Shown here: positions 1 to 64,000 of the stretch, in pieces
Layout of the letters: each line of letters starts with the position of its first letter
Numbering within the stretch: the stretch's first letter is position 1
NCBI GenBank assembly: GCA_052246995.1
Contig: JBQPWD010000004.1
Location: forward strand, 32,001-96,000
Source: Candidatus Bathyarchaeota archaeon
GTDB taxonomy: Archaea > Thermoproteota > Bathyarchaeia > Hecatellales > Hecatellaceae
Direction: 5' to 3'
Length of the DNA: 64,000 nucleotides
Position numbers and translations under genes: made by a program
The notes under the pieces: generated by a model
The model's database searches: none
Told to the model about the DNA's origin: nothing
The model's input: only the letters and a program-made list of their open reading frames with translations

Positions 1-140
1 TCAAAGCATTCTCCTCTACCGTGAGCAATAAGTCCAGCTAACGCCACAAGACCCTTCTCAAATCCCTCTACAAGTTTTTCACGGATTCTTAAGGATTCAG
101 CTCTTGGATGATTTTCAGGTATATGAAATTTATTGCTCAA
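1..140 (-). CDS. Phosphopantothenate synthetase (archaeal PPS), 5' part; runs off the window edge
   Basis: Manual translation from TTG at 140 gives [46 protein letters not shown]. IPxxHPR and GLIAHGRGE match the archaeal PPS N-terminus. Overlaps the pantoate kinase stop. Confidence 0.85.
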
Positions 141-1041
141 TTATCCTCGCCCCTATCAAATCAACATCTGAAGTGATAATTTCACCACCAACCTTTCTAA
201 ACAAGTTAACATAGGGAAAAACATCCTCAAGTTTATCCTCCTTTATAAGTGTAAATAGTGCTTCACCAAACATGTTCATTGAAAATCTCTGTCCGTTATA
301 CCTATCCAAAATATCTAGTACATTTCTTAGCCTTTGAGTGTAAATGTTAACTTCATCAGCAAACATTCTAGAAGCTTTTATGAAAGTTTCAACTGATGGT
401 TTTGCTAGGAAATGTTTCAAAGCTTTTCTTCCAGCCAGATTTATTCTTAACCTAACTTCACGATTTTTCAAGAAGGTCTTTGTTGGTAAAGCTGAGAAAT
501 ATAAAGAAACAACCTTAAAGCTTGACCAGTTAAACTTCCTTATGGAGCCTACCCCTGGAGCACCAGCTTTATCTCTAACCTCAAATCCGCCGAAAGTTTC
601 ACCTATAACAGTCCCAAGACCAGTTTTACATTTGATTTCAGCTAAATGTGCAAGTTGTGCTGCTTCGACTTTAGATAATCCTAAATTTAACGCCTCATTT
701 AAGGCTAGTGACAATCCTAGAACTCCGGCTCCGCTTGTACCGTAACCAGCTCCTACTGGTAGATCGGTTTTATGTATAACTTTAATGTTGTAAGGTTTTT
801 CTACAAGTTTTGAAAGCTCATTTATCAGTGTTAGAGACACGTCAGCTTTGGTTGGAGAACTATTTATGCTTATGCTTACAATCCACCTATGACTTTTCTC
901 CACCTCAACCTCGGTGTACACACCTTTGGTTAGCGAAAAACCTCCGCCAAGAGAACCTTTCCTTAGCAAATTTTTATATTTATCATTTATAATAAAAAAA
1001 CCTGTTATATGAGCTGGTGCGAAGGCTTTAACTTTTTTCAA
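130..1041 (-). CDS. Pantoate kinase (GHMP kinase family)
   Basis: [29 protein letters not shown] motif and AHLAE..TGLGTV; adjacent to PPS. Confidence 0.9.
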
Positions 1042-1256
1042 CTTAATGAAAAGTTAGTTATTAATGTAAAACTTAAAGATATCCTACAAAACCTTTAAAG
1101 AACTTCATATTTTTTCCATCTATTTTTAACGCTAAACCAAATAAAACAAACATAATCGTAGAAGGTACTGCTTTAACTTTCTAAGCACAAATTTTATGTC
1201 CAAAAAACTGAAATATTAATAAATCACTTTTTAAAGGTAAGTTATCTCATAAAGTA

Positions 1257-2030
1257 ATGGCGAGGAATAAGGCGTTGAGCACGGTAGGTAAAGGAGACTT
1301 CATACTTATAGATTATGTTGCAAAGATAAAGGAGACAGATACAGTATTTGACACAAACATCAGCTCTATTGCAAAGGAGTTGAAAATTTTTAAGGAAGAC
1401 GGAATGTACGAACCTATGCTTGTGGTTGTGGGAGAGGGATGGGTTTTAAAGGGACTTGATGAAAAACTTGTTGGAATTAAGGTTGGAGAAAAAACGGTTA
1501 TTGAACTCCCACCTGAGAAAGCTTTTGGCCCAAGGGATTCAAACAAAATTAAACTTGTCCCTTTACGTAAATTTCAGCAGCAAAAAATAAACCCCTATCC
1601 CGGTATGGAGGTTGAAGTTGATGGTAAACTTGCTGTTGTTAGAAGTGTTGGTTCCGGGAGAGTTCAGGTTGATTTCAACCCTCCACTTGCGGGTAAAACT
1701 TTACTTTACGAGGTTGAAGTTAAGAAAGTCTTACAAACACCATTAGAAAAAGTTAAGGCTTTGATTCGTCGCAGAATACCAAAAATAGACCCTGAAAAGT
1801 TTAATGTTAAATTTTTAGAAAAAAATGTAACAATAGAAATGCCTGAAGAAGCTTTAAACATTGATAGGCTTCAGCTTGCGAAAAGAGGTTTGGCTTTTGA
1901 CGTTCAAAAATTTTTTCCTGATGTTGAAGTTGTAACGTTTGTTGACAACTATGTAAGAAAAAGGAGAAATAGTGTGGAAGGGAAACCTAAAGAGGAAGAA
2001 TCAAAACTTGAACAAAAACTTGACCATTAA
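1257..2030 (+). CDS. slyD: FKBP-type peptidyl-prolyl cis-trans isomerase (archaeal long-type SlyD)
   Basis: VFDT, GEGWVLKGLDE, PPEKAFG and VDFNPPLAGKTL motifs plus the archaeal C-terminal domain. Confidence 0.9.
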   Translation: MARNKALSTVGKGDFILIDYVAKIKETDTVFDTNISSIAKELKIFKEDGMYEPMLVVVGEGWVLKGLDEKLVGIKVGEKTVIELPPEKAFGPRDSNKIKLVPLRKFQQQKINPYPGMEVEVDGKLAVVRSVGSGRVQVDFNPPLAGKTLLYEVEVKKVLQTPLEKVKALIRRRIPKIDPEKFNVKFLEKNVTIEMPEEALNIDRLQLAKRGLAFDVQKFFPDVEVVTFVDNYVRKRRNSVEGKPKEEESKLEQKLDH

Positions 2031-2472
2031 CAGGACATTTAACAGTTCCGTAAATCTTAATAACCTTGCATTTTAACCCAGCTTGCAGTACTTGAGGGAC
2101 ACAATCGTTAAACATTTCACACTGAATATTACTACACTTCTGAGGACTAAACTCTATGATAGCACCCTCAATTGCAAATTTTTGCTTAATATTTACTTTT
2201 AAGCTTGCAGATTCAACTTCAACAAGACAAACCTCCCCACCAGAAAGTTTACACTCAAAAATTCTGTCTCTTACATCAACAACAGTATAACATTTCCCAG
2301 GTTGAAGATTATGACAAACTTTTAAAAGTGAACAATTTAAACATTCCACAGCCAAACCTTGATAGATAAAGGTGTACCCTTTTTTAGCCTTACCGACGCT
2401 GATAAGCGTTAAATTTCTTCTAACTTTACTGGTAGCCATATAGGTTCTTTGGAAACATTTATTAACTAACAA
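1987..2472 (-). CDS. UPF0179 family protein; start probably ATG at 2439
   Basis: AKKGYTFIY, CxxCxLxxVC and several further Cys; OB-like composition. Confidence 0.75.
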   Translation of the reverse strand: MLVNKCFQRTYMATSKVRRNLTLISVGKAKKGYTFIYQGLAVECLNCSLLKVCHNLQPGKCYTVVDVRDRIFECKLSGGEVCLVEVESASLKVNIKQKFAIEGAIIEFSPQKCSNIQCEMFNDCVPQVLQAGLKCKVIKIYGTVKCPVNGQVFVQVLILPL

Positions 2473-2550
2473 GGTTATTTCTAAACTAGCTAATATGCCT
2501 TAAGCTTTTCACCTTTTACCAGTTAGAAACAATTTTAATGGGGTAAGTTC

Positions 2551-3201
2551 ATGCTCGGTAATAAACATCCATACCATTCACAGCTAGAAAACTTAAAACT
2601 TAAAGGAACAACAACAGTAGGAGTTATATGTGAAGACGGTGTTGTGTTAGCTACCGATACAAGGGTTACAATGGGGTATTTTATAGCTCACAAACATGGA
2701 AAAAAGGTTTACAAGATTGATGACCATTTAGCAATGACTATTGCGGGAGTTGTTGCTGATGCACAAAATGTTGTTGATGTTTTAAAGGCTAATGTAAGGG
2801 TGTTTAAGCTTACAAATGGTAGACCGATAACAGTAAATGCTGCTGCAAGACTTGCAGCGAACATACTCTTTCGTAGCAGATACTTTCCATTAGTGCTTCA
2901 AGCAATTATTGCTGGAGTTGATGATGATGGACCGCACATATTTTCACTAGATCCCTTGGGAAGTTTGACGGAGGAGAAAAAGTTTTTTGCTACAGGCTCA
3001 GGCTCACCTATTGCCTTAGGAATACTTGAAGATGGCTATAGAGATGGGTTAACTATTAAGGATGCTATACCTCTAGTTGTTAGAGCTATTAAATCAGCCA
3101 TGAAAAGAGATGCTGCAAGCGGGGATAGTTTTGATGTTTCGGTGGTAACTAAAGATGGTTATATGGAATTAAGTGAAGAGGAAAAGCAAAAGTATGGTTA
3201 A
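2551..3201 (+). CDS. psmB: Proteasome subunit beta
   Basis: Short propeptide then G|TTTVG (catalytic Thr), D-T-R, GSGS and RDAASG. Confidence 0.97.
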   Translation: MLGNKHPYHSQLENLKLKGTTTVGVICEDGVVLATDTRVTMGYFIAHKHGKKVYKIDDHLAMTIAGVVADAQNVVDVLKANVRVFKLTNGRPITVNAAARLAANILFRSRYFPLVLQAIIAGVDDDGPHIFSLDPLGSLTEEKKFFATGSGSPIALGILEDGYRDGLTIKDAIPLVVRAIKSAMKRDAASGDSFDVSVVTKDGYMELSEEEKQKYG

Positions 3202-3305
3202 GTCTATTAATTCAATTCCCTTTACTTACCAGGTTTCCGCCAATTTAAGATTTAACATGTAATAAAAAGCAACTACAACGGTTAGTATTGAGGGATTTTT
3301 AAGAG

Positions 3306-5237
3306 ATGAAAAGAGAAACTGTAGATTCGTCAAGAAAAAGTATAAAAAGTATAATTGATGTTGTACTTCAGTATATTCCAAAAGAAGCTGAAGTTTCACG
3401 AATAGAGTTTGAAGGACCAAGACTTGCAATATACACAAAGAAGCCTGAAATTCTACTTGAACAAAGCTATATAATAACAGACCTTGTAAACAAGATAAGA
3501 AAGAGAGTTATCTTACGTTGCGATCCGTCCATAAGGATGAATGAAGAAGAAGCTAAGAAAGCTATAGAAAAGATTGTAAGCCCTGAGGCTGAAATAACTC
3601 AAATGTTTTTTGACCCGGTAGTTGGCGAAGTTATCATTGAGGCTAGAAAACCTGGACTTGTAATATCCAAAAATGGTTTAACTTTCCAAGAGATTATTAA
3701 AACAACTAAATGGCGACCACGTGTTTTAAGAACTCCGCCAATATCATCCAAAATTATTGCTCATGTGAGATACTACCTTTATAATGAAGCTGAAGAGAGA
3801 AAGAAAATACTTCATGACGTTGGTGAAAGAATTTTTAGACAACCATTGCATAAAGGTAAGGAGCTACTCATTACACCCCTAGGAGGTTTTCAACAGGTTG
3901 GCAGGTCAGCAATGCTCATAAGAACTAGGGAAAGTATGGTTCTTGTTGATTGTGGAATTAACCCAGCATCCACAAACCCTGAGGAAGCTTACCCTAGACT
4001 TGATGTTGAAGAGTTTGATGTAGAAGCTCTTGATGCTGTCGTTATTTCACATGCACATCTAGACCATTGTGGATTACTTCCAATATTATTCAAGTACGGA
4101 TACGATGGTCCTATCTACTGTTCTGAGCCAACTTTACATCTCATGATTTTGCTTCAACTAGATTACTTAGATGTTCTAAAAAGAGAAGGTAAAACATTAC
4201 CTTATGACCAGAAAGATGTGCGGGAGGTTGTAACTCATACTATTCCTGTTAGTTTTGGTGTGGTTACAGACATATCCCCAGATATAAGGTTAACCTTACA
4301 CAACTCAGGACATATTTTAGGTTCATCCGTTGTACATTTACATATAGGTGATGGACTCCATAACATAGTTTATACTGGAGATTTTAAATTCATGAAAACC
4401 ATGCTTCTTGAAGCGTCATCAACAACTTTTCCAAGAGTTGAAACATTAATAATGGAGAGCACATACGGTGGGTCTGAAGATATTATGCCTCCGAGGTTTG
4501 AAGTTGAGCAGAGATTTGCAACCATAGTAAACCAAACAATAAACAATAACGGAAAAGTTTTAATACCAGTTTTAGCTGTTGGAAGAGCTCAGGAGATAAT
4601 GGTTGTCATTAACGAGTATATGGAGCGGGGGATAATCTCCCAAGTTCCGGTTTTTATTGATGGAATGATAAATGAAGTCACAGCAATCCATACAGCCTTT
4701 CCAGAGCATCTTTCAAAAGAGCTGCAAAATAAAATACTGCATGAAGATGTAAATCCATTCCAATCTGAACAGTTTTTTATAATTAAGCACGCAAGTGGAA
4801 GAGAAGAAGTTTTTAGCGAAAAATCATGTATAATCCTTGCAACATCAGGCATGCTTGAAGGTGGTCCTGCTCTTGAATACTTTATGGAGCTTGCCCCTGA
4901 TGAAAAAAACACTATAATGTTTGTGTCCTATCAAATTGAAGGAACTCTTGGAAGGCGTATATTAAACGGTCTTAGAGAAGTCTCGATGGTAGATTCTGAA
5001 GGTAAAATTAGAGTTGTAAAGGTTAAAGCTCGAGTTGAATCTGTTGAAGGTTTTTCAGGACATAGTGACAGAAACCAGCTTTTAAATTATGTTAAAAGGA
5101 TAACTCCTAAACCTCAAAGGGTTATCATCTGCCATGGTGAAAAATCAAAAAGTTTAAGTCTTTCGTTGGCAATTGAAAAAACATTTAAGATTAAGTGTAG
5201 TGTTCCACCAATACTTGAAACAACAAGAGTTTACTAG
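3306..5237 (+). CDS. fttA: beta-CASP ribonuclease aCPSF1 (termination factor FttA)
   Basis: N-terminal KH domains (FEGP, KPGLVI), SHAHLDH metallo-beta-lactamase motif, GFSGHSD; follows psmB as in many archaea. Confidence 0.95.
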   Translation: MKRETVDSSRKSIKSIIDVVLQYIPKEAEVSRIEFEGPRLAIYTKKPEILLEQSYIITDLVNKIRKRVILRCDPSIRMNEEEAKKAIEKIVSPEAEITQMFFDPVVGEVIIEARKPGLVISKNGLTFQEIIKTTKWRPRVLRTPPISSKIIAHVRYYLYNEAEERKKILHDVGERIFRQPLHKGKELLITPLGGFQQVGRSAMLIRTRESMVLVDCGINPASTNPEEAYPRLDVEEFDVEALDAVVISHAHLDHCGLLPILFKYGYDGPIYCSEPTLHLMILLQLDYLDVLKREGKTLPYDQKDVREVVTHTIPVSFGVVTDISPDIRLTLHNSGHILGSSVVHLHIGDGLHNIVYTGDFKFMKTMLLEASSTTFPRVETLIMESTYGGSEDIMPPRFEVEQRFATIVNQTINNNGKVLIPVLAVGRAQEIMVVINEYMERGIISQVPVFIDGMINEVTAIHTAFPEHLSKELQNKILHEDVNPFQSEQFFIIKHASGREEVFSEKSCIILATSGMLEGGPALEYFMELAPDEKNTIMFVSYQIEGTLGRRILNGLREVSMVDSEGKIRVVKVKARVESVEGFSGHSDRNQLLNYVKRITPKPQRVIICHGEKSKSLSLSLAIEKTFKIKCSVPPILETTRVY

Positions 5238-5240
5238 CTT

Positions 5241-5540
5241 TTAGGATGGTGATTTTCCCCGCCAAATTTTTATTGATGAGGGTGTCATTACAATTCTCTC
5301 CTCTCCAAGTCTAGCTATATCTCCATCAATAACTTGAGAGAAGGCTTTAAGTTCGTCTATGGCATTTTTAACCTCCTCAATGTTTTTTATCGCTAAAGGA
5401 GTAATCTTTATGATTAAAACATTTCCCATTTTAAGTTCTTCTTTAATCTTTTCAACATCGCTGTAATCTTTCAAAGAAATTGCCTTAATATAGGTTACAG
5501 GTTTTTCGCTTCTAAACCCTCCTCCATCTGCTACACTCAT
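5241..5540 (-). CDS. sepF: Cell division protein SepF (archaeal)
   Basis: ELKMGNVLII and DGDIARLGEERIVMTP pattern. Confidence 0.85.
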   Translation of the reverse strand: MSVADGGGFRSEKPVTYIKAISLKDYSDVEKIKEELKMGNVLIIKITPLAIKNIEEVKNAIDELKAFSQVIDGDIARLGEERIVMTPSSIKIWRGKSPS

Positions 5541-5746
5541 TTTTGTTCACTTCTACCTGATAGTTGTTTTTACTGATTTGATACCTTAGTTCATTATTAA
5601 GGTTGAAACTTAAAAAGATTTTTTTCGGTAAACTGCACCTACTTCGCAAGTCCTGGATTATGCTTTACGCTAGAGTAATATACAAGAAGACATTAAAAAT
5701 GATGTTTACCTATAAAAACGTTTAACTTGACTTGTAAACCTTACAT

Positions 5747-6253
5747 TCAGGTTTTAATGTTTTGAATTGTACACCAAACTTTATCTCCAACATAATGAAT
5801 ATTTTTTATAACTTTTCCACTACTCATTCTCATAATTTCTTCCATTGAATATAGGCTTAAACCAACAGCAAACGGTTTATTATACTTCTCATCAACAATT
5901 GCTACAACTGAGTTTGACTGAAAATCTCCAACAATTTTTACAATACCAGGACGCATAACATCAGCTCCACGACATATGTAAGGTATTGCAGCTTGGTCAA
6001 CCACAACTTTTGGAAGTTTAGCAAGTCCGCCCTCAAAAATAAGTGTAGGAAAAAACTTTTCATCCATTTTAAGTATTAACGGAGCGCCATCTATCACATA
6101 AATTTGGAAGTTTTCTGCTTCAACCTTTTCCATAGAGTGTTTTTTGATAATGGATAGCTTATCTACTAAAGCTTGAGATAGACTTTCAGGTAAAGAGTAG
6201 TATAATTTAACGGCATCCTTAGCCTTAATAAAACATCTTTTAATACTCCTCAA
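5747..6253 (-). CDS. PUA-domain RNA-binding protein
   Basis: FPTL, VVDQAA...GADVMRPGI, GKVIKNIHYVGD. Confidence 0.9.
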   Translation of the reverse strand: MRSIKRCFIKAKDAVKLYYSLPESLSQALVDKLSIIKKHSMEKVEAENFQIYVIDGAPLILKMDEKFFPTLIFEGGLAKLPKVVVDQAAIPYICRGADVMRPGIVKIVGDFQSNSVVAIVDEKYNKPFAVGLSLYSMEEIMRMSSGKVIKNIHYVGDKVWCTIQNIKT

Positions 6254-6363
6254 CTCGTTTACAATATATTATTCATTGACTTTAAAACATTTAGTTTAAA
6301 CTTTAAAGCGATATTTTTAAATTATAGCTGTTTCTCTCTTCTAACAAGAGAAGAAAATTTGGG

Positions 6364-6600
6364 TTGATTCCAATGCCAAACGAGATGGCGATAAAACTTC
6401 TCGAAGAAAGTGTTGGAAAAGTTGTTCTTGTAAAACTTAAGGGTGGAAAAAGCATCAGGGGAGTACTTCAAGGATTTGACCAGCATATGAACCTACTACT
6501 TGGAGATGCTGAAGATATTACTGTCCCTGATAAGGTTGATAAGCTTGGAGTAATAGTAGTGAGAGGAGATAATGTAATTCTCATTTCTCCACCAAAGTAA
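6364..6600 (+). CDS. Sm-like archaeal protein (LSm/SmAP)
   Basis: Sm1 [10 protein letters not shown] and Sm2 [12 protein letters not shown] motifs. Confidence 0.95.
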
Positions 6601-6999
6601 GGTGTAAAAGATAATGGTTGAAATGTTTTGCCTATCCAACTTATGGAGGTTCTATCTGTTTGGAAAAAGGTTCAAAACAAGAATGTAAAAATTTTGGCTG
6701 GTTTAAATTTGAGAATTGGATTTAACTAGCAGTGATGCTTTACTTCGTTAACTAAGAAGAGGGTTTAGAGGACATTAAACAGAAGTTCTAGATAAAGAGG
6801 CCGGGCAGGGTTTAACGATGTAGAAGCCATATTTTTCTATTACCTTAGCATTTTCAAATGACATTACTTTAAAAAATGGAGACAAAAATTTTTAAATAAA
6901 ATAAGGAATAAAAGTTTCAGGTAAGGAAGGTAACAAAAAACTATTATATTGTGTTAAAAGGTAGATTAATTGAATTCAGGATTTTGAGGTTGAAGTTTT

Positions 7000-7161
7000 A
7001 TGGCTATATCTATGGGTAAGTTTAACAAACCAACACATGCAAGATGTAGAAGATGTGGTAGGAGGGCATATCATGTATCAAAAAAAAGGTGTGCTGCATG
7101 TGGGTATGGTGAAACAAGTAGGCTTAAAAAAAGCTTAACAAGGTTAAGAGGAAAACCTTAA
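7000..7161 (+). CDS. rpl37e: 50S ribosomal protein L37e (53 aa, absent from ORF track)
   Basis: Manual translation [53 protein letters not shown]; CRRCG...CAACG zinc finger; usual neighbour of Sm genes. Confidence 0.95.
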
Positions 7162-7422
7162 ACCATTAAAAAGCTAAATTTTAGGTACTCCTCCCCTGCT
7201 TGGTTCTACATTTTTCCCCCGTATTTTAATAATTGATTGTTAAGCCTAGTAAAGTTTTCAACAATTTGCATCGTTTCTAAGACATTCAAGATTTCGTAAA
7301 GTTATTTAATTTAAAAGAGGGTTGTGGAGTAGGATTGACGAATTTTACCACGACTACCTGAGTTTACTTGGACATAAAACTTTTAATTTTATAACGAAAA
7401 CTTATTAGGGAGAGAACTAGTT

Positions 7423-8034
7423 TTGCTTGAATATTTGATTTCCATCATAATTCTAGGGTTGGCTGCTGGCTTCTGCCCCATTCAAGTAGCCTTTCTCACA
7501 CCTTTTGCTGTTAAACTATTTGGTGGAGGAAGGGGTTTCAGTATGGTTTTTAAATTTTCCTTAAGCTTTTCAATACCATTAATCCTTATTGGAGTTGCCA
7601 TAAGTAAGTTTGGAAGCCTTTTCGACACGGAACATGTTAAATTAGTGTCTGGAGTTCTTCTACTCTTTCTAAGCCTTTTTATGTTTAGAATCTTAAAGTT
7701 TAAATGGGGAAGGAAGTTAAAACATGGAAATTTTGGTTCAAAGGACTACGTGCTAGGGCTAACATACGGTGTTTTAACAATTGGTAGAGGTGCTCCTTTT
7801 CTTCTTTCAGTCCTCATAATCCTGTCAAACACCAGAAATGTTCTGGCTTCTGCCATCGCCGTGCTTATCTACTCACAGTTGATGGTGTTACCTATTTTAA
7901 TCCTAGTAATGGCGGCTGAGTGGAGGATAAAGGATAAGCTTGTAACGTATGGAAAACTTTTAGACTTTATAGTAGGTGTTATGTTAGTGGTTTTAGCCTT
8001 TTACTTTATAACTTCTGCCTTAAGCTTGGTTTAG
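7423..8034 (+). CDS. CcdA/DsbD-like membrane protein
   Basis: About six hydrophobic segments; GLAAGFCP in the first helix. Confidence 0.55.
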   Translation: MLEYLISIIILGLAAGFCPIQVAFLTPFAVKLFGGGRGFSMVFKFSLSFSIPLILIGVAISKFGSLFDTEHVKLVSGVLLLFLSLFMFRILKFKWGRKLKHGNFGSKDYVLGLTYGVLTIGRGAPFLLSVLIILSNTRNVLASAIAVLIYSQLMVLPILILVMAAEWRIKDKLVTYGKLLDFIVGVMLVVLAFYFITSALSLV

Positions 8035-8077
8035 CAGACGAAATGTCCTCTTAAAACTGGAGGATGCCTCCGCAAAC

Positions 8078-8608
8078 TTATGTGGGTGAGGCTGTTGCTG
8101 CTGGTACTAGTTTGAAGCCTGAGGTTTTGGAACCTGTAACTTTTGGGTTTATGTCTATTAACAGGTATGAGGTTTGACCTGTATTTACTTGTACTCCACC
8201 CTTTGTTATGGTTATGGTTAGTTTTTCTGGTGGAACAGTAGCCGTGTAGTTTACTCCATCTACCGTTACAATTGCATCTTTTATTTGAAATCTAACTAGA
8301 TTGTATTTTCCTGCTTGTAGATTTGTATTTCCAACAACTTTGCTCATGTTTACCACGCTTAACAGGTTTATCCATCCCTCGTCTGCAACTTTGTACCATC
8401 CAGTTCCATTACCAGCCTCTGCTCTATGCACCATCACCTCACCATAATGAATGTAAATGTTTGATGCATACCCCCATTCTCTAGGCGGATCCGTCATCAT
8501 AGCACATAACGTGCCATACCCATATACATGTTGAATGGTAAGGTAGGCAACAGATCCTGCAATTATTACTAAACCAAGCATAGTAAACAGTATAGCCTTC
8601 ATCTTCAC
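8078..8608 (-). CDS. Secreted or membrane-anchored DUF4382-like protein
   Basis: N-terminal hydrophobic segment, TDPP, AGKYNLVRF, beta-rich body. Confidence 0.65.
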   Translation of the reverse strand: MKMKAILFTMLGLVIIAGSVAYLTIQHVYGYGTLCAMMTDPPREWGYASNIYIHYGEVMVHRAEAGNGTGWYKVADEGWINLLSVVNMSKVVGNTNLQAGKYNLVRFQIKDAIVTVDGVNYTATVPPEKLTITITKGGVQVNTGQTSYLLIDINPKVTGSKTSGFKLVPAATASPT

Positions 8609-8659
8609 TTTACATCACCTATCAAGAAGTATGTAAAAAAAAAGAGATAAAGAACACTG

Positions 8660-8724
8660 TGAAACACGTGTTTCAAACTAGGCAAAAACACGACTGAAAA
8701 TGAAAATGTGTGTTTCTTTGCCTA
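8660..8724. promoter_or_regulatory. Perfect 16-bp palindrome plus adjacent imperfect inverted repeat in a divergent intergenic region
   Basis: TGAAACACGTGTTTCA at 8660-8675; TAGGCAAAAACAC...GTGTTTCTTTGCCTA at 8679-8724. Confidence 0.45.
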
Positions 8725-8933
8725 AAATAAGGCATAAAAAATTCAGGACTGGTTTGAAGTTGATTGAAAAGAATTAGCAAATTTTCCAGAGTATACAAGC
8801 TATGTTGACTACTGCAAAAAAGCAAGAGAATTATATGTTAGTTTTTAGCAGTTTTCTATACTTTTGAATTTCTAAAAACTAAAATTTAAATGGGATATTT
8901 TCAGGGTATCAAATTAGATAAGGTGCCAATAAA

Positions 8934-10586
8934 ATGTCTAGAAATATTTATGAAAGAAAACCATGGCTGAAGAACTACAACTCCTTTGTTCCAGAAACTC
9001 TTGAATATCCTAATGTTCCCATATCCTACCTCGTTAAATCTTCTGTTAAGGATTTTCCTGAAAAACCTGCACTATATTATGGGAATAGAAAAGTAACCTA
9101 TAGAGAGTTTGGCGATTATATTGCAAGATTTGCCGCAGCCCTTGATGAAATGGGCGTTAAGAAGGGGGACAGGATTGGCATCCTATGTTTAAATACACCT
9201 CAATATCTCATAACATTCTATGGAGCTCTGGAAATTGGAGCTGTACCAACAGGTGTTAATCCGCTTCTTACACCAAGAGAACTAGAGTATATACTGGTTG
9301 ATGCGGATATCGAAACACTAGTTACGTTAGACCTTTTCCTACCTCGTGTTCAAGAGGTAAAAGAAAAAACTAGTCTTAAACATGTCATAGTTACTAGGCT
9401 TAATGATTTTCCGGGGGATGAATCTTTACCGGAGCCTCAAAAGATAATAGGTACAATATCATTTTTAGACTTACTTAAACATGATTCAAATCCTCCTCAA
9501 GCTAAAATAGATCCAAAAAATGATTTAGCGATTCTTCAATATACTGCCGGAACGACAGGCTTACCTAAAGGGGTAATGTTAACTCATGCAAATATCGTTG
9601 CAAACATAACTCAAATCTTAGCATGGTTAGAGTTTAAGAAGGGAGAGGAAATAGTTTGTTCATCGTTTCCATTCTTTCACCTAGCTGGTTTGGCTTTTAA
9701 CATGGTTGCTGTGGCTGCAACAGCAGCACAAGTACTTATAACTAATCCAAGAGATATTGAAACAACGTTTGACCTCATAGACAAGCATCATCCATCAATT
9801 TTATGTAATGTTCCAACAATCTACATTATGCTTTTAAGACATCCAAGATTCAATAGTTCAGCTATAGGGAAGGTAAGAATGTTTGTGAGTGGAGCAGCTC
9901 CACTTCCCACAGAAATCTTAAGGGAGTACCAGCAAAAGACTAATGGCGTAATGATTGAAGTTTGGGGAATGACCGAAGCTAGCCCAGTGCTTACAGCAAA
10001 CCCTGTTAAGGGACATAAAAAAGCTGGTTCGGTAGGGATACCTCTTCCAGATACTATGGTTAAAGTTGTAGACATGGAAACCGGGGTTAAAGAACTTCCG
10101 ATAGGTGAACAAGGTGAGCTTATAGCACAAGGTCCACAAGTTTTCTATAAAGGCTACTGGAAAAAGCCTAAGGAAACAGCAGAAGCATTAAAGAATGGAT
10201 GGTACTACACTGGAGACGTAGGCTACATGGATGAAGATGGCTACTTCTACATTGTAGATAGAAAAAAGGATATAATCAATGTTTCAGGTTATAAGGTTGC
10301 CTCAAGAGAAGTAGACGACATACTACTCCAGCATCCAGCAGTTAGCATGGCGGCAACTATAGGTATTCCAGACCCTGAACGGCCAGGAAGCGAGGTCGTA
10401 AAAACTTATATTGTGCTAAAAGAGGGATATAAACCGAGCCCTGAACTAGCTGAGGAAATTAAACAATGGTTAAGAAAACTTCTAGCACCTTACAAAATCC
10501 CAAAAATTATTGAATTTAGGAGGGAGTTGCCGCTTAGCGCTACAGGAAAAATTCTTAAGAGGGAATTAAAGAAAGAAACGGTATGA
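8934..10586 (+). CDS. Long-chain fatty acid--CoA ligase (AMP-binding family)
   Basis: YTAGTTGLPKG, WGMTE, YTGD, VDRKKD and TGKILK motifs. Confidence 0.93.
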   Translation: MSRNIYERKPWLKNYNSFVPETLEYPNVPISYLVKSSVKDFPEKPALYYGNRKVTYREFGDYIARFAAALDEMGVKKGDRIGILCLNTPQYLITFYGALEIGAVPTGVNPLLTPRELEYILVDADIETLVTLDLFLPRVQEVKEKTSLKHVIVTRLNDFPGDESLPEPQKIIGTISFLDLLKHDSNPPQAKIDPKNDLAILQYTAGTTGLPKGVMLTHANIVANITQILAWLEFKKGEEIVCSSFPFFHLAGLAFNMVAVAATAAQVLITNPRDIETTFDLIDKHHPSILCNVPTIYIMLLRHPRFNSSAIGKVRMFVSGAAPLPTEILREYQQKTNGVMIEVWGMTEASPVLTANPVKGHKKAGSVGIPLPDTMVKVVDMETGVKELPIGEQGELIAQGPQVFYKGYWKKPKETAEALKNGWYYTGDVGYMDEDGYFYIVDRKKDIINVSGYKVASREVDDILLQHPAVSMAATIGIPDPERPGSEVVKTYIVLKEGYKPSPELAEEIKQWLRKLLAPYKIPKIIEFRRELPLSATGKILKRELKKETV

Positions 10587-10630
10587 AACAAGATAGGATT
10601 TATTTTTAAACAAAGGTATAAAAATATAAG

Positions 10631-10650
10631 AAAAGGGAAGTCATATAAAA
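10631..10650 (+). promoter_or_regulatory. Putative BRE/TATA promoter of tRNA-Ala
   Basis: Purine run AAAAGGGAAG then CATATAAA about 20-27 nt upstream of the tRNA. Confidence 0.5.
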
Positions 10651-10668
10651 GGTAGAGAAACCTGAAAT

Positions 10669-10743
10669 GGGCCGGTAGATCAGCATGGAATGATCGTCCG
10701 CTTGGCATGCGGAAGGTCGCGGGTTCAAGTCCCGCCCGGTCCA
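10669..10743 (+). tRNA. tRNA-Ala(GGC)
   Basis: Acceptor GGGCCGG/CCGGTCC with G3:U70, anticodon arm TCCGC-TTGGCAT-GCGGA, T-arm GCGGG-TTCAAGT-CCCGC. Confidence 0.97.
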
Positions 10744-10888
10744 TCAAATTCAAAAGAAGCCTCTACAGGTTTTAGTAAGTAGGAAGCTTCTAAACTCTAA
10801 ATACCCTTACCTCCGCGTAGACTGTGGAACGTTTAAGAACTCTTTAGTTCTGAATAGTTCTTAACAATTTAAAAATGCTAAGTTTAAA

Positions 10889-11752
10889 TTAATTTACAAG
10901 TTTTTGTTTATAAAGTTCTTGCAGTAGCCTCTTTGCATACTTTTCATCTGTAAAAGCTTTTAACCTTTTTACTGTTGTATCATATGCATCAATAACTTCT
11001 TCCTCCAAAGTTTTAGCATAATTTGCTTTAGGATCTATTTCATCAAGTTTATGAATCAAAATTTCTCTTTCCTCTTTGGGCATTATTCTTTTATCTGTCA
11101 TTGCGGCTGCTCTTGCATAAATTCCTTCATCCAGCAAGTACTTTAAAGCTTTAAAAGGAAGTTCATAAAATTCACCCATTGCTCCAGTTCTTTGAGTAAA
11201 ACCTTCAGGGGTTGCAGCTTTGAAAGAAACCCTAACATAAAGCTTATTCTTAAACTCTGCAAGCCTTTTCACATAACCTTTATCATTTCCCAAAATTATT
11301 CCATTTGTTTCCAAAATAAAAAGAGAATATTTTGATTCTTTAACAAAGCTAAGCACAGCCAGTAGATGCTCCTTTCCAATAGTTGGCTCACATCCAGATA
11401 AACGGAGCTTGTTAACTTTTGGAATAAGCGTTCTCCAATAATCAGAGTAAACAATCCCTTCTTCAGCAGCCTTAAACAGGTTTTGAGAAACTTGCTTTGG
11501 AGAATAAAATTTACCAAATTTTTCAGGAAAATCCCTTGACCAACCACTCCAGCAGTAAATACACCTCAAACAACAACCAACAGCGTAACCAGTAGCTATA
11601 CCTCTATAAACAGGAATAGAATAAAAATCAGTATATTTTCTTTCTAAGCCATCATTACAATTCCTAGTTACCATTCTCTCAGTTTCCTTTGCTAATTCTA
11701 AAGGATTAAAAGGCTTAAAACCTCTGGTTAAAAATCTTTGATACTCGTTCAT
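10889..11752 (-). CDS. Radical SAM protein
   Basis: GCCLRCIYC (CxxxCxxC), SGCEP, LETNG. Confidence 0.88.
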   Translation of the reverse strand: MNEYQRFLTRGFKPFNPLELAKETERMVTRNCNDGLERKYTDFYSIPVYRGIATGYAVGCCLRCIYCWSGWSRDFPEKFGKFYSPKQVSQNLFKAAEEGIVYSDYWRTLIPKVNKLRLSGCEPTIGKEHLLAVLSFVKESKYSLFILETNGIILGNDKGYVKRLAEFKNKLYVRVSFKAATPEGFTQRTGAMGEFYELPFKALKYLLDEGIYARAAAMTDKRIMPKEEREILIHKLDEIDPKANYAKTLEEEVIDAYDTTVKRLKAFTDEKYAKRLLQELYKQKLVN

Positions 11753-11885
11753 TTATTCCACAATTTTAGTTTTGATGAAGGAGGACTAAAGTACTAGCAA
11801 AAATACAACATCGCCTTATTTTGAATAGTTTAATCTGTTACTATAATAACAACTTTTTAAAGATTTATGTGCATTAAACAGCAAT

Positions 11886-11913
11886 AAGTGGAAAATTTAC
11901 CAGTTTTCCACTT
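11886..11913. repeat. 10-bp perfect inverted repeat within a GGAAAA/TTTTCC-rich intergenic region
   Basis: AAGTGGAAAA-N8-TTTTCCACTT followed by further TTTTCC copies. Confidence 0.5.
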
Positions 11914-12241
11914 TTCCATTTTCCCCGCAGGCTTTAAAATTTTCAACCTAAAGGTTATGTATAAACACCACAGCATACTACTCTGTACCACAAATTTTGC
12001 TTTTCCAGGAAATAGAAACATTAAAGCCCTCTATTTAATGGAAAAATGAGGTAATAATGAATTATTAAGGCGATGTAAAAACACTTTTCTATTTTTGTTT
12101 CTGATTTTCCGTCCGTGAAGTTTATTGTTTTCCCTTCGGAAAAACGTTAAAAAGTAAAGTTTGGATGTTGAATATAATACTTTTAGTTAGGAATTTGCTT
12201 AAAAGTTAGTTACCCTACTGTTATAATGAGAAGAGTTTTGG

Positions 12242-13702
12242 GTGTTAAGTTTGGTTTTAAAAACTTCCCAAGAATATGTTGAAAGTTTAAGAAGACTTAA
12301 ATTGAACGTTTACATGTTTGGTGAGAAAATCATAAATTTTGTTGAACATCCAATAATTAAGCCTTCAATAAATTCTGTGGCTAAAACCTACGAGGTTGCA
12401 GAGAAACCAGAATATGCCTCTATAGCAACAGCGAATTCGCATCTTACAGGTGAAAAAATTAACAGGTTTACACATATCCACCAAAATGTTGAAGATTTGA
12501 TTAAGAAACTTAGATTGCTTAGAGTTTTAGGTCAACTAACAGGTACGTGTTTTCAAAGATGTCCAGGTTGGGATGCTATCAACGCCTTATACAGCGTAAC
12601 CTATGAGATAGATAAAAAACATGGAACAAGATACCATGAAAACCTTAAAGAATATGTTAAATATCTTCAACAGGAAGACCTTGCTGCTTGTGCAGCCATG
12701 ACAGATCCTAAGGGAGATAGAAGTCTTAGACCCTCAACTTTACCGGATAAAGACCTATACCTACATGTTGTGGAAGAACTAAAAGATGGTGTTGTTGTTA
12801 GGGGTGCTAAAGCGCACCAAACTGGTGCACTTAATTCTCACGAAAAAATTGTTATGCCAACTTTAGCTATGAATAATGATGAAAAAGCCTACGCTATATC
12901 CTTTGCAATTCCAAGCGATGCTGATGGGATAATCTACATCTATGGTAGGCAATCATGTGACCTTAGAAAAATGGAGAAAAATGCGGAAATAGACCTTGGG
13001 AATGCTAGTTTTGGAGGCCAAGAAGCGCTAATAGTATTTAATGACGTTTTCATTCCTAGGGAAAGAATCTTCATGTTTGGAGAAAACGAGTTTAGTAGGA
13101 GTCTGGTTGAGAGGTTTGCAGGTTTTCACAGACATAGTTATGGTGGATGTAAGGTTGGATGTGGAGATGTTCTTATAGGTGCAACAGCTCTTATAGCTGA
13201 ATATAACGGTATTGCTGATGCAAGTCATGTAAGAGATAAAATTGCTGAAATGATTCATTTAAATGAAACATTATGGGCTTGTGGCTTAGCAGCCTCAGTT
13301 GAAGGTAAAAAAACTGATTCAGGAGCATACCTAATAGATTTAATGCTTGCAAACGTTTGTAAGCTAAACGTTACAAGAAATCCCTACGAAATAGCTAGAT
13401 TAGCTCAAGACATTGCGGGAGGTTTAATGGTAACTTTACCGTCAGAAAAAGATTTTAAACATCCAGAAATCGGGAAATACTTGAATAAATACTTTAAAGG
13501 TAAGATAGACATTCCAACGGAACACAGAACAAGAATTCTAAGATTAATAGAAAACATGACCCTAGGTTTTGGTGCAGTAGGTTATCTGGTTGAATCTTTA
13601 CATGGTGCAGGCTCACCCCAAACACAAAAAGTGATGATTAGAAGACTTACAGATTTAGAGTATAAGAAAAAAATTGCAAAAGAGATAGCTGGAATTAGGT
13701 AA
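12242..13702 (+). CDS. abfD: 4-hydroxybutyryl-CoA dehydratase / vinylacetyl-CoA isomerase family
   Basis: TGTCFQRC and HRHSYGGCK (3 Cys + His Fe-S ligands), MTDPKGDRS, GGQEA, ESLHGAGSP. Confidence 0.88.
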   Translation: MLSLVLKTSQEYVESLRRLKLNVYMFGEKIINFVEHPIIKPSINSVAKTYEVAEKPEYASIATANSHLTGEKINRFTHIHQNVEDLIKKLRLLRVLGQLTGTCFQRCPGWDAINALYSVTYEIDKKHGTRYHENLKEYVKYLQQEDLAACAAMTDPKGDRSLRPSTLPDKDLYLHVVEELKDGVVVRGAKAHQTGALNSHEKIVMPTLAMNNDEKAYAISFAIPSDADGIIYIYGRQSCDLRKMEKNAEIDLGNASFGGQEALIVFNDVFIPRERIFMFGENEFSRSLVERFAGFHRHSYGGCKVGCGDVLIGATALIAEYNGIADASHVRDKIAEMIHLNETLWACGLAASVEGKKTDSGAYLIDLMLANVCKLNVTRNPYEIARLAQDIAGGLMVTLPSEKDFKHPEIGKYLNKYFKGKIDIPTEHRTRILRLIENMTLGFGAVGYLVESLHGAGSPQTQKVMIRRLTDLEYKKKIAKEIAGIR

Positions 13703-13919
13703 GACCTATCCAACCAGCAATAGAAAAATCATCCTAAAAAAGTAATAAAAAAATCAAACTACCAAAAAGGAAGACTAGCCTTAAACTTCGTAAAACGTCC
13801 AACCTTCATGAAAAATGAGTGATGTTGCCAGTAGGTTTAAGCTTCCATCGAAACCTTTAACCCCTAAACATATCAACAAAATATGATGCTTCATAAAAAG
13901 CCTTAAAAGACGTTAAACT

Positions 13920-15410
13920 TTAACCTACCCTCACCATCTTTATTTCTTGCCAGACCGATTTTACAAGCATTCTTGTATCCACGTCTATTACGGAAAGTAG
14001 AGCAAGGTAGAAGATTCCGCCGAAGGCTGTTAGGCCTAAAATCTGGTATACTCTGACTGGTTCAAACATGTTCTTAACTAAGATGAGGATACCACTCATA
14101 ATTATTGAGGTGAAAACGTATTTGGTGATGTTTTTCCATGGAATTTCTATTTTAGCCATTTTGCAAACCATAAGGTACAATATTAAAAACATTACAAAGC
14201 GTGTTGTTGAGTTTATTATAACCACTGCAAGGGAGGACTGTATCGGCTGGTTTTGCGTGTATGTTGTTAGCACATAGTATGTTAAAGGTATAGTTATGGC
14301 TGAGTGAACGTATGGCAGGGAGAATGCTACAAAAAGCCGGCTTTTCATAAGCTCTCTAAACGGTATTTTTGCCTCTTCGTCTATTCTTTCAAGTCCGTAA
14401 AGTATAAAGCTAAACACTGTGGATATTGTCGTCACAAGGGAATCCACAGCTAAGACCATCAACACTGGCCATGCTAGTTGATAGTCTTCTTTGAGGATTG
14501 AGAGGTAAAGTTCTGGTAGTGTGAGAGCTCCAGCGGTCATGGGTATTGCAAACATTAAGACTGTTTTTATGGATGTTGTTATCTGTTGGCTGCTTTTCTC
14601 CGTTAAAAGTTTTGGGTAGAGGGCAAAGGCCAGAAAAGATGAGTATGTTATTATAGTGGCTATTTGGTATGCAGCACCGTAGTTGCCTCTTGCCGCTTCT
14701 CCACCATAGATAAAAAGTATTATAAAGATGAAGCCGGCTATCTGGTTGCCTAAAACATTGTAGACGTTTACAACAGAACCCTTCAACCACTCTTTTACAT
14801 ACGCCCATTTCACATCTTGTTTAAAGTCTTCTACGAGTAGTTTTAGGTAGTAGAGAACTTGCAAGGCAATAGCAACAGTTATGCTTACTATTGCTCCTTC
14901 TAAGGGTTTTTTAAACCCAATTATGATAACATAACCTAGTAAAACCTTGCATACCTCAGCTATTAGTAGCCCGTAGCCAAGGGTTTGAGGTTTTTTTGCC
15001 CTTAAACATGCTTCAAGAGTGTTAAGTAGATGAAGTTCAACTATTTGGATTGAAACAAGAATGTATAGGTTAACATATTTTTGGACACCTAATGCTGAGG
15101 CTATAAACGGAATTAGGGATATGTAGATTGCCGTTGTGGCTAAGGATATTGCCAGGTTTGCCATCACTCCTGTTTTTACTGCACCTTCTTCCCCTCTCGC
15201 CACAAAACGCATAACCCAGAAGGGAAGAATTCCAGCCATTGTTGTGAAATAGGTTAGTACATCGTTTACGTTAAACAAAACCCCATACTCATTTGGGCTG
15301 GTTGAGCGGGCCACCATGTACTGGAAAGCCAAACCAGTAGCTATGCTGACTATTTTAGCAGCAAAAATAATAAAACCAGAATACTGAACCCTAACCTCGT
15401 TTTTACTCAA
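13920..15410 (-). CDS. Polysaccharide flippase / MOP superfamily membrane protein
   Basis: About 13-14 hydrophobic helices; ARSTSPNEYG, GNYGAAYQI and ALYPKL typical of Wzx-like exporters. Confidence 0.7.
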   Translation of the reverse strand: MSKNEVRVQYSGFIIFAAKIVSIATGLAFQYMVARSTSPNEYGVLFNVNDVLTYFTTMAGILPFWVMRFVARGEEGAVKTGVMANLAISLATTAIYISLIPFIASALGVQKYVNLYILVSIQIVELHLLNTLEACLRAKKPQTLGYGLLIAEVCKVLLGYVIIIGFKKPLEGAIVSITVAIALQVLYYLKLLVEDFKQDVKWAYVKEWLKGSVVNVYNVLGNQIAGFIFIILFIYGGEAARGNYGAAYQIATIITYSSFLAFALYPKLLTEKSSQQITTSIKTVLMFAIPMTAGALTLPELYLSILKEDYQLAWPVLMVLAVDSLVTTISTVFSFILYGLERIDEEAKIPFRELMKSRLFVAFSLPYVHSAITIPLTYYVLTTYTQNQPIQSSLAVVIINSTTRFVMFLILYLMVCKMAKIEIPWKNITKYVFTSIIMSGILILVKNMFEPVRVYQILGLTAFGGIFYLALLSVIDVDTRMLVKSVWQEIKMVRVG

Positions 15411-15724
15411 AATTCCACCTTTATACTTGAGCAGCCCCAGTTACAGCGTTTCCAAGATTTTACTTTAATAGTTTTAGGCATTATTATTTATTCATCATCT
15501 TTTTAACATTCTTCAACCTCAAAGTATTTATTTTTTAAAAAACCATCTATTCCTACTCGCCGAGAAACCTTTCTACTTTTCCATGTGAAATTTTGAGAAC
15601 ACGTTTAAACATAGATTTAAGAAGCATGTTAAAGCTAATGTTTTTTAAAATTCATCCTATTTTGGCAATTAATTGACGTCTTAAAATTGTTTGAAGACGA
15701 GTTTAATTAACATTATCAGATACG

Positions 15725-15802
15725 TGGTGCGGCCGCCGGGATTTGAACCCGGGTTAGGGGCTTGGAGGGCCCCTGTCCTAGTCCAGTCTAGACCACGGCC
15801 GC
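15725..15802 (-). tRNA. tRNA-Gly(TCC), CCA encoded, C at position 33
   Basis: Reverse complement GCGGCCG...GGGGC-CCTCCAA-GCCCC...CCGGG-TTCAAAT-CCCGG CGGCCGC A CCA. Confidence 0.93.
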
Positions 15803-16281
15803 GTTTAAAAATTCTATCTTACCATGTTTCTAATTACTTTATAAGCTAGCTTTAAAGTTGTTGAAGATACTTTTAAAAATTTCTGTTTTTGGTTAAGTCT
15901 ATGTGATATGCGAAGATATTCCATAACCATGCCATGAAGATTGTTAATAACAGAGAGCTATCCCAAAAGATGCGTCGTTAGGTAGTGAGTTTTATAAATT
16001 TTTGGATTTTGATTTTCTAAATTCAGAATAAGATTGATATAGGAAACATAGGTGCACATGAATACTATCATCCAAGCAACAAGTGCACACTATGGATGCT
16101 AAAATTCACCAGAACCTTAACCATAAAACCTACCAGGAAATGAAACATACAACCTTTTAGAGTTGTCATTCTCTTTAGTTTTCACGGTTTTAACCTTGAA
16201 ATTTTTAGTATGTCTTCCACAGCTTTCTCGCTTAAAAGGCAGTTTTTAACTGTTTTCTTGTTATGTTTTCCTGTTTTATGT

Positions 16282-17124
16282 TTAAACTGATTTAAAAATG
16301 GATATTAGAATAACAATTAGTGGAGGAATTATTGCTATAGGTAGTCCTGGAAACAGCCCACGTTTTTCAAGCATTTTTAAGGATAGAAATATCCCTAAAA
16401 AAATCATTGTAACACATACCATGAATGTTTCTATTGAAAAGAATATGTAGACATGAGCTATTAGAGAAGAATAAAGAAAAAGGTCGCCTAAACCTATAAG
16501 AAGTTCCCTATACGTGATAGTAAGCTCGGTTAAAACCAGTTTACTCCTGTTATCGGTAAGTGTTACAAGTTTTTTAATTGGTCCGACACCTACGGCAAAG
16601 ATGTCGTAAAATGATAAGGCTAAAAGAATCGTGATGAGACTTAAAGTTGGAATTATAAATCCAAAAAATGTCCCTAAACTTGATGCAAAAACTAGAATGA
16701 GGATGTTTCTAAGTAGACCTCTAATAATAAAAATGCAGTAAAGGGTAAGAAGTGTTGCTACTACACATATTAAAAAGAGAACTGACAAGTTTAAAGGTGG
16801 GTTAAAAAATCCTAGAATCCATAAGAAAGCTGGAAGATAGAAAATGTAGAAGATGAAAACTATGGTAAAGTAGCTTAAAGAGATAAGAACTTTTAAAATT
16901 TTAACACGTCTATGCTTGCTAAGGACGTAAACAACTAGCCCAGCAAAAACCATGATAAGGGTGAAATATAGGGCATCAAAAAGAAAAGAGTGCTCAACAG
17001 GAAATGTTAACATTAAGGGAGGGGTGCCGTAAGTTGTTAAAAGAATTTGGGCAAAAAATATTGAAAGAAAGATTGTTAAAATAAATGGTAAAGAATGGTG
17101 AATTTTAACTTTAAAGCGGCTCAT
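16282..17124 (-). CDS. Presenilin-family intramembrane aspartyl protease
   Basis: YD (FYDIFAV), GxGD (IGLGDL) and PAL-like PGLP motifs in a multi-TM protein. Confidence 0.88.
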   Translation of the reverse strand: MSRFKVKIHHSLPFILTIFLSIFFAQILLTTYGTPPLMLTFPVEHSFLFDALYFTLIMVFAGLVVYVLSKHRRVKILKVLISLSYFTIVFIFYIFYLPAFLWILGFFNPPLNLSVLFLICVVATLLTLYCIFIIRGLLRNILILVFASSLGTFFGFIIPTLSLITILLALSFYDIFAVGVGPIKKLVTLTDNRSKLVLTELTITYRELLIGLGDLFLYSSLIAHVYIFFSIETFMVCVTMIFLGIFLSLKMLEKRGLFPGLPIAIIPPLIVILISIFKSV

Positions 17125-17678
17125 TTAAGCTCTTCCATCAACCTTAAAAGTTTTAAATCACAGCTACTACAGAAGGTTGGAAGCTTGTTATCAGTATCCT
17201 CTATACTATTAGAAAAATACATTACACATTTAGGATTTTTACAGTGAGGAAGGCCAAAGGTATGTCCTAGCTCATGCACAACCTCTTTTTTAAGCCTATA
17301 AAGAAATAGTGAATCATCTTTAGGTGTACCATAAAACTCTGGTTTAAGCCTAAAAATTGAAACTACAGCAAATTTTCCAGGAAATAAAGCTTCACCAAAA
17401 ACAAAGTTTAATCCTGGAACGTAAAGGTCAACATCAACTATTGATAAAAACTTTTCAGCGTCCATTTTACATGTATGCTCTTTAAGATTTTTAATGATAA
17501 TTGTTGAGTAATATTGTTTCCTAGCAGGATTAAAACTTCCATCCAATATGCTCCTACTAATAGACCCTCCTACACAGCTAAAACTTGGAAAAACATTTTC
17601 AACATGTTTTTCAACAACCCCAGTTAAATCAAGCTTTAAACCTTCAATATAAAGCAAGCTGATTCTGGATGTAGCCAT
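17121..17678 (-). CDS. amzA: Archaemetzincin Zn metalloprotease
   Basis: HELGHTFGLPHC, CVM Met-turn, C-terminal CxxC. Confidence 0.93.
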   Translation of the reverse strand: MATSRISLLYIEGLKLDLTGVVEKHVENVFPSFSCVGGSISRSILDGSFNPARKQYYSTIIIKNLKEHTCKMDAEKFLSIVDVDLYVPGLNFVFGEALFPGKFAVVSIFRLKPEFYGTPKDDSLFLYRLKKEVVHELGHTFGLPHCKNPKCVMYFSNSIEDTDNKLPTFCSSCDLKLLRLMEELK

Positions 17679-17888
17679 GATAATAAACCTAAACCTATAT
17701 AGAAGTTACCTAAAATAAATCTTACTACAATGTTAACAACAAAAATAAAGTTAAACCTAGTTGGTTAAAAACAGGTGATTACAACTAAAGTAAAGAAGGA
17801 AAGTAAAAAGAGGTTTAACCAGAACAAACGCATATTTATTCGGTAACACCTAAATTCTATTAATATTCTTTTAGCGGGAAGAAGAAAA

Positions 17889-19709
17889 TTGTGTGGAATC
17901 TTTGGAGGTATACTTAAAACTGGGAATGTTGCACCACTTTTACATAAATCCTTAAAGATGTTGGAGTATAGAGGCTATGATTCAGCTGGAGAAGCAACAA
18001 TTCATAACGGAAAAGTTTACGTAAAAAAAGATGCTGGAAAAATTGACGAAATTCATAAAGCCCTTAATCTTGATGAACTTCCAGGAAGAATAGGAATAGC
18101 CCATACAAGGTGGGCAACACACGGAGCACCATTGAAAATTAATGCTCACCCACATCTAGACTGTAAAGAACAGATTGCTGTTGTTCATAACGGCATAATT
18201 GAGAATTTTGAGGAAATTAAAAGAGAGCTTGAAGCAAAAGGCCATATTTTTATTTCTAAAACAGATACTGAAGTTATTCCACATCTTATAGAGGAAAACA
18301 TTAAAAATGGGTTAAATTTTCCTAAAGCTTTTAGGGAAGCTGTTAAAAGACTTGAAGGTTCGTATGCTATAGCTGCAATTTGCAGTTTTGAACCAGACCT
18401 TCTAATTGTAGCAAGAAAAGAAAGCCCGCTTATAATTGGTTTATCGGAGGATGGATATTTCTGTGCTTCAGACATTCCAGCCTTGCTACCGCTAACAAGA
18501 AGTATTTTAGAGGTTTACGATGGAGAAATGGCTATTTTAAGTTTTAAAAATTTAATTCTTGAAAAGATTGGTGACGGTTCTCTGGTTACAAGAAGAACTA
18601 AAACTATTACATGGACCCTTGAAAACGCCATAAAAGGTGGGTATCCACATTTCATGCTTAAAGAAATTCATGAACAACAGGAATCTTTACGTGAAGCCTT
18701 AAGAGTTCAGCAAAAATATGTAGACCTTTTAACAACATTTCTTGGTAAAGCTAAAGATATTTTTCTTTTAGCTTCAGGTACATCTTATCATGCATGTGTT
18801 GCAGGATCATACATTTTTAGTAAGCTTGCAAAAACTTCAACATGTCCTGTGATAGCCTCAGAATTTATTGAACAATTTGGGGACTGTGTTAACATCGATA
18901 CCACTATTCTTGCTGTAAGCCAATCCGGGGAAACAGCTGATGTCCTTAGAGCCATTGACCATGCAAGATTTAAAGCTGCAACAATTTTAGGATTAACAAA
19001 CGTTATAGGTTCAACTCTTACAAGAATCTCAAGAGCCTATTTATGTCAAAATTCAGGTCCTGAGATTGGTGTAGCTGCAACTAAAACTTTTACAGCTCAA
19101 CTTGCAGTTTTAACAATTTTAGCATTAAACCTTGCAAAGGTTAAAGGTAAAATTTCCCAAGAAGATTTTGACAATATTAAAGGTAAGCTTTATGAGATGC
19201 CTAAACTTGTCGGAAAAATTATTGATGAACAAGAAGAGAATGTTAAAAAGATTGCATCAAAACTTAAAAATAAAAACTTATTTGTTTTTCTTGCTAGGGG
19301 AGTTAATGTTGCAACAGCTTTAGAGGGAAAACTAAAGCTTTTGGAAGTTTCCTACATTCCATGCATTGCTTATCCTGCTGGGGAAAGTAAGCATGGACCT
19401 ATAAGTCTAATAGAACCTGGAATACCTGTTGTATGTATATGTCCTAAAGGTGAAACATACAAACTTATGGTTAATAACATTGTTGAAATGAAAAGTAGAG
19501 GGGCAACGGTTATAGGTGTTGTTGAAGAGGATGATGAAGTTTTAAAAAACCTTGATAGTTACATTGAAATACCTAAAGGTATACCTGAAGTATTAACACC
19601 AATACCATACATAGTTCCACTCCAGCTTTTTGCATACTACATGGCTGTAGAAAAAAACCTAGATCCGGATAAGCCTAGAAATCTAGCAAAATCTGTAACA
19701 GTTGTATAA
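17889..19709 (+). CDS. glmS: Glutamine--fructose-6-phosphate transaminase
   Basis: MCGI N-terminus, HTRWATHG, SQSGETAD, PRNLAKSVTV. Confidence 0.97.
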   Translation: MCGIFGGILKTGNVAPLLHKSLKMLEYRGYDSAGEATIHNGKVYVKKDAGKIDEIHKALNLDELPGRIGIAHTRWATHGAPLKINAHPHLDCKEQIAVVHNGIIENFEEIKRELEAKGHIFISKTDTEVIPHLIEENIKNGLNFPKAFREAVKRLEGSYAIAAICSFEPDLLIVARKESPLIIGLSEDGYFCASDIPALLPLTRSILEVYDGEMAILSFKNLILEKIGDGSLVTRRTKTITWTLENAIKGGYPHFMLKEIHEQQESLREALRVQQKYVDLLTTFLGKAKDIFLLASGTSYHACVAGSYIFSKLAKTSTCPVIASEFIEQFGDCVNIDTTILAVSQSGETADVLRAIDHARFKAATILGLTNVIGSTLTRISRAYLCQNSGPEIGVAATKTFTAQLAVLTILALNLAKVKGKISQEDFDNIKGKLYEMPKLVGKIIDEQEENVKKIASKLKNKNLFVFLARGVNVATALEGKLKLLEVSYIPCIAYPAGESKHGPISLIEPGIPVVCICPKGETYKLMVNNIVEMKSRGATVIGVVEEDDEVLKNLDSYIEIPKGIPEVLTPIPYIVPLQLFAYYMAVEKNLDPDKPRNLAKSVTVV

Positions 19710-19734
19710 ATAGTTGTAAAATAGACTAAAGCTT

Positions 19735-20433
19735 TTAGGTTTTAGGATTTAAACTTAACATTTCACAAAGTTTCAGGTAAACTTTTTCAGCAGCTTCAGG
19801 ATCGGGTTTCTCAGGATTTTCTGGGTGAGGTTGAGTTTTACCAAAAAGACATAATGCGTCGATATTTTTAAGACTGGCTAACCCAAAAATAAGTCCAGAA
19901 AAACCCATAAATGGACCTTCATAGCCAGTATTTAAACCAAAATTTTTTTTGGCTTCATCCAAAAGTTCTTTTTTTGTTGCTGCACAACAAACTTCAGGAC
20001 CATCCATACCGTAGCCTGCAAGAACAATCATTTTTTTGACGTTAAACTTTTCAAGCATGTCTACAACCTTCCATGCAACCTCATATTGTCCCTGAAAATT
20101 TGCATGATAACCTCTTACAAGTATAATTTCAGGTTTAGCTGTAAAGTAAAAGTTAACCCTTGGAAGTATAATCTTGGAATCTTTAAACTTAACACCTACA
20201 TCACCAAGAAAACCAGGTATAGGAGCATATGAAGGCTTAGTATCATAAAATACTGGAAAACTCTTAGAATAAATTTGTAGGAAAAGTTTTGCTTTAAGCT
20301 TCTTAACCAAGCTGGTTAAAGCAAGTTTTCCAACAGAGCGTAAACCAGGTGAACCTACTATAGCTATTGGGTTGGTTAATGGAGGTGAAAATTTAAGTTT
20401 AATTTCTAGATTATCTTTTTCTTGCACACCCAA
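19735..20433 (-). CDS. PAC2 family proteasome assembly chaperone-like protein
   Basis: GSPGLRSVGKLA, GQYEVA, GFSGLIFG, PDPEAA. Confidence 0.8.
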   Translation of the reverse strand: MGVQEKDNLEIKLKFSPPLTNPIAIVGSPGLRSVGKLALTSLVKKLKAKLFLQIYSKSFPVFYDTKPSYAPIPGFLGDVGVKFKDSKIILPRVNFYFTAKPEIILVRGYHANFQGQYEVAWKVVDMLEKFNVKKMIVLAGYGMDGPEVCCAATKKELLDEAKKNFGLNTGYEGPFMGFSGLIFGLASLKNIDALCLFGKTQPHPENPEKPDPEAAEKVYLKLCEMLSLNPKT

Positions 20434-20462
20434 TTTTACTAACCTTAACCACGCTTTAAAGG

Positions 20463-21257
20463 CTAAATATAGTAGGTTTGTTTTTTAAGGTCAAACGTTC
20501 TTGAAAGCTCCTCTAACGCTTGACGTTCAATTTCCTCTAATTTTCTGATGAAATCTTCAGTTAGTTTTACCTGTTTTTCTATTTCTGCCAAGTCGATTTT
20601 AACATCTAAAATCTTAGTTAAAGTTTCCAGAATTGTTTGAACAGGTTTTACGTCCACAACCATTCTTCCTGAAGGTGTTAAATAGCTCACCGTTTCAGCA
20701 AATAGGCATATTCCTTCTATCTTTTTAAGCTTAGCCAATCCAAAAATCAAGCCATTTAAACCTCTAACATAACCTTTATCTAAGATTTTAATGTTGTACT
20801 TTTTAAGCTCGTTTAACGTTTCTTTTTCTGTTGCAACAGCGTAAACTTTAGGTTTACCATTGTCAGAGTATCCTTTAACAAGATAAGCTGAAAAAGTAAA
20901 AACTTTTTTAACATTAAGCTCTTCAGCTAAGTTTAAAACTTCATATGCAACCTCATATTGACCCTCTGGTGTTAAAGGCTGGGTGTTTCCAGTAAAAAGT
21001 ACTAAGTCGTTTTTTTGCGTGTTATTTCTCCAAAAATATAGTTCATTTTTCATCAGTTCAACAGTTCCATCGTTTTTAACAAGAACATAGGATGGGAAGT
21101 AGTTTGAGTAAATCTCCCTAAAAAGTTTAGCGTTAAGCTTCTCTATAAGATAGTCAATAACATGCTTGGCTATTAAACTGCTATCCATTGTTCCGCATAA
21201 CAGGCATGGTTGACTTAAACTTAACTCAGAAATTAAATGTCTGACCCTCACACTCAT
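20463..21257 (-). CDS. PAC2 family proteasome assembly chaperone-like protein with C-terminal HbYX-like tail
   Basis: YSNYFP, GNTQP, GQYEVA, GLNGLIFG; C-terminus YYI. Confidence 0.85.
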   Translation of the reverse strand: MSVRVRHLISELSLSQPCLLCGTMDSSLIAKHVIDYLIEKLNAKLFREIYSNYFPSYVLVKNDGTVELMKNELYFWRNNTQKNDLVLFTGNTQPLTPEGQYEVAYEVLNLAEELNVKKVFTFSAYLVKGYSDNGKPKVYAVATEKETLNELKKYNIKILDKGYVRGLNGLIFGLAKLKKIEGICLFAETVSYLTPSGRMVVDVKPVQTILETLTKILDVKIDLAEIEKQVKLTEDFIRKLEEIERQALEELSRTFDLKKQTYYI

Positions 21258-21314
21258 CTTTTTACTCCCATAATTTTTCTGCCTTACGAATATTTAAGGG
21301 ATTTAAAAGTCTAA

Positions 21315-21785
21315 TTGCATAATATCTTTAAAAATGAAATGGTCACCCCAGCTTTGACAGTATACACCATTGGTCATAGCACAAGAAAAATGAGAGAGTT
21401 TTTTAAAGTTTTGTCCTCTTATCATATCAAATCCGTAATTGATGTAAGAAGATTTCCTACTAGCAGTAAATTTCCGTGGTTTAACAAGGACAATCTTAGC
21501 AAAAGGCTTGGTAATCTAGGTATAAACTATTTTCATCTTCCAGAGCTTGGAGGTTTTAGAAGAGGGGGGTATAAAACGTTTATGAAAACTCCTGAGTTTA
21601 AGGTTGGAATTAAAAAACTTTTAAAAATTTTAGAAGAAAATAAAGGCTCAATAGCCATTATGTGTAGTGAAAAGTTTTTTTGGCGTTGTCATAGAAGGTT
21701 TATTGCTGATTTTTTAACCAATCTTGGATTTGAAGTTAACCATATATTGAACGGTAAAGTTTATAGGCATAAATTAAAGCTTTAA
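21315..21785 (+). CDS. DUF488 family protein
   Basis: YTIGHS, DVRRFP, LGGFR, MCSE...CHRRFIAD. Confidence 0.88.
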   Translation: MHNIFKNEMVTPALTVYTIGHSTRKMREFFKVLSSYHIKSVIDVRRFPTSSKFPWFNKDNLSKRLGNLGINYFHLPELGGFRRGGYKTFMKTPEFKVGIKKLLKILEENKGSIAIMCSEKFFWRCHRRFIADFLTNLGFEVNHILNGKVYRHKLKL

Positions 21786-21825
21786 AGCTTTAACCTTCTT
21801 AAGGTGTAGTTTTACGGAGTCACAC

Positions 21826-22608
21826 TTGTCGCTTATTACAACTTTAGAAGTTTTTAAGTTAGCTTTTACATTAGCCATACTTAGTTATGCTTCATGGTCT
21901 GACTGGAAAACTAGGGAAGTTACTAACTACGCTTGGGTTATTTTTGCACCAGTAGGTTTAGCTTTAACATTTTTGGAGATACATCTTAGTGGAAACATTG
22001 TGCTGCTATACTCTCTAGCGATATCGACCATAGTTATATCAGGATTATCCATACCAGCTTTTTATCTTGGATTCTTTGGCGGAGCGGATGTTAAAGCGTT
22101 TTTATGCTTAGCTTTAACTTTTCCATGGCCTCTTAAAACTTTTCAACCATTACTGGCTTTTAACCAAGTTTTTCCTTTTTCCTTCTCAATTTTTACTAAC
22201 AGCTTAATTTTAAGCCTTCTTTTAATTCCAGCAATACTCTTTAAAAATTTTTTATTCAAAATTAGGGGGGGTTCTCTTTTTGATGGTTTCGAGGAAGAAA
22301 AAGTTTACAAAAAGTTTTTTGCTCTATTTTTGGGGTTTAAAGTTAAAAAAGAGATGGTAACAACAAGACCTTACATGTTTACGGTTTTAGAGGAAAAACA
22401 AACAGCTGAGGATGGGAAAACTAGGAGAAAATTAAATCTTTCTATTAAACCTATTTACTGGAAAAATACCAACAACGTTAAAGAGCTACCTGATGATGTA
22501 TGGGTTACCCCAACCATACCAATGATAGTGTTCATAGAAGCAGGGATAATTACCTCGATTTTTTTAGGAGACATTATTTCCTGGATTTTTACAATGATTC
22601 TCCGATAA
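21826..22608 (+). CDS. Prepilin/preflagellin peptidase (A24, PibD/FlaK-like)
   Basis: ASWSDWKTREV, GGAD(VK) catalytic motif, VWVTPTIP. Confidence 0.9.
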   Translation: MSLITTLEVFKLAFTLAILSYASWSDWKTREVTNYAWVIFAPVGLALTFLEIHLSGNIVLLYSLAISTIVISGLSIPAFYLGFFGGADVKAFLCLALTFPWPLKTFQPLLAFNQVFPFSFSIFTNSLILSLLLIPAILFKNFLFKIRGGSLFDGFEEEKVYKKFFALFLGFKVKKEMVTTRPYMFTVLEEKQTAEDGKTRRKLNLSIKPIYWKNTNNVKELPDDVWVTPTIPMIVFIEAGIITSIFLGDIISWIFTMILR

Positions 22609-22864
22609 ATTTAAGCTGAAGGTTTAGCTTATATTCTTGGATTTATTTAGAGTTGTTTTTGTTTGTTAAACTAATTATAAATTATGCTTTCAGTTTCTCT
22701 TTTACCTACCATTTTAACGTTTAAAACTTTTTACTAATTAAGGAAGCTAAAGATTCCTATTTTAAAAATCTTCATGCCCTTGAAAGCCATGTTTTCAGCT
22801 TCTCATAACAACGGAGAAGTTATGTATTTATTAGTAAAAAGCAAATATTATTGAGGATGGTAAA

Positions 22865-23290
22865 TTGGAGAAGGTTACAAGAATTAGTATAACCATACCT
22901 AAGGAGCTTCTTAAAGAATTCGATGAAACAAGCCGAACGGTCGGGTACAGGAAACGCTCAAGAGCTGTAAGTGAGGCTATTAGAAAATTTATAGCTGAGC
23001 ATAAACTTTTAGAGAAAATAAAATTGGGCGATTGCGCCGGAACTATCACATACACCTACAATCACGAAGTTAGAGGTTTACCGGATAGAATAACAGAAAT
23101 TCAACATAGATACTCGGACATCATTAGCTCAACTTTACATATACATTTAGACGAGAAAAATTGCCTTGAAAATCTTATGGTGAGGGGTAGTGTAGACAAG
23201 GTTAAAAAACTGGTTAAAAGACTAAAATCATCAAGGATAGAAAATTTACAATACATACTTCTACCATTATCCTCAAAAAAGCTAAGTTAA
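22865..23290 (+). CDS. nikR: Nickel-responsive regulator NikR family
   Basis: RHH N-terminus (RISITIP, RSRAV); Ni ligands QH, LHIHL, CLE. Confidence 0.9.
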   Translation: MEKVTRISITIPKELLKEFDETSRTVGYRKRSRAVSEAIRKFIAEHKLLEKIKLGDCAGTITYTYNHEVRGLPDRITEIQHRYSDIISSTLHIHLDEKNCLENLMVRGSVDKVKKLVKRLKSSRIENLQYILLPLSSKKLS

Positions 23291-23301
23291 AACTGTCTAC
23301 A

Positions 23302-24369
23302 CTACTTTTTGGGTTTTATATAGTCTTTACCTTTAGCCTTTAAAGAGCCAACAACAACCCTAAAATACGATTTACCACTTCTTTTATCTTCAACCTCTTC
23401 TAATACTCCTCTTACGTTAACCCATTCACCTTCAGAAAAAATTCCACAATATAAGCCTTCATACGAAACAATTTCATCAATATCAACCTTAGCTTTAGGA
23501 AATTTACATACTGCTTCTTCAATTTTGTAGGTTGAGGGCATGAATATTGATTCTTCAACATTTAAAATTTTTGCATCAACATCAACCAAATCTTTTTGGT
23601 GAACAATTTTTTCACCATATTTTTCTCTAACTTCACTACCAAGCCTAATTGGATGGATTGAAAACATTTTTTCTTCAAAAATACCCCTATTCCATATACG
23701 TCTATAAAGCTCCTTAGCTTCGTCAACTGTTAGAGGGTAAAGTTTAGCTTTGTCACTACACCAGTCTTGAAGTATTTTTCCTGTAAATTTTGATAAACCT
23801 GAAGAAGAACTCTTGTACAGGTCAAGCACAGCTTCTTTAACTTTTAAGCTATTTTCTAAACCGTAAACTGTTATATCAATATCTGAGAAATCTGGGTTAT
23901 GTATTTTAAGTAAAATAGATCCTGTAACACCGAAAAACTTCTCGGGAACACCGCTAACCTCAGACAATTTTAAAATAAGTTTTAAAGCTTTATTCTCTAA
24001 ATAGTCTAGTTTTTTATTCTGGGCAATAATTTCCGAAATTCTTTCCTCAGGACGTAGATGAAGCTTAATGCTGTTTAAGGGTACACTTGAAAATTTAAAG
24101 CCGCAGGTTTCGTCATAAGTAATATACTTTGGATAGTTTGTTTCAAGGTAGGTTAACGTTTTTTCAATCTGAGGTATAGTGTAAAATGTTAAAATTCTTT
24201 CATAACCACCTTTTAGGTTATCTCTTGGAACATACTTTAAATAGGAAATAACCCTCCTAGGAGGATGGACATATCCCACCACACAAAAAAACAGGTTCTC
24301 AACGGTTTGAACATAATCTCTATCCTTAAACTCGCCCTTAAACCTTAACATTTGAGATAAACCCCTCAA
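23302..24369 (-). CDS. Predicted archaeal nucleotidyltransferase (pol-beta superfamily), paralog 2
   Basis: HP..RVISYLKYVP, GVTGS...SDIDITVYG, OB-like C-terminus. Confidence 0.78.
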   Translation of the reverse strand: MRGLSQMLRFKGEFKDRDYVQTVENLFFCVVGYVHPPRRVISYLKYVPRDNLKGGYERILTFYTIPQIEKTLTYLETNYPKYITYDETCGFKFSSVPLNSIKLHLRPEERISEIIAQNKKLDYLENKALKLILKLSEVSGVPEKFFGVTGSILLKIHNPDFSDIDITVYGLENSLKVKEAVLDLYKSSSSGLSKFTGKILQDWCSDKAKLYPLTVDEAKELYRRIWNRGIFEEKMFSIHPIRLGSEVREKYGEKIVHQKDLVDVDAKILNVEESIFMPSTYKIEEAVCKFPKAKVDIDEIVSYEGLYCGIFSEGEWVNVRGVLEEVEDKRSGKSYFRVVVGSLKAKGKDYIKPKK

Positions 24370-24375
24370 AAATGC

Positions 24376-25377
24376 TTAATCTTTTGGGTAAAAAAGGTCA
24401 CCACTTTCCCCAATAATAACTCTAAAGTACTCACCTTTAACGGATAAAACCTTTTCAAGTTTGCCTTTAACATAAACCCTCTCAAATTTTTTAGCTTGTT
24501 CACAAAACCTTCCTCTAAAAGATACCACCTCTTTTACCATACCAGGGTCTTTAAGGGTTCTGTTAATCACCGAAACATTTCCTAACTTATATTTTGATGG
24601 TGTAAATATAGCTTCGCTGTCATCAACAACATCAGCTTCAAGCTCAATAGACCCCACATACCTGTAGTATTTTTCACCATATCTTTCATCCCCCTCCCAG
24701 ATGTTTTTAATAAACCTAATAAAGTACTCTCTTTGGTTAAAAAATCCTTGAAAAAGTTTTCTTGATTCAACTTTAACAAATTTCTCAAAAGGTAGAGGGG
24801 AATCCTTAACCCTAAACGTATAAAGCTTCTTAAGCTGGTCTTCTTCATATGGTTTTATTAAACCCTCACTTAAAAGCTTTCTAAGAGCGCTATGCACAGC
24901 TTTACATTCTTCTGTACCATAAACAACTAAATCTATATCTGAATCCTCTTTATGTAAACTAACCATAACCGAGCCTGAAACACCTAAACTCGACGGGGAG
25001 ATAGAAGCAAATTTACAAATAAGTTTTACAAACTTAACAGAATCTTCTTCAAGCTTATCAAGATTAATTTTGGTTAAAAGTAGTTGTAGAAATTTTTGTG
25101 GGTGGTAAAATCTTTTAATTCTGGTTCTTGGCACCTCAGCCAAAATGCTATTAAAAACAGGATCAAACCTTAAATATTCAGGAAATTTTTCTTTTAAAAA
25201 AAGGAGAGAATCGGTTAAAGACAAAAATTTTTTGTAACCTTTTCTTTCACCATTTGGAATGTACTTGGGATAAGCTATAACGTAAGTTGGTGGATGAATG
25301 TTTCCTTTTACAGCAAAAATAATACCTTCTAAACTTTCAAGATAATCACCTTCCATTGGAAGGTGTTCTAAATCCAA
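24376..25377 (-). CDS. Predicted archaeal nucleotidyltransferase (pol-beta superfamily), paralog 1
   Basis: HP..VIAYPKYIP, GVSGS...SDIDLVVYG, OB-like C-terminus. Confidence 0.78.
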   Translation of the reverse strand: MDLEHLPMEGDYLESLEGIIFAVKGNIHPPTYVIAYPKYIPNGERKGYKKFLSLTDSLLFLKEKFPEYLRFDPVFNSILAEVPRTRIKRFYHPQKFLQLLLTKINLDKLEEDSVKFVKLICKFASISPSSLGVSGSVMVSLHKEDSDIDLVVYGTEECKAVHSALRKLLSEGLIKPYEEDQLKKLYTFRVKDSPLPFEKFVKVESRKLFQGFFNQREYFIRFIKNIWEGDERYGEKYYRYVGSIELEADVVDDSEAIFTPSKYKLGNVSVINRTLKDPGMVKEVVSFRGRFCEQAKKFERVYVKGKLEKVLSVKGEYFRVIIGESGDLFYPKD

Positions 25378-25566
25378 TTTTCCACTCCTTATTCTGTTTT
25401 CACGTTTTTAAACCTACTATCTATTAATTTACTGGAAAATTAAGCATTACGGAAAAAACTTAATTAAAGAAGAGCCACTTTAGCTGCGCTATACCTAGTT
25501 AACTCACAATTTAGGCTTGATAACTAACAAATATTTCCACCGTGCATAGTTAATTTTTGAGGCCTA

Positions 25567-26214
25567 TTGAGTAAAAAAGGAATCGTCGTACTGGCAGGTG
25601 GTAGAGGAGTTAGACTTAAAAGAAAACTTCCAAAGCCGCTTATAAAACTTCATGGAAAAACTCTTATTGAGCATGTTTTAGAAAAAGTTCAAAAAGTTTC
25701 AAAAAACGTAGTTATTGTTATTAGTAAGGAGGAGGATGAAAAAGCTTTTAGAGACATTGTTTCAGACCGTATACCAATACTTGTTGACGTGGTTAAGAAT
25801 GTTGGGCCTCTATCTGGAATGTTAACAGGTATGCAGAAAATTGAGGCAAATTACGTGTTAACTGTTCCATCAGACACTCCATTTATTAACCCTGAAATCT
25901 TAAAATACCTTTTTAAGAAAGCCAAGAGCCCGGTAGACGCTGTTGTCCCAATTTGGCCTAACAATTTTAAGGAGCCTCTTCAAGCGGTATACAAAAGGAA
26001 TTCAACAGTCAAGGTGTTAGAGGAAAATATTAAAGATGGAGAATTCTCAGTTTTAAGCTTAACGAGAAAATTAAAGAATGTCTTATACATTTCCGTCGAG
26101 GAACTTAAGGTTTTTGATCCTAAATTAATCACGTTTTTTAACATAAACACAGATAGAGACTTACTGCTGGCTAGAAAACTCGTTAGACTATACTCATCTA
26201 GGGTGGAAAAATAG
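25567..26214 (+). CDS. mobA: Molybdenum cofactor guanylyltransferase
   Basis: VLAGG, GPLSG, DTPF, EPLQAVY, FFNINT. Confidence 0.88.
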   Translation: MSKKGIVVLAGGRGVRLKRKLPKPLIKLHGKTLIEHVLEKVQKVSKNVVIVISKEEDEKAFRDIVSDRIPILVDVVKNVGPLSGMLTGMQKIEANYVLTVPSDTPFINPEILKYLFKKAKSPVDAVVPIWPNNFKEPLQAVYKRNSTVKVLEENIKDGEFSVLSLTRKLKNVLYISVEELKVFDPKLITFFNINTDRDLLLARKLVRLYSSRVEK

Positions 26215-26254
26215 ATAAAACTTTGATAATAAGAAGATAACTGTGGTGGTTTAA

Positions 26255-27103
26255 ATGGGTAAACCATCTAAGCTTTTATACATTAAAGAAAAGCACATAG
26301 TAACTATAATAATTAACAGACCTGAAGTTTTAAACTGTATTGACCCTGAAACAGATGCTCTTCTAGCTGACGCTTGGATTAAATTTAGAGAGGATGAAAA
26401 TGCTTATGTAGCAATAATAACTGGAGCTGGAGAAAAATCGTTTTGTACAGGAGCAGACTTAAAAAGCTGGCCTGAATATCTAAAAAGCCGTAATGTGAAT
26501 TTTTTAAGAAAACGGGCATACTATGGTCCTGGTTTTGGAGGCATAACTAGGGGTATTGAAGTTTTTAAACCTATAATTGCAGCTATTAATGGCATGTGCT
26601 ACGCTGGAGGCTTGGAAATTGCTCTTGCAACAGATATAAGATTGGCTGCAGAACATGCAAAATTTGGTGTTTTAAACAGAAGATGGAATGTGGGGTTAGG
26701 GGATGGTGGAACACAAAGACTTCCAAGAGTTATTGGGTTAGGTAGAGCTCTAGAACTCATTCTTACTGGAAAAGAGATTGACGCTTATGAGGCTTATAGG
26801 ATAGGTCTAGTAAACGAGGTTGTACCCAAGGATAAACTTATGAGTAGAGCTAAAGAAATTGCAAAAACTATATGTAAATATCCTCAAGGCTCTATAAGAA
26901 CAGATAAAGAGGCAGTAATTAGAGGAGTGGGTAAAGATTTAGAAGAAGGTTTGAGAATAGAAAACATGCTTTTCAACACACTACTTTTAACTCACGACTT
27001 TTATGAAGGCCCAAAAGCGTTTGCAGAAAAACGTAAACCAAAGTACACAAATGAGAAAGAAAAAATAGGAGGGTTAATTTCACACCATCTTCATGAAAGA
27101 TGA
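26255..27103 (+). CDS. Enoyl-CoA hydratase/isomerase (crotonase family)
   Basis: FCTGADL, KPIIAAING, GGLE, GGTQRLPR. Confidence 0.92.
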   Translation: MGKPSKLLYIKEKHIVTIIINRPEVLNCIDPETDALLADAWIKFREDENAYVAIITGAGEKSFCTGADLKSWPEYLKSRNVNFLRKRAYYGPGFGGITRGIEVFKPIIAAINGMCYAGGLEIALATDIRLAAEHAKFGVLNRRWNVGLGDGGTQRLPRVIGLGRALELILTGKEIDAYEAYRIGLVNEVVPKDKLMSRAKEIAKTICKYPQGSIRTDKEAVIRGVGKDLEEGLRIENMLFNTLLLTHDFYEGPKAFAEKRKPKYTNEKEKIGGLISHHLHER

Positions 27104-27382
27104 GGTTTAGAAAAACAACACAAAAACTTAACATTACACACAGTTTTCCATACAGGGGACATTCTACAAAGCCCTTTTCTTGTATAGTTGTTGTCGCATT
27201 TTTTTAAAAAGAAAAAAAGTTTTGATAGATTCGCTAGACACATAGCATGTTAACTATTGATCAAACTACTAAAATATGAAAAAAGTTGTCTTCCAATTTT
27301 TAATCTTAGGGTATTGCGGATAATTTGTCTACTTAAGAGTTGGGAAGTATAATATACAAGTTTTTAGCTTTTTAGGTTTATA

Positions 27383-29854
27383 GTGAGGTTAAGGAAGGTT
27401 AAGATGGAGTTTTACGGTTACATCGGAAAGATTGCAAGAATAAACCTTACAACAGGAAGTATTAAAGCTGAAACGTTAAACCCCAAAATAGCTTACAATT
27501 TCCTTGGTGGAAGGGGTTACGCGGCAAAGATTCTTTATGATGAGCTTAAACCGAACATTCCTCCACTAAGTGAGGAAAACAAGCTAATCTTCATGACTGG
27601 TCCACTAACAGGAACAGACTTTCCAGGGTCAGGTAGAATTTCCATAAGCACAAAGTCCCCTTTAACAGGGACAATTTTTGACTCTTCCATGGGAGGGTCT
27701 TTTGGAACATATCTTAAAAGGTCAGGATATGACGGAATCATTCTTGAGGGTGCAGCTAAAAACCCTACATACATTCTCGTTGACAACGAAAAAGTGTTTA
27801 TAGAAGATGCATCTAGCTTACAAGGTGCATCCACCTTCACCACCGAAGAAAAGTTAAGAAGCCAGCATGGAGTTTGCGGAGTTGCTTGTATTGGTCCTGC
27901 TGGTGAAAACCTTGTTTACCTTGCAAATATAATGTCTGAGGGACGTACAGCTGGTAGGGGTGGTTTAGGTGCTGTTATGGGTTCTAAAAACCTTAAAGCT
28001 ATAGTTGTTAAGGGTGAGAAAAAAGTAAAAATTTTTGATGAAAAAGCATACCGTGTTCTTTTAAAAAAGATTAGGTTCATAATCGAGAATGATCCATTCA
28101 CAGGTTTTGATGGAACTCTTTCAAAGTTTGGTACAGCAGGAATTGTTCATAGGATTAGAAGTGCAGGAATTCTGCCTGTGGAAGATTTTTCAGGTAAAAT
28201 GCTAAGCTTTGAGGAGGCTGACAAGTTTTCCGGTGAAAGTATTAGAGAGAAGTTTTATTTTGGTAGAAAGGGATGTTACTTATGTCCCACTGCCTGTGGA
28301 AGAAGAGTTAAAGTTGAGAATATCATCGTTAAAGGTCCAGAGTATGAATCAATAGTTATGCTTGGACCAAACTCTGGGTTTTATGATTATGAAGAAATAA
28401 CTAAGCTTGCTTTAGAGTGTGATAAGCTTGGTTTGGATACTATTTCTACTGGAAATATTCTGGGTTATGCCAGACAGATTGGCATTATTTCAACATTTAA
28501 AGATGCGTTAAAGTTAATTGAGGAGATAGCCTATCATAGGTCGGTATTCGCTAAAGGTTTAAAAAATGCGGCAAAAATTTTCGGTAGAGATGCTGCTGAG
28601 GTTAAAGGGCTAGAAATTCCAGCATACGATCCTAGAGGAGCTTTAGGTATAGCTTTAGCTTATGCAACATCAAACAGAGGAGGATGTCATCTTAGGGCGT
28701 ACACCATTGCACCTGAAATTTTAAGCAATCCTGTTTACGTTGACCCAGCCACCGAGGTAGGTAAAGCGGAAATTGTGAAGAGAATGCAAGATGTTTTTGC
28801 TGTTTATGATAGTAGCATTATATGTAAGTACCATGGCTTATCCTTGTTTACTAGCCTAAAGTTTGAAGTTGAAGATTTGGCAAGAATTTTAACAAGCTTG
28901 ACAGGATTTAGATTTACAAATAACATTCTCCATGAGATTGGAGGAAGAATTTACAATGTAGAGAGACTTTTTAACTCTAGAGAAGGGTTTACTGTTGAGG
29001 ATGATAAACTACCTAGAAGGTTTAACTTAGACCTAAGCAAACTTTTAGTAGAATATTATAATGTAAGAGGATGGATTGAAGGTAAGCCTCAGCTTCCACC
29101 AAGCTTGCGTGAGGTTGAATATTCCGGAAGAGGAGAGTTAGCAATTACTTCTCTTATGAAACTTAAACCTCCACAGATTCAAGTTGCATTAGACATGGAT
29201 GCCGAGTTGGATACCATCGTAAAAGTTGCACAACAATCCTATATTGGTGGTGCAAGAATAATCGAGGCTGGAACGCCTGCAATTAAAAGACATGGAGTTG
29301 AAAAACTTATACCTGCCTTAAGAGAGGTGGCACCTGAAGCTTTAATAGTTGCTGACATGAAGATAGCTGATGCAGGTAAACTAGAGGCTAGAATAGCTTT
29401 AAGGGCAGGAGCAGATATTGTTGCCGTTTTAGGGATTGGTGGAGTTGAGAAGATTAAAGAAGCTTTAGGAGAAGCTATTAGGAATGATTGTGCAATTTTG
29501 ATAGACTTAATAGACTGTGAAGACCCTATTAAAAGGGCTGAAGAGCTTATTAAAGTTTTAAAAGGAAAAGAGGATTGGGTTATCTTCTGTCTTCATCGAG
29601 GAATAAGTGAACAAATGAGAAGTAGAGGAATTTACGATCAGAAAAGCTTAATCTCAGAGTTTAGAAAGAAGATCAATGGTTTTACAATGGCTATAGCCGG
29701 AGGTATAAGGGAGGGGACAGCTGGGGAGATAGCCTCCTGTGGTGTTGAAATTATAATTGTTGGAAGTGCAATTTATAACTCGGTAAATCCTGTAGAAACA
29801 ACAAAACGTTTCCTAGATGAAGTTAGAAAGATGTATAAAAAAGTCAGCTCCTGA
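27383..29854 (+). CDS. Aldehyde:ferredoxin oxidoreductase fused to a C-terminal 3-hexulose-6-phosphate synthase-like (HPS/KGPDC) domain; start probably ATG at 27404
   Basis: AOR motifs GRGGLGAVMGSKNLKAI, CYLCPTAC, GPEYES, GLDTIS, YDPR, RGGCH. Then from about 29165 QVALD, IIEAGTP, ADMKIADAG, GAD, H-x-G, AGGI, VGSAI. Confidence 0.9.
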   Translation: MRLRKVKMEFYGYIGKIARINLTTGSIKAETLNPKIAYNFLGGRGYAAKILYDELKPNIPPLSEENKLIFMTGPLTGTDFPGSGRISISTKSPLTGTIFDSSMGGSFGTYLKRSGYDGIILEGAAKNPTYILVDNEKVFIEDASSLQGASTFTTEEKLRSQHGVCGVACIGPAGENLVYLANIMSEGRTAGRGGLGAVMGSKNLKAIVVKGEKKVKIFDEKAYRVLLKKIRFIIENDPFTGFDGTLSKFGTAGIVHRIRSAGILPVEDFSGKMLSFEEADKFSGESIREKFYFGRKGCYLCPTACGRRVKVENIIVKGPEYESIVMLGPNSGFYDYEEITKLALECDKLGLDTISTGNILGYARQIGIISTFKDALKLIEEIAYHRSVFAKGLKNAAKIFGRDAAEVKGLEIPAYDPRGALGIALAYATSNRGGCHLRAYTIAPEILSNPVYVDPATEVGKAEIVKRMQDVFAVYDSSIICKYHGLSLFTSLKFEVEDLARILTSLTGFRFTNNILHEIGGRIYNVERLFNSREGFTVEDDKLPRRFNLDLSKLLVEYYNVRGWIEGKPQLPPSLREVEYSGRGELAITSLMKLKPPQIQVALDMDAELDTIVKVAQQSYIGGARIIEAGTPAIKRHGVEKLIPALREVAPEALIVADMKIADAGKLEARIALRAGADIVAVLGIGGVEKIKEALGEAIRNDCAILIDLIDCEDPIKRAEELIKVLKGKEDWVIFCLHRGISEQMRSRGIYDQKSLISEFRKKINGFTMAIAGGIREGTAGEIASCGVEIIIVGSAIYNSVNPVETTKRFLDEVRKMYKKVSS

Positions 29855-29861
29855 GGCTGGG

Positions 29862-30449
29862 ATGAAGCCTCTTACAAGAAACTTCTATGCTAGAGATACA
29901 GTTGTTGTTGCAAAGGCTTTACTTGGGAAACTTCTTGTAAGAAGATTGGGTAAAAAAATGCTTATCGGTAAAATTGTTGAGGTTGAAGCTTATAAAGGAT
30001 TTGAAGACCCTGCAAGTCATGCGTACAGGGGTGAAACTTCTCGAAACAAAGTTATGTTTGGAAGAGCAGGACATGCGTACATCTACTTTACATATGGAAA
30101 CCATTATCTTTTGAATGTTAAAACAGAAAGGATTGGAGTGCCAGGAGCAGTCTTGATAAGGGCTTTAGAACCTTTAGTTGGAGTAGAAACTATGCTGAAG
30201 CTTAGAGGTGTAAATGATGTTAGAAATCTTACTAATGGACCTGGTAAACTTACTAAGGCGTTAAACATTACAGCAAAGTTAAATGGTTTGGATTTAACAA
30301 GGGAAAATAAACTTTTTATTTGTAAGCCTAAAAACAATGAAAAATTTGAGGTAGAATGTGGCAGAAGGGTAGGCATAAAGGTTGGTTTAGATAAACTTTG
30401 GAGATTTTATGTTAAAAACAATCCTTATATTTCAAAAAGTAAAACTTAG
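29862..30449 (+). CDS. DNA-3-methyladenine glycosylase (MPG/AAG family)
   Basis: IVEVEAY, DPASHAY, YIYFTYG, AVLIRALEP, GPGKL; ATG at 29862 avoids overlap with the upstream gene. Confidence 0.93.
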   Translation: MKPLTRNFYARDTVVVAKALLGKLLVRRLGKKMLIGKIVEVEAYKGFEDPASHAYRGETSRNKVMFGRAGHAYIYFTYGNHYLLNVKTERIGVPGAVLIRALEPLVGVETMLKLRGVNDVRNLTNGPGKLTKALNITAKLNGLDLTRENKLFICKPKNNEKFEVECGRRVGIKVGLDKLWRFYVKNNPYISKSKT

Positions 30450-30482
30450 GAGTAGTATAACGGTTTTTTAAAGTTTTGGATT

Positions 30483-31211
30483 ATGGTTAAAATAAGTTTA
30501 AAAGAAATTCCTAAAGTTCTTCTGGGCACCTCACCTTTTATTGGTGCAGGTCAGTTTGGTTTAAAAGCCTTAGAGTATTATAAAAACTTTTATCTTAATC
30601 CTTCAAACATTAAAAAAATTGTTAGAAAAAGTTTTGAAGTTGGAGTTAATGGTATTCAGCTTTTACCATTTAAACCAGTTATTGACGCTGTTGATGGGCT
30701 TTTAAAGGAAGGATTAAAGTTTAAAATTGTTAGTACTGTTACATTTGAAAGTTTTAAAAAGAATTTATTAGAAGAGGTTAAAAAGTTAAATCCAGTAGCT
30801 ATTTTACTGCATGCTGAGGTTGCAGATAGATGTAATGAAAACCTTTTTAAGAACTTACTTAGAGAAATTCAATTTAAAGGATATTTAACTGGTTTTGCAA
30901 CTCATCAACCATTAAAAACCTTAAGCTGGATTAAAAATACAAACCTAGAGTACGATATAGTAATGACACCACTAAACATTACTGGAGAATTCATAGATGG
31001 AAAACTTGAAGATTTAATTAAAATTTTAAAAGAGTTAGACAGGTTTGTAATTGCAAAAAAAGTTTTAGCCGCTGGAAAATTAAAACCAAAAGATGCGTTA
31101 GAGTATATTGCTAGGCTTAATTGTGTAAACGCTGTAGCTTTGGGAGTAACATCAGAAAGAGAAATTGAAGAAACTCTGGTATTGGCTAAGAAGATTCTTG
31201 ACAAAATCTAA
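30483..31211 (+). CDS. Hypothetical TIM-barrel protein, aldo/keto-reductase-like
   Basis: LGTSPFIG, ATHQP, PLN..G, IAKKVLAAG, ALGVTS..EIEE. Confidence 0.55.
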   Translation: MVKISLKEIPKVLLGTSPFIGAGQFGLKALEYYKNFYLNPSNIKKIVRKSFEVGVNGIQLLPFKPVIDAVDGLLKEGLKFKIVSTVTFESFKKNLLEEVKKLNPVAILLHAEVADRCNENLFKNLLREIQFKGYLTGFATHQPLKTLSWIKNTNLEYDIVMTPLNITGEFIDGKLEDLIKILKELDRFVIAKKVLAAGKLKPKDALEYIARLNCVNAVALGVTSEREIEETLVLAKKILDKI

Positions 31212-32257
31212 CCTACAGCTTCTTTTCCAACAACCCCAACAAGAAGATTCCATTCTTCACGAGTTTTTACAAAAACTCCACAATTTCCAATTTTAACGTT
31301 TTTTAAACCAACATCCTTCACAGCTAAATAGGTTTTAACCATCTCCATCAGAGTTGGCGGGCGGATACTTTTTAGCTTATAAGCTGGGAAAAAAGCTAAA
31401 ATGGTAAAAGGTATTTCGGGTTTAACCTCGTAAATAATCCTCGCAATTTTAACTATCTGGTCTATTTCAACCCAACCAGGAATGTATAAAGATAAGACTT
31501 CAAGAATAAATCCTTTATCAACAATCCATTCTGGTGTTTTAAGTATCCATTTATTTGTTGTTCCACAAAGCCTTCTATAAACATTTTCATCGTACGCTTT
31601 TATATCAAGCCAAAACGAATCCAAACCTGAGCTGGCCAGTAAATCAAGATTTTCCAAGGTAAGACCATAACCGTTAGTTTCAAGTAGAACTCAAATATTT
31701 TCTCCGCATATTTTTTTAATTTTTTCTGTTGATTGAGCATAAAAATCAGCCTGACAGACAACATCTCCACCAGTAAAAGCTACAATGTTTCTTGCAGGTC
31801 CATAACCTTGGGGGCTAAGAACAACCTGCTCTGGCTTAAGTTTTCCTGGACAAAGGTCACCTTTAACGCCTTTTGTTACACATAAACCACAATGATGGCA
31901 TAAGTCTGTTGCATGAAACATTGTTGCTCTTTCCCGCGGTTCCCAAACAGTAACAATCTCACTATAATCAGCAACCATTTCACCTATCTCATCAGTTGAA
32001 GCCCAAAACCCATCATAACGCTTGGAAAAGCTCCAAGAATGACACTTTAAACAACTATGGTTACAACCACTTTGGTAAATACTAAAATAGTCTTCAGGTC
32101 TAGATAGGTGAGCAGATTTTATTAGTCTAAACCATAAGTTACCCTCTTTTCTTAAAGTTGACAAACACGCAGGCTTATACGACCCGTCAAGCATTTGCGT
32201 AAGACAGCTTCCAGGTGAAAATCCATACTTAACCATTTTACAGTAGGTTCTTTCCAA
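31208..32257 (-). pseudogene. Radical SAM protein interrupted by one in-frame TGA (31691-31693)
   Basis: ORFs 31691-32257 and 31208-31657 share a frame: ...GENI*VLLETNGYGLTLENLD...; CNHSCLKC, FTGGD and LDIKA motifs span both. Confidence 0.8.
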
Positions 32258-32316
32258 TCTAACTTAAAACATTAAATTTTAATGGGAAAAATTTTACGCT
32301 TTAATTGGTGAAGAGC

Positions 32317-32463
32317 ATGGTTTTAGAGTTAAAGGGTCTATGTGAAAAATGCATTAACAACAAATGTAGAAAATGGATTCTTAGAAACATGAATGGCATA
32401 GATGGAGAACTCGTAGTTCATAAATGTGAATTCTATATAGCCAACGATGGTAAAGATTCTTAA
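32317..32463 (+). CDS. Putative 48-aa Cys4 microprotein (absent from ORF track)
   Basis: MVLELKGLCEKCINNKCRKWILRNMNGIDGELVVHKCEFYIANDGKDS*, preceded by a GGTGA ribosome-binding-like site. Confidence 0.55.
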   Translation: MVLELKGLCEKCINNKCRKWILRNMNGIDGELVVHKCEFYIANDGKDS

Positions 32464-32514
32464 AGAGAAGTTAAGCTTAACTTTGTTGCCATTAATATTT
32501 TTAAGGGGAAGTTT

Positions 32515-33288
32515 TTGATTTTAAGTCTTTCAAACTGGCCCTTTTTCCACTATCCTTTACATGAAAGCATTAAAAAAGTTAAAGATTTTAACTTAAACAA
32601 CATGGAGTTTAACATGAAATGCGTTGAAAACAAAGCTTTAGAATGCTTAAATAAAGTTGGAGAGATAGTTAAAACCTACGGTATAAATTGTCCTTCGGTT
32701 CACAGTATCGTTATCTATGCCGAAGATGAAAAACACGTTAAAGACGTTATTCATATCGCCAAACTTTCATTAAACTATGTATCTAAGCTATCATCAGAAA
32801 TTCTTGTAATTCATTCAAACATTTCAAGAAACGTAGAGAAAGAATTAAGAAGAAAAATTTTGGCTGATACTTTTCCCTACATTAAAGATTACGCTGAAGG
32901 TTTGAATGTAAAACTAGCTCTAGAAAACTCCGCGCCTTACAGCCAAGGTTATGGTAGAACTGTTAATGAGGTTGAAGAAATATTGGATATTGTAGGTAGG
33001 GATAAAATGTTTTTAACGCTAGATTATGCTCATAGCCAAGCACTAGATCAAACAAAAGATTTTCTTGAAAAATTCTCCCAAAAGTTGGTTAACGTTCATT
33101 TAAGCATGTTTAAACATTCACTAATAGAAAAGGAAAACATACCAGAACTGAAAGAATTTCTTCTTCAACTTAAAAGGCTAGGTTACAATGGACCACTAAC
33201 AATTGAAGTAAACCCAAAATGTGGAGAGAAGGGTGTAGAAAAAACTATTTATTATGTTAGATGGTTAATAAGAGAGTTCTTAAAGTAA
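32515..33288 (+). CDS. Sugar phosphate isomerase/epimerase (xylose isomerase-like TIM barrel)
   Basis: LALEN, LTLDYAH, VHLS and GYNGPLTIE metal-binding pattern. Confidence 0.82.
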   Translation: MILSLSNWPFFHYPLHESIKKVKDFNLNNMEFNMKCVENKALECLNKVGEIVKTYGINCPSVHSIVIYAEDEKHVKDVIHIAKLSLNYVSKLSSEILVIHSNISRNVEKELRRKILADTFPYIKDYAEGLNVKLALENSAPYSQGYGRTVNEVEEILDIVGRDKMFLTLDYAHSQALDQTKDFLEKFSQKLVNVHLSMFKHSLIEKENIPELKEFLLQLKRLGYNGPLTIEVNPKCGEKGVEKTIYYVRWLIREFLK

Positions 33289-33461
33289 ATTTTTATTAAC
33301 CAAAACTAATTTTTGTCAGAGACTGTGATCAGGCGATTAATACTTTCCTTCAATAAGCATCCTACTTGGAAGGTTATAAAAGTTTAAATTGCTTTTATTT
33401 AACATTTAGTAGGAATTTTAAAGGAAAAACAACCGAAAAGTTTTAGAAACACGGGGATAAA

Positions 33462-34691
33462 ATGAGAAGAGTTTTCTCAGGTGTTAAGGTGCTTTATGGT
33501 GAAGAATTTAAACTCGTTAAAGATTGCTACATTCTAATAGATGAAGATGGTAAAATCGCTGAAATAGGACAAGGAAGTTTTGAGGGTAGTGATGTTGTTA
33601 ACTGTAGGGGGCTGCTTGCCATTCCGAGCTTTATTAATGCTCATTCACATATTGGAGATTCATTTGCAAAAGAAAGAGGGTATGGTGTTGAATTTACAAA
33701 AATTGTAAAACCTCCAAATGGTTTGAAGCATAAGCTTCTTAAAAAGGAAAAAGCTAGAACGGTTGTTGAAGCCATAAAAACAACTTTAAAGGATATGCTA
33801 GCTTCAGGTATAACGATCTTTGCAGATTTTAGGGAGAATGGAGTTAAAGGAGTTGAAATTTTAAGAGAGGCTCTAAAAAAATTTAAGGTTTACTCTATAA
33901 TCTTTGGTAGGCCCTCCATATATATGAATGAAGAAACACTTAAAGAAAATTTGAAACCGTTACATTGGAAAATTTTAAAGGAGGTTTCTAACCTTTTAGA
34001 GGTTGCTGATGGTATAGGATTAAGCAGTCCAAATGAGTATACTGATAAGGCTTTAATGCAAATTTCAAGCATCTTTAAAGGTAAGAAGCTTATAGCAACT
34101 CATGCCGCGGAACATCCAGAGTCTAATAAGATTTCATTTGAAAGGTCAGGTTATAGTGAAGTATATAGGGCTTTAAAAATTCTTAAGGCAGATGTTTTAG
34201 TTCATCTAACCAATGCATCAGAGGATGATTTAGAAATGGTTAAAGATGAAAAAGTTGGAGTTGTTGTATGCCCAAGAGCTAACAGCATACTTGGTGTAGG
34301 TTTTCCACCAGTAAAGAAACTTATGGACATGGATGTGAATGTTGCCTTAGGTTCTGACAATGTTATGGTTAATCAGCCTGACATGTTTAGGGAGATGGAT
34401 TACATCCTAAGGTTTACAAATGCCTTGGAAAAAAAGCCGTCAACCTTAAAACCTGAAGAGGTTTTTAAAATGTCAACAATCAATGCTGCCAAGGTTTTAA
34501 AAATAGAGGATAAGTTTGGTTCAATTGAAGAAGGAAAAATCGCGAACCTAGTTTTTATTAACCCAAACGATTTGAACCTTCAATATACAAGTAAGCTTTT
34601 AACAACTATTATTCTTAGGGGAAGAAATGAAAACATTAAACTTGTAACATACCATGGTGAAACCGTTTTTCAAAGAGAAAAAATTTCTTAA
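33462..34691 (+). CDS. Amidohydrolase family deaminase
   Basis: NAHSHIGD, HAAE, VH, CPRAN, LGSDN. Confidence 0.88.
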   Translation: MRRVFSGVKVLYGEEFKLVKDCYILIDEDGKIAEIGQGSFEGSDVVNCRGLLAIPSFINAHSHIGDSFAKERGYGVEFTKIVKPPNGLKHKLLKKEKARTVVEAIKTTLKDMLASGITIFADFRENGVKGVEILREALKKFKVYSIIFGRPSIYMNEETLKENLKPLHWKILKEVSNLLEVADGIGLSSPNEYTDKALMQISSIFKGKKLIATHAAEHPESNKISFERSGYSEVYRALKILKADVLVHLTNASEDDLEMVKDEKVGVVVCPRANSILGVGFPPVKKLMDMDVNVALGSDNVMVNQPDMFREMDYILRFTNALEKKPSTLKPEEVFKMSTINAAKVLKIEDKFGSIEEGKIANLVFINPNDLNLQYTSKLLTTIILRGRNENIKLVTYHGETVFQREKIS

Positions 34692-34714
34692 ATTTTTAAA
34701 GCAAATTTCCATAG

Positions 34715-35509
34715 CTATTTCCCTTTCCAAGCAGGCTGCCTTTTTTCAAGGAAAGCTGTTACACCTTCTTTTGCATCTTCTGAACTTATATGGGTTGCAA
34801 GTATCTCTCCAGCCATAGCTAAAGCTTTAAAGTACTCCGTGTCAAGACAGCGGTAAACAGCTGATTTAAGCGACCTAAGAGCTGCTGCACTTTTACTTAA
34901 AAGTTTATTAACATACTCTGCTGTAGCTTCTTCTAGCTTTTCATGAGGTACAACCTTATTAACCAAGCCTATTTTTTCAGCATCCTTAGCTGGAATCATA
35001 TCCCCAAAATACATCAACTCTAAAGCTTTTCTAAGTCCAATTAAGCGTGGAAGCTGAGCTACAGCTATACCTGGAAAAACTCCAACATTTATTTCAGGTA
35101 AACCAAACATGGCTTTTTCTGAGGCAATTATAAGGTCTGTGGAGCATGCAAGCTCACATCCTCCTCCAAGAGCTAAGCCGTTTACCGATGCAATTGTAGG
35201 TTTACCTGAATGATAAAGAATACGTATCACATCGTAGAAGCCGTAAAATTCGCCTGAAACTCGGAATTCGTATGGGGTTTTACCTTTAAAATCACCTATG
35301 TCAAATCCAGCTGAGAAGGCTCTGTCACCAGCTCCTGTAATAACTATAACTTTAACATCTTCATCATCACGAGCATCCTGCAAAGCTAAACAAAGCTCCT
35401 TAAGAGTTTTAATGCTCAGAGCGTTTAAAACCCGCGGCCTGTTTAATGTTATTTTTGCAACTTTGTTTTTCTTTTCATAGACTATATTTTCAAAGCTTAA
35501 AGTCAACAA
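34715..35509 (-). CDS. Enoyl-CoA hydratase (both catalytic Glu present)
   Basis: FSAGFD, GGGCE, PEINVG. Confidence 0.92.
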   Translation of the reverse strand: MLTLSFENIVYEKKNKVAKITLNRPRVLNALSIKTLKELCLALQDARDDEDVKVIVITGAGDRAFSAGFDIGDFKGKTPYEFRVSGEFYGFYDVIRILYHSGKPTIASVNGLALGGGCELACSTDLIIASEKAMFGLPEINVGVFPGIAVAQLPRLIGLRKALELMYFGDMIPAKDAEKIGLVNKVVPHEKLEEATAEYVNKLLSKSAAALRSLKSAVYRCLDTEYFKALAMAGEILATHISSEDAKEGVTAFLEKRQPAWKGK

Positions 35510-35564
35510 TTTTCACCTCAACATAATGATGCAATTAAATATTATAGTTTTTTAAACCTAAAAT

Positions 35565-36257
35565 ATGTTAGGGTTAACATTGACTGTCCAGAAGGAAAAG
35601 CCTTATGTAATTTTAAGTGCAGCCATGACTTTAGATGGTAAAATTGCAACAAAAACCCGTGATTCTGAAATTTCAAGTTTAGAGGATTGGGAGAGAGTTT
35701 ATAGGTTAAGGTCTGAGGTTGATGCATTAATGATAGGTATAAACACTCTACTTACTGATAATCCAAAGATAACTCTGAAGTATCCTCGAAAAAAACCACT
35801 TATAAAAGTTGTTGTTGATAGTTTAGCGAAAACGCCTAAAGATGCAAAAATCCTTCAGAATAAGGATGGAAGTGTGGTTGTTATTGCTGTTACTGAGAAT
35901 GCGCCAAAGGATAAAGTTGAAGAACTTAAAAAAGCTGGCGCTGAAATTATTTTTGCTGGTTCCGGTAGGAGGGTTGACCTTAAGCATCTTCTTAGAAGTT
36001 TATGGGATATGGGGGTAAGAAGTGTTATGGTTGAAGGAGGTGGAACGTTAAACTGGAGCTTGGTGAGTGAGGGTTTGGTTGATGAAGTCAGAGTTTCAGT
36101 AGCACCTATCATTGTTGGAGGTAAAGATTCTTTAACTATTGTTGAAGGGGAAGGATACAACAGAGTTAAGGATGGACTTAAGCTTAGACTTACAAATGTT
36201 GAGGTGATTAACAGTGATGTTGTTGTATTGACCTATAAAAGGGTAATAGAGGAATAA
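35565..36257 (+). CDS. 2,5-diamino-6-(ribosylamino)-4(3H)-pyrimidinone 5'-phosphate reductase (RibD_C/Rib7 type)
   Basis: AMTLDGKIA, DALMIGINT..DNP, VEGGGTL. Confidence 0.9.
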   Translation: MLGLTLTVQKEKPYVILSAAMTLDGKIATKTRDSEISSLEDWERVYRLRSEVDALMIGINTLLTDNPKITLKYPRKKPLIKVVVDSLAKTPKDAKILQNKDGSVVVIAVTENAPKDKVEELKKAGAEIIFAGSGRRVDLKHLLRSLWDMGVRSVMVEGGGTLNWSLVSEGLVDEVRVSVAPIIVGGKDSLTIVEGEGYNRVKDGLKLRLTNVEVINSDVVVLTYKRVIEE

Positions 36258-36302
36258 TAACTACTGTCCACTACTACGAGTGAAAGAGGGATTGCAACTT
36301 AT

Positions 36303-37574
36303 TTGAATAAGTTAAATGAAGCTTTAACTTTAAAAAACTTGGATAGAGTTAAACACGTTCTTTTAACTAAAGGCTTGGATGAAATTTCAAGAGAAGTTGA
36401 TAGCAATCTTAGGGAAATTCTGTTTAGAAGGGTTGAAGGACGATACTTAAGTGCTGATGAATGCTACCTGCTTAAGAATACTAAATTTGAAGAATTACCA
36501 ATGCTTTTAATGGTTGCATTTTTAATAAAAATTAAAAAGAAGGAGAAAAAGCTAAGCTTTTCAAAAAAAGTTTTCATACCTTTAACCAATCTTTGCAGAA
36601 ACTTTTGTAAATACTGCGGGTTTAGGAAAACACCTTGGAATGGGGGGAGGTTTTTAAAACCAAAAGAAGTTTTGGAAATTGCAAGGTTAGGTGAGAAGTG
36701 TAATTGCCATGAAGCACTTTTTACTCTTGGAGAAAAACCTGAAGAAAAATATGTTGAAGCAAAAAGACAACTAGCATGGATGGGATATAGAAGCACTATT
36801 GAATATTTAAGGGATATGTGTGATTTGGTTCTATCTAAAACTAGGCTTTTTCCACATAGCAACCCTGGAGTTTTAGAGAGTGATGAATTAAAGATTTTAA
36901 AGGAGGTTAACGTTAGCATGGGTTTAATGCTTGAAAATATCAGTATAAGACTTTGTAAAAGGGGTGGACCTCATGAGTTTAGTCCAGGGAAAAATCCTAA
37001 AATACGGTTAAAAGTTTTAGAAGAAGCAGGCAGACTTAAAATAGCGTTTACAACAGGAATTCTTCTGGGTATTGGTGAAAACTGGAAAGAGTTTATTGAT
37101 TCACTTTTAATTTTAAGAAATGTTTATAGAAGATTTAAGCATATTCAAGAGGTTATTATTCAACCGTTTGTAGCTAAAACTGGAACACCCATGGAAAGGC
37201 ATCCGCAACCATCAACATTAGACCTTATTAAGGCTATAGCTATTTCTAGGATAGCTCTTGATGATGAAATAAACATCCAAACACCACCAAACCTTCCAGA
37301 AAAAAAAGCATTAACCATTCTACCATTTTGCGGGATAAATGATTGGGGTGGAATTTCTCCTGTAACATCAGACTATATTAACCCTGAAAAACCCTGGCCC
37401 AAAATTTGTGAACTTAAAAACTTAAGTTTTAGCTGTGGGTTTATTTTAAAAGAACGTTTACCAATTTACCCAGAGTACATTACAAAGGAATTTAAATTTA
37501 TTCCGGAAAATATTAGAGATAAGGTTTTAAGTGTAGTTGATGAAGAAGGCTACGTAAGAGAGGATTTATCATAG
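36303..37574 (+). CDS. cofG: FO synthase subunit 1
   Basis: FIPLTNLCRNFCKYC, EALFTLGEKP, PHSNPG, SMGLMLE, NDWGGISP, INPE.PWP. Confidence 0.93.
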   Translation: MNKLNEALTLKNLDRVKHVLLTKGLDEISREVDSNLREILFRRVEGRYLSADECYLLKNTKFEELPMLLMVAFLIKIKKKEKKLSFSKKVFIPLTNLCRNFCKYCGFRKTPWNGGRFLKPKEVLEIARLGEKCNCHEALFTLGEKPEEKYVEAKRQLAWMGYRSTIEYLRDMCDLVLSKTRLFPHSNPGVLESDELKILKEVNVSMGLMLENISIRLCKRGGPHEFSPGKNPKIRLKVLEEAGRLKIAFTTGILLGIGENWKEFIDSLLILRNVYRRFKHIQEVIIQPFVAKTGTPMERHPQPSTLDLIKAIAISRIALDDEINIQTPPNLPEKKALTILPFCGINDWGGISPVTSDYINPEKPWPKICELKNLSFSCGFILKERLPIYPEYITKEFKFIPENIRDKVLSVVDEEGYVREDLS

Positions 37575-38708
37575 TTGTACACGTTTAAGGAAGAATTTTT
37601 TAAAAGTTTAGATTCTGATACTTCAAGTATTCTAGATAAAGCCTTAAATGGGAAGGAAATTTCTGAAAAAGAAGCTTTAAAGCTTTTTACTGTGAAAGGT
37701 ATAAATTTTCATGCATTAATTCTCGTGGCAGACTGGTTAAGGTTTAAGAGGGTTGGCGATATTGTAACCTTTGTTTGTAATAGAAACATTAACTTTACAA
37801 ATGTATGCCAAATTAGATGCGATTTTTGTGCTTTTAGTAGAGATTTAAATTCACCGGATGCATACCTTTTAAAGCCTAGCGATGTCCTGGCTAAGGCAAA
37901 GGAGGCATGGCTTAAAGGAGCAACCGAAGTTTGCATTCAGGGAGGGATAAACCCAGTTTTAGATTTAACCTACTATGAGGAAGTTTTAAAAGCGATTAAA
38001 AAAGAAATACCTAAAATTCATATTCATGCATTTTCACCAATGGAAATTGCCTACATGAGTTGGAAAAGTGGATTAATGTTTGATGAAGTTTTAGTTAGAC
38101 TTAAAGAAGCGGGACTTGATAGTATGCCTGGAACAGCGGCAGAAATTCTTGTTGATGAGGTTAGAAGGAAAATTTGTTCAAGAAAAATTGGAAGCCATGA
38201 GTGGATTAAAATTATAACAACCGCCCACAAACTTGGGATACCTACAACCGCAACCGTAATGTATGGGCATGCAGAAAGTTTAGAGAATTTAGTTACACAC
38301 CTAAAAGTTTTAAGAAACATTCAAAAAGAAACTAAAGGATTTACGGAATTTATTCCTTTAACATTTGTCCACTGGAAAACCCCCCTATACCTTAAAGGTG
38401 GGGTTAAGGCTGGAGCAACTGGTGCAGAAGACCTTAAGCTCTACGCTATTTCAAGGTTGTTTTTTAACGGAGTAATAGACAATATTCAAGTTTCATGGGT
38501 TAAGCTTGGAGCTAAATTTGCTCAAGTAGCTTTAACCGCAGGTGCAAATGACTTTGGCGGAACATTGATGGAGGAGAATATTTCAAAAAGTGCAGGTGCA
38601 ACTGCAGGTGAAAACATGTGCGTAGATGAGGTTGTCAGGTTGATAAGAGATTTGGGAAGGATACCCGCTCAAAGAACAACAACATATAAAATACTGAAAA
38701 AATTTTAA
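37575..38708 (+). CDS. cofH: FO synthase subunit 2
   Basis: NRNINFTNVC..RC.FCAF, GATEVCIQGG, HAFSPME, PGTAAEIL, GGTLMEENIS. Confidence 0.93.
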   Translation: MYTFKEEFFKSLDSDTSSILDKALNGKEISEKEALKLFTVKGINFHALILVADWLRFKRVGDIVTFVCNRNINFTNVCQIRCDFCAFSRDLNSPDAYLLKPSDVLAKAKEAWLKGATEVCIQGGINPVLDLTYYEEVLKAIKKEIPKIHIHAFSPMEIAYMSWKSGLMFDEVLVRLKEAGLDSMPGTAAEILVDEVRRKICSRKIGSHEWIKIITTAHKLGIPTTATVMYGHAESLENLVTHLKVLRNIQKETKGFTEFIPLTFVHWKTPLYLKGGVKAGATGAEDLKLYAISRLFFNGVIDNIQVSWVKLGAKFAQVALTAGANDFGGTLMEENISKSAGATAGENMCVDEVVRLIRDLGRIPAQRTTTYKILKKF

Positions 38709-39502
38709 GCTTGTTCTTTACTCCTTCTCCTTTCTAGAAATTCTTTAACAATTTTTAAATGTTCTTCAGATTTTAGGCATAAACTTTGAACAGTAGATTC
38801 AAGATTTAAAGTGGATTTTAAGTCTAAGCTAATTCCCATGTTTAAAACCATTTTAGCTAAACTTAAAGCTTTCCCTGGATTTTTAACTAGTTTTTCTACT
38901 AACTTGTTTACTTCCTCTTCAAGCTTTTCTTTCGGGACAACCTTATTAACTAAGCCTATTTTTTCAGCTTCATAGGCGCCAATAATATCACCAGTTAGGA
39001 TAAGTTCCTTAGCTTTTAAAAGTCCAATAATCTTCGGTAAAAAGAATGTTGCACCACTATCCTGAATAAGCCCAATCCTACTAAATATCTGCGAAAATCT
39101 TGCATTTTCAGATGCGATTATAAAGTCGCATGCTAATGCAATGCAAAAACCTGCACCAGCAGCATCTCCATCAACTACAGCAATAGTAATTTTTGGAAGA
39201 TTTGCAATTCTATGGATAACTTCTAGATGAAAAAAATCTATTCTTCTCTTAATTTCTGCTGGTTCAAGTTGGTGGAAAATTTGAAGTTGAGAAAAATCCG
39301 CGCCAGCGGAAAAGGAACCTCCAGCACCAGATATAATAACAATCTTAACATTTTCATCAAACTCAACATTTTTAAGGGCCTCAACTACTTCTCGAGTTGT
39401 TTCTTCGTCTAAGGCATTCTTTACTCGGGGTCTATTGATAATTATCTTTGCAACAACACCACTTTTCTCAAAAATTATGTTTTTAAACATAAAATCCCAC
39501 AA
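38705..39502 (-). CDS. Enoyl-CoA hydratase/isomerase, PaaG-like (Asp type)
   Basis: FSAGAD, AAGAG without Glu, F.RIGL..DSG. Confidence 0.88.
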   Translation of the reverse strand: MWDFMFKNIIFEKSGVVAKIIINRPRVKNALDEETTREVVEALKNVEFDENVKIVIISGAGGSFSAGADFSQLQIFHQLEPAEIKRRIDFFHLEVIHRIANLPKITIAVVDGDAAGAGFCIALACDFIIASENARFSQIFSRIGLIQDSGATFFLPKIIGLLKAKELILTGDIIGAYEAEKIGLVNKVVPKEKLEEEVNKLVEKLVKNPGKALSLAKMVLNMGISLDLKSTLNLESTVQSLCLKSEEHLKIVKEFLERRRSKEQA

Positions 39503-39644
39503 AGGATAGTTATGCTAAGTTAGGGTTTAAATTAGTTGTTATAAGAAGCCTATAGAAAAATTTTCTGTTTAGCAGACGTTAAAGAGTTAATGTTTTATAT
39601 TTGCTTATGGTAGTTTTATAGTAATTTGGAATAACTAGGTACAA

Positions 39645-39929
39645 GTGGTGATGAAGAAATTGGTTAGTGATAAGGTTCTAGGTGGTTTAATGTTTGTTGG
39701 AGGGGTTATAGTGTTTATTATCTATGCTTGGGCCTTATTCTTCGCTGGCGGGGTAGCGTGGTGGTGGGCTATCAGCATTGTTGCGATTGTTGCTGTTGGA
39801 GCAGTATGTGTAATAATAGCTTGGGTTGGTTATACTCTACTTACTACACCTGCACCAAGCCCGGTAACGCTTGAACCTGAACCTGAAACCGGTAAGGTTG
39901 AAGAAGAGAAGAGTGAAGAAACAAAATAA
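39645..39929 (+). CDS. Small two-helix membrane protein
   Basis: Two hydrophobic helices, WVGYTLLTTP, acidic tail. Confidence 0.7.
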   Translation: MVMKKLVSDKVLGGLMFVGGVIVFIIYAWALFFAGGVAWWWAISIVAIVAVGAVCVIIAWVGYTLLTTPAPSPVTLEPEPETGKVEEEKSEETK

Positions 39930-39934
39930 GGAGG

Positions 39935-42019
39935 TTAAAGTTTCTCAATAAAACTTATGTTGTCTCTTTTTGAAACAAAGATTTTTGTTGAAGCTTCCTT
40001 TGCAAGTTCTTCCGAGTGAGTAACAGCAAGAATTTGTCTAACCATTTTTAGGTTTGACATGGCTTTGGCTAAAGCTTCAATACTTCCATCCTCTTTACCC
40101 AAAGCTTCTGTTGGTTCGTCAAGAATAAGCAATTCAAAACTTTGGCCAGTCTTAGCCTCCATTATAAGTCTTCCAAGACCAATTCTGTAAGCTAAAGCAA
40201 GCCACGTTCTTTCTCCGCCAGAAATCTGGTTTACATTTCTTCTAAAACCAGATTCATCAATAAGAATCGGCGTGTATTCTTCATCAATTTCAACATAAAA
40301 GCTTCTTTCAGACCCTAATGTTAAACTATCCATAACAGATTGTATAGTTTCTCTTAAACTATCAATGTAAGCTTGCCTAAGTAGTGGAACAATTTCTTTA
40401 TAGGAAAACCTTAGTAAATCAATAATTTTACAGACCTTGTCAGCTAAATTTTTTTGCTTAATTTTTTCCCTAGCAGTTTGAAACCTCTTCTCAATAATTT
40501 CTAACTGATTTAACTTTTCCTTAACCATTTCCTCTTGGTGTTTAAGCTGGTTTAAAAGGTTTTTATATCTTAGAAGCTTTTCTTCCCTAACTTTTCTAGC
40601 GTTTTCAACTTCATCAACATTGAAAGTTGAAATTTCGTTTTCAATGTTTTTAAGCTTTGATGATAGGTTCTCCTGGAGCCTTAATTTTTCGTTAACTACA
40701 TCTTTAAGTTTGTTAAGCTCTTTTTTCTTATCAGAAAGAAGTTTTTCAACCTCGCCTATCTTAAATTCTAATAGTTCAACTCTGTTTTTTGCTTCGGAGG
40801 CTGATTTAAGCTTAAGCTCAACCTCGTTTAACCTGGATTCTACTGTTAAAAGTTTTTGTTGAACGTCAGAGTATTCAGTTGTAATTTGGTTAACTATTTT
40901 ATACCTCTCAAAAGGTTCAATCTTTCTTCTACATGTGGGACATATATCTTCGTTTTCAAGAATAGTTAAAGATTTTTTAGCATTATCAACAAAGCCTTTT
41001 AAACTTGAGAGTTCATTTTTGATTTTTAAAGATTCCTTATCTAATCTTTCAATTAAGCTTTTAAGCTCGGATAAGCTTTTAACATAAAAATTACCTAAAA
41101 TCTTCTCTTTTTCGTCTTTAATCTTCTCTAAACTATTACTATAATTTTCAATTTCAAAATTTTTATCTTCAATCTGCTTTTTAGAGTTTTCAATATACGC
41201 AACATTTTCACCCAGAAGTGTAAGTATTTTCAACTTTTCTTCTTTTAAAGCTTCAATCTTTTTTTCTAAAGTTTCTAAACTCCTTAGATTTTCTTCTGCA
41301 TCTTTAAAGCCTTTTTCAGCTTCAACAATTAGGCCTTTAAGGTTTTCAATTTCGCTTTGAAGATTTACATATTCAACTAAAAGTTTGTCGTACTGGTTTT
41401 TAAGCTCAATAAAACCGACAACATCAGGGTCTTTTTCTAGAGTAAGACGAACAGCATCATAATGCTTTTTATATTGGAGAAGGTTTTCCCATGCTTCATA
41501 AAAATCTGTAAAACCAAAAAGTTCGTCAAGAAGATTTTGCCTCTCACGTGGGGTCATGTTTAATATTTCTTTAAGCCTTTCTTGTTGAATCCATATGAAC
41601 TCCTCAAACATTTTCTTGTCAATACCAATTATGTTTTTAAGTTGTTCTTGAACCGCGTGAATTTTTCCCCATGCCAGAAGCTTGCCGTTTTCTGATAGTG
41701 TTAGTGTGCTTGAGTCTTGACTAATTCTACCACCTTTTTCCCTTTTTAAGCCTCTAACAATTTTGTACATTTTACCTAAATGTTCAAATTCAACAGAAAC
41801 TTTACAGTTGTTCTTATCTTCTCTTAATAGGTATCCATAATCCTTGTAAAGCGGTTCACCAAAAAGAGCAAAATGGAGAGATAGAAGTATGGAGGTTTTA
41901 CCTGTGCCAACACCTCCAACCATGCAGTTAAAACCTTCATTAAATTCTACTTTTGAGGATAGATGTGAACGAATATGTTGAATTTCAATCCTTTTTATAA
42001 TCATCCGCAAGTACCTCAA
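39935..42019 (-). CDS. rad50: Rad50/SbcC SMC-like ATPase
   Basis: Walker A GGVGTGKTS, Q-loop, coiled coils, CPTC zinc hook, SGGER signature, LDEPT. Confidence 0.93.
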   Translation of the reverse strand: MRYLRMIIKRIEIQHIRSHLSSKVEFNEGFNCMVGGVGTGKTSILLSLHFALFGEPLYKDYGYLLREDKNNCKVSVEFEHLGKMYKIVRGLKREKGGRISQDSSTLTLSENGKLLAWGKIHAVQEQLKNIIGIDKKMFEEFIWIQQERLKEILNMTPRERQNLLDELFGFTDFYEAWENLLQYKKHYDAVRLTLEKDPDVVGFIELKNQYDKLLVEYVNLQSEIENLKGLIVEAEKGFKDAEENLRSLETLEKKIEALKEEKLKILTLLGENVAYIENSKKQIEDKNFEIENYSNSLEKIKDEKEKILGNFYVKSLSELKSLIERLDKESLKIKNELSSLKGFVDNAKKSLTILENEDICPTCRRKIEPFERYKIVNQITTEYSDVQQKLLTVESRLNEVELKLKSASEAKNRVELLEFKIGEVEKLLSDKKKELNKLKDVVNEKLRLQENLSSKLKNIENEISTFNVDEVENARKVREEKLLRYKNLLNQLKHQEEMVKEKLNQLEIIEKRFQTAREKIKQKNLADKVCKIIDLLRFSYKEIVPLLRQAYIDSLRETIQSVMDSLTLGSERSFYVEIDEEYTPILIDESGFRRNVNQISGGERTWLALAYRIGLGRLIMEAKTGQSFELLILDEPTEALGKEDGSIEALAKAMSNLKMVRQILAVTHSEELAKEASTKIFVSKRDNISFIEKL

Positions 42020-43199
42020 GTATTTTTTTAACTTCTTCCTCTTCGCCTTTTAAAAGGTGAGGTATCAAGTCTAAAGTTTTTTTTGCAAGTTTTACACTAA
42101 ACTCTTCTCGAAAACCATAGCCTTTATAAATTTTTAAGAAATGTTCATATGCAGCTGTTTTAAGTTCTCTACTCTCCTTTAACTCTACAGGAAGTCTATA
42201 CTGTCCCTTCTCAGTAAGTTGGTTAACTATGCTAACGTATAACGCCTTTTTTGCTAAGCTTCTAATTTTTGGAATGTCAAGCTGGCTTTTTTTAACTCCC
42301 TCAGGAAGAACTCCTTTTATCACAAGCACAACCACAGAACTTTCAACATCGGCTTCTATAACGGTTTTAGATAGTTCATCAAAAATTTTTTCAGTAGTTA
42401 AACCTGAAATATCTTTTTCCTTAACAATAAATTTCCTAGAGCTATCAATTTTTATTCTGTTAACAGTTGGAGGTTCCTTTAAGGAAGGAACTTCAACATA
42501 ATAAAAACCTTTAGGAGTTTCTGCTTCAATGTAGGTTGTTGTTTCCAAGGATCCCGGATAGGCAAGCAAACCATTCTTAAAATTTTTTAGAATGGGTTGG
42601 TGAATGTGGCCTCCAGCATAGTAATTAAAGCCAGTCTTAAGATATTCAGCTCTAAGATCTGGCTTAAAGTTTAGAGAGACAAATTCTGAAACGTCTAATG
42701 TACCATGAAAAACAAAAATGTTAAATAGACTTGAATTTGGTTTTGGGGGGTTTCTTGCTAAATACTCTGGAATTTTCTCGTCAGCTTCCCTTAAGCTTCT
42801 TGAACTTCTAATACCGTAAATATAGTAGCTTTCATTCACATAGCATCCACCATCAAGCCTTGGCAGATAGGTTAGGAGACCAGCATTATGTAGGGGGATT
42901 AGAATGGTTCCTGTCAGCACATTTGGTTCAAGGTCGTGTGAACCATCAACAGCAAAAACTTTTATTTCAGCTTCTTTAAGTCTTCTTAACTCTTTAATGG
43001 CTGTTGCTAAAGTTTGGTTTGATGGTCGAGGGTCATCAAAAATATCTCCAGCTAGAATCACAAATGATGGTTTAAATTGAAGAATCTTGTCTACAGCTTC
43101 GATAAAAACTCTTGTAAAATCTTCTTTGCGCTCAGGAAGGTTGTATTGCATATACCCAAGGTGGGTATCGGCGAGGTGAACAAAACTAAAAGGTTTCAT
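41985..43199 (-). CDS. mre11: Mre11 nuclease
   Basis: ADTHLG, AGDIFD, GSHD, FHG, GGHIH, YPGS. Confidence 0.93.
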   Translation of the reverse strand: MKPFSFVHLADTHLGYMQYNLPERKEDFTRVFIEAVDKILQFKPSFVILAGDIFDDPRPSNQTLATAIKELRRLKEAEIKVFAVDGSHDLEPNVLTGTILIPLHNAGLLTYLPRLDGGCYVNESYYIYGIRSSRSLREADEKIPEYLARNPPKPNSSLFNIFVFHGTLDVSEFVSLNFKPDLRAEYLKTGFNYYAGGHIHQPILKNFKNGLLAYPGSLETTTYIEAETPKGFYYVEVPSLKEPPTVNRIKIDSSRKFIVKEKDISGLTTEKIFDELSKTVIEADVESSVVVLVIKGVLPEGVKKSQLDIPKIRSLAKKALYVSIVNQLTEKGQYRLPVELKESRELKTAAYEHFLKIYKGYGFREEFSVKLAKKTLDLIPHLLKGEEEEVKKILEVLADDYKKD

Positions 43200-43216
43200 T
43201 GCTAACCCCCAAAAAA

Positions 43217-44662
43217 CTAGTTAAAAAAGTTTCTTGTTTCACCCATAGTTTTAACATTCAATTCTTTAACTTTGACTATGAGTGGAACCTCCTTTGTAAC
43301 TTGACCAATAATTAGACAATAATGTGGTTCAAGAGAACATGCAATAGATTTCATTGTTTCGCTGTCAATTTTAGCTACCTTTGAAACCATGTTTAAGTCA
43401 TTTTCATTCTTGAAGTTAAAGAGAAAAACAGAGTCAACCTGCCTGTAAATATCTTCATGTATTGATGCTGGTTGATTTGTTATAAAAAATGTAAAAATTC
43501 CTAAATGTCTCATCCTTGTAACTATATCGTCCCAGTATGTTTCTCTAAGGTATAGGTGGGCTTCTTCAGCAAAAAGAAAGATAGCTTTAACAAGCCACAT
43601 CTTTAAAAGTTCAATAAGCTTTCCTAAAACAAATTCTACAACAATTTTTCTTTCAAGTGTCGATGTTTTGCTAAGATTTAAGATAATAATTCCACCATTA
43701 GAAATTTTGGTTAAAACGTCTTCTAATTTTGAAAGTTCATGAGAATTGTCGGTAAATAGGTGTGAATGTTCAAGAGTATAAAGTCGTGAGATTATAGCTT
43801 CTTTAACACGGTCATTGATAGTGCTAAACCTTAAAGTCTCCAAAATATTTCTAAATGTTAAATTTTTGGTTTTTTTAACCTCATCCCAAACTCTAAAAAG
43901 CTCTCTCAAAGAGAGTTCAGTTAAACCTAAAACGTGAAGTAAAATGTTTGATAAGACAGCCTTACCAGTATATTCTAATGTAACTTTAAAGTTTCTTCCA
44001 GGCTCTAAAACGAAAATTTTGTTATAATACCTGTTTTTTTCACCGTTATTATACAAACCCAGACCTGTATACTCACCATTAACATCAAAAACAACACATG
44101 GAGCACCATATTCAACTAAGCCCAGCATTAAAAGCTTACATAAATGTGACTTTCCTGTACCCTTTCTTCCAATGATAATTGATAGGCCGCCATCTAACGC
44201 GTCTGCATCAACCTTAAGTTCTGAACCATCTCTTGTAAAACCTATTTTTATCGGTCTTTTTAAGCCTATTCCAAGAAGCTTAAAAAGTTCGTTAAAATCA
44301 ACTCTATAAATTTTTGAGTAGATTCTTGAAGGAAGCCAAGAAGTGTCTAAGCTTATTACTTTGTTAATGATTGAACATCTAATCTTGCATATAAGAATTC
44401 TAACATCCTTTAAAAGTGTTATTTGTGACTCAAGGTTTAGCGGGTCAAAATCATCTCCAAACACGTTTATTTCAGTCATTTCTTCCCTAACAAGCTCTTC
44501 AACAAGTCCAGGAAAATTAATAAATTGAATATCTATAACCTGAGCTAGGAGGCTTTTTTTGTTTCTAGTATCCTCAACTAGAAGATAATCTCCTTTACTC
44601 ACTTCTTCTCGGGGGAAACATAAAATTTCAACAGTTTCACCTTCTTTTCTAAACAACTTCAT
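43217..44662 (-). CDS. herA: HerA DNA translocase/helicase
   Basis: HAS-barrel-like N-terminus, GRKGTGKS, FDVNGEY, EEAH, RMRHLG, TNQP. Confidence 0.88.
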   Translation of the reverse strand: MKLFRKEGETVEILCFPREEVSKGDYLLVEDTRNKKSLLAQVIDIQFINFPGLVEELVREEMTEINVFGDDFDPLNLESQITLLKDVRILICKIRCSIINKVISLDTSWLPSRIYSKIYRVDFNELFKLLGIGLKRPIKIGFTRDGSELKVDADALDGGLSIIIGRKGTGKSHLCKLLMLGLVEYGAPCVVFDVNGEYTGLGLYNNGEKNRYYNKIFVLEPGRNFKVTLEYTGKAVLSNILLHVLGLTELSLRELFRVWDEVKKTKNLTFRNILETLRFSTINDRVKEAIISRLYTLEHSHLFTDNSHELSKLEDVLTKISNGGIIILNLSKTSTLERKIVVEFVLGKLIELLKMWLVKAIFLFAEEAHLYLRETYWDDIVTRMRHLGIFTFFITNQPASIHEDIYRQVDSVFLFNFKNENDLNMVSKVAKIDSETMKSIACSLEPHYCLIIGQVTKEVPLIVKVKELNVKTMGETRNFFN

Positions 44663-44676
44663 AAGCTAAACCTTCA

Positions 44677-45687
44677 CTATTTTGCAAACGGTCCAAAAAG
44701 TATTTTCCTTGTACTTTGTAGCTTCTTAACTTTGATCCCAAGTTTTTTTGTTATTAAACGTTGAATACCTAAAATTTCTATCTTTGTGAATGTTGAAAGA
44801 ATGTGAGCTAATCTTAGGGTTTCAGGATATCCTTGAGTAAGAACATCATTACCAATAAGTTCTCCTACAGAGTTAACAATGTCTTCAAAACTAAGTTTTC
44901 CATCAACATCAACTCTAAATTCCATGTTTTCGTTTGAAAACTTTGCAATAAAGACTTTACCCAAGAGTGAGGAGGAAATAGTGCTAGGTAAAAGGTCATC
45001 TACACGAAGCATCCACGGAGGTTGAAACTCTTTTTTTAATCTTAAAAGAACAGATTTACTGTCAATATAGACCTTACTCTTTTTTGATATAGCTAAAACC
45101 TTATTACCTTCTTTTCTAGCCAACTCTAATATTTTATGGTTAGTTGATTGGTTTGAAAGACAACCATCAAAAATGATTATAGAGTTGCTTGTAGCCTGTG
45201 CTACATGCCATTGAAGAAATTTTTCAAAAATATTTTGAGATTGAGATTTGAAATCTAATGAATTGTTGACTGGTTCTGCGTTATTCCTTTCAAATACTTC
45301 ATCTAAGCCTGTAAAATGAAAAATGAAAGGGCCATATCTTACATACCTATAAGCGTAAACATCTTTCCACACAACAGCGCCTCTAAAAGCATAAACTACA
45401 CCATCCCTAGTTACGCCTATCCTTCTTTGAGAGGTATCTAAACTAATGATAAGAGTGGAAGAGTTACTTAGGGGTTTAAGTCTTATAAGCCTGTCATCTA
45501 CATTTATTGGCATGTTTTCAACAGTTAGCATCTTATCTTCAATAGAGTAATCCTGAAGTACGTCGGTAGGTGGCGTATCGTATACATCAAGAATTTCACC
45601 TTTAACCTTAGATAGAGATTTAAAACTTACGTTAAGAAGATTTTCCGGTAAATCTTCCATAAAATTTTTAAATTCAAGTTTAAACAT
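44677..45687 (-). CDS. nurA: NurA 5'-3' nuclease
   Basis: SLDTS, IFDG, AISKKS, GYPETLRLAH; sits upstream of herA. Confidence 0.82.
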   Translation of the reverse strand: MFKLEFKNFMEDLPENLLNVSFKSLSKVKGEILDVYDTPPTDVLQDYSIEDKMLTVENMPINVDDRLIRLKPLSNSSTLIISLDTSQRRIGVTRDGVVYAFRGAVVWKDVYAYRYVRYGPFIFHFTGLDEVFERNNAEPVNNSLDFKSQSQNIFEKFLQWHVAQATSNSIIIFDGCLSNQSTNHKILELARKEGNKVLAISKKSKVYIDSKSVLLRLKKEFQPPWMLRVDDLLPSTISSSLLGKVFIAKFSNENMEFRVDVDGKLSFEDIVNSVGELIGNDVLTQGYPETLRLAHILSTFTKIEILGIQRLITKKLGIKVKKLQSTRKILFGPFAK

Positions 45688-46177
45688 TGAATGGTGCCTC
45701 CGTTAAACCTTCTTCAACACCACTTGAAGCCAAAGTGTAAACATAGCCATGCTCAGTTTTCCATCTTCGGACCTTCTGTTTTTTAGTTAATCTTGTAAGA
45801 GTAAAACCTATAACCTTGTTTGAGTAGTGTAAAGCATTAGCATCTAAAACCTCTTTAATCTCGGAAAGTGTTCTAGGCTTCTTTTTACCCCATGAAGTCG
45901 AAAGAAGCTGTACAACAGCTTCAGGGCAACTTTTAGCACTAATCGACGGGTATGGTTCAGATAAATTATGGGAGACTGGAAAACTTTCTTCCTGCTTGGT
46001 TAGAGGCGAAGGATATTCTTCTTTACCTTTAAAAATTTCAGCTTTAGAAATTGCTTCGAATATTTTTGGTAAGTCTTTTTCAATCATTTCAAGAATGTTC
46101 TGTCTTGAACCTTCAAGTTGAAGCTCGCTGTTACCTATCTTTAAACGTAAAATTATTTTTCCACTATCGTTATTCAA
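45680..46177 (-). CDS. Hypothetical protein with N-terminal xEG beta-hairpin and C-terminal winged helix
   Basis: LKIGNSELQLEGS; PRTLSEIKEVL...LTRLTKKQKVRR...YVY. Confidence 0.65.
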   Translation of the reverse strand: MNNDSGKIILRLKIGNSELQLEGSRQNILEMIEKDLPKIFEAISKAEIFKGKEEYPSPLTKQEESFPVSHNLSEPYPSISAKSCPEAVVQLLSTSWGKKKPRTLSEIKEVLDANALHYSNKVIGFTLTRLTKKQKVRRWKTEHGYVYTLASSGVEEGLTEAPFNV

Positions 46178-46179
46178 GT

Positions 46180-46686
46180 TTAACCCTCCGACTTTATTTT
46201 AGGCAAAACTTCTTCCATAAGATGTTTAAGCCCAAGTGTTGTAACCTTATATTCGCCTCTACCAATTCTTTCAATAAGTCCGTCATCAGAAAGCTCGCTA
46301 AGTCTTCCAGCTAAAGCGCCAGTACCACTTCCAGTAATTCTTAAAAGTTCATCAACAGAAAGAGAGAGCTTATCTGAAACCTTTAACTCGTAACCAATAT
46401 AAGCCTTTAAAAGGTGTAAAAGTATACGCTCTCTTAGAGATAGTTGTTTTACAAGTTTCTCTTTCGGAATAAGAAGGAAAACTCCCTCGCTGGATATACC
46501 GATGATTCCCTCAATTTTTTTCAGTAATTCTTCAAAGTCAACTGAAATAACAAGGTTTTTAATTAAACTATAGCTTGGGTAGTGTTTGCTAAGAAACTCC
46601 ATCAAGGCGCGAGTAACATCCTCAACGGAACCTTCAAAACTAAGTTTTAGTTCACCACATTCCAAATAGACACGAATACTTTCCAA
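46180..46686 (-). CDS. Hypothetical protein with N-terminal FEG beta-hairpin and C-terminal winged helix
   Basis: GELKLSFEGS; LSVDEL...GRLSELSDDGLIERIGRGEYKVTTLG. Confidence 0.7.
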   Translation of the reverse strand: MESIRVYLECGELKLSFEGSVEDVTRALMEFLSKHYPSYSLIKNLVISVDFEELLKKIEGIIGISSEGVFLLIPKEKLVKQLSLRERILLHLLKAYIGYELKVSDKLSLSVDELLRITGSGTGALAGRLSELSDDGLIERIGRGEYKVTTLGLKHLMEEVLPKIKSEG

Positions 46687-46704
46687 ACTTTAACACACCC
46701 CAAC

Positions 46705-47160
46705 TTAAGATTTTAACTTTGAAATAAGGTCTTCAACCCAAGATTTACCTGTAAGAGAAAGTCTGTAAGCTCCTCCATCCTTTACAACCAAACCCTCATT
46801 CCTAAGCTCGCTAAGTCTTGCACCAAAACCCGCTGAAGGTCTACCTGAAAGAGCTAAAAGTCGTGCAACTTCTCTTGGTGTAAGAAGGTTAGGGTCATTA
46901 GCATAAAGAATTAATCCAATAGCTTCCTTATCATTTATCCTGTCTCTTGGAAGGGTTAAAAGTGTACCCTCATTAGTATATTCAATTAAACCTTTTAGAG
47001 ATTCTTTTTTATCGATAGGAGTTTCAGACCTAACAACTAAGCCATCTATAATATCTAACCATTCTGGAAGGGATTTTAGATTTTCAGCAAGCTCGGTAAG
47101 GCTTTCACCTTCAAAAACAATTTCACCATAAGGTCGTCTAAGTACTAACTTTACTTTCAA
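46705..47160 (-). CDS. Hypothetical protein with N-terminal FEG beta-hairpin and C-terminal winged helix
   Basis: GEIVFEGES; LTPREVA...ARLSELRNEGLVVKDGGAYRLSLTG. Confidence 0.7.
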   Translation of the reverse strand: MKVKLVLRRPYGEIVFEGESLTELAENLKSLPEWLDIIDGLVVRSETPIDKKESLKGLIEYTNEGTLLTLPRDRINDKEAIGLILYANDPNLLTPREVARLLALSGRPSAGFGARLSELRNEGLVVKDGGAYRLSLTGKSWVEDLISKLKS

Positions 47161-47189
47161 GTTTATCTGAAAAAGAATAAGTTTAAGAC

Positions 47190-47269
47190 ATATATAAACT
47201 TTTAACGTAAAGTTTATATATAATACGTTTTTTTACGAAATTTTAATTGTAATTTTACGTTTTATTACG
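47190..47269. promoter_or_regulatory. Promoter region of the wHTH-nurA-herA-mre11-rad50 operon: 13-bp inverted repeat (back-to-back TATA boxes) and phased ACG motifs
   Basis: ATATATAAACTTT-TAACGT-AAAGTTTATATAT at 47190-47221; ACG with C at 47206, 47226, 47236, 47258, 47268. Confidence 0.6.
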
Positions 47270-49178
47270 AAAAATTCTTCAATTTTTTACTGGCAACTTC
47301 AACAAGAACCTTAATGTCAACTCTGCCTCTAAACTCTGCCATAACGTTCTTTATAATAAGGTCCAAGGCTTTTTCAGAGCTACTTTTAATTTGTTGTAGA
47401 TTTTCAGAAATTTTACTTTCAACCACTTTTTCAACTTCCTCTATTGTTAAGCTTTTAAGTCCAAGTTTTTCTAAAGCCTCTGACACCGCGCCACCATTTT
47501 TAGCTAACCATTCAACAACAGCTGAAAAAGATTCCTTTGCAGTTTTACCTTCATTAATAGCCTTAAAAATTTCAAGAAAATCTTCATCAGAAAGATTCTC
47601 TACAGGGATACCCTTTCTTTCAAGATTTTTAACGGTTTCTGTTAACGATGAAGCTATAAAAGTTGGAGAAATAGAGACATTTTTAGCTATTTTTTTAAAC
47701 AACTCTAAGTAATCTGAGTTAACAATTTGTTCCGCCAGTTTTCTGTTAATGTTATGCTCACTCATAATATTTTTTACAACCTGCTCTGGTTCAGGGGGGA
47801 TATTTTTTCTAGCTTTCTCAATTAACTCTTCACTTACAACTACTGGTGGAATGTCAGTTTCAGGGTAGAGTCTGGCAGCACCAGGTCTAGGCCTCATATA
47901 CCTTGTTGTACCATCAGGTTTTGCCATTCTAGTTTCTTCAGGAACCCCGTCTAAAGCTTCAATAATTCTTTCAATAACAGCTTTAAGAGCTTTTTTAGCT
48001 TTCTCAAGTTTGTCGGCTACAAGTATAGCTCCATCAACCTCTGAAAGTTTAAGTTTAAGTTTAACGTGCTCTAACTCTTCAACATCTATACCGTAAGCTG
48101 GAAGTTCATCTGTATGAAATATTCCACCAACACCACCATAAAACATAGCTCTATCTGAAAGTTCTGTTCCAAATCTAACCTTTGGAATAAGTTCAATACC
48201 AAGTATACCGGCAATTTTAGGTATCTTAACTCCTAAAACCACGCCACCACCATCCAAGGCCTTTCTAATAACCTTGCTCTTAGTATTCCTAAAAATCTCT
48301 GTTAAATCATGAAAATCTTCTTTTAACAACTCCTCAGCAGTTAATCCACGACTCTTTAATTTTTCCTTAATTTCTAAAAGCTTAAGCTGTCTTTGAACCT
48401 CGTATTCAACAACTTTCGAAATAAGTTCAAGTTCTTGAACACCTTTAACCTCTACAAGACCTCCGCCAACAATAGATATGTTTAAATCCTGCCTGATAGA
48501 ACCTAATCCTCTTTTAACTTTTCCTGTTCTTCTTAAAACTTCACCTATGGCTAAAGCAACCTTTTCAGCTTCCTTGGGGGAGGAGATAACTGGGGCTGTT
48601 GAAACTTCAATTAAAGGAATACCTAGTCTATCAAGCCTATAGGTAACTTTGTTTTCATCTTCACTAACCTTTCTAGCGGCATCTTCTTCTAGACATACTG
48701 CTTGAACAGGTATTTTTTTACCATCAACATCTAAAAAACCTTCTAAAGCAACAATACAGGTTCTTTGAAAACCACAAGTATTGGAGCCGTCGATGACAAT
48801 TTTCCTCATAACATGTATTTCATTTACAGGTTTTGAGTTAAGCAAAATTGCAACTTGTAAGGCTATTTCAACAGCTTCAAGGTTTAAATCATGGGGGGGT
48901 TCCTCGTCAAACTCAACAAGACAAGAGGTTTCTCTGTCGGCTTCATAAACAACGAGTTTACACTTCTGAAATTCAAATAAAGCCGCAGGGTCAAATTCAC
49001 CAAGTTCAGATTGTGTTGGGCGTAAACGTCTAACAAAGGTAATTTCAGGTTTTCCTATTGAAAGCTTTGTTGGACAATTACAGAAAAGCTTACATTTTGT
49101 GTTTAGTTGTCTATGAATTTCAAGACCAACCTTTAACCCAATAGATTCATAATTTATAGTAGAGTTCACTGTCAGCAC
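47265..49178 (-). CDS. gatE: Glu-tRNA(Gln) amidotransferase subunit E
   Basis: GLEIHRQL, RKIVIDGSNT.GFQRT, IRQDLN, RPRPGAARLYPETDIP. Confidence 0.97.
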   Translation of the reverse strand: MLTVNSTINYESIGLKVGLEIHRQLNTKCKLFCNCPTKLSIGKPEITFVRRLRPTQSELGEFDPAALFEFQKCKLVVYEADRETSCLVEFDEEPPHDLNLEAVEIALQVAILLNSKPVNEIHVMRKIVIDGSNTCGFQRTCIVALEGFLDVDGKKIPVQAVCLEEDAARKVSEDENKVTYRLDRLGIPLIEVSTAPVISSPKEAEKVALAIGEVLRRTGKVKRGLGSIRQDLNISIVGGGLVEVKGVQELELISKVVEYEVQRQLKLLEIKEKLKSRGLTAEELLKEDFHDLTEIFRNTKSKVIRKALDGGGVVLGVKIPKIAGILGIELIPKVRFGTELSDRAMFYGGVGGIFHTDELPAYGIDVEELEHVKLKLKLSEVDGAILVADKLEKAKKALKAVIERIIEALDGVPEETRMAKPDGTTRYMRPRPGAARLYPETDIPPVVVSEELIEKARKNIPPEPEQVVKNIMSEHNINRKLAEQIVNSDYLELFKKIAKNVSISPTFIASSLTETVKNLERKGIPVENLSDEDFLEIFKAINEGKTAKESFSAVVEWLAKNGGAVSEALEKLGLKSLTIEEVEKVVESKISENLQQIKSSSEKALDLIIKNVMAEFRGRVDIKVLVEVASKKLKNFS

Positions 49179-49306
49179 CTAGAAAAATCTAAGCTAAACA
49201 TTAAACAATTTTTCCCTAAACCTTAATAGGTTTGGGGAGGGTTTTTAAGTTTTTGATAGATCCTTGACACTATTACTGGTTCTAGTTTATGCAAGGTTCG
49301 TAGAGG

Positions 49307-49885
49307 TTGGATAGCTGGGAAAATAGGAAAAAAATGTTTATGAAAAGAATTCATAGAGATCTTTCCAGTGGATATTTTGATAAAGATATGTTAAGCCTTG
49401 TTGAGGAGATTAATAAGCATCCTGAGATGTATACTACAAGCTCATGTAGTGGAAGGATTGTGCTTCTTAAGGCATCAAAACCTTGGAATAAAAGTAACGT
49501 TACAATTATTTGTAAGTGGCATGAAAGGATAAGTTTAGAGGAAATAACTAAAAACATTAAACCATGTGGTAAAGATTTAAGCTTATGGCTTATTCTTCAA
49601 TCGCCAATAATACATGTCTCATGTAAAAATGTTGAAATTGCAATAAAACTTGTAAGAAAGGCTAGAAGCTCCGGCTTTAGATATTCAAGCATATTCTCAA
49701 AAGGGAAGATAGGAATTTTTGTTGAAATTATGGGTAGTGAAAGAATAGATTTACCGCTTGTAATTGAGGATAGGGTAATTATAAACATGGAAAATCTAAA
49801 TAAGCTAATAGACCACTTAAACACAATACTACAAAACATAAAAACAAAAATCCAAAGATTAGGTGAAGCAGTAAAGATGTTGTAA
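49307..49885 (+). CDS. taw3: tRNA wybutosine-pathway methyltransferase Taw3/TYW3
   Basis: YTTSSCSGRI signature, KWH, PIIHV. Confidence 0.9.
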   Translation: MDSWENRKKMFMKRIHRDLSSGYFDKDMLSLVEEINKHPEMYTTSSCSGRIVLLKASKPWNKSNVTIICKWHERISLEEITKNIKPCGKDLSLWLILQSPIIHVSCKNVEIAIKLVRKARSSGFRYSSIFSKGKIGIFVEIMGSERIDLPLVIEDRVIINMENLNKLIDHLNTILQNIKTKIQRLGEAVKML

Positions 49886-49958
49886 AAACATGTTTAGGTG
49901 GTTAGTAGACTTTGCCAGAGTTAAACTTAAAAGCTTTAGAAAAATAATTTCTTATAAG

Positions 49959-50084
49959 CCCGCGGTAGCTCAGCTTGGAAGAGCTTCCGGCTGTAGGGTT
50001 CGCCTTTAAGGCGAGCCTCCTCAGCCTTCCAAGCGAACAACAGAAACCGGAGTGTCGCAGGTTCAAATCCTGCCCGCGGGACCA
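49959..50084 (+). tRNA. tRNA-Tyr(GTA) with 49-nt intron at position 37/38 (about 49997-50045), CCA encoded
   Basis: C1:G72 acceptor CCCGCGG/CCGCGGG; TCCGG-CTGTAG[intron]A-CCGGA; intron 3' ACAG pairs with CTGT as the BHB central helix. Confidence 0.93.
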
Positions 50085-50261
50085 TTCCGTTATTTTTCTT
50101 ATGAAAATTAAGTCTTTTACTTTTGGTTAATCATACCTGAAATCAGTAACTGTCTATTTTAGAAACTGCAAACCTGGTTACAGGTTATGGCTAGAAGGGT
50201 TATAATAGAGTCTAATTTTTAAGCTTAAGTAATTTAAATTAGTTCTACCTATCTTAGATTT

Positions 50262-50603
50262 ATGGAGACATTACAGCAGAAAATTTCAAAGTTTTTTCAA
50301 AATGTTTTAGAGCAAAATTTTGGTTCATCCTTTAACTCGGTTTTAAATTTTTATTTTAAGAAAAAGTATGGATGTAGTCCGTATGAGGTGCTTTGGGAGA
50401 ATCCTTATGCTTTTTACACTACATTAAAGGAAGTTTTTGGTAGTGGTGGGGAGGTTGTTGTTCGTGTAATAGCAGAAAACCTTATAAGAAAATGCTCGGT
50501 AAATCTTCCACCTGACGAAGTTATCAAATTAATAAAAAAAGGTAGAAGTAAGCAATCAAAAATTAATCTTCAGGAGATTCTGAAAGAAGTTGCAGGTGTT
50601 TGA
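50262..50603 (+). CDS. Small helical protein of the type found beside KaiC-like ATPases
   Basis: ENPYAFYTTLKEVFGSGGEVV pattern; directly upstream of a KaiC-like gene. Confidence 0.6.
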   Translation: METLQQKISKFFQNVLEQNFGSSFNSVLNFYFKKKYGCSPYEVLWENPYAFYTTLKEVFGSGGEVVVRVIAENLIRKCSVNLPPDEVIKLIKKGRSKQSKINLQEILKEVAGV

Positions 50604-50606
50604 TTA

Positions 50607-52035
50607 ATGGTTAAGGATTCGGTTTTAACAGGAATTGAGACTTTAGACAAGTTAATTGGAGGAGGTTTTGAGCCTGGTAGCCTAATACTGGTAGCTGGAA
50701 GGCCAGGTACTGGGAAAACTAGTTTTGCAACTCAATTTGTTTGTAAAGGCGTTGAGGAGGGGGAGGTTGGAGTATATGTTTCTTTTGCTGAGGACAAAAG
50801 CACCTTAATTTGTAATATGGAGAAAACTCTGGGTTATGGTTGTGAGGAGTATGTTAAAAGTGGTAAACTTAAGATTCTTGATATGATTGTAACAAGAAAG
50901 GAAAGTGTGTCAGCAATTTTAGATTTAATTTTATCGGAGGCCAGTGAGGCTAAAAGACTTGTAATAGATTCATTTTCAGCTATGGTTCAGGCTTTTAAAG
51001 ACCCAGTAGAGTCTAGAATAATACTTCATGCAATTTTAAGTAGGATGGTACGCCAATTTAGATGTACAACTCTTCTTATATGTGAAGTACCAGTTGGAGA
51101 AGAACGTATTGGTTTTGGTATAGAGGAGTTTGTAGCCGACGGGGTCATCTTGCTCAGAATGAATGAATTAGAAGGTCATATTTTTAGAGATTTAGAAATT
51201 AAAAAACTTAGGGGACGTCAACTACTGGAAAATAAAATAGTTTTAACACTCAATGGAGGAAGAATTAAAGCTTTTCAACCATTTTCACCTAAGCCTATTG
51301 AAAAACAAGCAAAATTTAACCCCATTAAAGATCCTCCTGAAAAATTCTCCACAGGAAACCCAGACTTAGACCGTTTGCTAGAGGGAGGTTATCCCAGAGG
51401 TGGTACAGTAGTTTTTGAAGTTAGTGAAAAAATCACAACCTCCCAGTACAGCCTACTAATCTCCCCCACAGCTTGGAATTTTGTGGTGAATAATAGGTGG
51501 GTCTTGATTATCCCCTCTATAGGTGTAAATTATTAATGTTGTTATGAGAGAAGCGGAAAAAGGAGGATTTACAGAGGATATGGTAAAAAATCTTTTAAGA
51601 GTTAGTAGCTTTGAATTTGTAGAAACTCGTGAAAAACCGTGTATTTTTAAGGTTAAAGGCGAGAGCATAGAGGAGGATTTGCAAAAAGTTTTAAATGAAG
51701 TATATAAAGTGATGGAAAAAACCAGTCAACCAGTATTATCAATTATAGGTGTTGACACTATTGCATCTTATTATGGGCCGGAAAAAGTACTGCGAGCTAT
51801 AAACATTGGAACACACATTGCACGGACAAACGATTCGTTAATTATGCTTATACTCAAACCAGGCTACCCTAATTTAGGTGATAACTTAAAAGCTTTAGCA
51901 GATGTTCACTTAAAGCTAGTTAGGGAACATGGAGTCCTGCTTCTTTACGGCATTAAACCTAGAAGAGGTTTACATGCAGTGGAGATGGATACATCTCAGG
52001 GTTATCCTTTAGCTAAGCTTACACCTATAACTTAA
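50607..52035 (+). pseudogene. KaiC/GvpD-like double-domain ATPase split by a 1-nt frameshift near 51534
   Basis: TGIETLD, GRPGTGKT, VIDS, KKLRG; second domain STGNPDLD. Removing T51534 joins both ORFs (GVNY-NVVMRE); C-terminus YGIKP...GYP..LTPI. Confidence 0.75.
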
Positions 52036-52046
52036 AAATAAAAAGT

Positions 52047-52382
52047 TTGAGGGGGAGAAAGGCTTTGAAAAAGTTTGTTATGCTCAGCTTAGCTATAATT
52101 TTGCTAGGTATTTTTCTTTTGGGATTTACGTTTTACCTAGCTTATTCAGCTTTTGTTAATCCTGAAATTTTAAAAAGATTTAACATTCTTATACCGAGTG
52201 TAGATGTTGATCAACCATTTCATCAATTTAATGTCTTAATTGGCTATGCTGTTGCTTTTCTCCTTTTATGGGTTATGGGTAGTGTAGCCAGTAAAATGGT
52301 AAAATATGGTGTTAGTTTTTATAGGGCTTCTTCTCCTAAAAAAAGGAAGGAAAAAGAAAAGGAGAAAAAAGAGGAGGACTAA
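52047..52382 (+). CDS. Small two-helix membrane protein
   Basis: Two hydrophobic helices and a charged tail. Confidence 0.65.
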   Translation: MRGRKALKKFVMLSLAIILLGIFLLGFTFYLAYSAFVNPEILKRFNILIPSVDVDQPFHQFNVLIGYAVAFLLLWVMGSVASKMVKYGVSFYRASSPKKRKEKEKEKKEED

Positions 52383-52948
52383 ATTAAAATGGAAAACTCT
52401 TTTTTAAGTTTTAACCAATCTTCTTCTAAAACTTTTTTCATCGAAGGCTTGTAAAGAGCTGTAGCTGGATGATAAAGTGGAACTATTTTTAGCTGGTTTA
52501 CATCAAAAATTTTTCCGCGAATTTTACCCATAGGATAAACTGGTAAACCATATTTTTTTAAGAAGAAGTTTGAGGCTACATTTCCAAGAGTGCAAACAAT
52601 TTTAGGTTGAATAAAGTTTAACTGTTTCTCAAGATAAAACATACACGCCTCAATCTCATCAGGTTTAGGTTCCCTGTTTCCAGGTGGACGACATTTTACA
52701 ACATTAGTTATATACACCATGTTTCGACTTATCCCTGCTAAAGATAACAATTTATCAAGAAATTTTCCAGCCTCACCAACAAAAGGTTTACCTTTTAAAT
52801 CCTCCCAGTATCCTGGAGCTTCACCAACAAGCATAATCCTACTTCCACTAAAACCTTCACCAAAAACAACATTTTTTCTTGTTTGACAAAGCCTACACCT
52901 AGTACAGTTTTTTACCTCCTCAATAAGTTTTAAAAATTCTTCCTCCAA
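52379..52948 (-). CDS. udg: Uracil-DNA glycosylase family 4
   Basis: CxxC, GEAPG, PFVG, NVVKCRPP, YHPA. Confidence 0.95.
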   Translation of the reverse strand: MEEEFLKLIEEVKNCTRCRLCQTRKNVVFGEGFSGSRIMLVGEAPGYWEDLKGKPFVGEAGKFLDKLLSLAGISRNMVYITNVVKCRPPGNREPKPDEIEACMFYLEKQLNFIQPKIVCTLGNVASNFFLKKYGLPVYPMGKIRGKIFDVNQLKIVPLYHPATALYKPSMKKVLEEDWLKLKKEFSILI

Positions 52949-53273
52949 CTTTCTTCAGCCTAGCCCGCTTCCCTAAAAAATTCTTAAACCGTAGATTTAA
53001 CTTTACTTACCTGTACCAGGTTTACGTTTAACATGTACCTGTAAAACTCTTACAACCAACACCAGAAACGCCTTCTCAGCGTACAATTAGAGCTTTTTGT
53101 ACACTACAACCTTTTTGAGGAATAAAAATTTTTGAAAATTTTGAAACTGTATCAAAATTAGCCCTTTAGGTAAGCCTCTAGAAAATATTAAATCTAAAAA
53201 ATTATTTCATTAATAAAACGAGGACATAAAAAGGAAAAGCGGGGCGGAAACTTAGGAAAGGGTGAGCCAGTAA

Positions 53274-55700
53274 ATGAAAGAACCAAGAATTGGAGTTTTT
53301 GTTTGCAAATGTGGTGGAAACATTTCTAACTGGGTTGATGTTAATACTGTTGCGGATGATGCAAAAAAAGAAAAAAATGTTGTTTTTACAACTGTTGAAA
53401 CCTACGTATGTTCAGCACCATCTCAACAACTGATTCAAGAAAAGATTAAAGAATACAACCTTAACAGGGTTGTTGTAGCTGCCTGTAGCCCAAAACTTCA
53501 TGAAACAACCTTTAGAAGAACTATTCAGGAGGCAGGTTTAAACCCCTACTACCTTGAACATGTAAACATTAGGGAGCAATGCTCATGGAGCCATACAAAG
53601 GATGACATAAAAGAGAATACAAAAAAAGCTGCAGACCTTGTACGTGGAGGAATTTCTAGGGCAAGGTATCTTGAACCTTTAGAAGAGGGAAGAGAAAAAG
53701 CTTATAAATCGGTCCTTATTGTTGGAGGAGGAATTGCAGGCATATCCGCAGCCTTAACCCTTGCTGAGTTAAACTACCAAGTTTACATGGTTGAAAAAGA
53801 ACCAAGCATAGGCGGCCACATGGCTATGTTTGGAAGGGTTTTCCCAACGATGGATTGTGCTCAATGTATACTTACACCAAAAATGTCTGATTGTGCAACT
53901 AACCCAAACATTAAGCTTTACACCTATTCTGAAGTTCTTGAGGTAACAGGCTCTCCTGGAAACTTTCATGTTAAAGTTTTAATGAAACCAAGATACGTTG
54001 ACCCTGAAAAATGTACGGGTTGCGGAGCATGTGCAGAAAAGTGTCCATGGTTTAAGCCCTCAGAGTTTAACCTTGGCTTAAGTATGAGAAAAGCAATTTA
54101 TATACCGTTTCCTCAAGCAGTTCCAAACATTTACCTTATAGATCCTGAAGTTTGCGCGTACATTAAAACTGGAAAATGCGGGGTATGTCAAAAAGTTTGT
54201 CCTGCAGGTGCAATAAATTTTGATGACAAAGAAAAAATTGTTGAGTTTGATGTTGGAGCAATAATTGTTGCAACAGGTTACGACCTTATAAACATTGAGG
54301 AAAAATATCCTGAAATGGGTTATGGAAGATATCCTGAGGTTGTCACAGCGTTACACGTTGAAAGATTACTCTCCTCAACAGGTCCAACTGGCGGATACTT
54401 AAGAGTCCCAGGTGACCCTAAAAAGCCTAGCGAATGGAAAGAAGCAAAAAAGATAGCATATATTTCATGTGTAGGTTCAAGAGACCCGCATAGAGGTGTA
54501 CCCTATTGTAGTAAGATTTGCTGTATGTATACGCTTAAACAAGCAAAATTGATTAAGGAGCTTTTCCAAGATGTTGATGTTTGGTACTATTACATTGACA
54601 TTAGAGCTGCTGGAAGAGGGTACGAAGAGTTTTATGAAGAGGTGCAGAAGGCTGGGTTAAATCTTGTTAGAGGAAGAGGTGCAGAAGTTTACAAAGACAT
54701 GAGTAGTGGAAGGTTAATTGTTAGAGCGGAAAATACTTTTCTTGGAGAAGTTTTTGAAAACGATTTTGACATGGTTGTTCTATGTCCAGCGCTTATTCCT
54801 GGTAAATGGTTAGATATTGTTGTTCAAAAGTTAAAGCTTCCTACAAGTGTAGATGGCTTTGTGACCGAGAAACATCCAAAACTTGACCCTGTAAGCGCGT
54901 TAAAGGAAGGTGTGTATGCTTGTGGTTGTGCACTTGCACCAAAAGATATTAGAGAAAGCGTCTCTGAAGCGTGGGCTGCTGCAGCAAGAGTTGATGCATT
55001 TCTTGGTACTGGAGAGGTAAGAATAAAACCTGAAAAGGTTCAAGTAAACTTAGATTTGTGTAATGGTTGTGGTAAATGTGTTGAGATATGTCCGATTAAA
55101 GCAATAAAACTTGAAAATAGTAAAGCTGTAGTGGACGTTTATGCTTGTAATGGTTGTGGTGCATGTATCCCAGAATGTGAAGTTGGGGCATTAGACTTAA
55201 AACATTCAACAGAAAAACAGCTATATGCGCAAATTTATGGAGTTTTAAAGGAAAAAACAGATAAACCAGTAATTTTGGCCTTTCTGGATGATAGAACAGC
55301 CTATACAACAGCAGACTTACTAGGTTCTACAAGAGACTCCTATCCAACATCAATCCGAGTTATTCGGGTGCCATCTTCTGCAAGAGTTGGCTTAAAACAC
55401 ATTCTTTACGCTTTTGCTCATGGTGCAGACGGTGTACTTATGATTGATGGCGGTGAGGGTTCAGACTCTTACCCTGAGGTTGCAAAAATAACAGAAAAAA
55501 GACAACGTGGATATAAGGAGGATATAAGAAAATACGGGGTTGAGCCTTTACGTTTACGTTCTAGCAACGTATTTATTTCAGCTCCAAGATTTTTAGGCGA
55601 GGTCTTCAGGGTTTTTGCGAGCACAATAGAGCAAAAAGGGAAGCTTTCTGACCAAGTAAGGGAGAAAATTAAGGCAGAACTTAGGATAGAAGCAGTTTAA
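53274..55700 (+). CDS. hdrA: Heterodisulfide reductase subunit A-like flavoprotein fused to an MvhD-like domain
   Basis: CKCGGNI, AACSP, REQC, GGGIAG, PTMDC..CIL, CVGSRD, CSKICCMY, two ferredoxin domains; C-terminal AD..G....YP..IR.IRV...AF..GADGV. Confidence 0.92.
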   Translation: MKEPRIGVFVCKCGGNISNWVDVNTVADDAKKEKNVVFTTVETYVCSAPSQQLIQEKIKEYNLNRVVVAACSPKLHETTFRRTIQEAGLNPYYLEHVNIREQCSWSHTKDDIKENTKKAADLVRGGISRARYLEPLEEGREKAYKSVLIVGGGIAGISAALTLAELNYQVYMVEKEPSIGGHMAMFGRVFPTMDCAQCILTPKMSDCATNPNIKLYTYSEVLEVTGSPGNFHVKVLMKPRYVDPEKCTGCGACAEKCPWFKPSEFNLGLSMRKAIYIPFPQAVPNIYLIDPEVCAYIKTGKCGVCQKVCPAGAINFDDKEKIVEFDVGAIIVATGYDLINIEEKYPEMGYGRYPEVVTALHVERLLSSTGPTGGYLRVPGDPKKPSEWKEAKKIAYISCVGSRDPHRGVPYCSKICCMYTLKQAKLIKELFQDVDVWYYYIDIRAAGRGYEEFYEEVQKAGLNLVRGRGAEVYKDMSSGRLIVRAENTFLGEVFENDFDMVVLCPALIPGKWLDIVVQKLKLPTSVDGFVTEKHPKLDPVSALKEGVYACGCALAPKDIRESVSEAWAAAARVDAFLGTGEVRIKPEKVQVNLDLCNGCGKCVEICPIKAIKLENSKAVVDVYACNGCGACIPECEVGALDLKHSTEKQLYAQIYGVLKEKTDKPVILAFLDDRTAYTTADLLGSTRDSYPTSIRVIRVPSSARVGLKHILYAFAHGADGVLMIDGGEGSDSYPEVAKITEKRQRGYKEDIRKYGVEPLRLRSSNVFISAPRFLGEVFRVFASTIEQKGKLSDQVREKIKAELRIEAV

Positions 55701-55868
55701 AGAATAAACTCTTATTTTTTAAATTTCAACCTTTTAATTAAAAACCCAAACCTATTAACGTCACTATGTTAGGATAAAAGATATTTTGTAGATTTTACTT
55801 AAGAAAATAATACTTTAAAAAACGTTACCAAAAACTTAAAAGCTGGAGAAGGGCTGTATAGCTTAAAC

Positions 55869-57020
55869 ATGTTTAACTTTTCTAAGGTTAATTTTTGCAA
55901 AGTATGCGGTAAAGGTAGGGTTGCAGAAATTTTAGGAGTATGCGTCAATTGCATCAGAAACAGGTTTGAAGATTCTTTACCACACATTTTAGAGGCGTGT
56001 AGGAAAAGTAGAGAAAGATACGGGTTACCTGTTAAACCACCAAAAACTGCTGGAGGAATACCATGTAACCTATGCTCAAACGAGTGTATTATTGGTGTAG
56101 GCGAAAAAGGTTTTTGCGGTATTAGGGAGAATGTTGACGGAAAACTTAAAACTCTTGCAAAACCAGATAAGGCATTACTCTACGTGTATCCAGATAAACA
56201 TCCAACAAATTGCTGTGCATCATGGTTTTGCCCTGCAGGTACTGGCTTAGGCTACCCGAAGTATGCCTACAAGGATGGTGTTGAACTTGGCTACTATAAT
56301 CTTGCAGTTTTCTTTTATGGTTGCAATTTTAACTGCCTTTTCTGTCAGAATTCGAGCCATAAAAATTTTATGGAGGGATTTACTGTTTCTGTTGATAATT
56401 TTGTTGAAAGGGTTTTAAGAAATCCACATTATAGCTGTATATGCTATTTTGGAGGTTCACCAGAGCCTCAACTACCTTTTGCTATTAAAGCATCAAAAAA
56501 GGTTTTAGAAGCTATTGGTGGTAAACGTATAATAAGGATATGTTTTGAGTGGAATGGTTGTGGAAACCCAAAACTTGTTCGTGAGGCTGCAGAGTTAGCT
56601 TTTATAAGTGGTGGAAATTTAAAGTTTGATCTTAAAACCTACAACGTAAATTTAAGCCTAGCTTTAAGCGGAGTTTCAAATGACAGAGCCTACAAAAATT
56701 TTGAGATGGTTGCAAAAGATTTTTACGAGAAACGTAAAGATGTACCCATACTTACAGCAACAACTTTACTTGTTCCATGGTACGTTGACCATGTTGAGGT
56801 TGAAAATATTGCAAAATTTATAGCTGAAATTAACCCTGAAATTCCATATTCCTTACTGGTTTTTCACCCTGAATTTATGATGAATGATTTGCCTATAACA
56901 CCTCCAGAGCAAGTTAAAAAGTGTTATGAGGCTGCAAAAAAGTACCTAAAAAATGTACATATTGGAAATCTTCATCTACTGGGGATTTATGATTCATTAT
57001 ACAGGCATGTACAAATCTAG
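55869..57020 (+). CDS. Radical SAM protein (PFL-activase/AmmeMemoRadiSAM-like)
   Basis: GCNFNCLFCQN, N-terminal Cys clusters, FGGSPEP, KFDLK, FHP. Confidence 0.85.
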   Translation: MFNFSKVNFCKVCGKGRVAEILGVCVNCIRNRFEDSLPHILEACRKSRERYGLPVKPPKTAGGIPCNLCSNECIIGVGEKGFCGIRENVDGKLKTLAKPDKALLYVYPDKHPTNCCASWFCPAGTGLGYPKYAYKDGVELGYYNLAVFFYGCNFNCLFCQNSSHKNFMEGFTVSVDNFVERVLRNPHYSCICYFGGSPEPQLPFAIKASKKVLEAIGGKRIIRICFEWNGCGNPKLVREAAELAFISGGNLKFDLKTYNVNLSLALSGVSNDRAYKNFEMVAKDFYEKRKDVPILTATTLLVPWYVDHVEVENIAKFIAEINPEIPYSLLVFHPEFMMNDLPITPPEQVKKCYEAAKKYLKNVHIGNLHLLGIYDSLYRHVQI

Positions 57021-57034
57021 TTGGGGAAAGTAAG

Positions 57035-57634
57035 ATGGAGGAAAAACGTTATCCTACGGGGTTTTTATCTTTAAAGGTTATTCTTACTTTTATTACCTTA
57101 TGTTTCAGTTTTTCAGTTTTGTTAGGGTACCTTTATGGTGAAGAGGTTGCAAAGATTTTAGAGGAAGTTTTAAAGGAGATTTTTGGTGGAAAAGGCCCTG
57201 ATAAAATAAACCCTTTCTTTCTTATGTTTCTCATACTTGTGAATAATGCCTTTAAATGTTTGCTAGTAATACCTTTAGGTGTTCTTTTGGTAGTTCCACC
57301 GGTAGTGTTTATAATGTTTAACGGTTTTCTTCTTGGAGCCCTTACATGCCTATCAGTTGAGAAGCTTGGGGAGGCAGGATTCTTCTACATTCTTGTAGCA
57401 ATTACTCCCCACGGAATTTTTGAGATTCCGGCAGTATTCTTAAGTTCAGCTTTAAGTGTTAGGGTTGGTTTAACTGCTCTTCTAAAACTTAAAGGAGAAA
57501 ATGTTTCTATTGGAAGTGAGCTTAAAAAAGATTTGAAGGTATATCTTTATAAGATTTTACCGTTACTTGCTGTAGCAGCAGTTGTTGAGGCATTTATCAC
57601 ACCAGTTATAATCTCAACATTCTTTTCAACCTGA
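57035..57634 (+). CDS. SpoIIM/DUF95 family membrane protein
   Basis: ILVNN, NG..LG, PHGIFEIPA, AAVVEAFITP. Confidence 0.88.
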   Translation: MEEKRYPTGFLSLKVILTFITLCFSFSVLLGYLYGEEVAKILEEVLKEIFGGKGPDKINPFFLMFLILVNNAFKCLLVIPLGVLLVVPPVVFIMFNGFLLGALTCLSVEKLGEAGFFYILVAITPHGIFEIPAVFLSSALSVRVGLTALLKLKGENVSIGSELKKDLKVYLYKILPLLAVAAVVEAFITPVIISTFFST

Positions 57635-57653
57635 AAATTTAAGTTTTTTACTC

Positions 57654-58259
57654 TCACGATGAAAAGTTTTGTTTTTTGGTGATATCAAAAGAAACCCTAT
57701 CTTCCTGTTTAATGTGGTAGTGAACCATTACCATAAGCCAAACTGTTATAAAAAGTAAAACTTCAACCTCCAATGCACCTACGGAGGGCCATGGAATGGT
57801 TAAAGACAGGATTATACTTAGCAGGGTTAACACTAATCCTGATAATCCATGTTTTTTAAACCCAGATGTTAACAGTGAGAGACTTACAACTAAACATGCA
57901 ATCAAAATTAAAACAAAAAATTCAACTGAAACAAGCAAGTGTGGGTAAGTACCTTCAGGATAGAATCCTATAAGGAAAAGGTTGGCTGAAGCTAGGGTTA
58001 GGAAAACCCCGCCAACACAACCAAGCCTGTTAAGAGTTTTAATGAGATACAAACTGTAAAGAAAAGCCAAGATTGAGGATAACATAAGCCCAAAATTGAA
58101 AATGTAGTTATCAGGCACGTTTAGTGCTCCTAAATCGCTTAAAGCATTTTTATCAAGCGAGAACCAGGGATGCAGGAAAACTGATAAGAGTATTGTAACC
58201 CAACCTATAACAATGGCAGCTACACCGGAAAATCTCAGTAAACTCCAAATCTGAACCAT
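57654..58259 (-). CDS. DUF998 family membrane protein
   Basis: PWFS..NALSDLG, FNFGL, IGFYPE..PH. Confidence 0.82.
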   Translation of the reverse strand: MVQIWSLLRFSGVAAIVIGWVTILLSVFLHPWFSLDKNALSDLGALNVPDNYIFNFGLMLSSILAFLYSLYLIKTLNRLGCVGGVFLTLASANLFLIGFYPEGTYPHLLVSVEFFVLILIACLVVSLSLLTSGFKKHGLSGLVLTLLSIILSLTIPWPSVGALEVEVLLFITVWLMVMVHYHIKQEDRVSFDITKKQNFSS

Positions 58260-58481
58260 AAAACCACATCCAAATACTGTTAAAGTATTTAGTTAACAAT
58301 ACCATTATAGATGTCACAGTAAATTAAATGTTTACAAAACCGCTGACAACAGACTTATAAAGCTAAAGCCTAACTACCTAAGTTTACCCGTACAAACTAA
58401 AGCTTTTAATCTTACATTAGGTAAACTCTAAGGATAGAAAAACATAGTTATAACCTAGAGGATAAATAAAGAATATTTAAA

Positions 58482-58556
58482 GGGCCCGTGGCGCAGCATG
58501 GATAGCGCATCGGCCTTCTAAGCCGGGGGTCGCGGGTTCAAATCCCGCCGGGCCCG
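58482..58556 (+). tRNA. tRNA-Arg(TCT)
   Basis: GGGCCCG/CGGGCCC acceptor, TCGGC-CTTCTAA-GCCGG, GCGGG-TTCAAAT-CCCGC. Confidence 0.97.
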
Positions 58557-58635
58557 CTTATTTTTTAAGTGAAACCTTAAAAATAAGAGCATTAGAAACC
58601 TTTAGTTTTATAAATGACTGGGAAGTATAAAGTTA

Positions 58636-58995
58636 TTGGTGAACCATTTGATAATAGAGTTAATAAATATTGTGGCTGGGCTTATTCTTGCGATGGGAAT
58701 TCTGCCAAACATACCAGCCGTGGGCAAAAGCTTGGAAAAGGTTGCTAAATGGCTTGGAAGATTTCAGACGATTATTGGCATTATAGCCATAATATTTGGG
58801 ATTTGGTATTTTGGGTTGCAAGGAATAGTTGCAATTATAGCTGGGCTGATACTGATTTTGGGTCTTTTGCCGAGCATACCTGCAATAGGCAAAGACCTGG
58901 CCAAAGTTGTTAAGTGGCTTGGCAGCTTCCAAACAATAATTGGTATAATCGCCATAATACTTGGAATACTCGGAATAATTGGAATACTCGTCTAA
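58636..58995 (+). CDS. Small membrane protein built from two ~52-aa repeats
   Basis: AGLIL..G.LP.IPA.GK.L.KV.KWLG.FQTIIGIIAII.GI occurs twice. Confidence 0.75.
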   Translation: MVNHLIIELINIVAGLILAMGILPNIPAVGKSLEKVAKWLGRFQTIIGIIAIIFGIWYFGLQGIVAIIAGLILILGLLPSIPAIGKDLAKVVKWLGSFQTIIGIIAIILGILGIIGILV

Positions 58996-59131
58996 ACATC
59001 CAATTTTTATTTTTTCCGTAAATCACCAAACCCTAAGGATTTTGACTTTTATAGGTTAAACCGCCAATTAACAGAACCAAGTTAAAATAATAAACAATGA
59101 ACTTATCCAAAATGACTTACAACACTAGTCT

Positions 59132-59482
59132 TTGGTTAAGGAAATTTTTATCTCGCACCATTCTTTTTGCTCCACATACTGCTTAAATGATTTTGGACAA
59201 TTATTATTTATGATGAAGAAAGCATTTGTATGGGATCCTGTAATGAGATCCTCGGCGATGAAGTACGATCCTTGTGTAGTGTTTGATGGAAATATATGCA
59301 AAATAAAATGTGAAGATTGTAAGATTACTCTAATTGCTGATAGATTTTTGGGTGAAGAATTCCAGCGAGAAATACTTGGTTTGAAGGTTGTTCATGGAAT
59401 AAATCCAACTTACAATAGAGATAAATTGACAAAATTAAGATGCTTGTTGGGTATTAAGGCAATCCAATTTTACTATGACTAA
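59132..59482 (+). CDS. Hypothetical protein (start uncertain)
   Basis: Unopposed ORF with several Cys, followed by a T-rich tract. Confidence 0.35.
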   Translation: MVKEIFISHHSFCSTYCLNDFGQLLFMMKKAFVWDPVMRSSAMKYDPCVVFDGNICKIKCEDCKITLIADRFLGEEFQREILGLKVVHGINPTYNRDKLTKLRCLLGIKAIQFYYD

Positions 59483-59626
59483 ATTTTGATTTTTTCTGTT
59501 TTATTCATTTGTTGTAAACAATTTTTCTAACCCCTTTCTTTAACTAATTGCTTGAATTTTTTTAATGTTTGGATACCTACCAGCTATTCTACTTCTTCTA
59601 CTGTTAAAATTTTCCCTTGCAGTTTC

Positions 59627-60052
59627 TCATAATTTTTCCTTTGGCTTTATCGCGTATTTTTCTTCAGCTATTTTTTCCAGCTTTCTTACCTCAGTTCTTC
59701 TAAACCCTACATAGACTCCACCGATTTTTCCTCCAACCCATGTTCTTGTTTTTTCTCCTGATTTTAGCACTTTAGTTAAAGTTTGTGATTTAACCTTAAC
59801 CTTCAACCCGCCATTCATGTGAATCTCTAAGCCATCAGCAACTCCAACAATATTCAAAAATTTTCCTCCACCTTGAGGTAAAAGCCTACCTAAAGCTTCA
59901 TTTTCAATGTCTAAATGGGTTACCCTAGCTAAAGCATAACCCTTAACGTGAATGTAAATTAAGGCATTATCAAGATTTAACACCCTACCATCAGGGTAGG
60001 CTAGTAACACTTCACCAGGTATGTTAATTTTACCGTAAGCTGGGCCTGTCAA
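59627..60052 (-). CDS. Hypothetical protein
   Basis: 141-aa ORF downstream of the ADH gene with host-like codon usage. Confidence 0.6.
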   Translation of the reverse strand: MTGPAYGKINIPGEVLLAYPDGRVLNLDNALIYIHVKGYALARVTHLDIENEALGRLLPQGGGKFLNIVGVADGLEIHMNGGLKVKVKSQTLTKVLKSGEKTRTWVGGKIGGVYVGFRRTEVRKLEKIAEEKYAIKPKEKL

Positions 60053-60100
60053 AAAAATGCACCAAAAAATTGAGTTGTTAGGGTTTATTAACGCTTTATT

Positions 60101-61135
60101 TCAAGGTACTAAAACAGCCCTACCTTCAATTTCCCCCTTTCTTAACGTTTCAAGAGCTTCATTAGCCTCCTCCAATTTAAACCTTCTAATAAACGATTTG
60201 ACCCTACCTTTTTTTGCTAAAACTATAATCTCTCGAAGTTCATTAATTCCTCCGTAAAAACTTCCAACAACCTCATACTCAAAGATTATTGTATCAAAAA
60301 CTGGTAAGGTAAATGTCTGACCTGAAAGACCAACAGGAACAAGCGTACCTCCCTTACAAAGCATACGTACACTTGTTGGAAGAGTTTCTGCACCAACAAA
60401 ATCTAAAACAACGTTTACACCTCTAAAACCAGTAATCTTTCCAACAACTTCCTCCAAAACGTTAACCTTTTTAGAATTTACCAGATAAGTTGCACCAAGT
60501 GAAGCCGCGATTTCAAGTTTTCTATCAGAAACATCCACAGCTACAACATTTGTTTCCGGCGTCAAAACCTTCAAAAACTGGATGGCATACTGACCTAAAC
60601 CTCCAACACCAACAACAGCAACAAAACTGTCAGGATAAAGTTTACCCAAAACCTTTTTAATTGCAGAATAGGGAGTTAAAGCTGCATCTGTAAGGGGTGC
60701 AGCTTCAACCGGGTCTAAACCGTCAATTTTAACTAAACCTCTATAAGTTTTATAGTAAACATACTCAGCATAACCACCATCCGCACCAACTAACCCCATC
60801 ATAACTGGGACATCACAAAGCTCAGACCGTCCACTACGACAATATCTACATGCCTCACAACTCCAACCACCAGGTACAACAACAGGATCCCCAATCTTAA
60901 AATCTACAACCTTATCTCCAACTTCAGCAACCCAGCCAGCATTTTCATGACCAGGGGTTATTGGAAGAGTTGTTGGAAGAATATTCCTCCAGTGACCTTC
61001 AACAAAATGAAGATCACTATGACAAACCCCTGCCCCACCAATTTTTATAAGAACCTCCTCACCTGAAACCTTAGGTACAGAAACGTCCACAAGCCTTAAT
61101 GGCTGTCCATACTCGTATAAACGCATAGCCCTCAA
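60101..61135 (-). CDS. Zn-dependent NAD(P) alcohol dehydrogenase
   Basis: GVCHSD, PGHE, structural Zn CEACRYC...C, GVGGLG. Confidence 0.95.
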   Translation of the reverse strand: MRAMRLYEYGQPLRLVDVSVPKVSGEEVLIKIGGAGVCHSDLHFVEGHWRNILPTTLPITPGHENAGWVAEVGDKVVDFKIGDPVVVPGGWSCEACRYCRSGRSELCDVPVMMGLVGADGGYAEYVYYKTYRGLVKIDGLDPVEAAPLTDAALTPYSAIKKVLGKLYPDSFVAVVGVGGLGQYAIQFLKVLTPETNVVAVDVSDRKLEIAASLGATYLVNSKKVNVLEEVVGKITGFRGVNVVLDFVGAETLPTSVRMLCKGGTLVPVGLSGQTFTLPVFDTIIFEYEVVGSFYGGINELREIIVLAKKGRVKSFIRRFKLEEANEALETLRKGEIEGRAVLVP

Positions 61136-61305
61136 AAATAAAACACCCTAAACATTCCTCCACGTAGGGCTTATATAAACTCTATCAACGTTAAAGGGTA
61201 AAATTGGCTGAAAAGGTGGTGTAAAGGTTGATTAAGAATTGAAGAATCCAAAAAATTAAATTATTAAAGATTAAAAAGCAACATTCCTATGAAAAAAGGA
61301 GAATG

Positions 61306-63180
61306 TTAGATTTTGCATGCTACAAAAAAGGCTTCATGTACAGCATTTATTATCCTGCGAGGTTGAACACAATCTCCAATAAAAATGCATGGGGCTTCAA
61401 CTTCAAACTCCACTTTTCTAGGCTTCATACCAACAGCAACAATCAAGGTTTCAAACTGTATTTTTGCTATCTCGCCATTAAGCTTCCCAACAATAGAGTT
61501 ACCCTCAATCTTCTCAACCTTAAAATTACAAGTCCACTTTACACCAGCTCTTCTAAGCTCTCTTAACAAGGAAAGCCTATAATTTCTCTCTGCATCTAGC
61601 AATATATCTGGTAAAACTTCAAGAATTGTCACATCTCTACCCTCTGCAACGTGGAGAGCAGTTTCACATCCAACTCTTCCACCACCCAATATTACAACCT
61701 TCTTGCCAACCTCAACCTTACCCAAAAGCACGTCAACCGCGGTTACAGCCTGCTCAACTCCAGGAATTTTAGGCTTATCCGGCTTAGAGCCTGTTGCAAC
61801 TATTACAACATCAGGTTTCATCTCTTTTAGCCTGCCTGTATCAACCTCAAAGTTTAGTCTAACCTCAACACCCAGCTTATGTACTTGTTGCTTTAACCAC
61901 TCAAGATAGTCCTTAAAGTCGGACTTAAACTTTGGCGCTGAGGCGGCAATCAAATTTCCTCCTAAATCTGATGAAGCTTCGCAAAGAATAACTTCATGCC
62001 CCCTTATTTTAGCAATCCTTGCAGCTTCCATTCCTGCAGGTCCAGCCCCAACAACCACAACCCTCTTTTTTACCTCTGCTGGCTTAACTTTAAATTCTCT
62101 TCCAATTGCCGGGTTTACTGCACATTTTACTGTCAACTGTCTTAAACTAAATATTGTATCTATACATTCATTGCAACGTAAACAAGGTCTTATATCCTCC
62201 ACCCTGCCTTCTTTAAGCTTTATAGGTATTTCCGGGTCTGCAAGAAGAGCTCTTCCAAGAGCTACCAAATCAACCCTCCCACTTTTTACCAAGTCTTCAG
62301 CCATTTTTGCTGAAATTCCTCCAATTCCTATCACTGGCAATTTTGTAGACTTTTTCACCATTTCAGCCCCTTTAAGCAAAATTCCCTTTGGAACAATCAT
62401 TGGGGTTATGGCGAGAGAGCCACTTACATGAAAACAATCTACACTTTTCTCCAGCTCCTTAGCAAATCTTACTATTTCCTCATCGCTTATACCACCATAG
62501 GAGGGAAATACTCCATCCATCCGGAAAATTATAGGAATTCCTACGCTTCTCACTGAATCCACAACTTCAACCGCAAACCTTATCCTGTTTTCAAAACTTC
62601 CACCATAACCATCAGACCTTTTATTGGTGTTGGGGGATAAAAATTGGCTAATAAGCCATCCATGGGCACCGTTTACCTCAACAAAATCGAAACCACAATC
62701 CTTCGCCCTGCCAGCTGCTTCACCAAACATCCTTACCAGCTCTTTTATTTGTTCAAGCGTTAACTCATTGGCTTCCACGGTAAAAGTATGCCTTCCATGC
62801 ATAAACATAGGATACCCCACTCGTGAGGGGGCTAAAGGAATGTTACCTGTTATCTTAGGAGTTGAACAGCCCCCTGCATGGAAAAGCTGAATTGCAACCC
62901 TAGAGCCTCTTAACTTCACGCTTTCAGCAAGCTCACTTAATAAAAAACAAAACTTGTCATCATAAATTGCTAAACCTGCCTGTAAGTCTTTTGACCTCGA
63001 ATCGACAGCCGCACCTTCTACTATTATAAGTCCAACCCCATTCTCAGCAAACATTACATAATGGTTGATGTGTTTTTGTGTAACGTATCCTTCAACTCCA
63101 GCATTTACAGCCATTGGTGGAAGTACAAGCCTATTTGGAACCTCCACTCCTCCAATTGTTATGGGTTTAAATAACTCCAT
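61306..63180 (-). CDS. NADH:flavin oxidoreductase (2,4-dienoyl-CoA reductase / OYE + Fe-S + FAD type)
   Basis: PNRLVLPPM, QLFHAG, AHG.L..QFLSP..N.R.D.YGGS.ENR, CLRCNEC, GAGPAG, GGGRVG. Confidence 0.9.
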   Translation of the reverse strand: MELFKPITIGGVEVPNRLVLPPMAVNAGVEGYVTQKHINHYVMFAENGVGLIIVEGAAVDSRSKDLQAGLAIYDDKFCFLLSELAESVKLRGSRVAIQLFHAGGCSTPKITGNIPLAPSRVGYPMFMHGRHTFTVEANELTLEQIKELVRMFGEAAGRAKDCGFDFVEVNGAHGWLISQFLSPNTNKRSDGYGGSFENRIRFAVEVVDSVRSVGIPIIFRMDGVFPSYGGISDEEIVRFAKELEKSVDCFHVSGSLAITPMIVPKGILLKGAEMVKKSTKLPVIGIGGISAKMAEDLVKSGRVDLVALGRALLADPEIPIKLKEGRVEDIRPCLRCNECIDTIFSLRQLTVKCAVNPAIGREFKVKPAEVKKRVVVVGAGPAGMEAARIAKIRGHEVILCEASSDLGGNLIAASAPKFKSDFKDYLEWLKQQVHKLGVEVRLNFEVDTGRLKEMKPDVVIVATGSKPDKPKIPGVEQAVTAVDVLLGKVEVGKKVVILGGGRVGCETALHVAEGRDVTILEVLPDILLDAERNYRLSLLRELRRAGVKWTCNFKVEKIEGNSIVGKLNGEIAKIQFETLIVAVGMKPRKVEFEVEAPCIFIGDCVQPRRIINAVHEAFFVACKI

Positions 63181-63239
63181 AATGTTTTCACAAAAAAAAA
63201 TTGCCTGCTGAAATATTTAATAATTTTTATTTTAAAGGA

Positions 63240-63746
63240 TTACTCTGCTGGAGAAAATTCGTAGGTTAAAAGTCCTTCAGGCGTCCTTTTTACTACTGAA
63301 AGTTTAACCTTCATTTTGGGTTTAATTTTTCTTGGGTCATCAATGTTTAACCATGCTAAAACTTTAACACCTTCCTTCATCCGAGCAATACCTACAATAT
63401 AATCCTTGTAGTGTGCAAAAGTTGAGGGTTTAACTGATATCATTGTACATGTTACAAGCTCCCCTTCACCACTTAAAGGTATCCAATCCATGTCTGATGT
63501 TAAACATTTAGGGCAGTCGGCCTGTGGAGGGAAAAACTTTTCACCACATTTTTTGCACTGTGTTATGTAAACTTTACCTTCACGTAACCCATCAAAAAAC
63601 TTTTGAATCTTGTTTACACCAAACTGAAATCTTAATGGTAGTTCACGTGTACTAATATAAAGTGGAAGCTTTGTTTTAGCGTCCTCCATTAAAGGTAAAC
63701 CCTTCTCCTCAATAACTTTTTTAGCAATTTCACCTAGATTAGACAT
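63240..63746 (-). CDS. Zn-ribbon/OB-fold protein (DUF35, thiolase partner)
   Basis: CKKCG..FPP...CPKC followed by an OB-like region; downstream of thiolase. Confidence 0.88.
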   Translation of the reverse strand: MSNLGEIAKKVIEEKGLPLMEDAKTKLPLYISTRELPLRFQFGVNKIQKFFDGLREGKVYITQCKKCGEKFFPPQADCPKCLTSDMDWIPLSGEGELVTCTMISVKPSTFAHYKDYIVGIARMKEGVKVLAWLNIDDPRKIKPKMKVKLSVVKRTPEGLLTYEFSPAE

Positions 63747-63761
63747 TTAAAAACACCTCCC

Positions 63762-64000
63762 CTACCTACGCGGTTTTTCCAATGAAAGTATGGTTACATA
63801 TGCATAATGTCCTGTCCCGCCAATGTTGTGGGCTAAGGCTCTACCATTTTTAATTGTTGCTTGAGCTTCAGGATTAGCGTATTTACCATACTCTTGACGT
63901 AGCTGCTTAGTTAAGCTGTACATCATTGAGCAACCTGTAGCACCTATAGGATGCCCTTTAGCCTTTAAACCCCCATCAATATTCACAGGAATAAGACCAC
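63762..64000 (-). CDS. Thiolase family protein, 3' part; gene starts beyond the window edge
   Basis: [16 protein letters not shown] and HNIGG motifs of the SCP2-type thiolase C-terminus. Confidence 0.9.

Follow-up and report, generated by a model that had tools for sequence, protein, structure and literature searches.

In most archaea, pentoses come from the RuMP pathway run in reverse, each pentose made setting free one formaldehyde, and methanogens use the fused protein Fae-HPS for this formaldehyde. To our knowledge, its fate in other archaea is an open point, and the natural substrates of the tungsten AOR enzymes are mostly unknown. Fae-HPS (NCBIfam PRK13307) joins a barrel of the HPS (3-hexulose-6-phosphate synthase) type to a module that captures the formaldehyde of reverse RuMP, and the fusion described here, AOR-HPS, would share this design. 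The two are alternatives to each other both in the archaeal class we surveyed and in the family that the window comes from (the window being the whole stretch of 64,000 nucleotides analysed). In AOR-HPS, however, the partner is a redox enzyme of about 580 residues with pterin and 4Fe-4S motifs, placed N-terminal to the barrel; the barrel belongs to a divergent subclade; and the protein would oxidise formaldehyde to formate rather than condense it with H4MPT.

Each module also has solved relatives. For the barrel, the best is the HPS-PHI fusion of Thermococcales (9lj9; NCBIfam RuMP_HxlAB), at 2.8e-29, 32% identity and rmsd 2.0. Its partner is the next enzyme of the pathway and not a formaldehyde sink, whereas PHI is a separate gene in our source genome, and it has Asp where the AOR-HPS family has Ser735. 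HPS-PHI serves the same reverse-RuMP pentose route, a role cited in PMC7143981.

The closest solved relatives of residues 1-563 are P. furiosus AOR (1aor) and the tungsten AORs 9mqx, 9g7j and 8c0z (3.9e-119, about 40% identity, TMt 0.88). The cluster, pterin and catalytic residues of these enzymes are all conserved in the fused module, which is about 25 residues shorter, with several loop deletions. They are free-standing or pair with distinct electron-transfer subunits, and none has a C-terminal barrel; in a Foldseek search, no PDB chain covered both modules (best TMq 0.66).

The fusion gene and its two modules

The gene, from a hot-spring archaeon, is one uninterrupted reading frame of 816 residues and a stop (Table 1). 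The frame is open from position 27383, and the start codon, ATG at 27404, agrees with the N-terminus in the consensus of homologues. The initial annotation, made from the letters alone, had read it as a full AOR followed by a linker and an HPS-like barrel. The Pfam scan bears this out: AFOR_N, AFOR_C and OMPdecase/HUMPS occur in that order, and all three greatly exceed their cut-offs. Every barrel motif it had listed was located in the translation, as was the linker: QVALD (residues 593-597), IIEAGTP (619-625), ADMKIADAG (650-658), IDLI (700-703), LHRGISEQ (730-737), AGGI (765-768) and VGSAIY (786-791). The key residues of the barrel are D597, E621, D651-x-K653-x-x-D656, D701, H731 and A765-G-G. 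The linker is flanked by W557, G560 and P590, which are invariant in fused homologues. In an AlphaFold2 model of the whole protein, the two-module chain has a pLDDT of 94 and a pTM of 0.92, with a mean pLDDT of about 90 over the linker region (residues 561-590); the only low-confidence loop is residues 735-738 (pLDDT below 50), which includes Ser735.

Table 1. Features of the AOR-HPS fusion gene, in window coordinates
Feature	Coordinates	Strand	Evidence
Whole CDS, AOR-HPS-like fusion protein P0001	27404..29854	+	ORF list, translation, Pfam and NCBIfam scans
AFOR_N, residues 8-204	27425..28015	+	Pfam PF02730, E 9e-81; aligns with 1aor from residue 2
AFOR_C domains 2 and 3, residues 220-563	28061..29092	+	Pfam PF01314, E 8e-90
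Linker KPQLPPSLREVEYSGRGEL, residues 561-579	29084..29140	+	Between the AOR and barrel envelopes (Pfam)
HPS-family (OMPDC-suprafamily) beta/alpha barrel, residues 590-803	29171..29812	+	Pfam PF00215 (OMPdecase/HUMPS), 84 bits, E 1.4e-23
H-R-G-I-S-E-Q family signature, residues 731-737	29594..29614	+	Barrel alignment

The source assembly is of metagenome type, with 17 contigs. That an assembly chimera or a frameshift artefact merged two adjacent genes is nevertheless next to inconceivable. The same architecture, at about 800-835 residues, was present in 69 of the 70 clusters retrieved with the C-terminal part from NCBI, ENA, JGI and Logan, as well as at 7 loci in genomes and over 20 in metagenomes, and it is spread, by the source labels, over several archaeal phyla. 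Contigs from public runs of two studies cross residues 550-600 with neither indel nor joint, and GC content across the junction stays at 0.34-0.41 without a break. The junction check and the search for the same architecture elsewhere, both proposed in the initial annotation, therefore exclude a chimera and a peculiarity of this genome: the AOR-HPS fusion is real and widespread. We found no published description of it in the literature, and that annotation knew of none either, though such a gene could appear uncommented in the supplementary tables of MAG papers. X8, the one clear RNA run, reaches just 57 bases at an end of the stretch; X1 and X2 carry a metatranscriptomic label but were flagged as probably DNA.

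The N-terminal module belongs to the AOR family, with Pfam scores of 270.8 bits for AFOR_N (cut-off 29.8) and 302.2 bits for AFOR_C (cut-off 27). A CxxCxxxC motif at residues 291-298 (C291, C294 and C298) and the distal C474 do not vary among 70 fused homologues, and from the roles of their counterparts in P. furiosus AOR we take these cysteines to be the 4Fe-4S ligands. The distal one is gapped in the HMMER alignment, but its DSxxxC motif nonetheless corresponds to DSAGLC of 1aor. E313 and E315 (PEYES), H429 (GGCH), D345 (GLDTIS) and D469 are likewise invariant in the 70 homologues and align with 1aor; by the same roles, the glutamates and H429 presumably form the active site and the two aspartates the pterin motifs. 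The module looks catalytically intact, and the invariance of its catalytic and cofactor residues in 70 full-length fusions argues for selection on AOR catalysis. The initial annotation had invoked the AOR/FOR family as a whole, of which the AOR part stands and the FOR branch does not. Although P. furiosus FOR (1b25) would be the first candidate to come to mind for oxidising formaldehyde, shares family and fold with the module (5.2e-83, TMt 0.85) and is the fifth-ranked Foldseek match of the fusion, it scores 283 bits, as against 402 for 1aor. The source genome encodes four further AOR paralogues.

The barrel belongs with HPS rather than with UlaD. It scores 134-142 bits against the HPS models of NCBIfam and 53-65 bits against the UlaD models; the UlaD equivalogs PRK13305 and PRK13306 give 52.8 and 65.2 bits, where their cut-offs are 294 and 250. 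Its PDB sequence matches are HPS structures at 2.8e-29 (9lj9) and 1.2e-24 (3ajx) and KGPDC at about 1e-11; in Foldseek its TMt values are 0.87-0.89. The Mg/enediolate set (D597, E621, D651, K653, D656 and H731) is invariant in 70 fusions and aligns with 9lj9 and 3ajx. The KGPDC enzymes UlaD and SgbH share the OMPDC-suprafamily barrel and its Mg and D-x-K-x-x-D residues (TMt 0.87-0.88), but at the three positions by which HPS is told from KGPDC our barrel is of the HPS kind: D701, I734 and A765. We map these onto KGPDC E112, R139 and T169 through an alignment to HPS chains, the E112D/R139V/T169A mutant being named in PDB titles. In trees built with FastTree (221 rows) and IQ-TREE (78 rows), the barrels form a distinct clade among HPS-like sequences (support 100 and 99), and E. 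coli UlaD lies elsewhere in both. A UlaD/KGPDC identity is thus ruled out by profile scores, PDB matches and both trees, which settles the tree comparison proposed at the outset in favour of HPS.

The barrel is nonetheless not a canonical HPS. Its 134.4 bits against TIGR03128 (RuMP_HxlA) lie below the equivalog cut-off of 200, and in Pfam OMPdecase it reaches 84 bits where the other HPS of the source genome reaches 126. The H-x-G-x-D motif reads H-R-G-I-S, with Ser735 replacing the canonical Asp. The initial annotation had remarked on this reading, which proves to be a family-wide trait and not a private mutation: of 74 AOR-fused barrels, 67 have S at position 735, 5 have T and 2 have D, and all 4 degenerate forms have T there, while D occupies it in 135 of 143 other HPS-like barrels. 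A second conserved change in the AOR-linked clade turns IK-S-E-G into IK-R-H-G, and the stem of the clade is long, at 0.71 changes per site in the FastTree tree. Given the long stem and these conserved changes, the specificity of the barrel may have shifted from that of canonical HPS.

Distribution, genome content and neighbouring genes

The source genome is 100% complete. It carries PHI as a separate gene (194.5 bits, cut-off 160), and searches of it gave no match to Fae or to Transketolase_N. It also encodes methenyl-H4MPT cyclohydrolase (Mch), which rules out an organism devoid of H4MPT; other enzymes of the H4MPT pathway and molybdopterin enzymes are possible producers of formate. The genome check suggested in the initial annotation, namely phi present and no separate hps or fae, thus comes out in part, since PHI is present and Fae absent but a separate canonical hps exists. 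The same annotation had envisaged a route without H4MPT, which Mch leaves unforced; uptake of formaldehyde by H4MPT could proceed non-enzymatically.

In related genomes, AOR-HPS and Fae-HPS stand in for one another. Among 201 genomes of the same class, Fae was found in 2 of the 18 with a full-length AOR-HPS and in 118 of the 183 others, counts in which kinship between the genomes overstates their independence. Within the window's own family, three genera carry a type-1 fusion (g1, g3 and g4) and one a type-2 fusion (g6), and in these genera Fae is absent; all three genera lacking AOR-HPS (g2, g5 and g7) have Fae-HPS instead. Across these kin genomes, the module joined to the barrel is interchangeable with Fae, and this replacement backs the connection between AOR and formaldehyde drawn in the initial annotation.

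The type-2 fusions have barrels 52-57% identical to canonical HPS and are the only HPS-like match in 12 of the 14 genomes that carry them. Four type-2 barrels fall among canonical HPS in the FastTree tree, but uniting all AOR-linked barrels in a single clade is compatible with the AU test (p-AU 0.72), and the tree constrained in this way beats the quick free tree by 20.7 lnL units; from these trees and from that of the AOR domain we claim neither one fusion event nor two. In a Hadarchaeia MAG, a type-1 fusion is the only OMPdecase-family match, with a tandem PHI-like gene directly after it. The source locus has no conserved neighbours: its genes for a MobA-like transferase, a crotonase and a methylpurine glycosylase have no counterpart at loci L011-L017. 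No CoA genes lie near the 13 type-2 loci.

Several lineages keep the barrel, often beside panB, after deletion, separation or decay of the AOR part. AOR-less barrels of 233-237 residues occur at no fewer than 8 loci; 2 loci have in-frame deletions in the AOR part, 3 have split genes, and one clade retains a shrunken AOR relic with no pterin motifs. Because the barrel was kept in these lineages, the coupling of AOR and barrel is not obligatory, and the AOR module is accessory rather than core.

The only other HPS of the source genome is a canonical one fused to RraA, in a protein of 434 residues. HPS-RraA lies within a PoK-PPS-HPS~RraA-KPR-CoaBC operon in 5 of the 5 related genomes fetched, and since it is thus embedded in a CoA operon, AOR-HPS remains as the candidate for the housekeeping role. 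These operons contain no PanB, and HPS-RraA occupies its place. PanB, too, handles a C1 unit at the level of formaldehyde, and many genomes of the class have neither PanB nor an obvious C1 donor; our literature search found no published link between HPS or RraA and ketopantoate. The barrel gene of the fusion itself adjoins panB in 17 of 38 type-1 loci.

Proposed function and alternative readings

We consider it roughly an even bet that AOR-HPS is a reverse-RuMP HPS with an AOR module that oxidises the released formaldehyde in cis. The product would be a bifunctional enzyme whose barrel is the working 3-hexulose-6-phosphate synthase of the cell. The separate PHI would turn fructose-6-P into hexulose-6-P, and the barrel, with the RuMP pathway running backwards, would cleave this into ribulose-5-P (Ru5P) and formaldehyde, supplying pentoses to a genome free of transketolase. 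The AOR module, a tungsto- or molybdopterin enzyme that brings its own 4Fe-4S cluster, would oxidise the formaldehyde to formate and pass the electrons to ferredoxin, as the counterpart of Fae in Fae-HPS, so that the toxic formaldehyde is probably turned into formate on the spot. The split of formaldehyde between fixation and oxidation that the initial annotation also raised would be a hypothetical variant. What the enzyme acts on, which way it runs and whether it channels are our inferences from the following evidence: the whole catalytic sets, the HPS kinship of the barrel, the presence of PHI and the absence of Fae and transketolase; the mutual replacement with Fae-HPS, the type-2 fusion often being the sole HPS, and the PHI-like neighbour in Hadarchaeia; and also the adjacency of panB and the high pTM. 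Against in-cis oxidation we counted the HPS score below cut-off, the long stem, the kinship with AOR and not FOR, and Mch, as well as the loss of AOR in several lineages and the want of a conserved neighbour at the source locus.

Some of these same points would suit a barrel of changed specificity, an aldolase or lyase that acts on another phosphorylated keto-sugar and releases an aldehyde other than formaldehyde (glycolaldehyde, for example, or a larger one) for oxidation by the AOR-type module. The score below the equivalog cut-off and the long stem would fit, as would the family-specific substitutions beside the catalytic His and within the loop that follows the Mg-binding Glu, the nearness of the AOR part to broad-spectrum AORs, and the canonical HPS kept in the source genome. 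We think this unlikely, however, as all three specificity positions are of the HPS kind, and as the type-2 barrels, 52-57% identical to canonical HPS, fill the corresponding position in sister genera, often as the sole HPS; in addition, the AU test allows one clade for all AOR-linked barrels, and the Hadarchaeia fusion, the only HPS-family gene found there, adjoins a PHI-like gene. A looser relation, in which the fusion arose by historical accident and survives for the sake of co-expression or as a scaffold while the AOR module serves unrelated aldehydes or lies idle, would account for the dispensable AOR body, with its AOR-less loci, in-frame deletions, split genes and relic clade, and for the four other AOR paralogues. 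It appears very unlikely to us when the invariant AOR residues, the retention of the architecture across several phyla (by source labels) and a distribution complementary to that of Fae, unexpected for an accident, are set against it.

The opposite direction is a quite doubtful prospect. AOR-family enzymes are reversible, and the AOR module could reduce formate to formaldehyde with low-potential ferredoxin while the barrel traps the formaldehyde on Ru5P as hexulose-6-P, which would mean formate assimilation or a safe formaldehyde-level C1 store for pantoate synthesis. A fusion would keep free formaldehyde very low, as this uphill reduction requires; the adjacency of panB, the many genomes of the class with neither PanB nor an obvious C1 donor, and the possible formate producers of the source genome also agree with it. 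A route from formate through formaldehyde to RuMP has been proposed for Desulfurococcus, with no enzyme assigned to it (PMC7143981). In a genome lacking transketolase, however, net Ru5P must come from hexoses, which requires the cleavage direction, and no regeneration of Ru5P for a fixing cycle was found there. Exchange with Fae, which consumes formaldehyde, suits its removal more than its production. Finally, the lineages without AOR retain the barrel beside panB, so that the C1 supply of PanB is independent of AOR. Rather improbable, too, is a wider scheme in which AOR-HPS interconverts formate and sugar-bound formaldehyde with ferredoxin (formate, reduced ferredoxin and Ru5P in equilibrium with hexulose-6-P) and, together with HPS-RraA and the panB-linked barrels, makes up an archaeal C1 economy independent of folate and H4MPT, with hexulose-6-P as the carrier.

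Implications for archaeal formaldehyde metabolism

Were that C1 economy true, the hexulose-6-P route would extend to the hydroxymethyl donor, or the enzyme, that has long been missing for ketopantoate in archaea that lack PanB. The position of HPS-RraA in PanB's place likewise bears on the missing ketopantoate-forming step of many archaea. If AOR-HPS is reversible, it would be a natural route from formate through formaldehyde to sugar, like those that synthetic biologists attempt. In the reading that we prefer, oxidation of reverse-RuMP formaldehyde in cis, the fusion would add a physiological role for the tungsten AOR enzymes, and a conserved and widespread AOR-HPS, distributed as an alternative to Fae-HPS, would give a concrete and testable answer to what becomes of this formaldehyde.

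The AOR-HPS gene, its relatives and its residues

The AOR-HPS product has 816 residues from the ATG at 27404, a start with which the N-terminus of homologues agrees. The domain scan proposed in the initial annotation returned AFOR_N, AFOR_C and OMPdecase/HUMPS, each well above its Pfam cut-off (see table), and all of the barrel and linker motifs listed there were found, at residues 561-791. There is no GC step at the junction of AOR and barrel, and the junction is spanned without indels or joints by public contigs of two studies, both labelled hot-spring metagenomes. One of these contigs is near-identical to the window and may be its source assembly; the spanning relatives from the second study are 90-95% alike. 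The spanning contigs, the smooth GC and the same architecture in homologues effectively exclude an assembly artefact.

Positions of the AOR-HPS gene, its domains and the related loci
Feature	Position	Strand	Remark
AOR-HPS ORF	window 27383/27404..29854	+	single open frame, table 11
AFOR_N	residues 8-204		Pfam, E 9e-81
AFOR_C	residues 220-563		Pfam, E 8e-90
OMPdecase/HUMPS	residues 590-803		Pfam, E 1.4e-23
MobA-like nucleotidyltransferase	window 25567-26214	+	just 5' of AOR-HPS
Enoyl-CoA hydratase	window 26255-27103	+	just 5' of AOR-HPS
242-aa ORF	window 30483-31211	+	downstream of AOR-HPS
CoA operon	window 130-969 and upstream; L130 9758-14970 (G000:C4:27757-32969)	- (window part)	
panB-paired loci	L103 5024-7458		also L099-L116, L013, L117, L120, L121, L125
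Protein with two PHI-like SIS domains	L011 3235-4431	+	399 aa, directly downstream of type-1 fusion
In-frame deletions	L120 4619-5452; L121 2343-3167		AOR body shortened by ~546 residues
Apparent split genes	L123 4234-5919 and 5923-6735		
AOR then two HPS-like domains	L017 425-3421		one protein

By ORF size, the two upstream neighbours recur in locus L144, from the same genus, and in L092; they are absent from more distant loci. The downstream ORF has no Pfam or NCBIfam match.

The architecture was also sought elsewhere, and it is not unique to the window's genome. Residues 560-816 were searched against 5.8 billion clustered proteins, limited to those of similar total length; 70 proteins were returned, 68 of them with AFOR_N, AFOR_C and OMPdecase; one is truncated at the N-terminus (AFOR_C and OMPdecase) and one is RraA with OMPdecase. 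Source labels, where given, are Bathyarchaeota/Bathyarchaeia, Hadarchaeota, Hodarchaeales, Thaumarchaeota and Verstraetearchaeota/Methanomethylicia, the closest clusters being labelled Bathyarchaeota. Databases name the homologues 'hypothetical protein', 'aldehyde ferredoxin oxidoreductase' or 'orotidine 5'-phosphate decarboxylase'. The initial annotation knew of no described fusion of this kind, and we found none in full-text searches of the literature. MAG papers on Asgard, Bathyarchaeia and related groups treat AOR separately from Fae-HPS or HPS-PHI (PMC11291895).

Tungsten AORs, P. furiosus AOR among them (1aor, 3.9e-119), are the closest relatives of the AOR module, with FOR (1b25) ranking clearly below; Foldseek agrees with this kinship (TMt 0.88). 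In an alignment of 70 fusions, C291, C294, C298 and C474, which we take to be the cluster cysteines, are invariant, as are E313/E315, H429, D345 and D469; residue roles are presumed to carry over from the P. furiosus enzyme. Barrel residues D597, E621, D651, K653, D656, D701, H731 and A765 are likewise invariant. Judged from sequence, both modules look functional. An AlphaFold2 model built on the same alignment reached pLDDT 94 and pTM 0.92.

Two fusion types and their distribution

With the barrel as query, HMMER run exhaustively over 1.84 billion representatives found 1260 matches at E <=1e-3 and 14 at <=1e-30. FastTree (221 rows) places the window's barrel in type 1, a clade with support 100 and a stem of 0.71 that comprises 70 AOR fusions, four proteins of 600-666 aa and two short proteins; IQ-TREE (78 rows) recovers it with 26 rows and support 99. 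E. coli UlaD, against which the initial annotation wanted the C-domain placed, falls elsewhere in both trees. The barrels of type 2, a second set of AOR-HPS fusions, are 52-57% identical to canonical HPS, and FastTree puts them amid canonical archaeal HPS. An AU test did not reject one clade for all AOR-linked barrels (p 0.72), and in the AOR-domain tree both types and a few stand-alone AORs share one side of a well-supported branch; we therefore claim neither one nor two fusion events.

Several queries were run against one set of 201 genomes from the window's class. The type-1 fusion occurs in 4, all within the window's family, and a full-length type-2 fusion in 14, in 12 of which it is the sole HPS-like match; in 2 more genomes it is truncated at contig ends. 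Fae was found in 120 genomes: 118 of the 183 without a full-length AOR-HPS and 2 of the 18 carriers, there with weaker matches (1e-38 to 1e-44), a contrast to be read as a pattern, not as a test in the statistical sense, because the genomes are kin. Within the family, the second HPS gene is a type-1 fusion in genera g1, g3 and g4, a type-2 fusion in g6, and Fae-HPS in g2, g5 and g7; that is, sister genera fill the same slot with either Fae or AOR. No second HPS gene was found in the incomplete genomes G052, G069 and G074 (g4, g6).

Outside the class, the type-1 fusion is the sole OMPDC-family match of a Hadarchaeia MAG. The 399-aa protein encoded directly after it, at L011, has RuMP_HxlB as its top family match, at 122 bits where the cut-off is 160. 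Other arrangements exist: L017 and P0126 encode proteins (992-998 aa) with AOR followed by two HPS-like domains, from MAGs labelled Nanohaloarchaeota or Aenigmarchaeota, and protein P0124 (968 aa) has three tandem HPS-like barrels and then a SIS (PHI-like) domain.

Genome content and the CoA operon

The window's genome, rated 100% complete, carries a stand-alone PHI (194.5 bits, above cut-off), methenyl-H4MPT cyclohydrolase (Mch), five AOR genes altogether and two molybdopterin oxidoreductases. Searches for Fae, Transketolase_N, FTHFS and PanB found none of them in this genome. The expectation of a genome with phi and with no separate hps or fae thus held for PHI and Fae and failed for HPS: beyond pyrF, one other OMPDC-family gene accompanies the fusion, the 434-aa HPS-RraA, which was found in 12 of the family's 14 members.

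HPS-RraA lies in an operon just upstream of the window, ordered PoK-PPS-HPS~RraA-KPR-CoaBC (pantoate kinase-like GHMP kinase, PPS, HPS-RraA, ketopantoate reductase, CoaBC), an order seen in all five related genomes fetched. There it occupies the place expected for the ketopantoate-forming enzyme; PanB is absent from 14 of the 15 surveyed genomes with full-length HPS-RraA, and was found in none of the 14 family members. HPS-RraA is thereby a candidate substitute for PanB, in which HPS would free formaldehyde for the RraA-like class II aldolase to attach to ketoisovalerate. We found no full-text paper tying HPS or RraA to ketopantoate. The organism's canonical HPS appears dedicated to CoA synthesis, so that the AOR fusion is the candidate for a general HPS.

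Candidate roles of the barrel and its AOR partner

Among 38 type-1 loci (3 genomic, 35 metagenomic), 17 have panB (PF02548, 398 bits) directly upstream of the barrel gene in divergent orientation, 8 of them with a fused and 9 with an AOR-less barrel, and 15 have a gene for the archaeal phosphopantothenate synthetase downstream. These neighbours hold with or without the AOR fusion, and the panB pairing is seen in two distinct wider contexts; two further conserved neighbours of the paired loci (231 and 228 aa) match no Pfam family. PanB puts a formaldehyde-level C1 unit on ketoisovalerate, so the pairing is independent context evidence that the barrel handles formaldehyde-level carbon.

The simplest account, to which we give an even chance, is a reverse-RuMP HPS: the barrel would run RuMP backwards and release formaldehyde, and the AOR module would oxidise it in cis. 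Substrates, direction and channelling are all what we infer here. The barrel scores 134-142 bits with HPS models versus 53-65 bits with UlaD models, under the HPS equivalog cut-off of 200 bits, and its PDB sequence matches keep that order (9lj9 2.8e-29, 3ajx 1.2e-24, KGPDC ~1e-11). Its single clear departure is H-R-G-I-S where HPS has H-x-G-x-D, as the initial annotation had read it, suspecting altered specificity. Across 221 barrels, the last position is Asp in 135 of 143 non-fused barrels; in 74 AOR-fused barrels it is Ser (67), Thr (5) or Asp (2), and in degenerate forms Thr (4/4). This loop, residues 735-738, is the sole disordered stretch of the structure model. A shift in sugar or aldehyde specificity strikes us as unlikely, and operation in the reverse, formate-fixing direction as a little more doubtful again.

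An AOR uncoupled from the barrel we consider improbable, the least favoured of these readings.

AOR (562 aa) and type-1 barrel (271 aa) are adjacent genes, an apparent split, in three metagenome loci (L122-L124). At least 8 metagenome loci carry an AOR-less barrel gene of 233-237 aa with all motifs intact, in synteny common with loci bearing the 815-823-aa fusion. At L120 and L121, residues 1-30 are joined to 577-821 of the full fusion of L117 (78% identical); changes there in some conserved barrel residues (GSAIYNS to GRSICNS) may point to decay. Proteins P0120-P0123 (600-666 aa) align full-length with the fusion (profile-profile; probability 100%, E 5e-78), and what is left of the AOR in their N-terminal ~380 residues is a shrunken relic, with CxxCxxxC retained and the pterin regions gone. 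The relic is fused to a well-conserved barrel reading HRGITEQ.

In evolution, then, the AOR part has proved dispensable, unlike the barrel. We class AOR-HPS with the HPS enzymes fused to a formaldehyde-handling partner; on the account favoured above, AOR would be an accessory sink, replaced or lost in some lineages.

Follow-up and report, generated by a model that had tools for sequence, protein, structure and literature searches.

The question raised by this locus is what three small winged-helix proteins do at the head of an operon for DNA end resection. The locus lies in a hot-spring Bathyarchaeia genome, within a stretch of 64,000 nucleotides (the window), where seven genes form a minus-strand operon that begins with three tightly packed genes, here called A, B and C, and continues with genes for a NurA-like nuclease, a HerA-type ATPase, Mre11 and Rad50 (Table 1). 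The original prediction was of a DNA-binding module that recruits or regulates the resection machinery. We propose, with a probability of roughly 0.5, that A, B and C act on the resection genes as a dedicated transcription switch, self-controlled and probably built as a mixed oligomer.

Table 1. Genes and candidate promoter elements of the operon, in positions of the window.
Feature	Position	Strand	Remarks
Operator-like array	47205..47269	(-)	five CGTA half-sites, sequence read directly
Direct CGTA half-sites (four)	47269-47266, 47259-47256, 47237-47234, 47227-47224	(-)	
Inverted half-site (ACGT)	47208-47205	(-)	
TATA-like boxes	47191..47223	(-)	putative operon promoter, sequence read directly; TTATATATAAA at 47223-47213 and TTTATATA at 47198-47191
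Gene A	46705..47160	(-)	151 aa, TTG start; N-terminal hairpin-helix module and winged helix
Gene B	46180..46686	(-)	168 aa, TTG start; N-terminal domain (residues 1-80) without known fold
Gene B, winged helix	about residues 82-165	(-)	MarR/PadR-like
Gene C	45680..46177	(-)	165 aa, TTG start; hairpin-helix N-terminus, variable linker, winged helix
NurA-like nuclease	44677..45687	(-)	336 aa; 'type 1', divergent
HerA-type ATPase	43217..44662	(-)	481 aa
Mre11	41985..43199	(-)	404 aa
Rad50	39935..42019	(-)	694 aa as called; short

The open reading frames on the minus strand, the gaps of 18 nt (A-B) and 2 nt (B-C) and the 8-nt overlap of C with nurA are exactly as first described, and this tight spacing is consistent with a single transcript for the operon. 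Gene A contains no Met codon, and Shine-Dalgarno-like GGGGTG or GGAGG runs lie 5' of B, C and nurA. Rad50 has a CPTC hook motif and probably starts a few codons downstream of the called start. The Mre11 and Rad50 of the operon are the sole copies found in the genome.

The identities first given to the four repair genes held, with a very divergent NurA. Mre11 and Rad50 gave strong sub-equivalog NCBIfam hits (E 2e-32 and 2.4e-42, respectively). The HerA-type ATPase passed the Pfam cut-off for DUF87 (PF01935; E 1e-14, 55.6 bits, cut-off 23.2) and fell far below the cut-offs of the NCBIfam HerA and CedD models. An assignment to CedD of the Ced DNA-import system was considered, using as criteria the NCBIfam cut-off and the presence of a transmembrane segment and a VirB4-like N-terminal domain. 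It was rejected, as the protein scored 52.2 bits where 600 were required, with a match confined to the ATPase part; CedD is described with a transmembrane domain (PMC11868833). The 336-aa NurA-like protein remained below the Pfam NurA cut-off (E 0.12, 12.3 bits, cut-off 21), with 215 residues collinear, and a profile of 23 orthologs compared with the PDB returned a single hit, NurA 2ygk (E 0.36). D84, D174 and H295 are invariant and E155 is nearly so; by analogy with Sulfolobus NurA they are putative catalytic residues. The type-1 NurA-like gene is always paired with HerA, lying directly upstream of herA here and likewise in related loci.

Canonical archaeal resection operons have the order herA-mre11-rad50-nurA in Sulfolobales and nurA-rad50-mre11-herA in Thermococcales. 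The present operon resembles them in bringing the same four enzyme types together, but differs in its nurA-herA-mre11-rad50 order, in its very divergent NurA and in the three winged-helix genes at its head. In the available parts of a 2026 review of NurA, only four-gene contexts are described, and the word 'winged' is absent from its main text (PMC13748450).

A, B and C belong to an archaeal family, so far undescribed, of small proteins built from two parts, within which they separated long ago. B is the central member and C a distant one. That A and B are clear paralogs was borne out by BLASTP (E 7e-10, 29% identity, with the segments quoted in the original prediction inside the alignment) and by profile comparison (probability 99.2%, E 2.5e-19). 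The kinship of C to A and B is invisible to BLASTP; the C family profile matched that of the B family with 96.4% probability (E 1.4e-9) over 119 columns that include the N-terminal hairpin and the winged helix, and matched A with 84% (E 7.2e-6). In the family tree, A forms a clade of 27 rows with support of 100/99, and the paralog clades (A, B and a further member, B') are deep, old and separately retained side by side.

The AlphaFold2 model of B (pLDDT 88) has an N-terminal hairpin (strands 4-10 and 13-19, with FEG at its end) and a C-terminal winged helix, a fold defined as a three-helix bundle with a beta-hairpin wing, which resembles MarR/PadR-type structures (Z 9-10). Residues from about 71 to 168 matched MarR, PadR, ArsR and HxlR regulators with Z 9-10.2, including 2qvo (Z 10.2, rmsd 2.8 Å, 84 residues aligned), and Z was at least 8 for 104 chains. 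For A and C, the same fold is predicted from their profile alignment to B, and the description of the trio as related winged-helix proteins stands. The recognition helix was aligned by profile to the DNA-binding helices of CooA and IdeR-type regulators. Modelled alone (pLDDT 80, pTM 0.43), the N-terminal domain of B had no winged-helix match in a fold search (best values VIA Z 4.0 and Foldseek E 1.3). A tandem winged-helix, ESCRT-II-like architecture, suggested by a match of a Caldarchaeum B-type protein to Pfam EAP30 (E 0.0014), was dropped on this result.

None of the A, B and C proteins of the window reached a Pfam or NCBIfam cut-off. The curated winged-helix families compared were Pfam MarR, HTH_24, Penicillinase_R, AbiEi_4 and HVO_A0261_N and NCBIfam BlaI; C scored 17.7 bits against Penicillinase_R (cut-off 22.6) and B 15.9 bits against AbiEi_4 (cut-off 25). 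Across Pfam, NCBIfam and PADLOC the family matched no characterised one, such a match having been named at the outset as a ground for abandoning the idea if unrelated to DNA repair. A literature search found no paper on the family and Pfam has no model for it, and an Atlas search gave nothing beyond unnamed archaeal clusters of the family itself.

We compared 40 related loci from Bathyarchaeia, Caldarchaeales-type and Brockarchaeota-type genomes. The NurA-HerA pair stands beside the cluster in 38 of them, a recurrence well beyond what chance would give, which answers in the affirmative the synteny question posed by the original prediction. Two loci (L021 and L043) have the cluster without the pair in the stretch fetched. 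Mre11-Rad50 adjoins the cluster in only six loci, all from the window's own family, and in five relatives checked the Rad50-like genes sit elsewhere in the genome. The cluster is tied to NurA-HerA, not to Rad50. Two to four old paralogs occur in a row beside NurA-HerA. The layout varies (co-directional, inverted-C or fully divergent), and the cluster is found with either of two NurA-HerA subtypes. C adjoins nurA in all 29 loci that contain it, and is divergent from nurA, on the opposite strand, in 20. By hand count, a strong type-1 NurA was present in 88 genomes, of which 83 also gave a strong match to the B family.

These observations do not support the analogy with winged-helix partners of SMC-family ATPases (kleisins, kites) that had been drawn at first. 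Like the Kite proteins ScpB, MukE and JetB, A, B and C are small and contain a winged helix, and in the window their genes share an operon with one for an SMC-family ATPase (Rad50); JetB (8dk1_E) appeared as a weak Foldseek row for the B model (E 0.018). Unlike Kite genes, the cluster follows NurA-HerA and is rarely linked to Rad50, and the operon has no kleisin-like gene. Kite proteins (kleisin-interacting tandem winged-helix elements) have two winged-helix domains in tandem; the N-terminal domain of B, modelled alone, gave no match to one.

The region upstream of gene A contains candidate operators. Five CGTA half-sites flank the TATA boxes with spacings of 10, 22, 10 and 20 bp (about 10-11 bp multiples), which places all of them on the same helix face. 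The paired CGTA motif occurs five times in the 1.53-Mb genome, two of these at this promoter, against one to two occurrences in Markov simulations, and it marks no other promoter in the genome convincingly. The operator-like motifs are conserved. Over the 120 bp preceding each of 26 A genes we counted 54 ACGT tetramers against 7.6 expected, and at loci with C divergent from nurA the TATA box is directly followed by a TTGCGCAA-type palindrome, exact TGCGCA occurring 11 times against 0.6 expected (all these counts come from related genomes and are hence non-independent). At least one ACGT is present upstream of 21 of the 26 A genes, including those of a GC-rich relative and of Brockarchaeota-type loci, where TACGTT repeats lie downstream of the TATA box; ACGT is absent from the other five (L030-L034). 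Exact TGCGCA is found in 9 of 19 C-nurA divergent loci, and most of the remainder have degenerate TTGnnCAA forms. In six loci that lack A, the regions upstream of the leading B gene, inspected by eye, had no such repeats; two of them had scattered single TACG or CGTA. No ACGT repeats were found upstream of the unlinked mre11 genes of G019 or G037, the two relatives checked.

Operons are often led by genes for their own regulators. We hypothesize that the N-terminal hairpin-helix module is probably a surface for pairing between paralogs, and that the MarR/PadR-like winged helix would contact DNA through an ordinary recognition helix. The A, B and C proteins, probably as a mixed oligomer, would then bind the phased CGTA repeats around their own TATA boxes, and this binding would set the transcription of one polycistronic message that includes nurA, herA, mre11 and rad50, possibly in response to DNA damage. 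The genes themselves, their relatedness, the winged-helix fold, the conserved link to NurA-HerA and the conservation of the operator-like motifs are established, whereas the assignment of proteins to motifs, the state of oligomerization, the sense of control (repression or activation) and the signal are all points that we infer. A mixed oligomer would fit the retention of A, B and B' as old paralogs side by side. A complex prediction for A, B and C, with a separate alignment per protein, B as the scored partner and no controls, gave 0.01 against a mark of 0.32 and counts neither for nor against it. Between the two roles first offered, recruiting or regulating the resection machinery, the second is favoured by the conserved operator-like repeats in the promoters of the cluster itself, together with the frequent divergence of C from nurA.

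The proposed switch would have much in common with MarR, PadR and ArsR regulators such as AF1382 (2qvo), BldR (3f3x) and MarR (5h3r). Shared features are the fold of the C-terminal 80-90 residues (Z 9-10.2, rmsd 1.3-4.3 Å), the recognition-helix sequence pattern and operator-like repeats at the own promoter. In contrast to those regulators, A, B and C stay below the Pfam and NCBIfam cut-offs, their N-terminal 80 residues are without a fold match, and the family occurs as rows of two to four old paralogs beside NurA-HerA. In Sulfolobales, Orc1-2 and Tfb3 control the expression of DNA-damage genes (PMC6061795, PMC6101594). The proposed switch is likewise archaeal and would control such genes, but Orc1-2 and Tfb3 come from other, unrelated families and act globally, whereas the candidate motif of A, B and C is local to a single promoter.

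Several observations count against a switch. Ordinary local regulators are single genes, and three to four dedicated paralogous regulators per operon across several archaeal classes would be unusual. The translational coupling of C to nurA through their overlap points to synthesis in a constant ratio to the enzymes, as would suit a subunit. One and the same cluster occurs with two different NurA-HerA subtypes. No regulon was found; the paired motif is all but confined to this promoter, the unlinked mre11 genes checked in two relatives have no ACGT repeats upstream, and ACGT is absent upstream of five of the 26 A genes.

The strongest alternative, which we consider somewhat unlikely, is that A, B and C serve HerA-NurA as accessory subunits in stoichiometric amounts, a mixed winged-helix complex that would sense DNA ends or structures, would load, direct or restrain the nuclease-motor, and may regulate its own genes. 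The linkage to two NurA-HerA subtypes in several classes, the strong co-distribution of the B family with type-1 NurA, the translationally coupled genes and the retention of several non-redundant paralogs all argue for it. So do B-like modules fused to a protein kinase, to DUF488 or to a 200-aa domain without Pfam hits, which are atypical architectures for regulators; in the last type (P0129 and P0136) the N-terminal 200 aa gave no Pfam hit, and those of P0129, the sole query, matched no PDB sequence. However, no fusion to NurA or HerA was found among the best 150 of 872 family representatives, C and nurA mostly lie on opposite strands, sequence-specific operator-like motifs are conserved at the cluster's own promoters, and the three other NurA/HerA-like loci of this genome have no such winged-helix partners in the stretches retrieved. 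In G217, G286 and G027, long open frames considered as fusions proved to be over-extended and to overlap other open reading frames.

A stricter form of the subunit reading, which we judge doubtful, has A, B, C and, where present, B' as true stoichiometric HerA-NurA subunits; their mixed winged-helix complex would recognize ends or branches in DNA, would load or gate the enzymes, and would bind promoters as a secondary feedback. We know of no adaptor with such a role in archaeal resection, and of no LexA-like switch in these lineages. If A, B and C were subunits and not regulators, the accepted four-protein picture of archaeal resection would change, and they would be the first dedicated archaeal end-resection adaptor, conserved between Bathyarchaeia and Caldarchaeales-type archaea. 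How resection is controlled and what makes up the HerA-NurA-Mre11-Rad50 assembly are both described as unresolved in the 2026 review (PMC13748450), and the locus adds an undescribed conserved family tied to NurA-HerA across several uncultured archaeal classes. The candidate operators are mapped to single base pairs, and a promoter fragment of 90 bp, together with a handful of small thermostable proteins, offers a testable handle on it.

It is improbable that the cluster serves a separate function, its products being nucleoid or chromatin proteins or else regulators of other targets, with its adjacency to NurA-HerA a mere inheritance of its place between gatE and the repair genes. This housekeeping gene is indeed a frequent neighbour (15 of the 40 loci), and the two loci without a NurA-HerA pair fit such an origin, but the linkage outlasts rearrangement into three layouts and a change of subtype, the co-distribution with type-1 NurA is genome-wide, and the paired motif lacks the genome-wide spread expected of sites for a chromatin protein or global regulator. 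Least probable is a defence or toxin-antitoxin-like module in which AbiEi-like antitoxins or sensors restrain a NurA-HerA effector: HerA-type ATPases are known in defence systems, AbiEi_4 was matched below threshold by 12 of 32 family members (best E 6.1e-6) and PADLOC gave B a marginal AbiEi match (E 0.0035), but PADLOC matched neither A, C nor the NurA-like protein, the place next to gatE is kept in different classes, Mre11 and Rad50, with no second copy found in the genome, share the operon, and the deep paralog clades are each separately retained. PADLOC matched HerA and Rad50 to generic ATPase models and recognized no known defence system.

Between positions 39000 and 50000, Rfam gave no match at the gathering score, the sole row with E of 1 or less being a chance-level lncRNA (E 0.58). 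RNA-library runs were available as contigs only, with transcript start, strand, level and the single transcript beyond their reach, and stretches of the operon that no contig covers carry no weight. As weak hints, contigs identical to the window cover gene A and bridge the A-B junction, and one ends at 47168, about 26 nt 3' of the second TATA box.

The repair operon comprises seven tightly packed genes on the minus strand of the window, headed by three small winged-helix genes, here termed A, B and C (the trio). gatE lies upstream on the same strand. ORF mapping returned the spacings given in the original prediction, namely gaps of 18 nt and 2 nt followed by an 8-nt overlap. The start codon of A, B and C alike is TTG, gene A contains no Met codon at all, and runs of GGGGTG or GGAGG lie in front of B, C and nurA. 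The naming of the repair genes in the original prediction agrees with domain models for HerA (above the Pfam DUF87 cut-off), Mre11 (E 2e-32 against NCBIfam models) and Rad50 (E 2.4e-42 against NCBIfam models). The NurA-like protein is very divergent (Pfam E 0.12), and a profile built from 23 orthologs has NurA 2ygk as its sole PDB match (E 0.36). The Mre11 and Rad50 of the operon are the only copies found in the 1.53-Mb genome (100% complete), which also encodes three further NurA/HerA-like loci. None of these has A/B/C-like neighbours within the stretches fetched. Close homologs bear names that assign the organism to Bathyarchaeia, and the DNA of the window is present in hot-spring metagenome runs.

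Features of the window and further NurA-like/HerA-like pairs of the same genome (G000; L053 to L055 are the loci fetched)
Feature	Location	Strand	Length
A	47160..46705	-	151 aa
B	46686..46180	-	168 aa
C	46177..45680	-	165 aa
NurA-like gene	45687..44677	-	
HerA	44662..43217	-	
Mre11	43199..41985	-	
Short Rad50	42019..39935	-	
Two-TM protein	39645..39929	+	94 aa
Crotonase-like ORF	38705..39502	-	
Two radical-SAM-like ORFs	36303..38708	+	
NurA-like/HerA-like pair (L053)	contig C2:20035-22669		
NurA-like/HerA-like pair (L054)	contig C6:4866-7532		
NurA-like/HerA-like pair (L055)	contig C10:7778-10520		

A and B are paralogous along their entire length (BLASTP E 7e-10, hhalign 99.2%). No BLASTP match links C to either, and the relationship emerges from family alignments, which score 96.4% for C against B (E 1.4e-9 across 119 columns) and 84% for C against A (E 7.2e-6). 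The N-terminal hairpin-helix falls inside the profile match of the C family. An AlphaFold2 model of B (pLDDT 88) is predicted to run from a hairpin (residues 4-10 and 13-19) through helices and a second small hairpin (62-71) to a classical winged helix and a C-terminal helix. In this model, residues 71-168 resemble MarR, PadR, ArsR and HxlR regulators (Z 9-10.2). The first 80 residues, modelled separately (pLDDT 80, pTM 0.43), gave no fold match (best VIA Z 4.0, best Foldseek E 1.3), and their alignment is limited to a minimal strand-strand-helix unit. No Pfam, NCBIfam or PADLOC cut-off is reached by A, B or C, and 32 B-family sequences scanned singly gave scattered and weak wHTH matches (best E 6.1e-6).

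A B query has relatives in 29 of 41 same-class genomes. In a phylum-wide sample of 301 genomes, a profile of B and B' (a further B-like paralog in relatives) has matches at E <= 1e-3 in 206, the weak ones among these probably being generic winged helices. Against a library of 1.84 billion proteins, the same profile retrieved 872 cluster representatives, 258 of them at E <= 1e-10. Ten out-of-class members, with names including Caldarchaeum subterraneum, Calditenuis, Terraquivivens, Brockarchaeota and 'Bathyarchaeota B24', carry annotations that are either hypothetical or generic ArsR or Mrr labels. In a careful tree of 93 members (E < 1e-15, 120-215 aa, shorter or weaker rows excluded), all 27 A proteins form a single clade (100/99), and in a quick tree 20 B' proteins form another. 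Since each of these groups clusters in its own clade, the copies are old. Fusions of a B-like module occur among the family representatives (P0080, P0170 and the P0129/P0136 set). The partners are a Ser/Thr protein kinase domain, after which comes a second module of B' type, DUF488, and a 200-aa N-terminal domain that matches no Pfam model; a PDB sequence search with P0129, which carries the last of these, found no match. These fusions could be real architectures or assembly artefacts.

Genes were mapped with purpose-built profiles in 40 genomes, each represented by about 20 kb surrounding a single hit. Twenty of these loci are the best among 28 matching same-class relatives (the window's own genome excluded), and the other 20, which are not a random sample, come from out-of-class genomes with strong hits picked to spread over families. 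A NurA-HerA pair adjoins the cluster in 38 of the 40 loci (all but L021 and L043), and is either type 1, the divergent pair of the window, or type 2, a second subtype whose NurA passes the Pfam NurA model (E about 1e-19). In only six loci does Mre11-Rad50 come next, and all six belong to the window's own family. All 29 loci with C have it adjoining nurA, co-directionally in 9 and divergently in 20; A occurs in 26 loci and gatE is adjacent in 15. Counted by hand in the same 301 genomes, type-1 NurA (E <= 1e-30) occurs in 88, of which 83 have a B-family match at E <= 1e-20, three a weaker one (G240, G274, G315) and two none (G237, G319). Together, the locus counts and the co-distribution across genomes indicate that the partner of the family is NurA-HerA and not Rad50.

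In L020 (G002, from the window's family), C and mre11-rad50 are separated by a tandem of both NurA-HerA subtypes. At L036:4442-6952 (minus strand), the type-2 HerA adjoining the cluster is 836 aa long and harbours an intein (Pfam Intein_splicing, E 5.9e-20). Seven of the 40 loci (L021, L023, L035, L036, L042, L043 and L044) have a further conserved gene of about 230 aa inserted in the cluster in the opposite orientation. It has no Pfam hit (example L042:10975-11670), and its N-terminus weakly resembles a winged helix (hhalign 18%).

The region upstream of A contains CGTA half-sites, four direct and one inverted, spaced by 10, 22, 10 and 20 bp and flanking two TATA-like boxes (47269-47191). The genome contains five occurrences of the strict paired pattern, two of them in this promoter, and six Markov simulations gave 1-2. 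Within 120 bp upstream of 26 A genes there are 54 ACGT tetramers versus 7.6 expected, a comparison for which the Poisson value overstates the case as related genomes are not independent; at least one is present in 21 of the 26 regions, and L030-L034 have none. Brockarchaeota-type loci carry TACGTT repeats 3' of the TATA box. At C-divergent loci, the TATA box is followed by a TTGCGCAA-type palindrome. The exact hexamer TGCGCA is present there 11 times versus 0.6 expected, spread over 9 of 19 loci, and most of the remaining loci have degenerate TTGnnCAA forms; no TGCGCA was found near the window's operon. RNA-seq library X8 includes contigs identical to the window at 47168-47005 and 46971-46641. 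The former stops 8 nt short of the TTG of A, about 26 nt past the TTTATATA box, and the latter spans the A-B junction. These contigs are a weak hint of expression at most, since DNA can contaminate the library and the contigs show no ends.

The best-supported mechanism, to which we assign a probability of about one half, is that the trio is a dedicated, self-controlled transcription switch, given that the recognition helix is of the ordinary kind, that the cluster's own promoters carry base-specific phased repeats and that C is placed divergently to nurA. The paralogs would probably act as a mixed oligomer via their common N-terminal module. The main rival, which we regard as rather unlikely, casts the three proteins as stoichiometric DNA-targeting subunits of HerA-NurA. 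Points in its favour are that the paralogs are several and old, that they are translationally coupled, that the cluster is associated with two NurA-HerA subtypes, and that B-like modules occur fused to a protein kinase, DUF488 and the 200-aa domain. No NurA or HerA fusion occurs among the best 150 of the 872 family representatives. The trio could also act both as a switch and as subunits. A role in defence or as a toxin-antitoxin system fits less well, as does pure inheritance of gene order.

A literature search returned no publication that describes winged-helix genes next to nurA-herA. The genomic-context passages located by term search in a 2026 review of NurA describe four-gene operons only, and its main text does not use the word 'winged' (PMC13748450). 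Passages of another paper do no more than list herA and nurA (PMC7554672), and CedD is treated in parts of a third (PMC11868833).

Beyond the rad50 end of the operon, the genes look ordinary: two adjacent radical-SAM-like ORFs, whose translations read like CofG/CofH of F420 biosynthesis, and a crotonase-like ORF. Convergent with rad50 is a small protein with two TM segments, which matches no Pfam family above cut-off. A homolog (45% identity, E 2e-16) is the ORF that adjoins the Caldarchaeum B cluster (L038:10620-10898). Eight of the 40 loci carry the gene, and the two lineages have it at opposite cluster ends.
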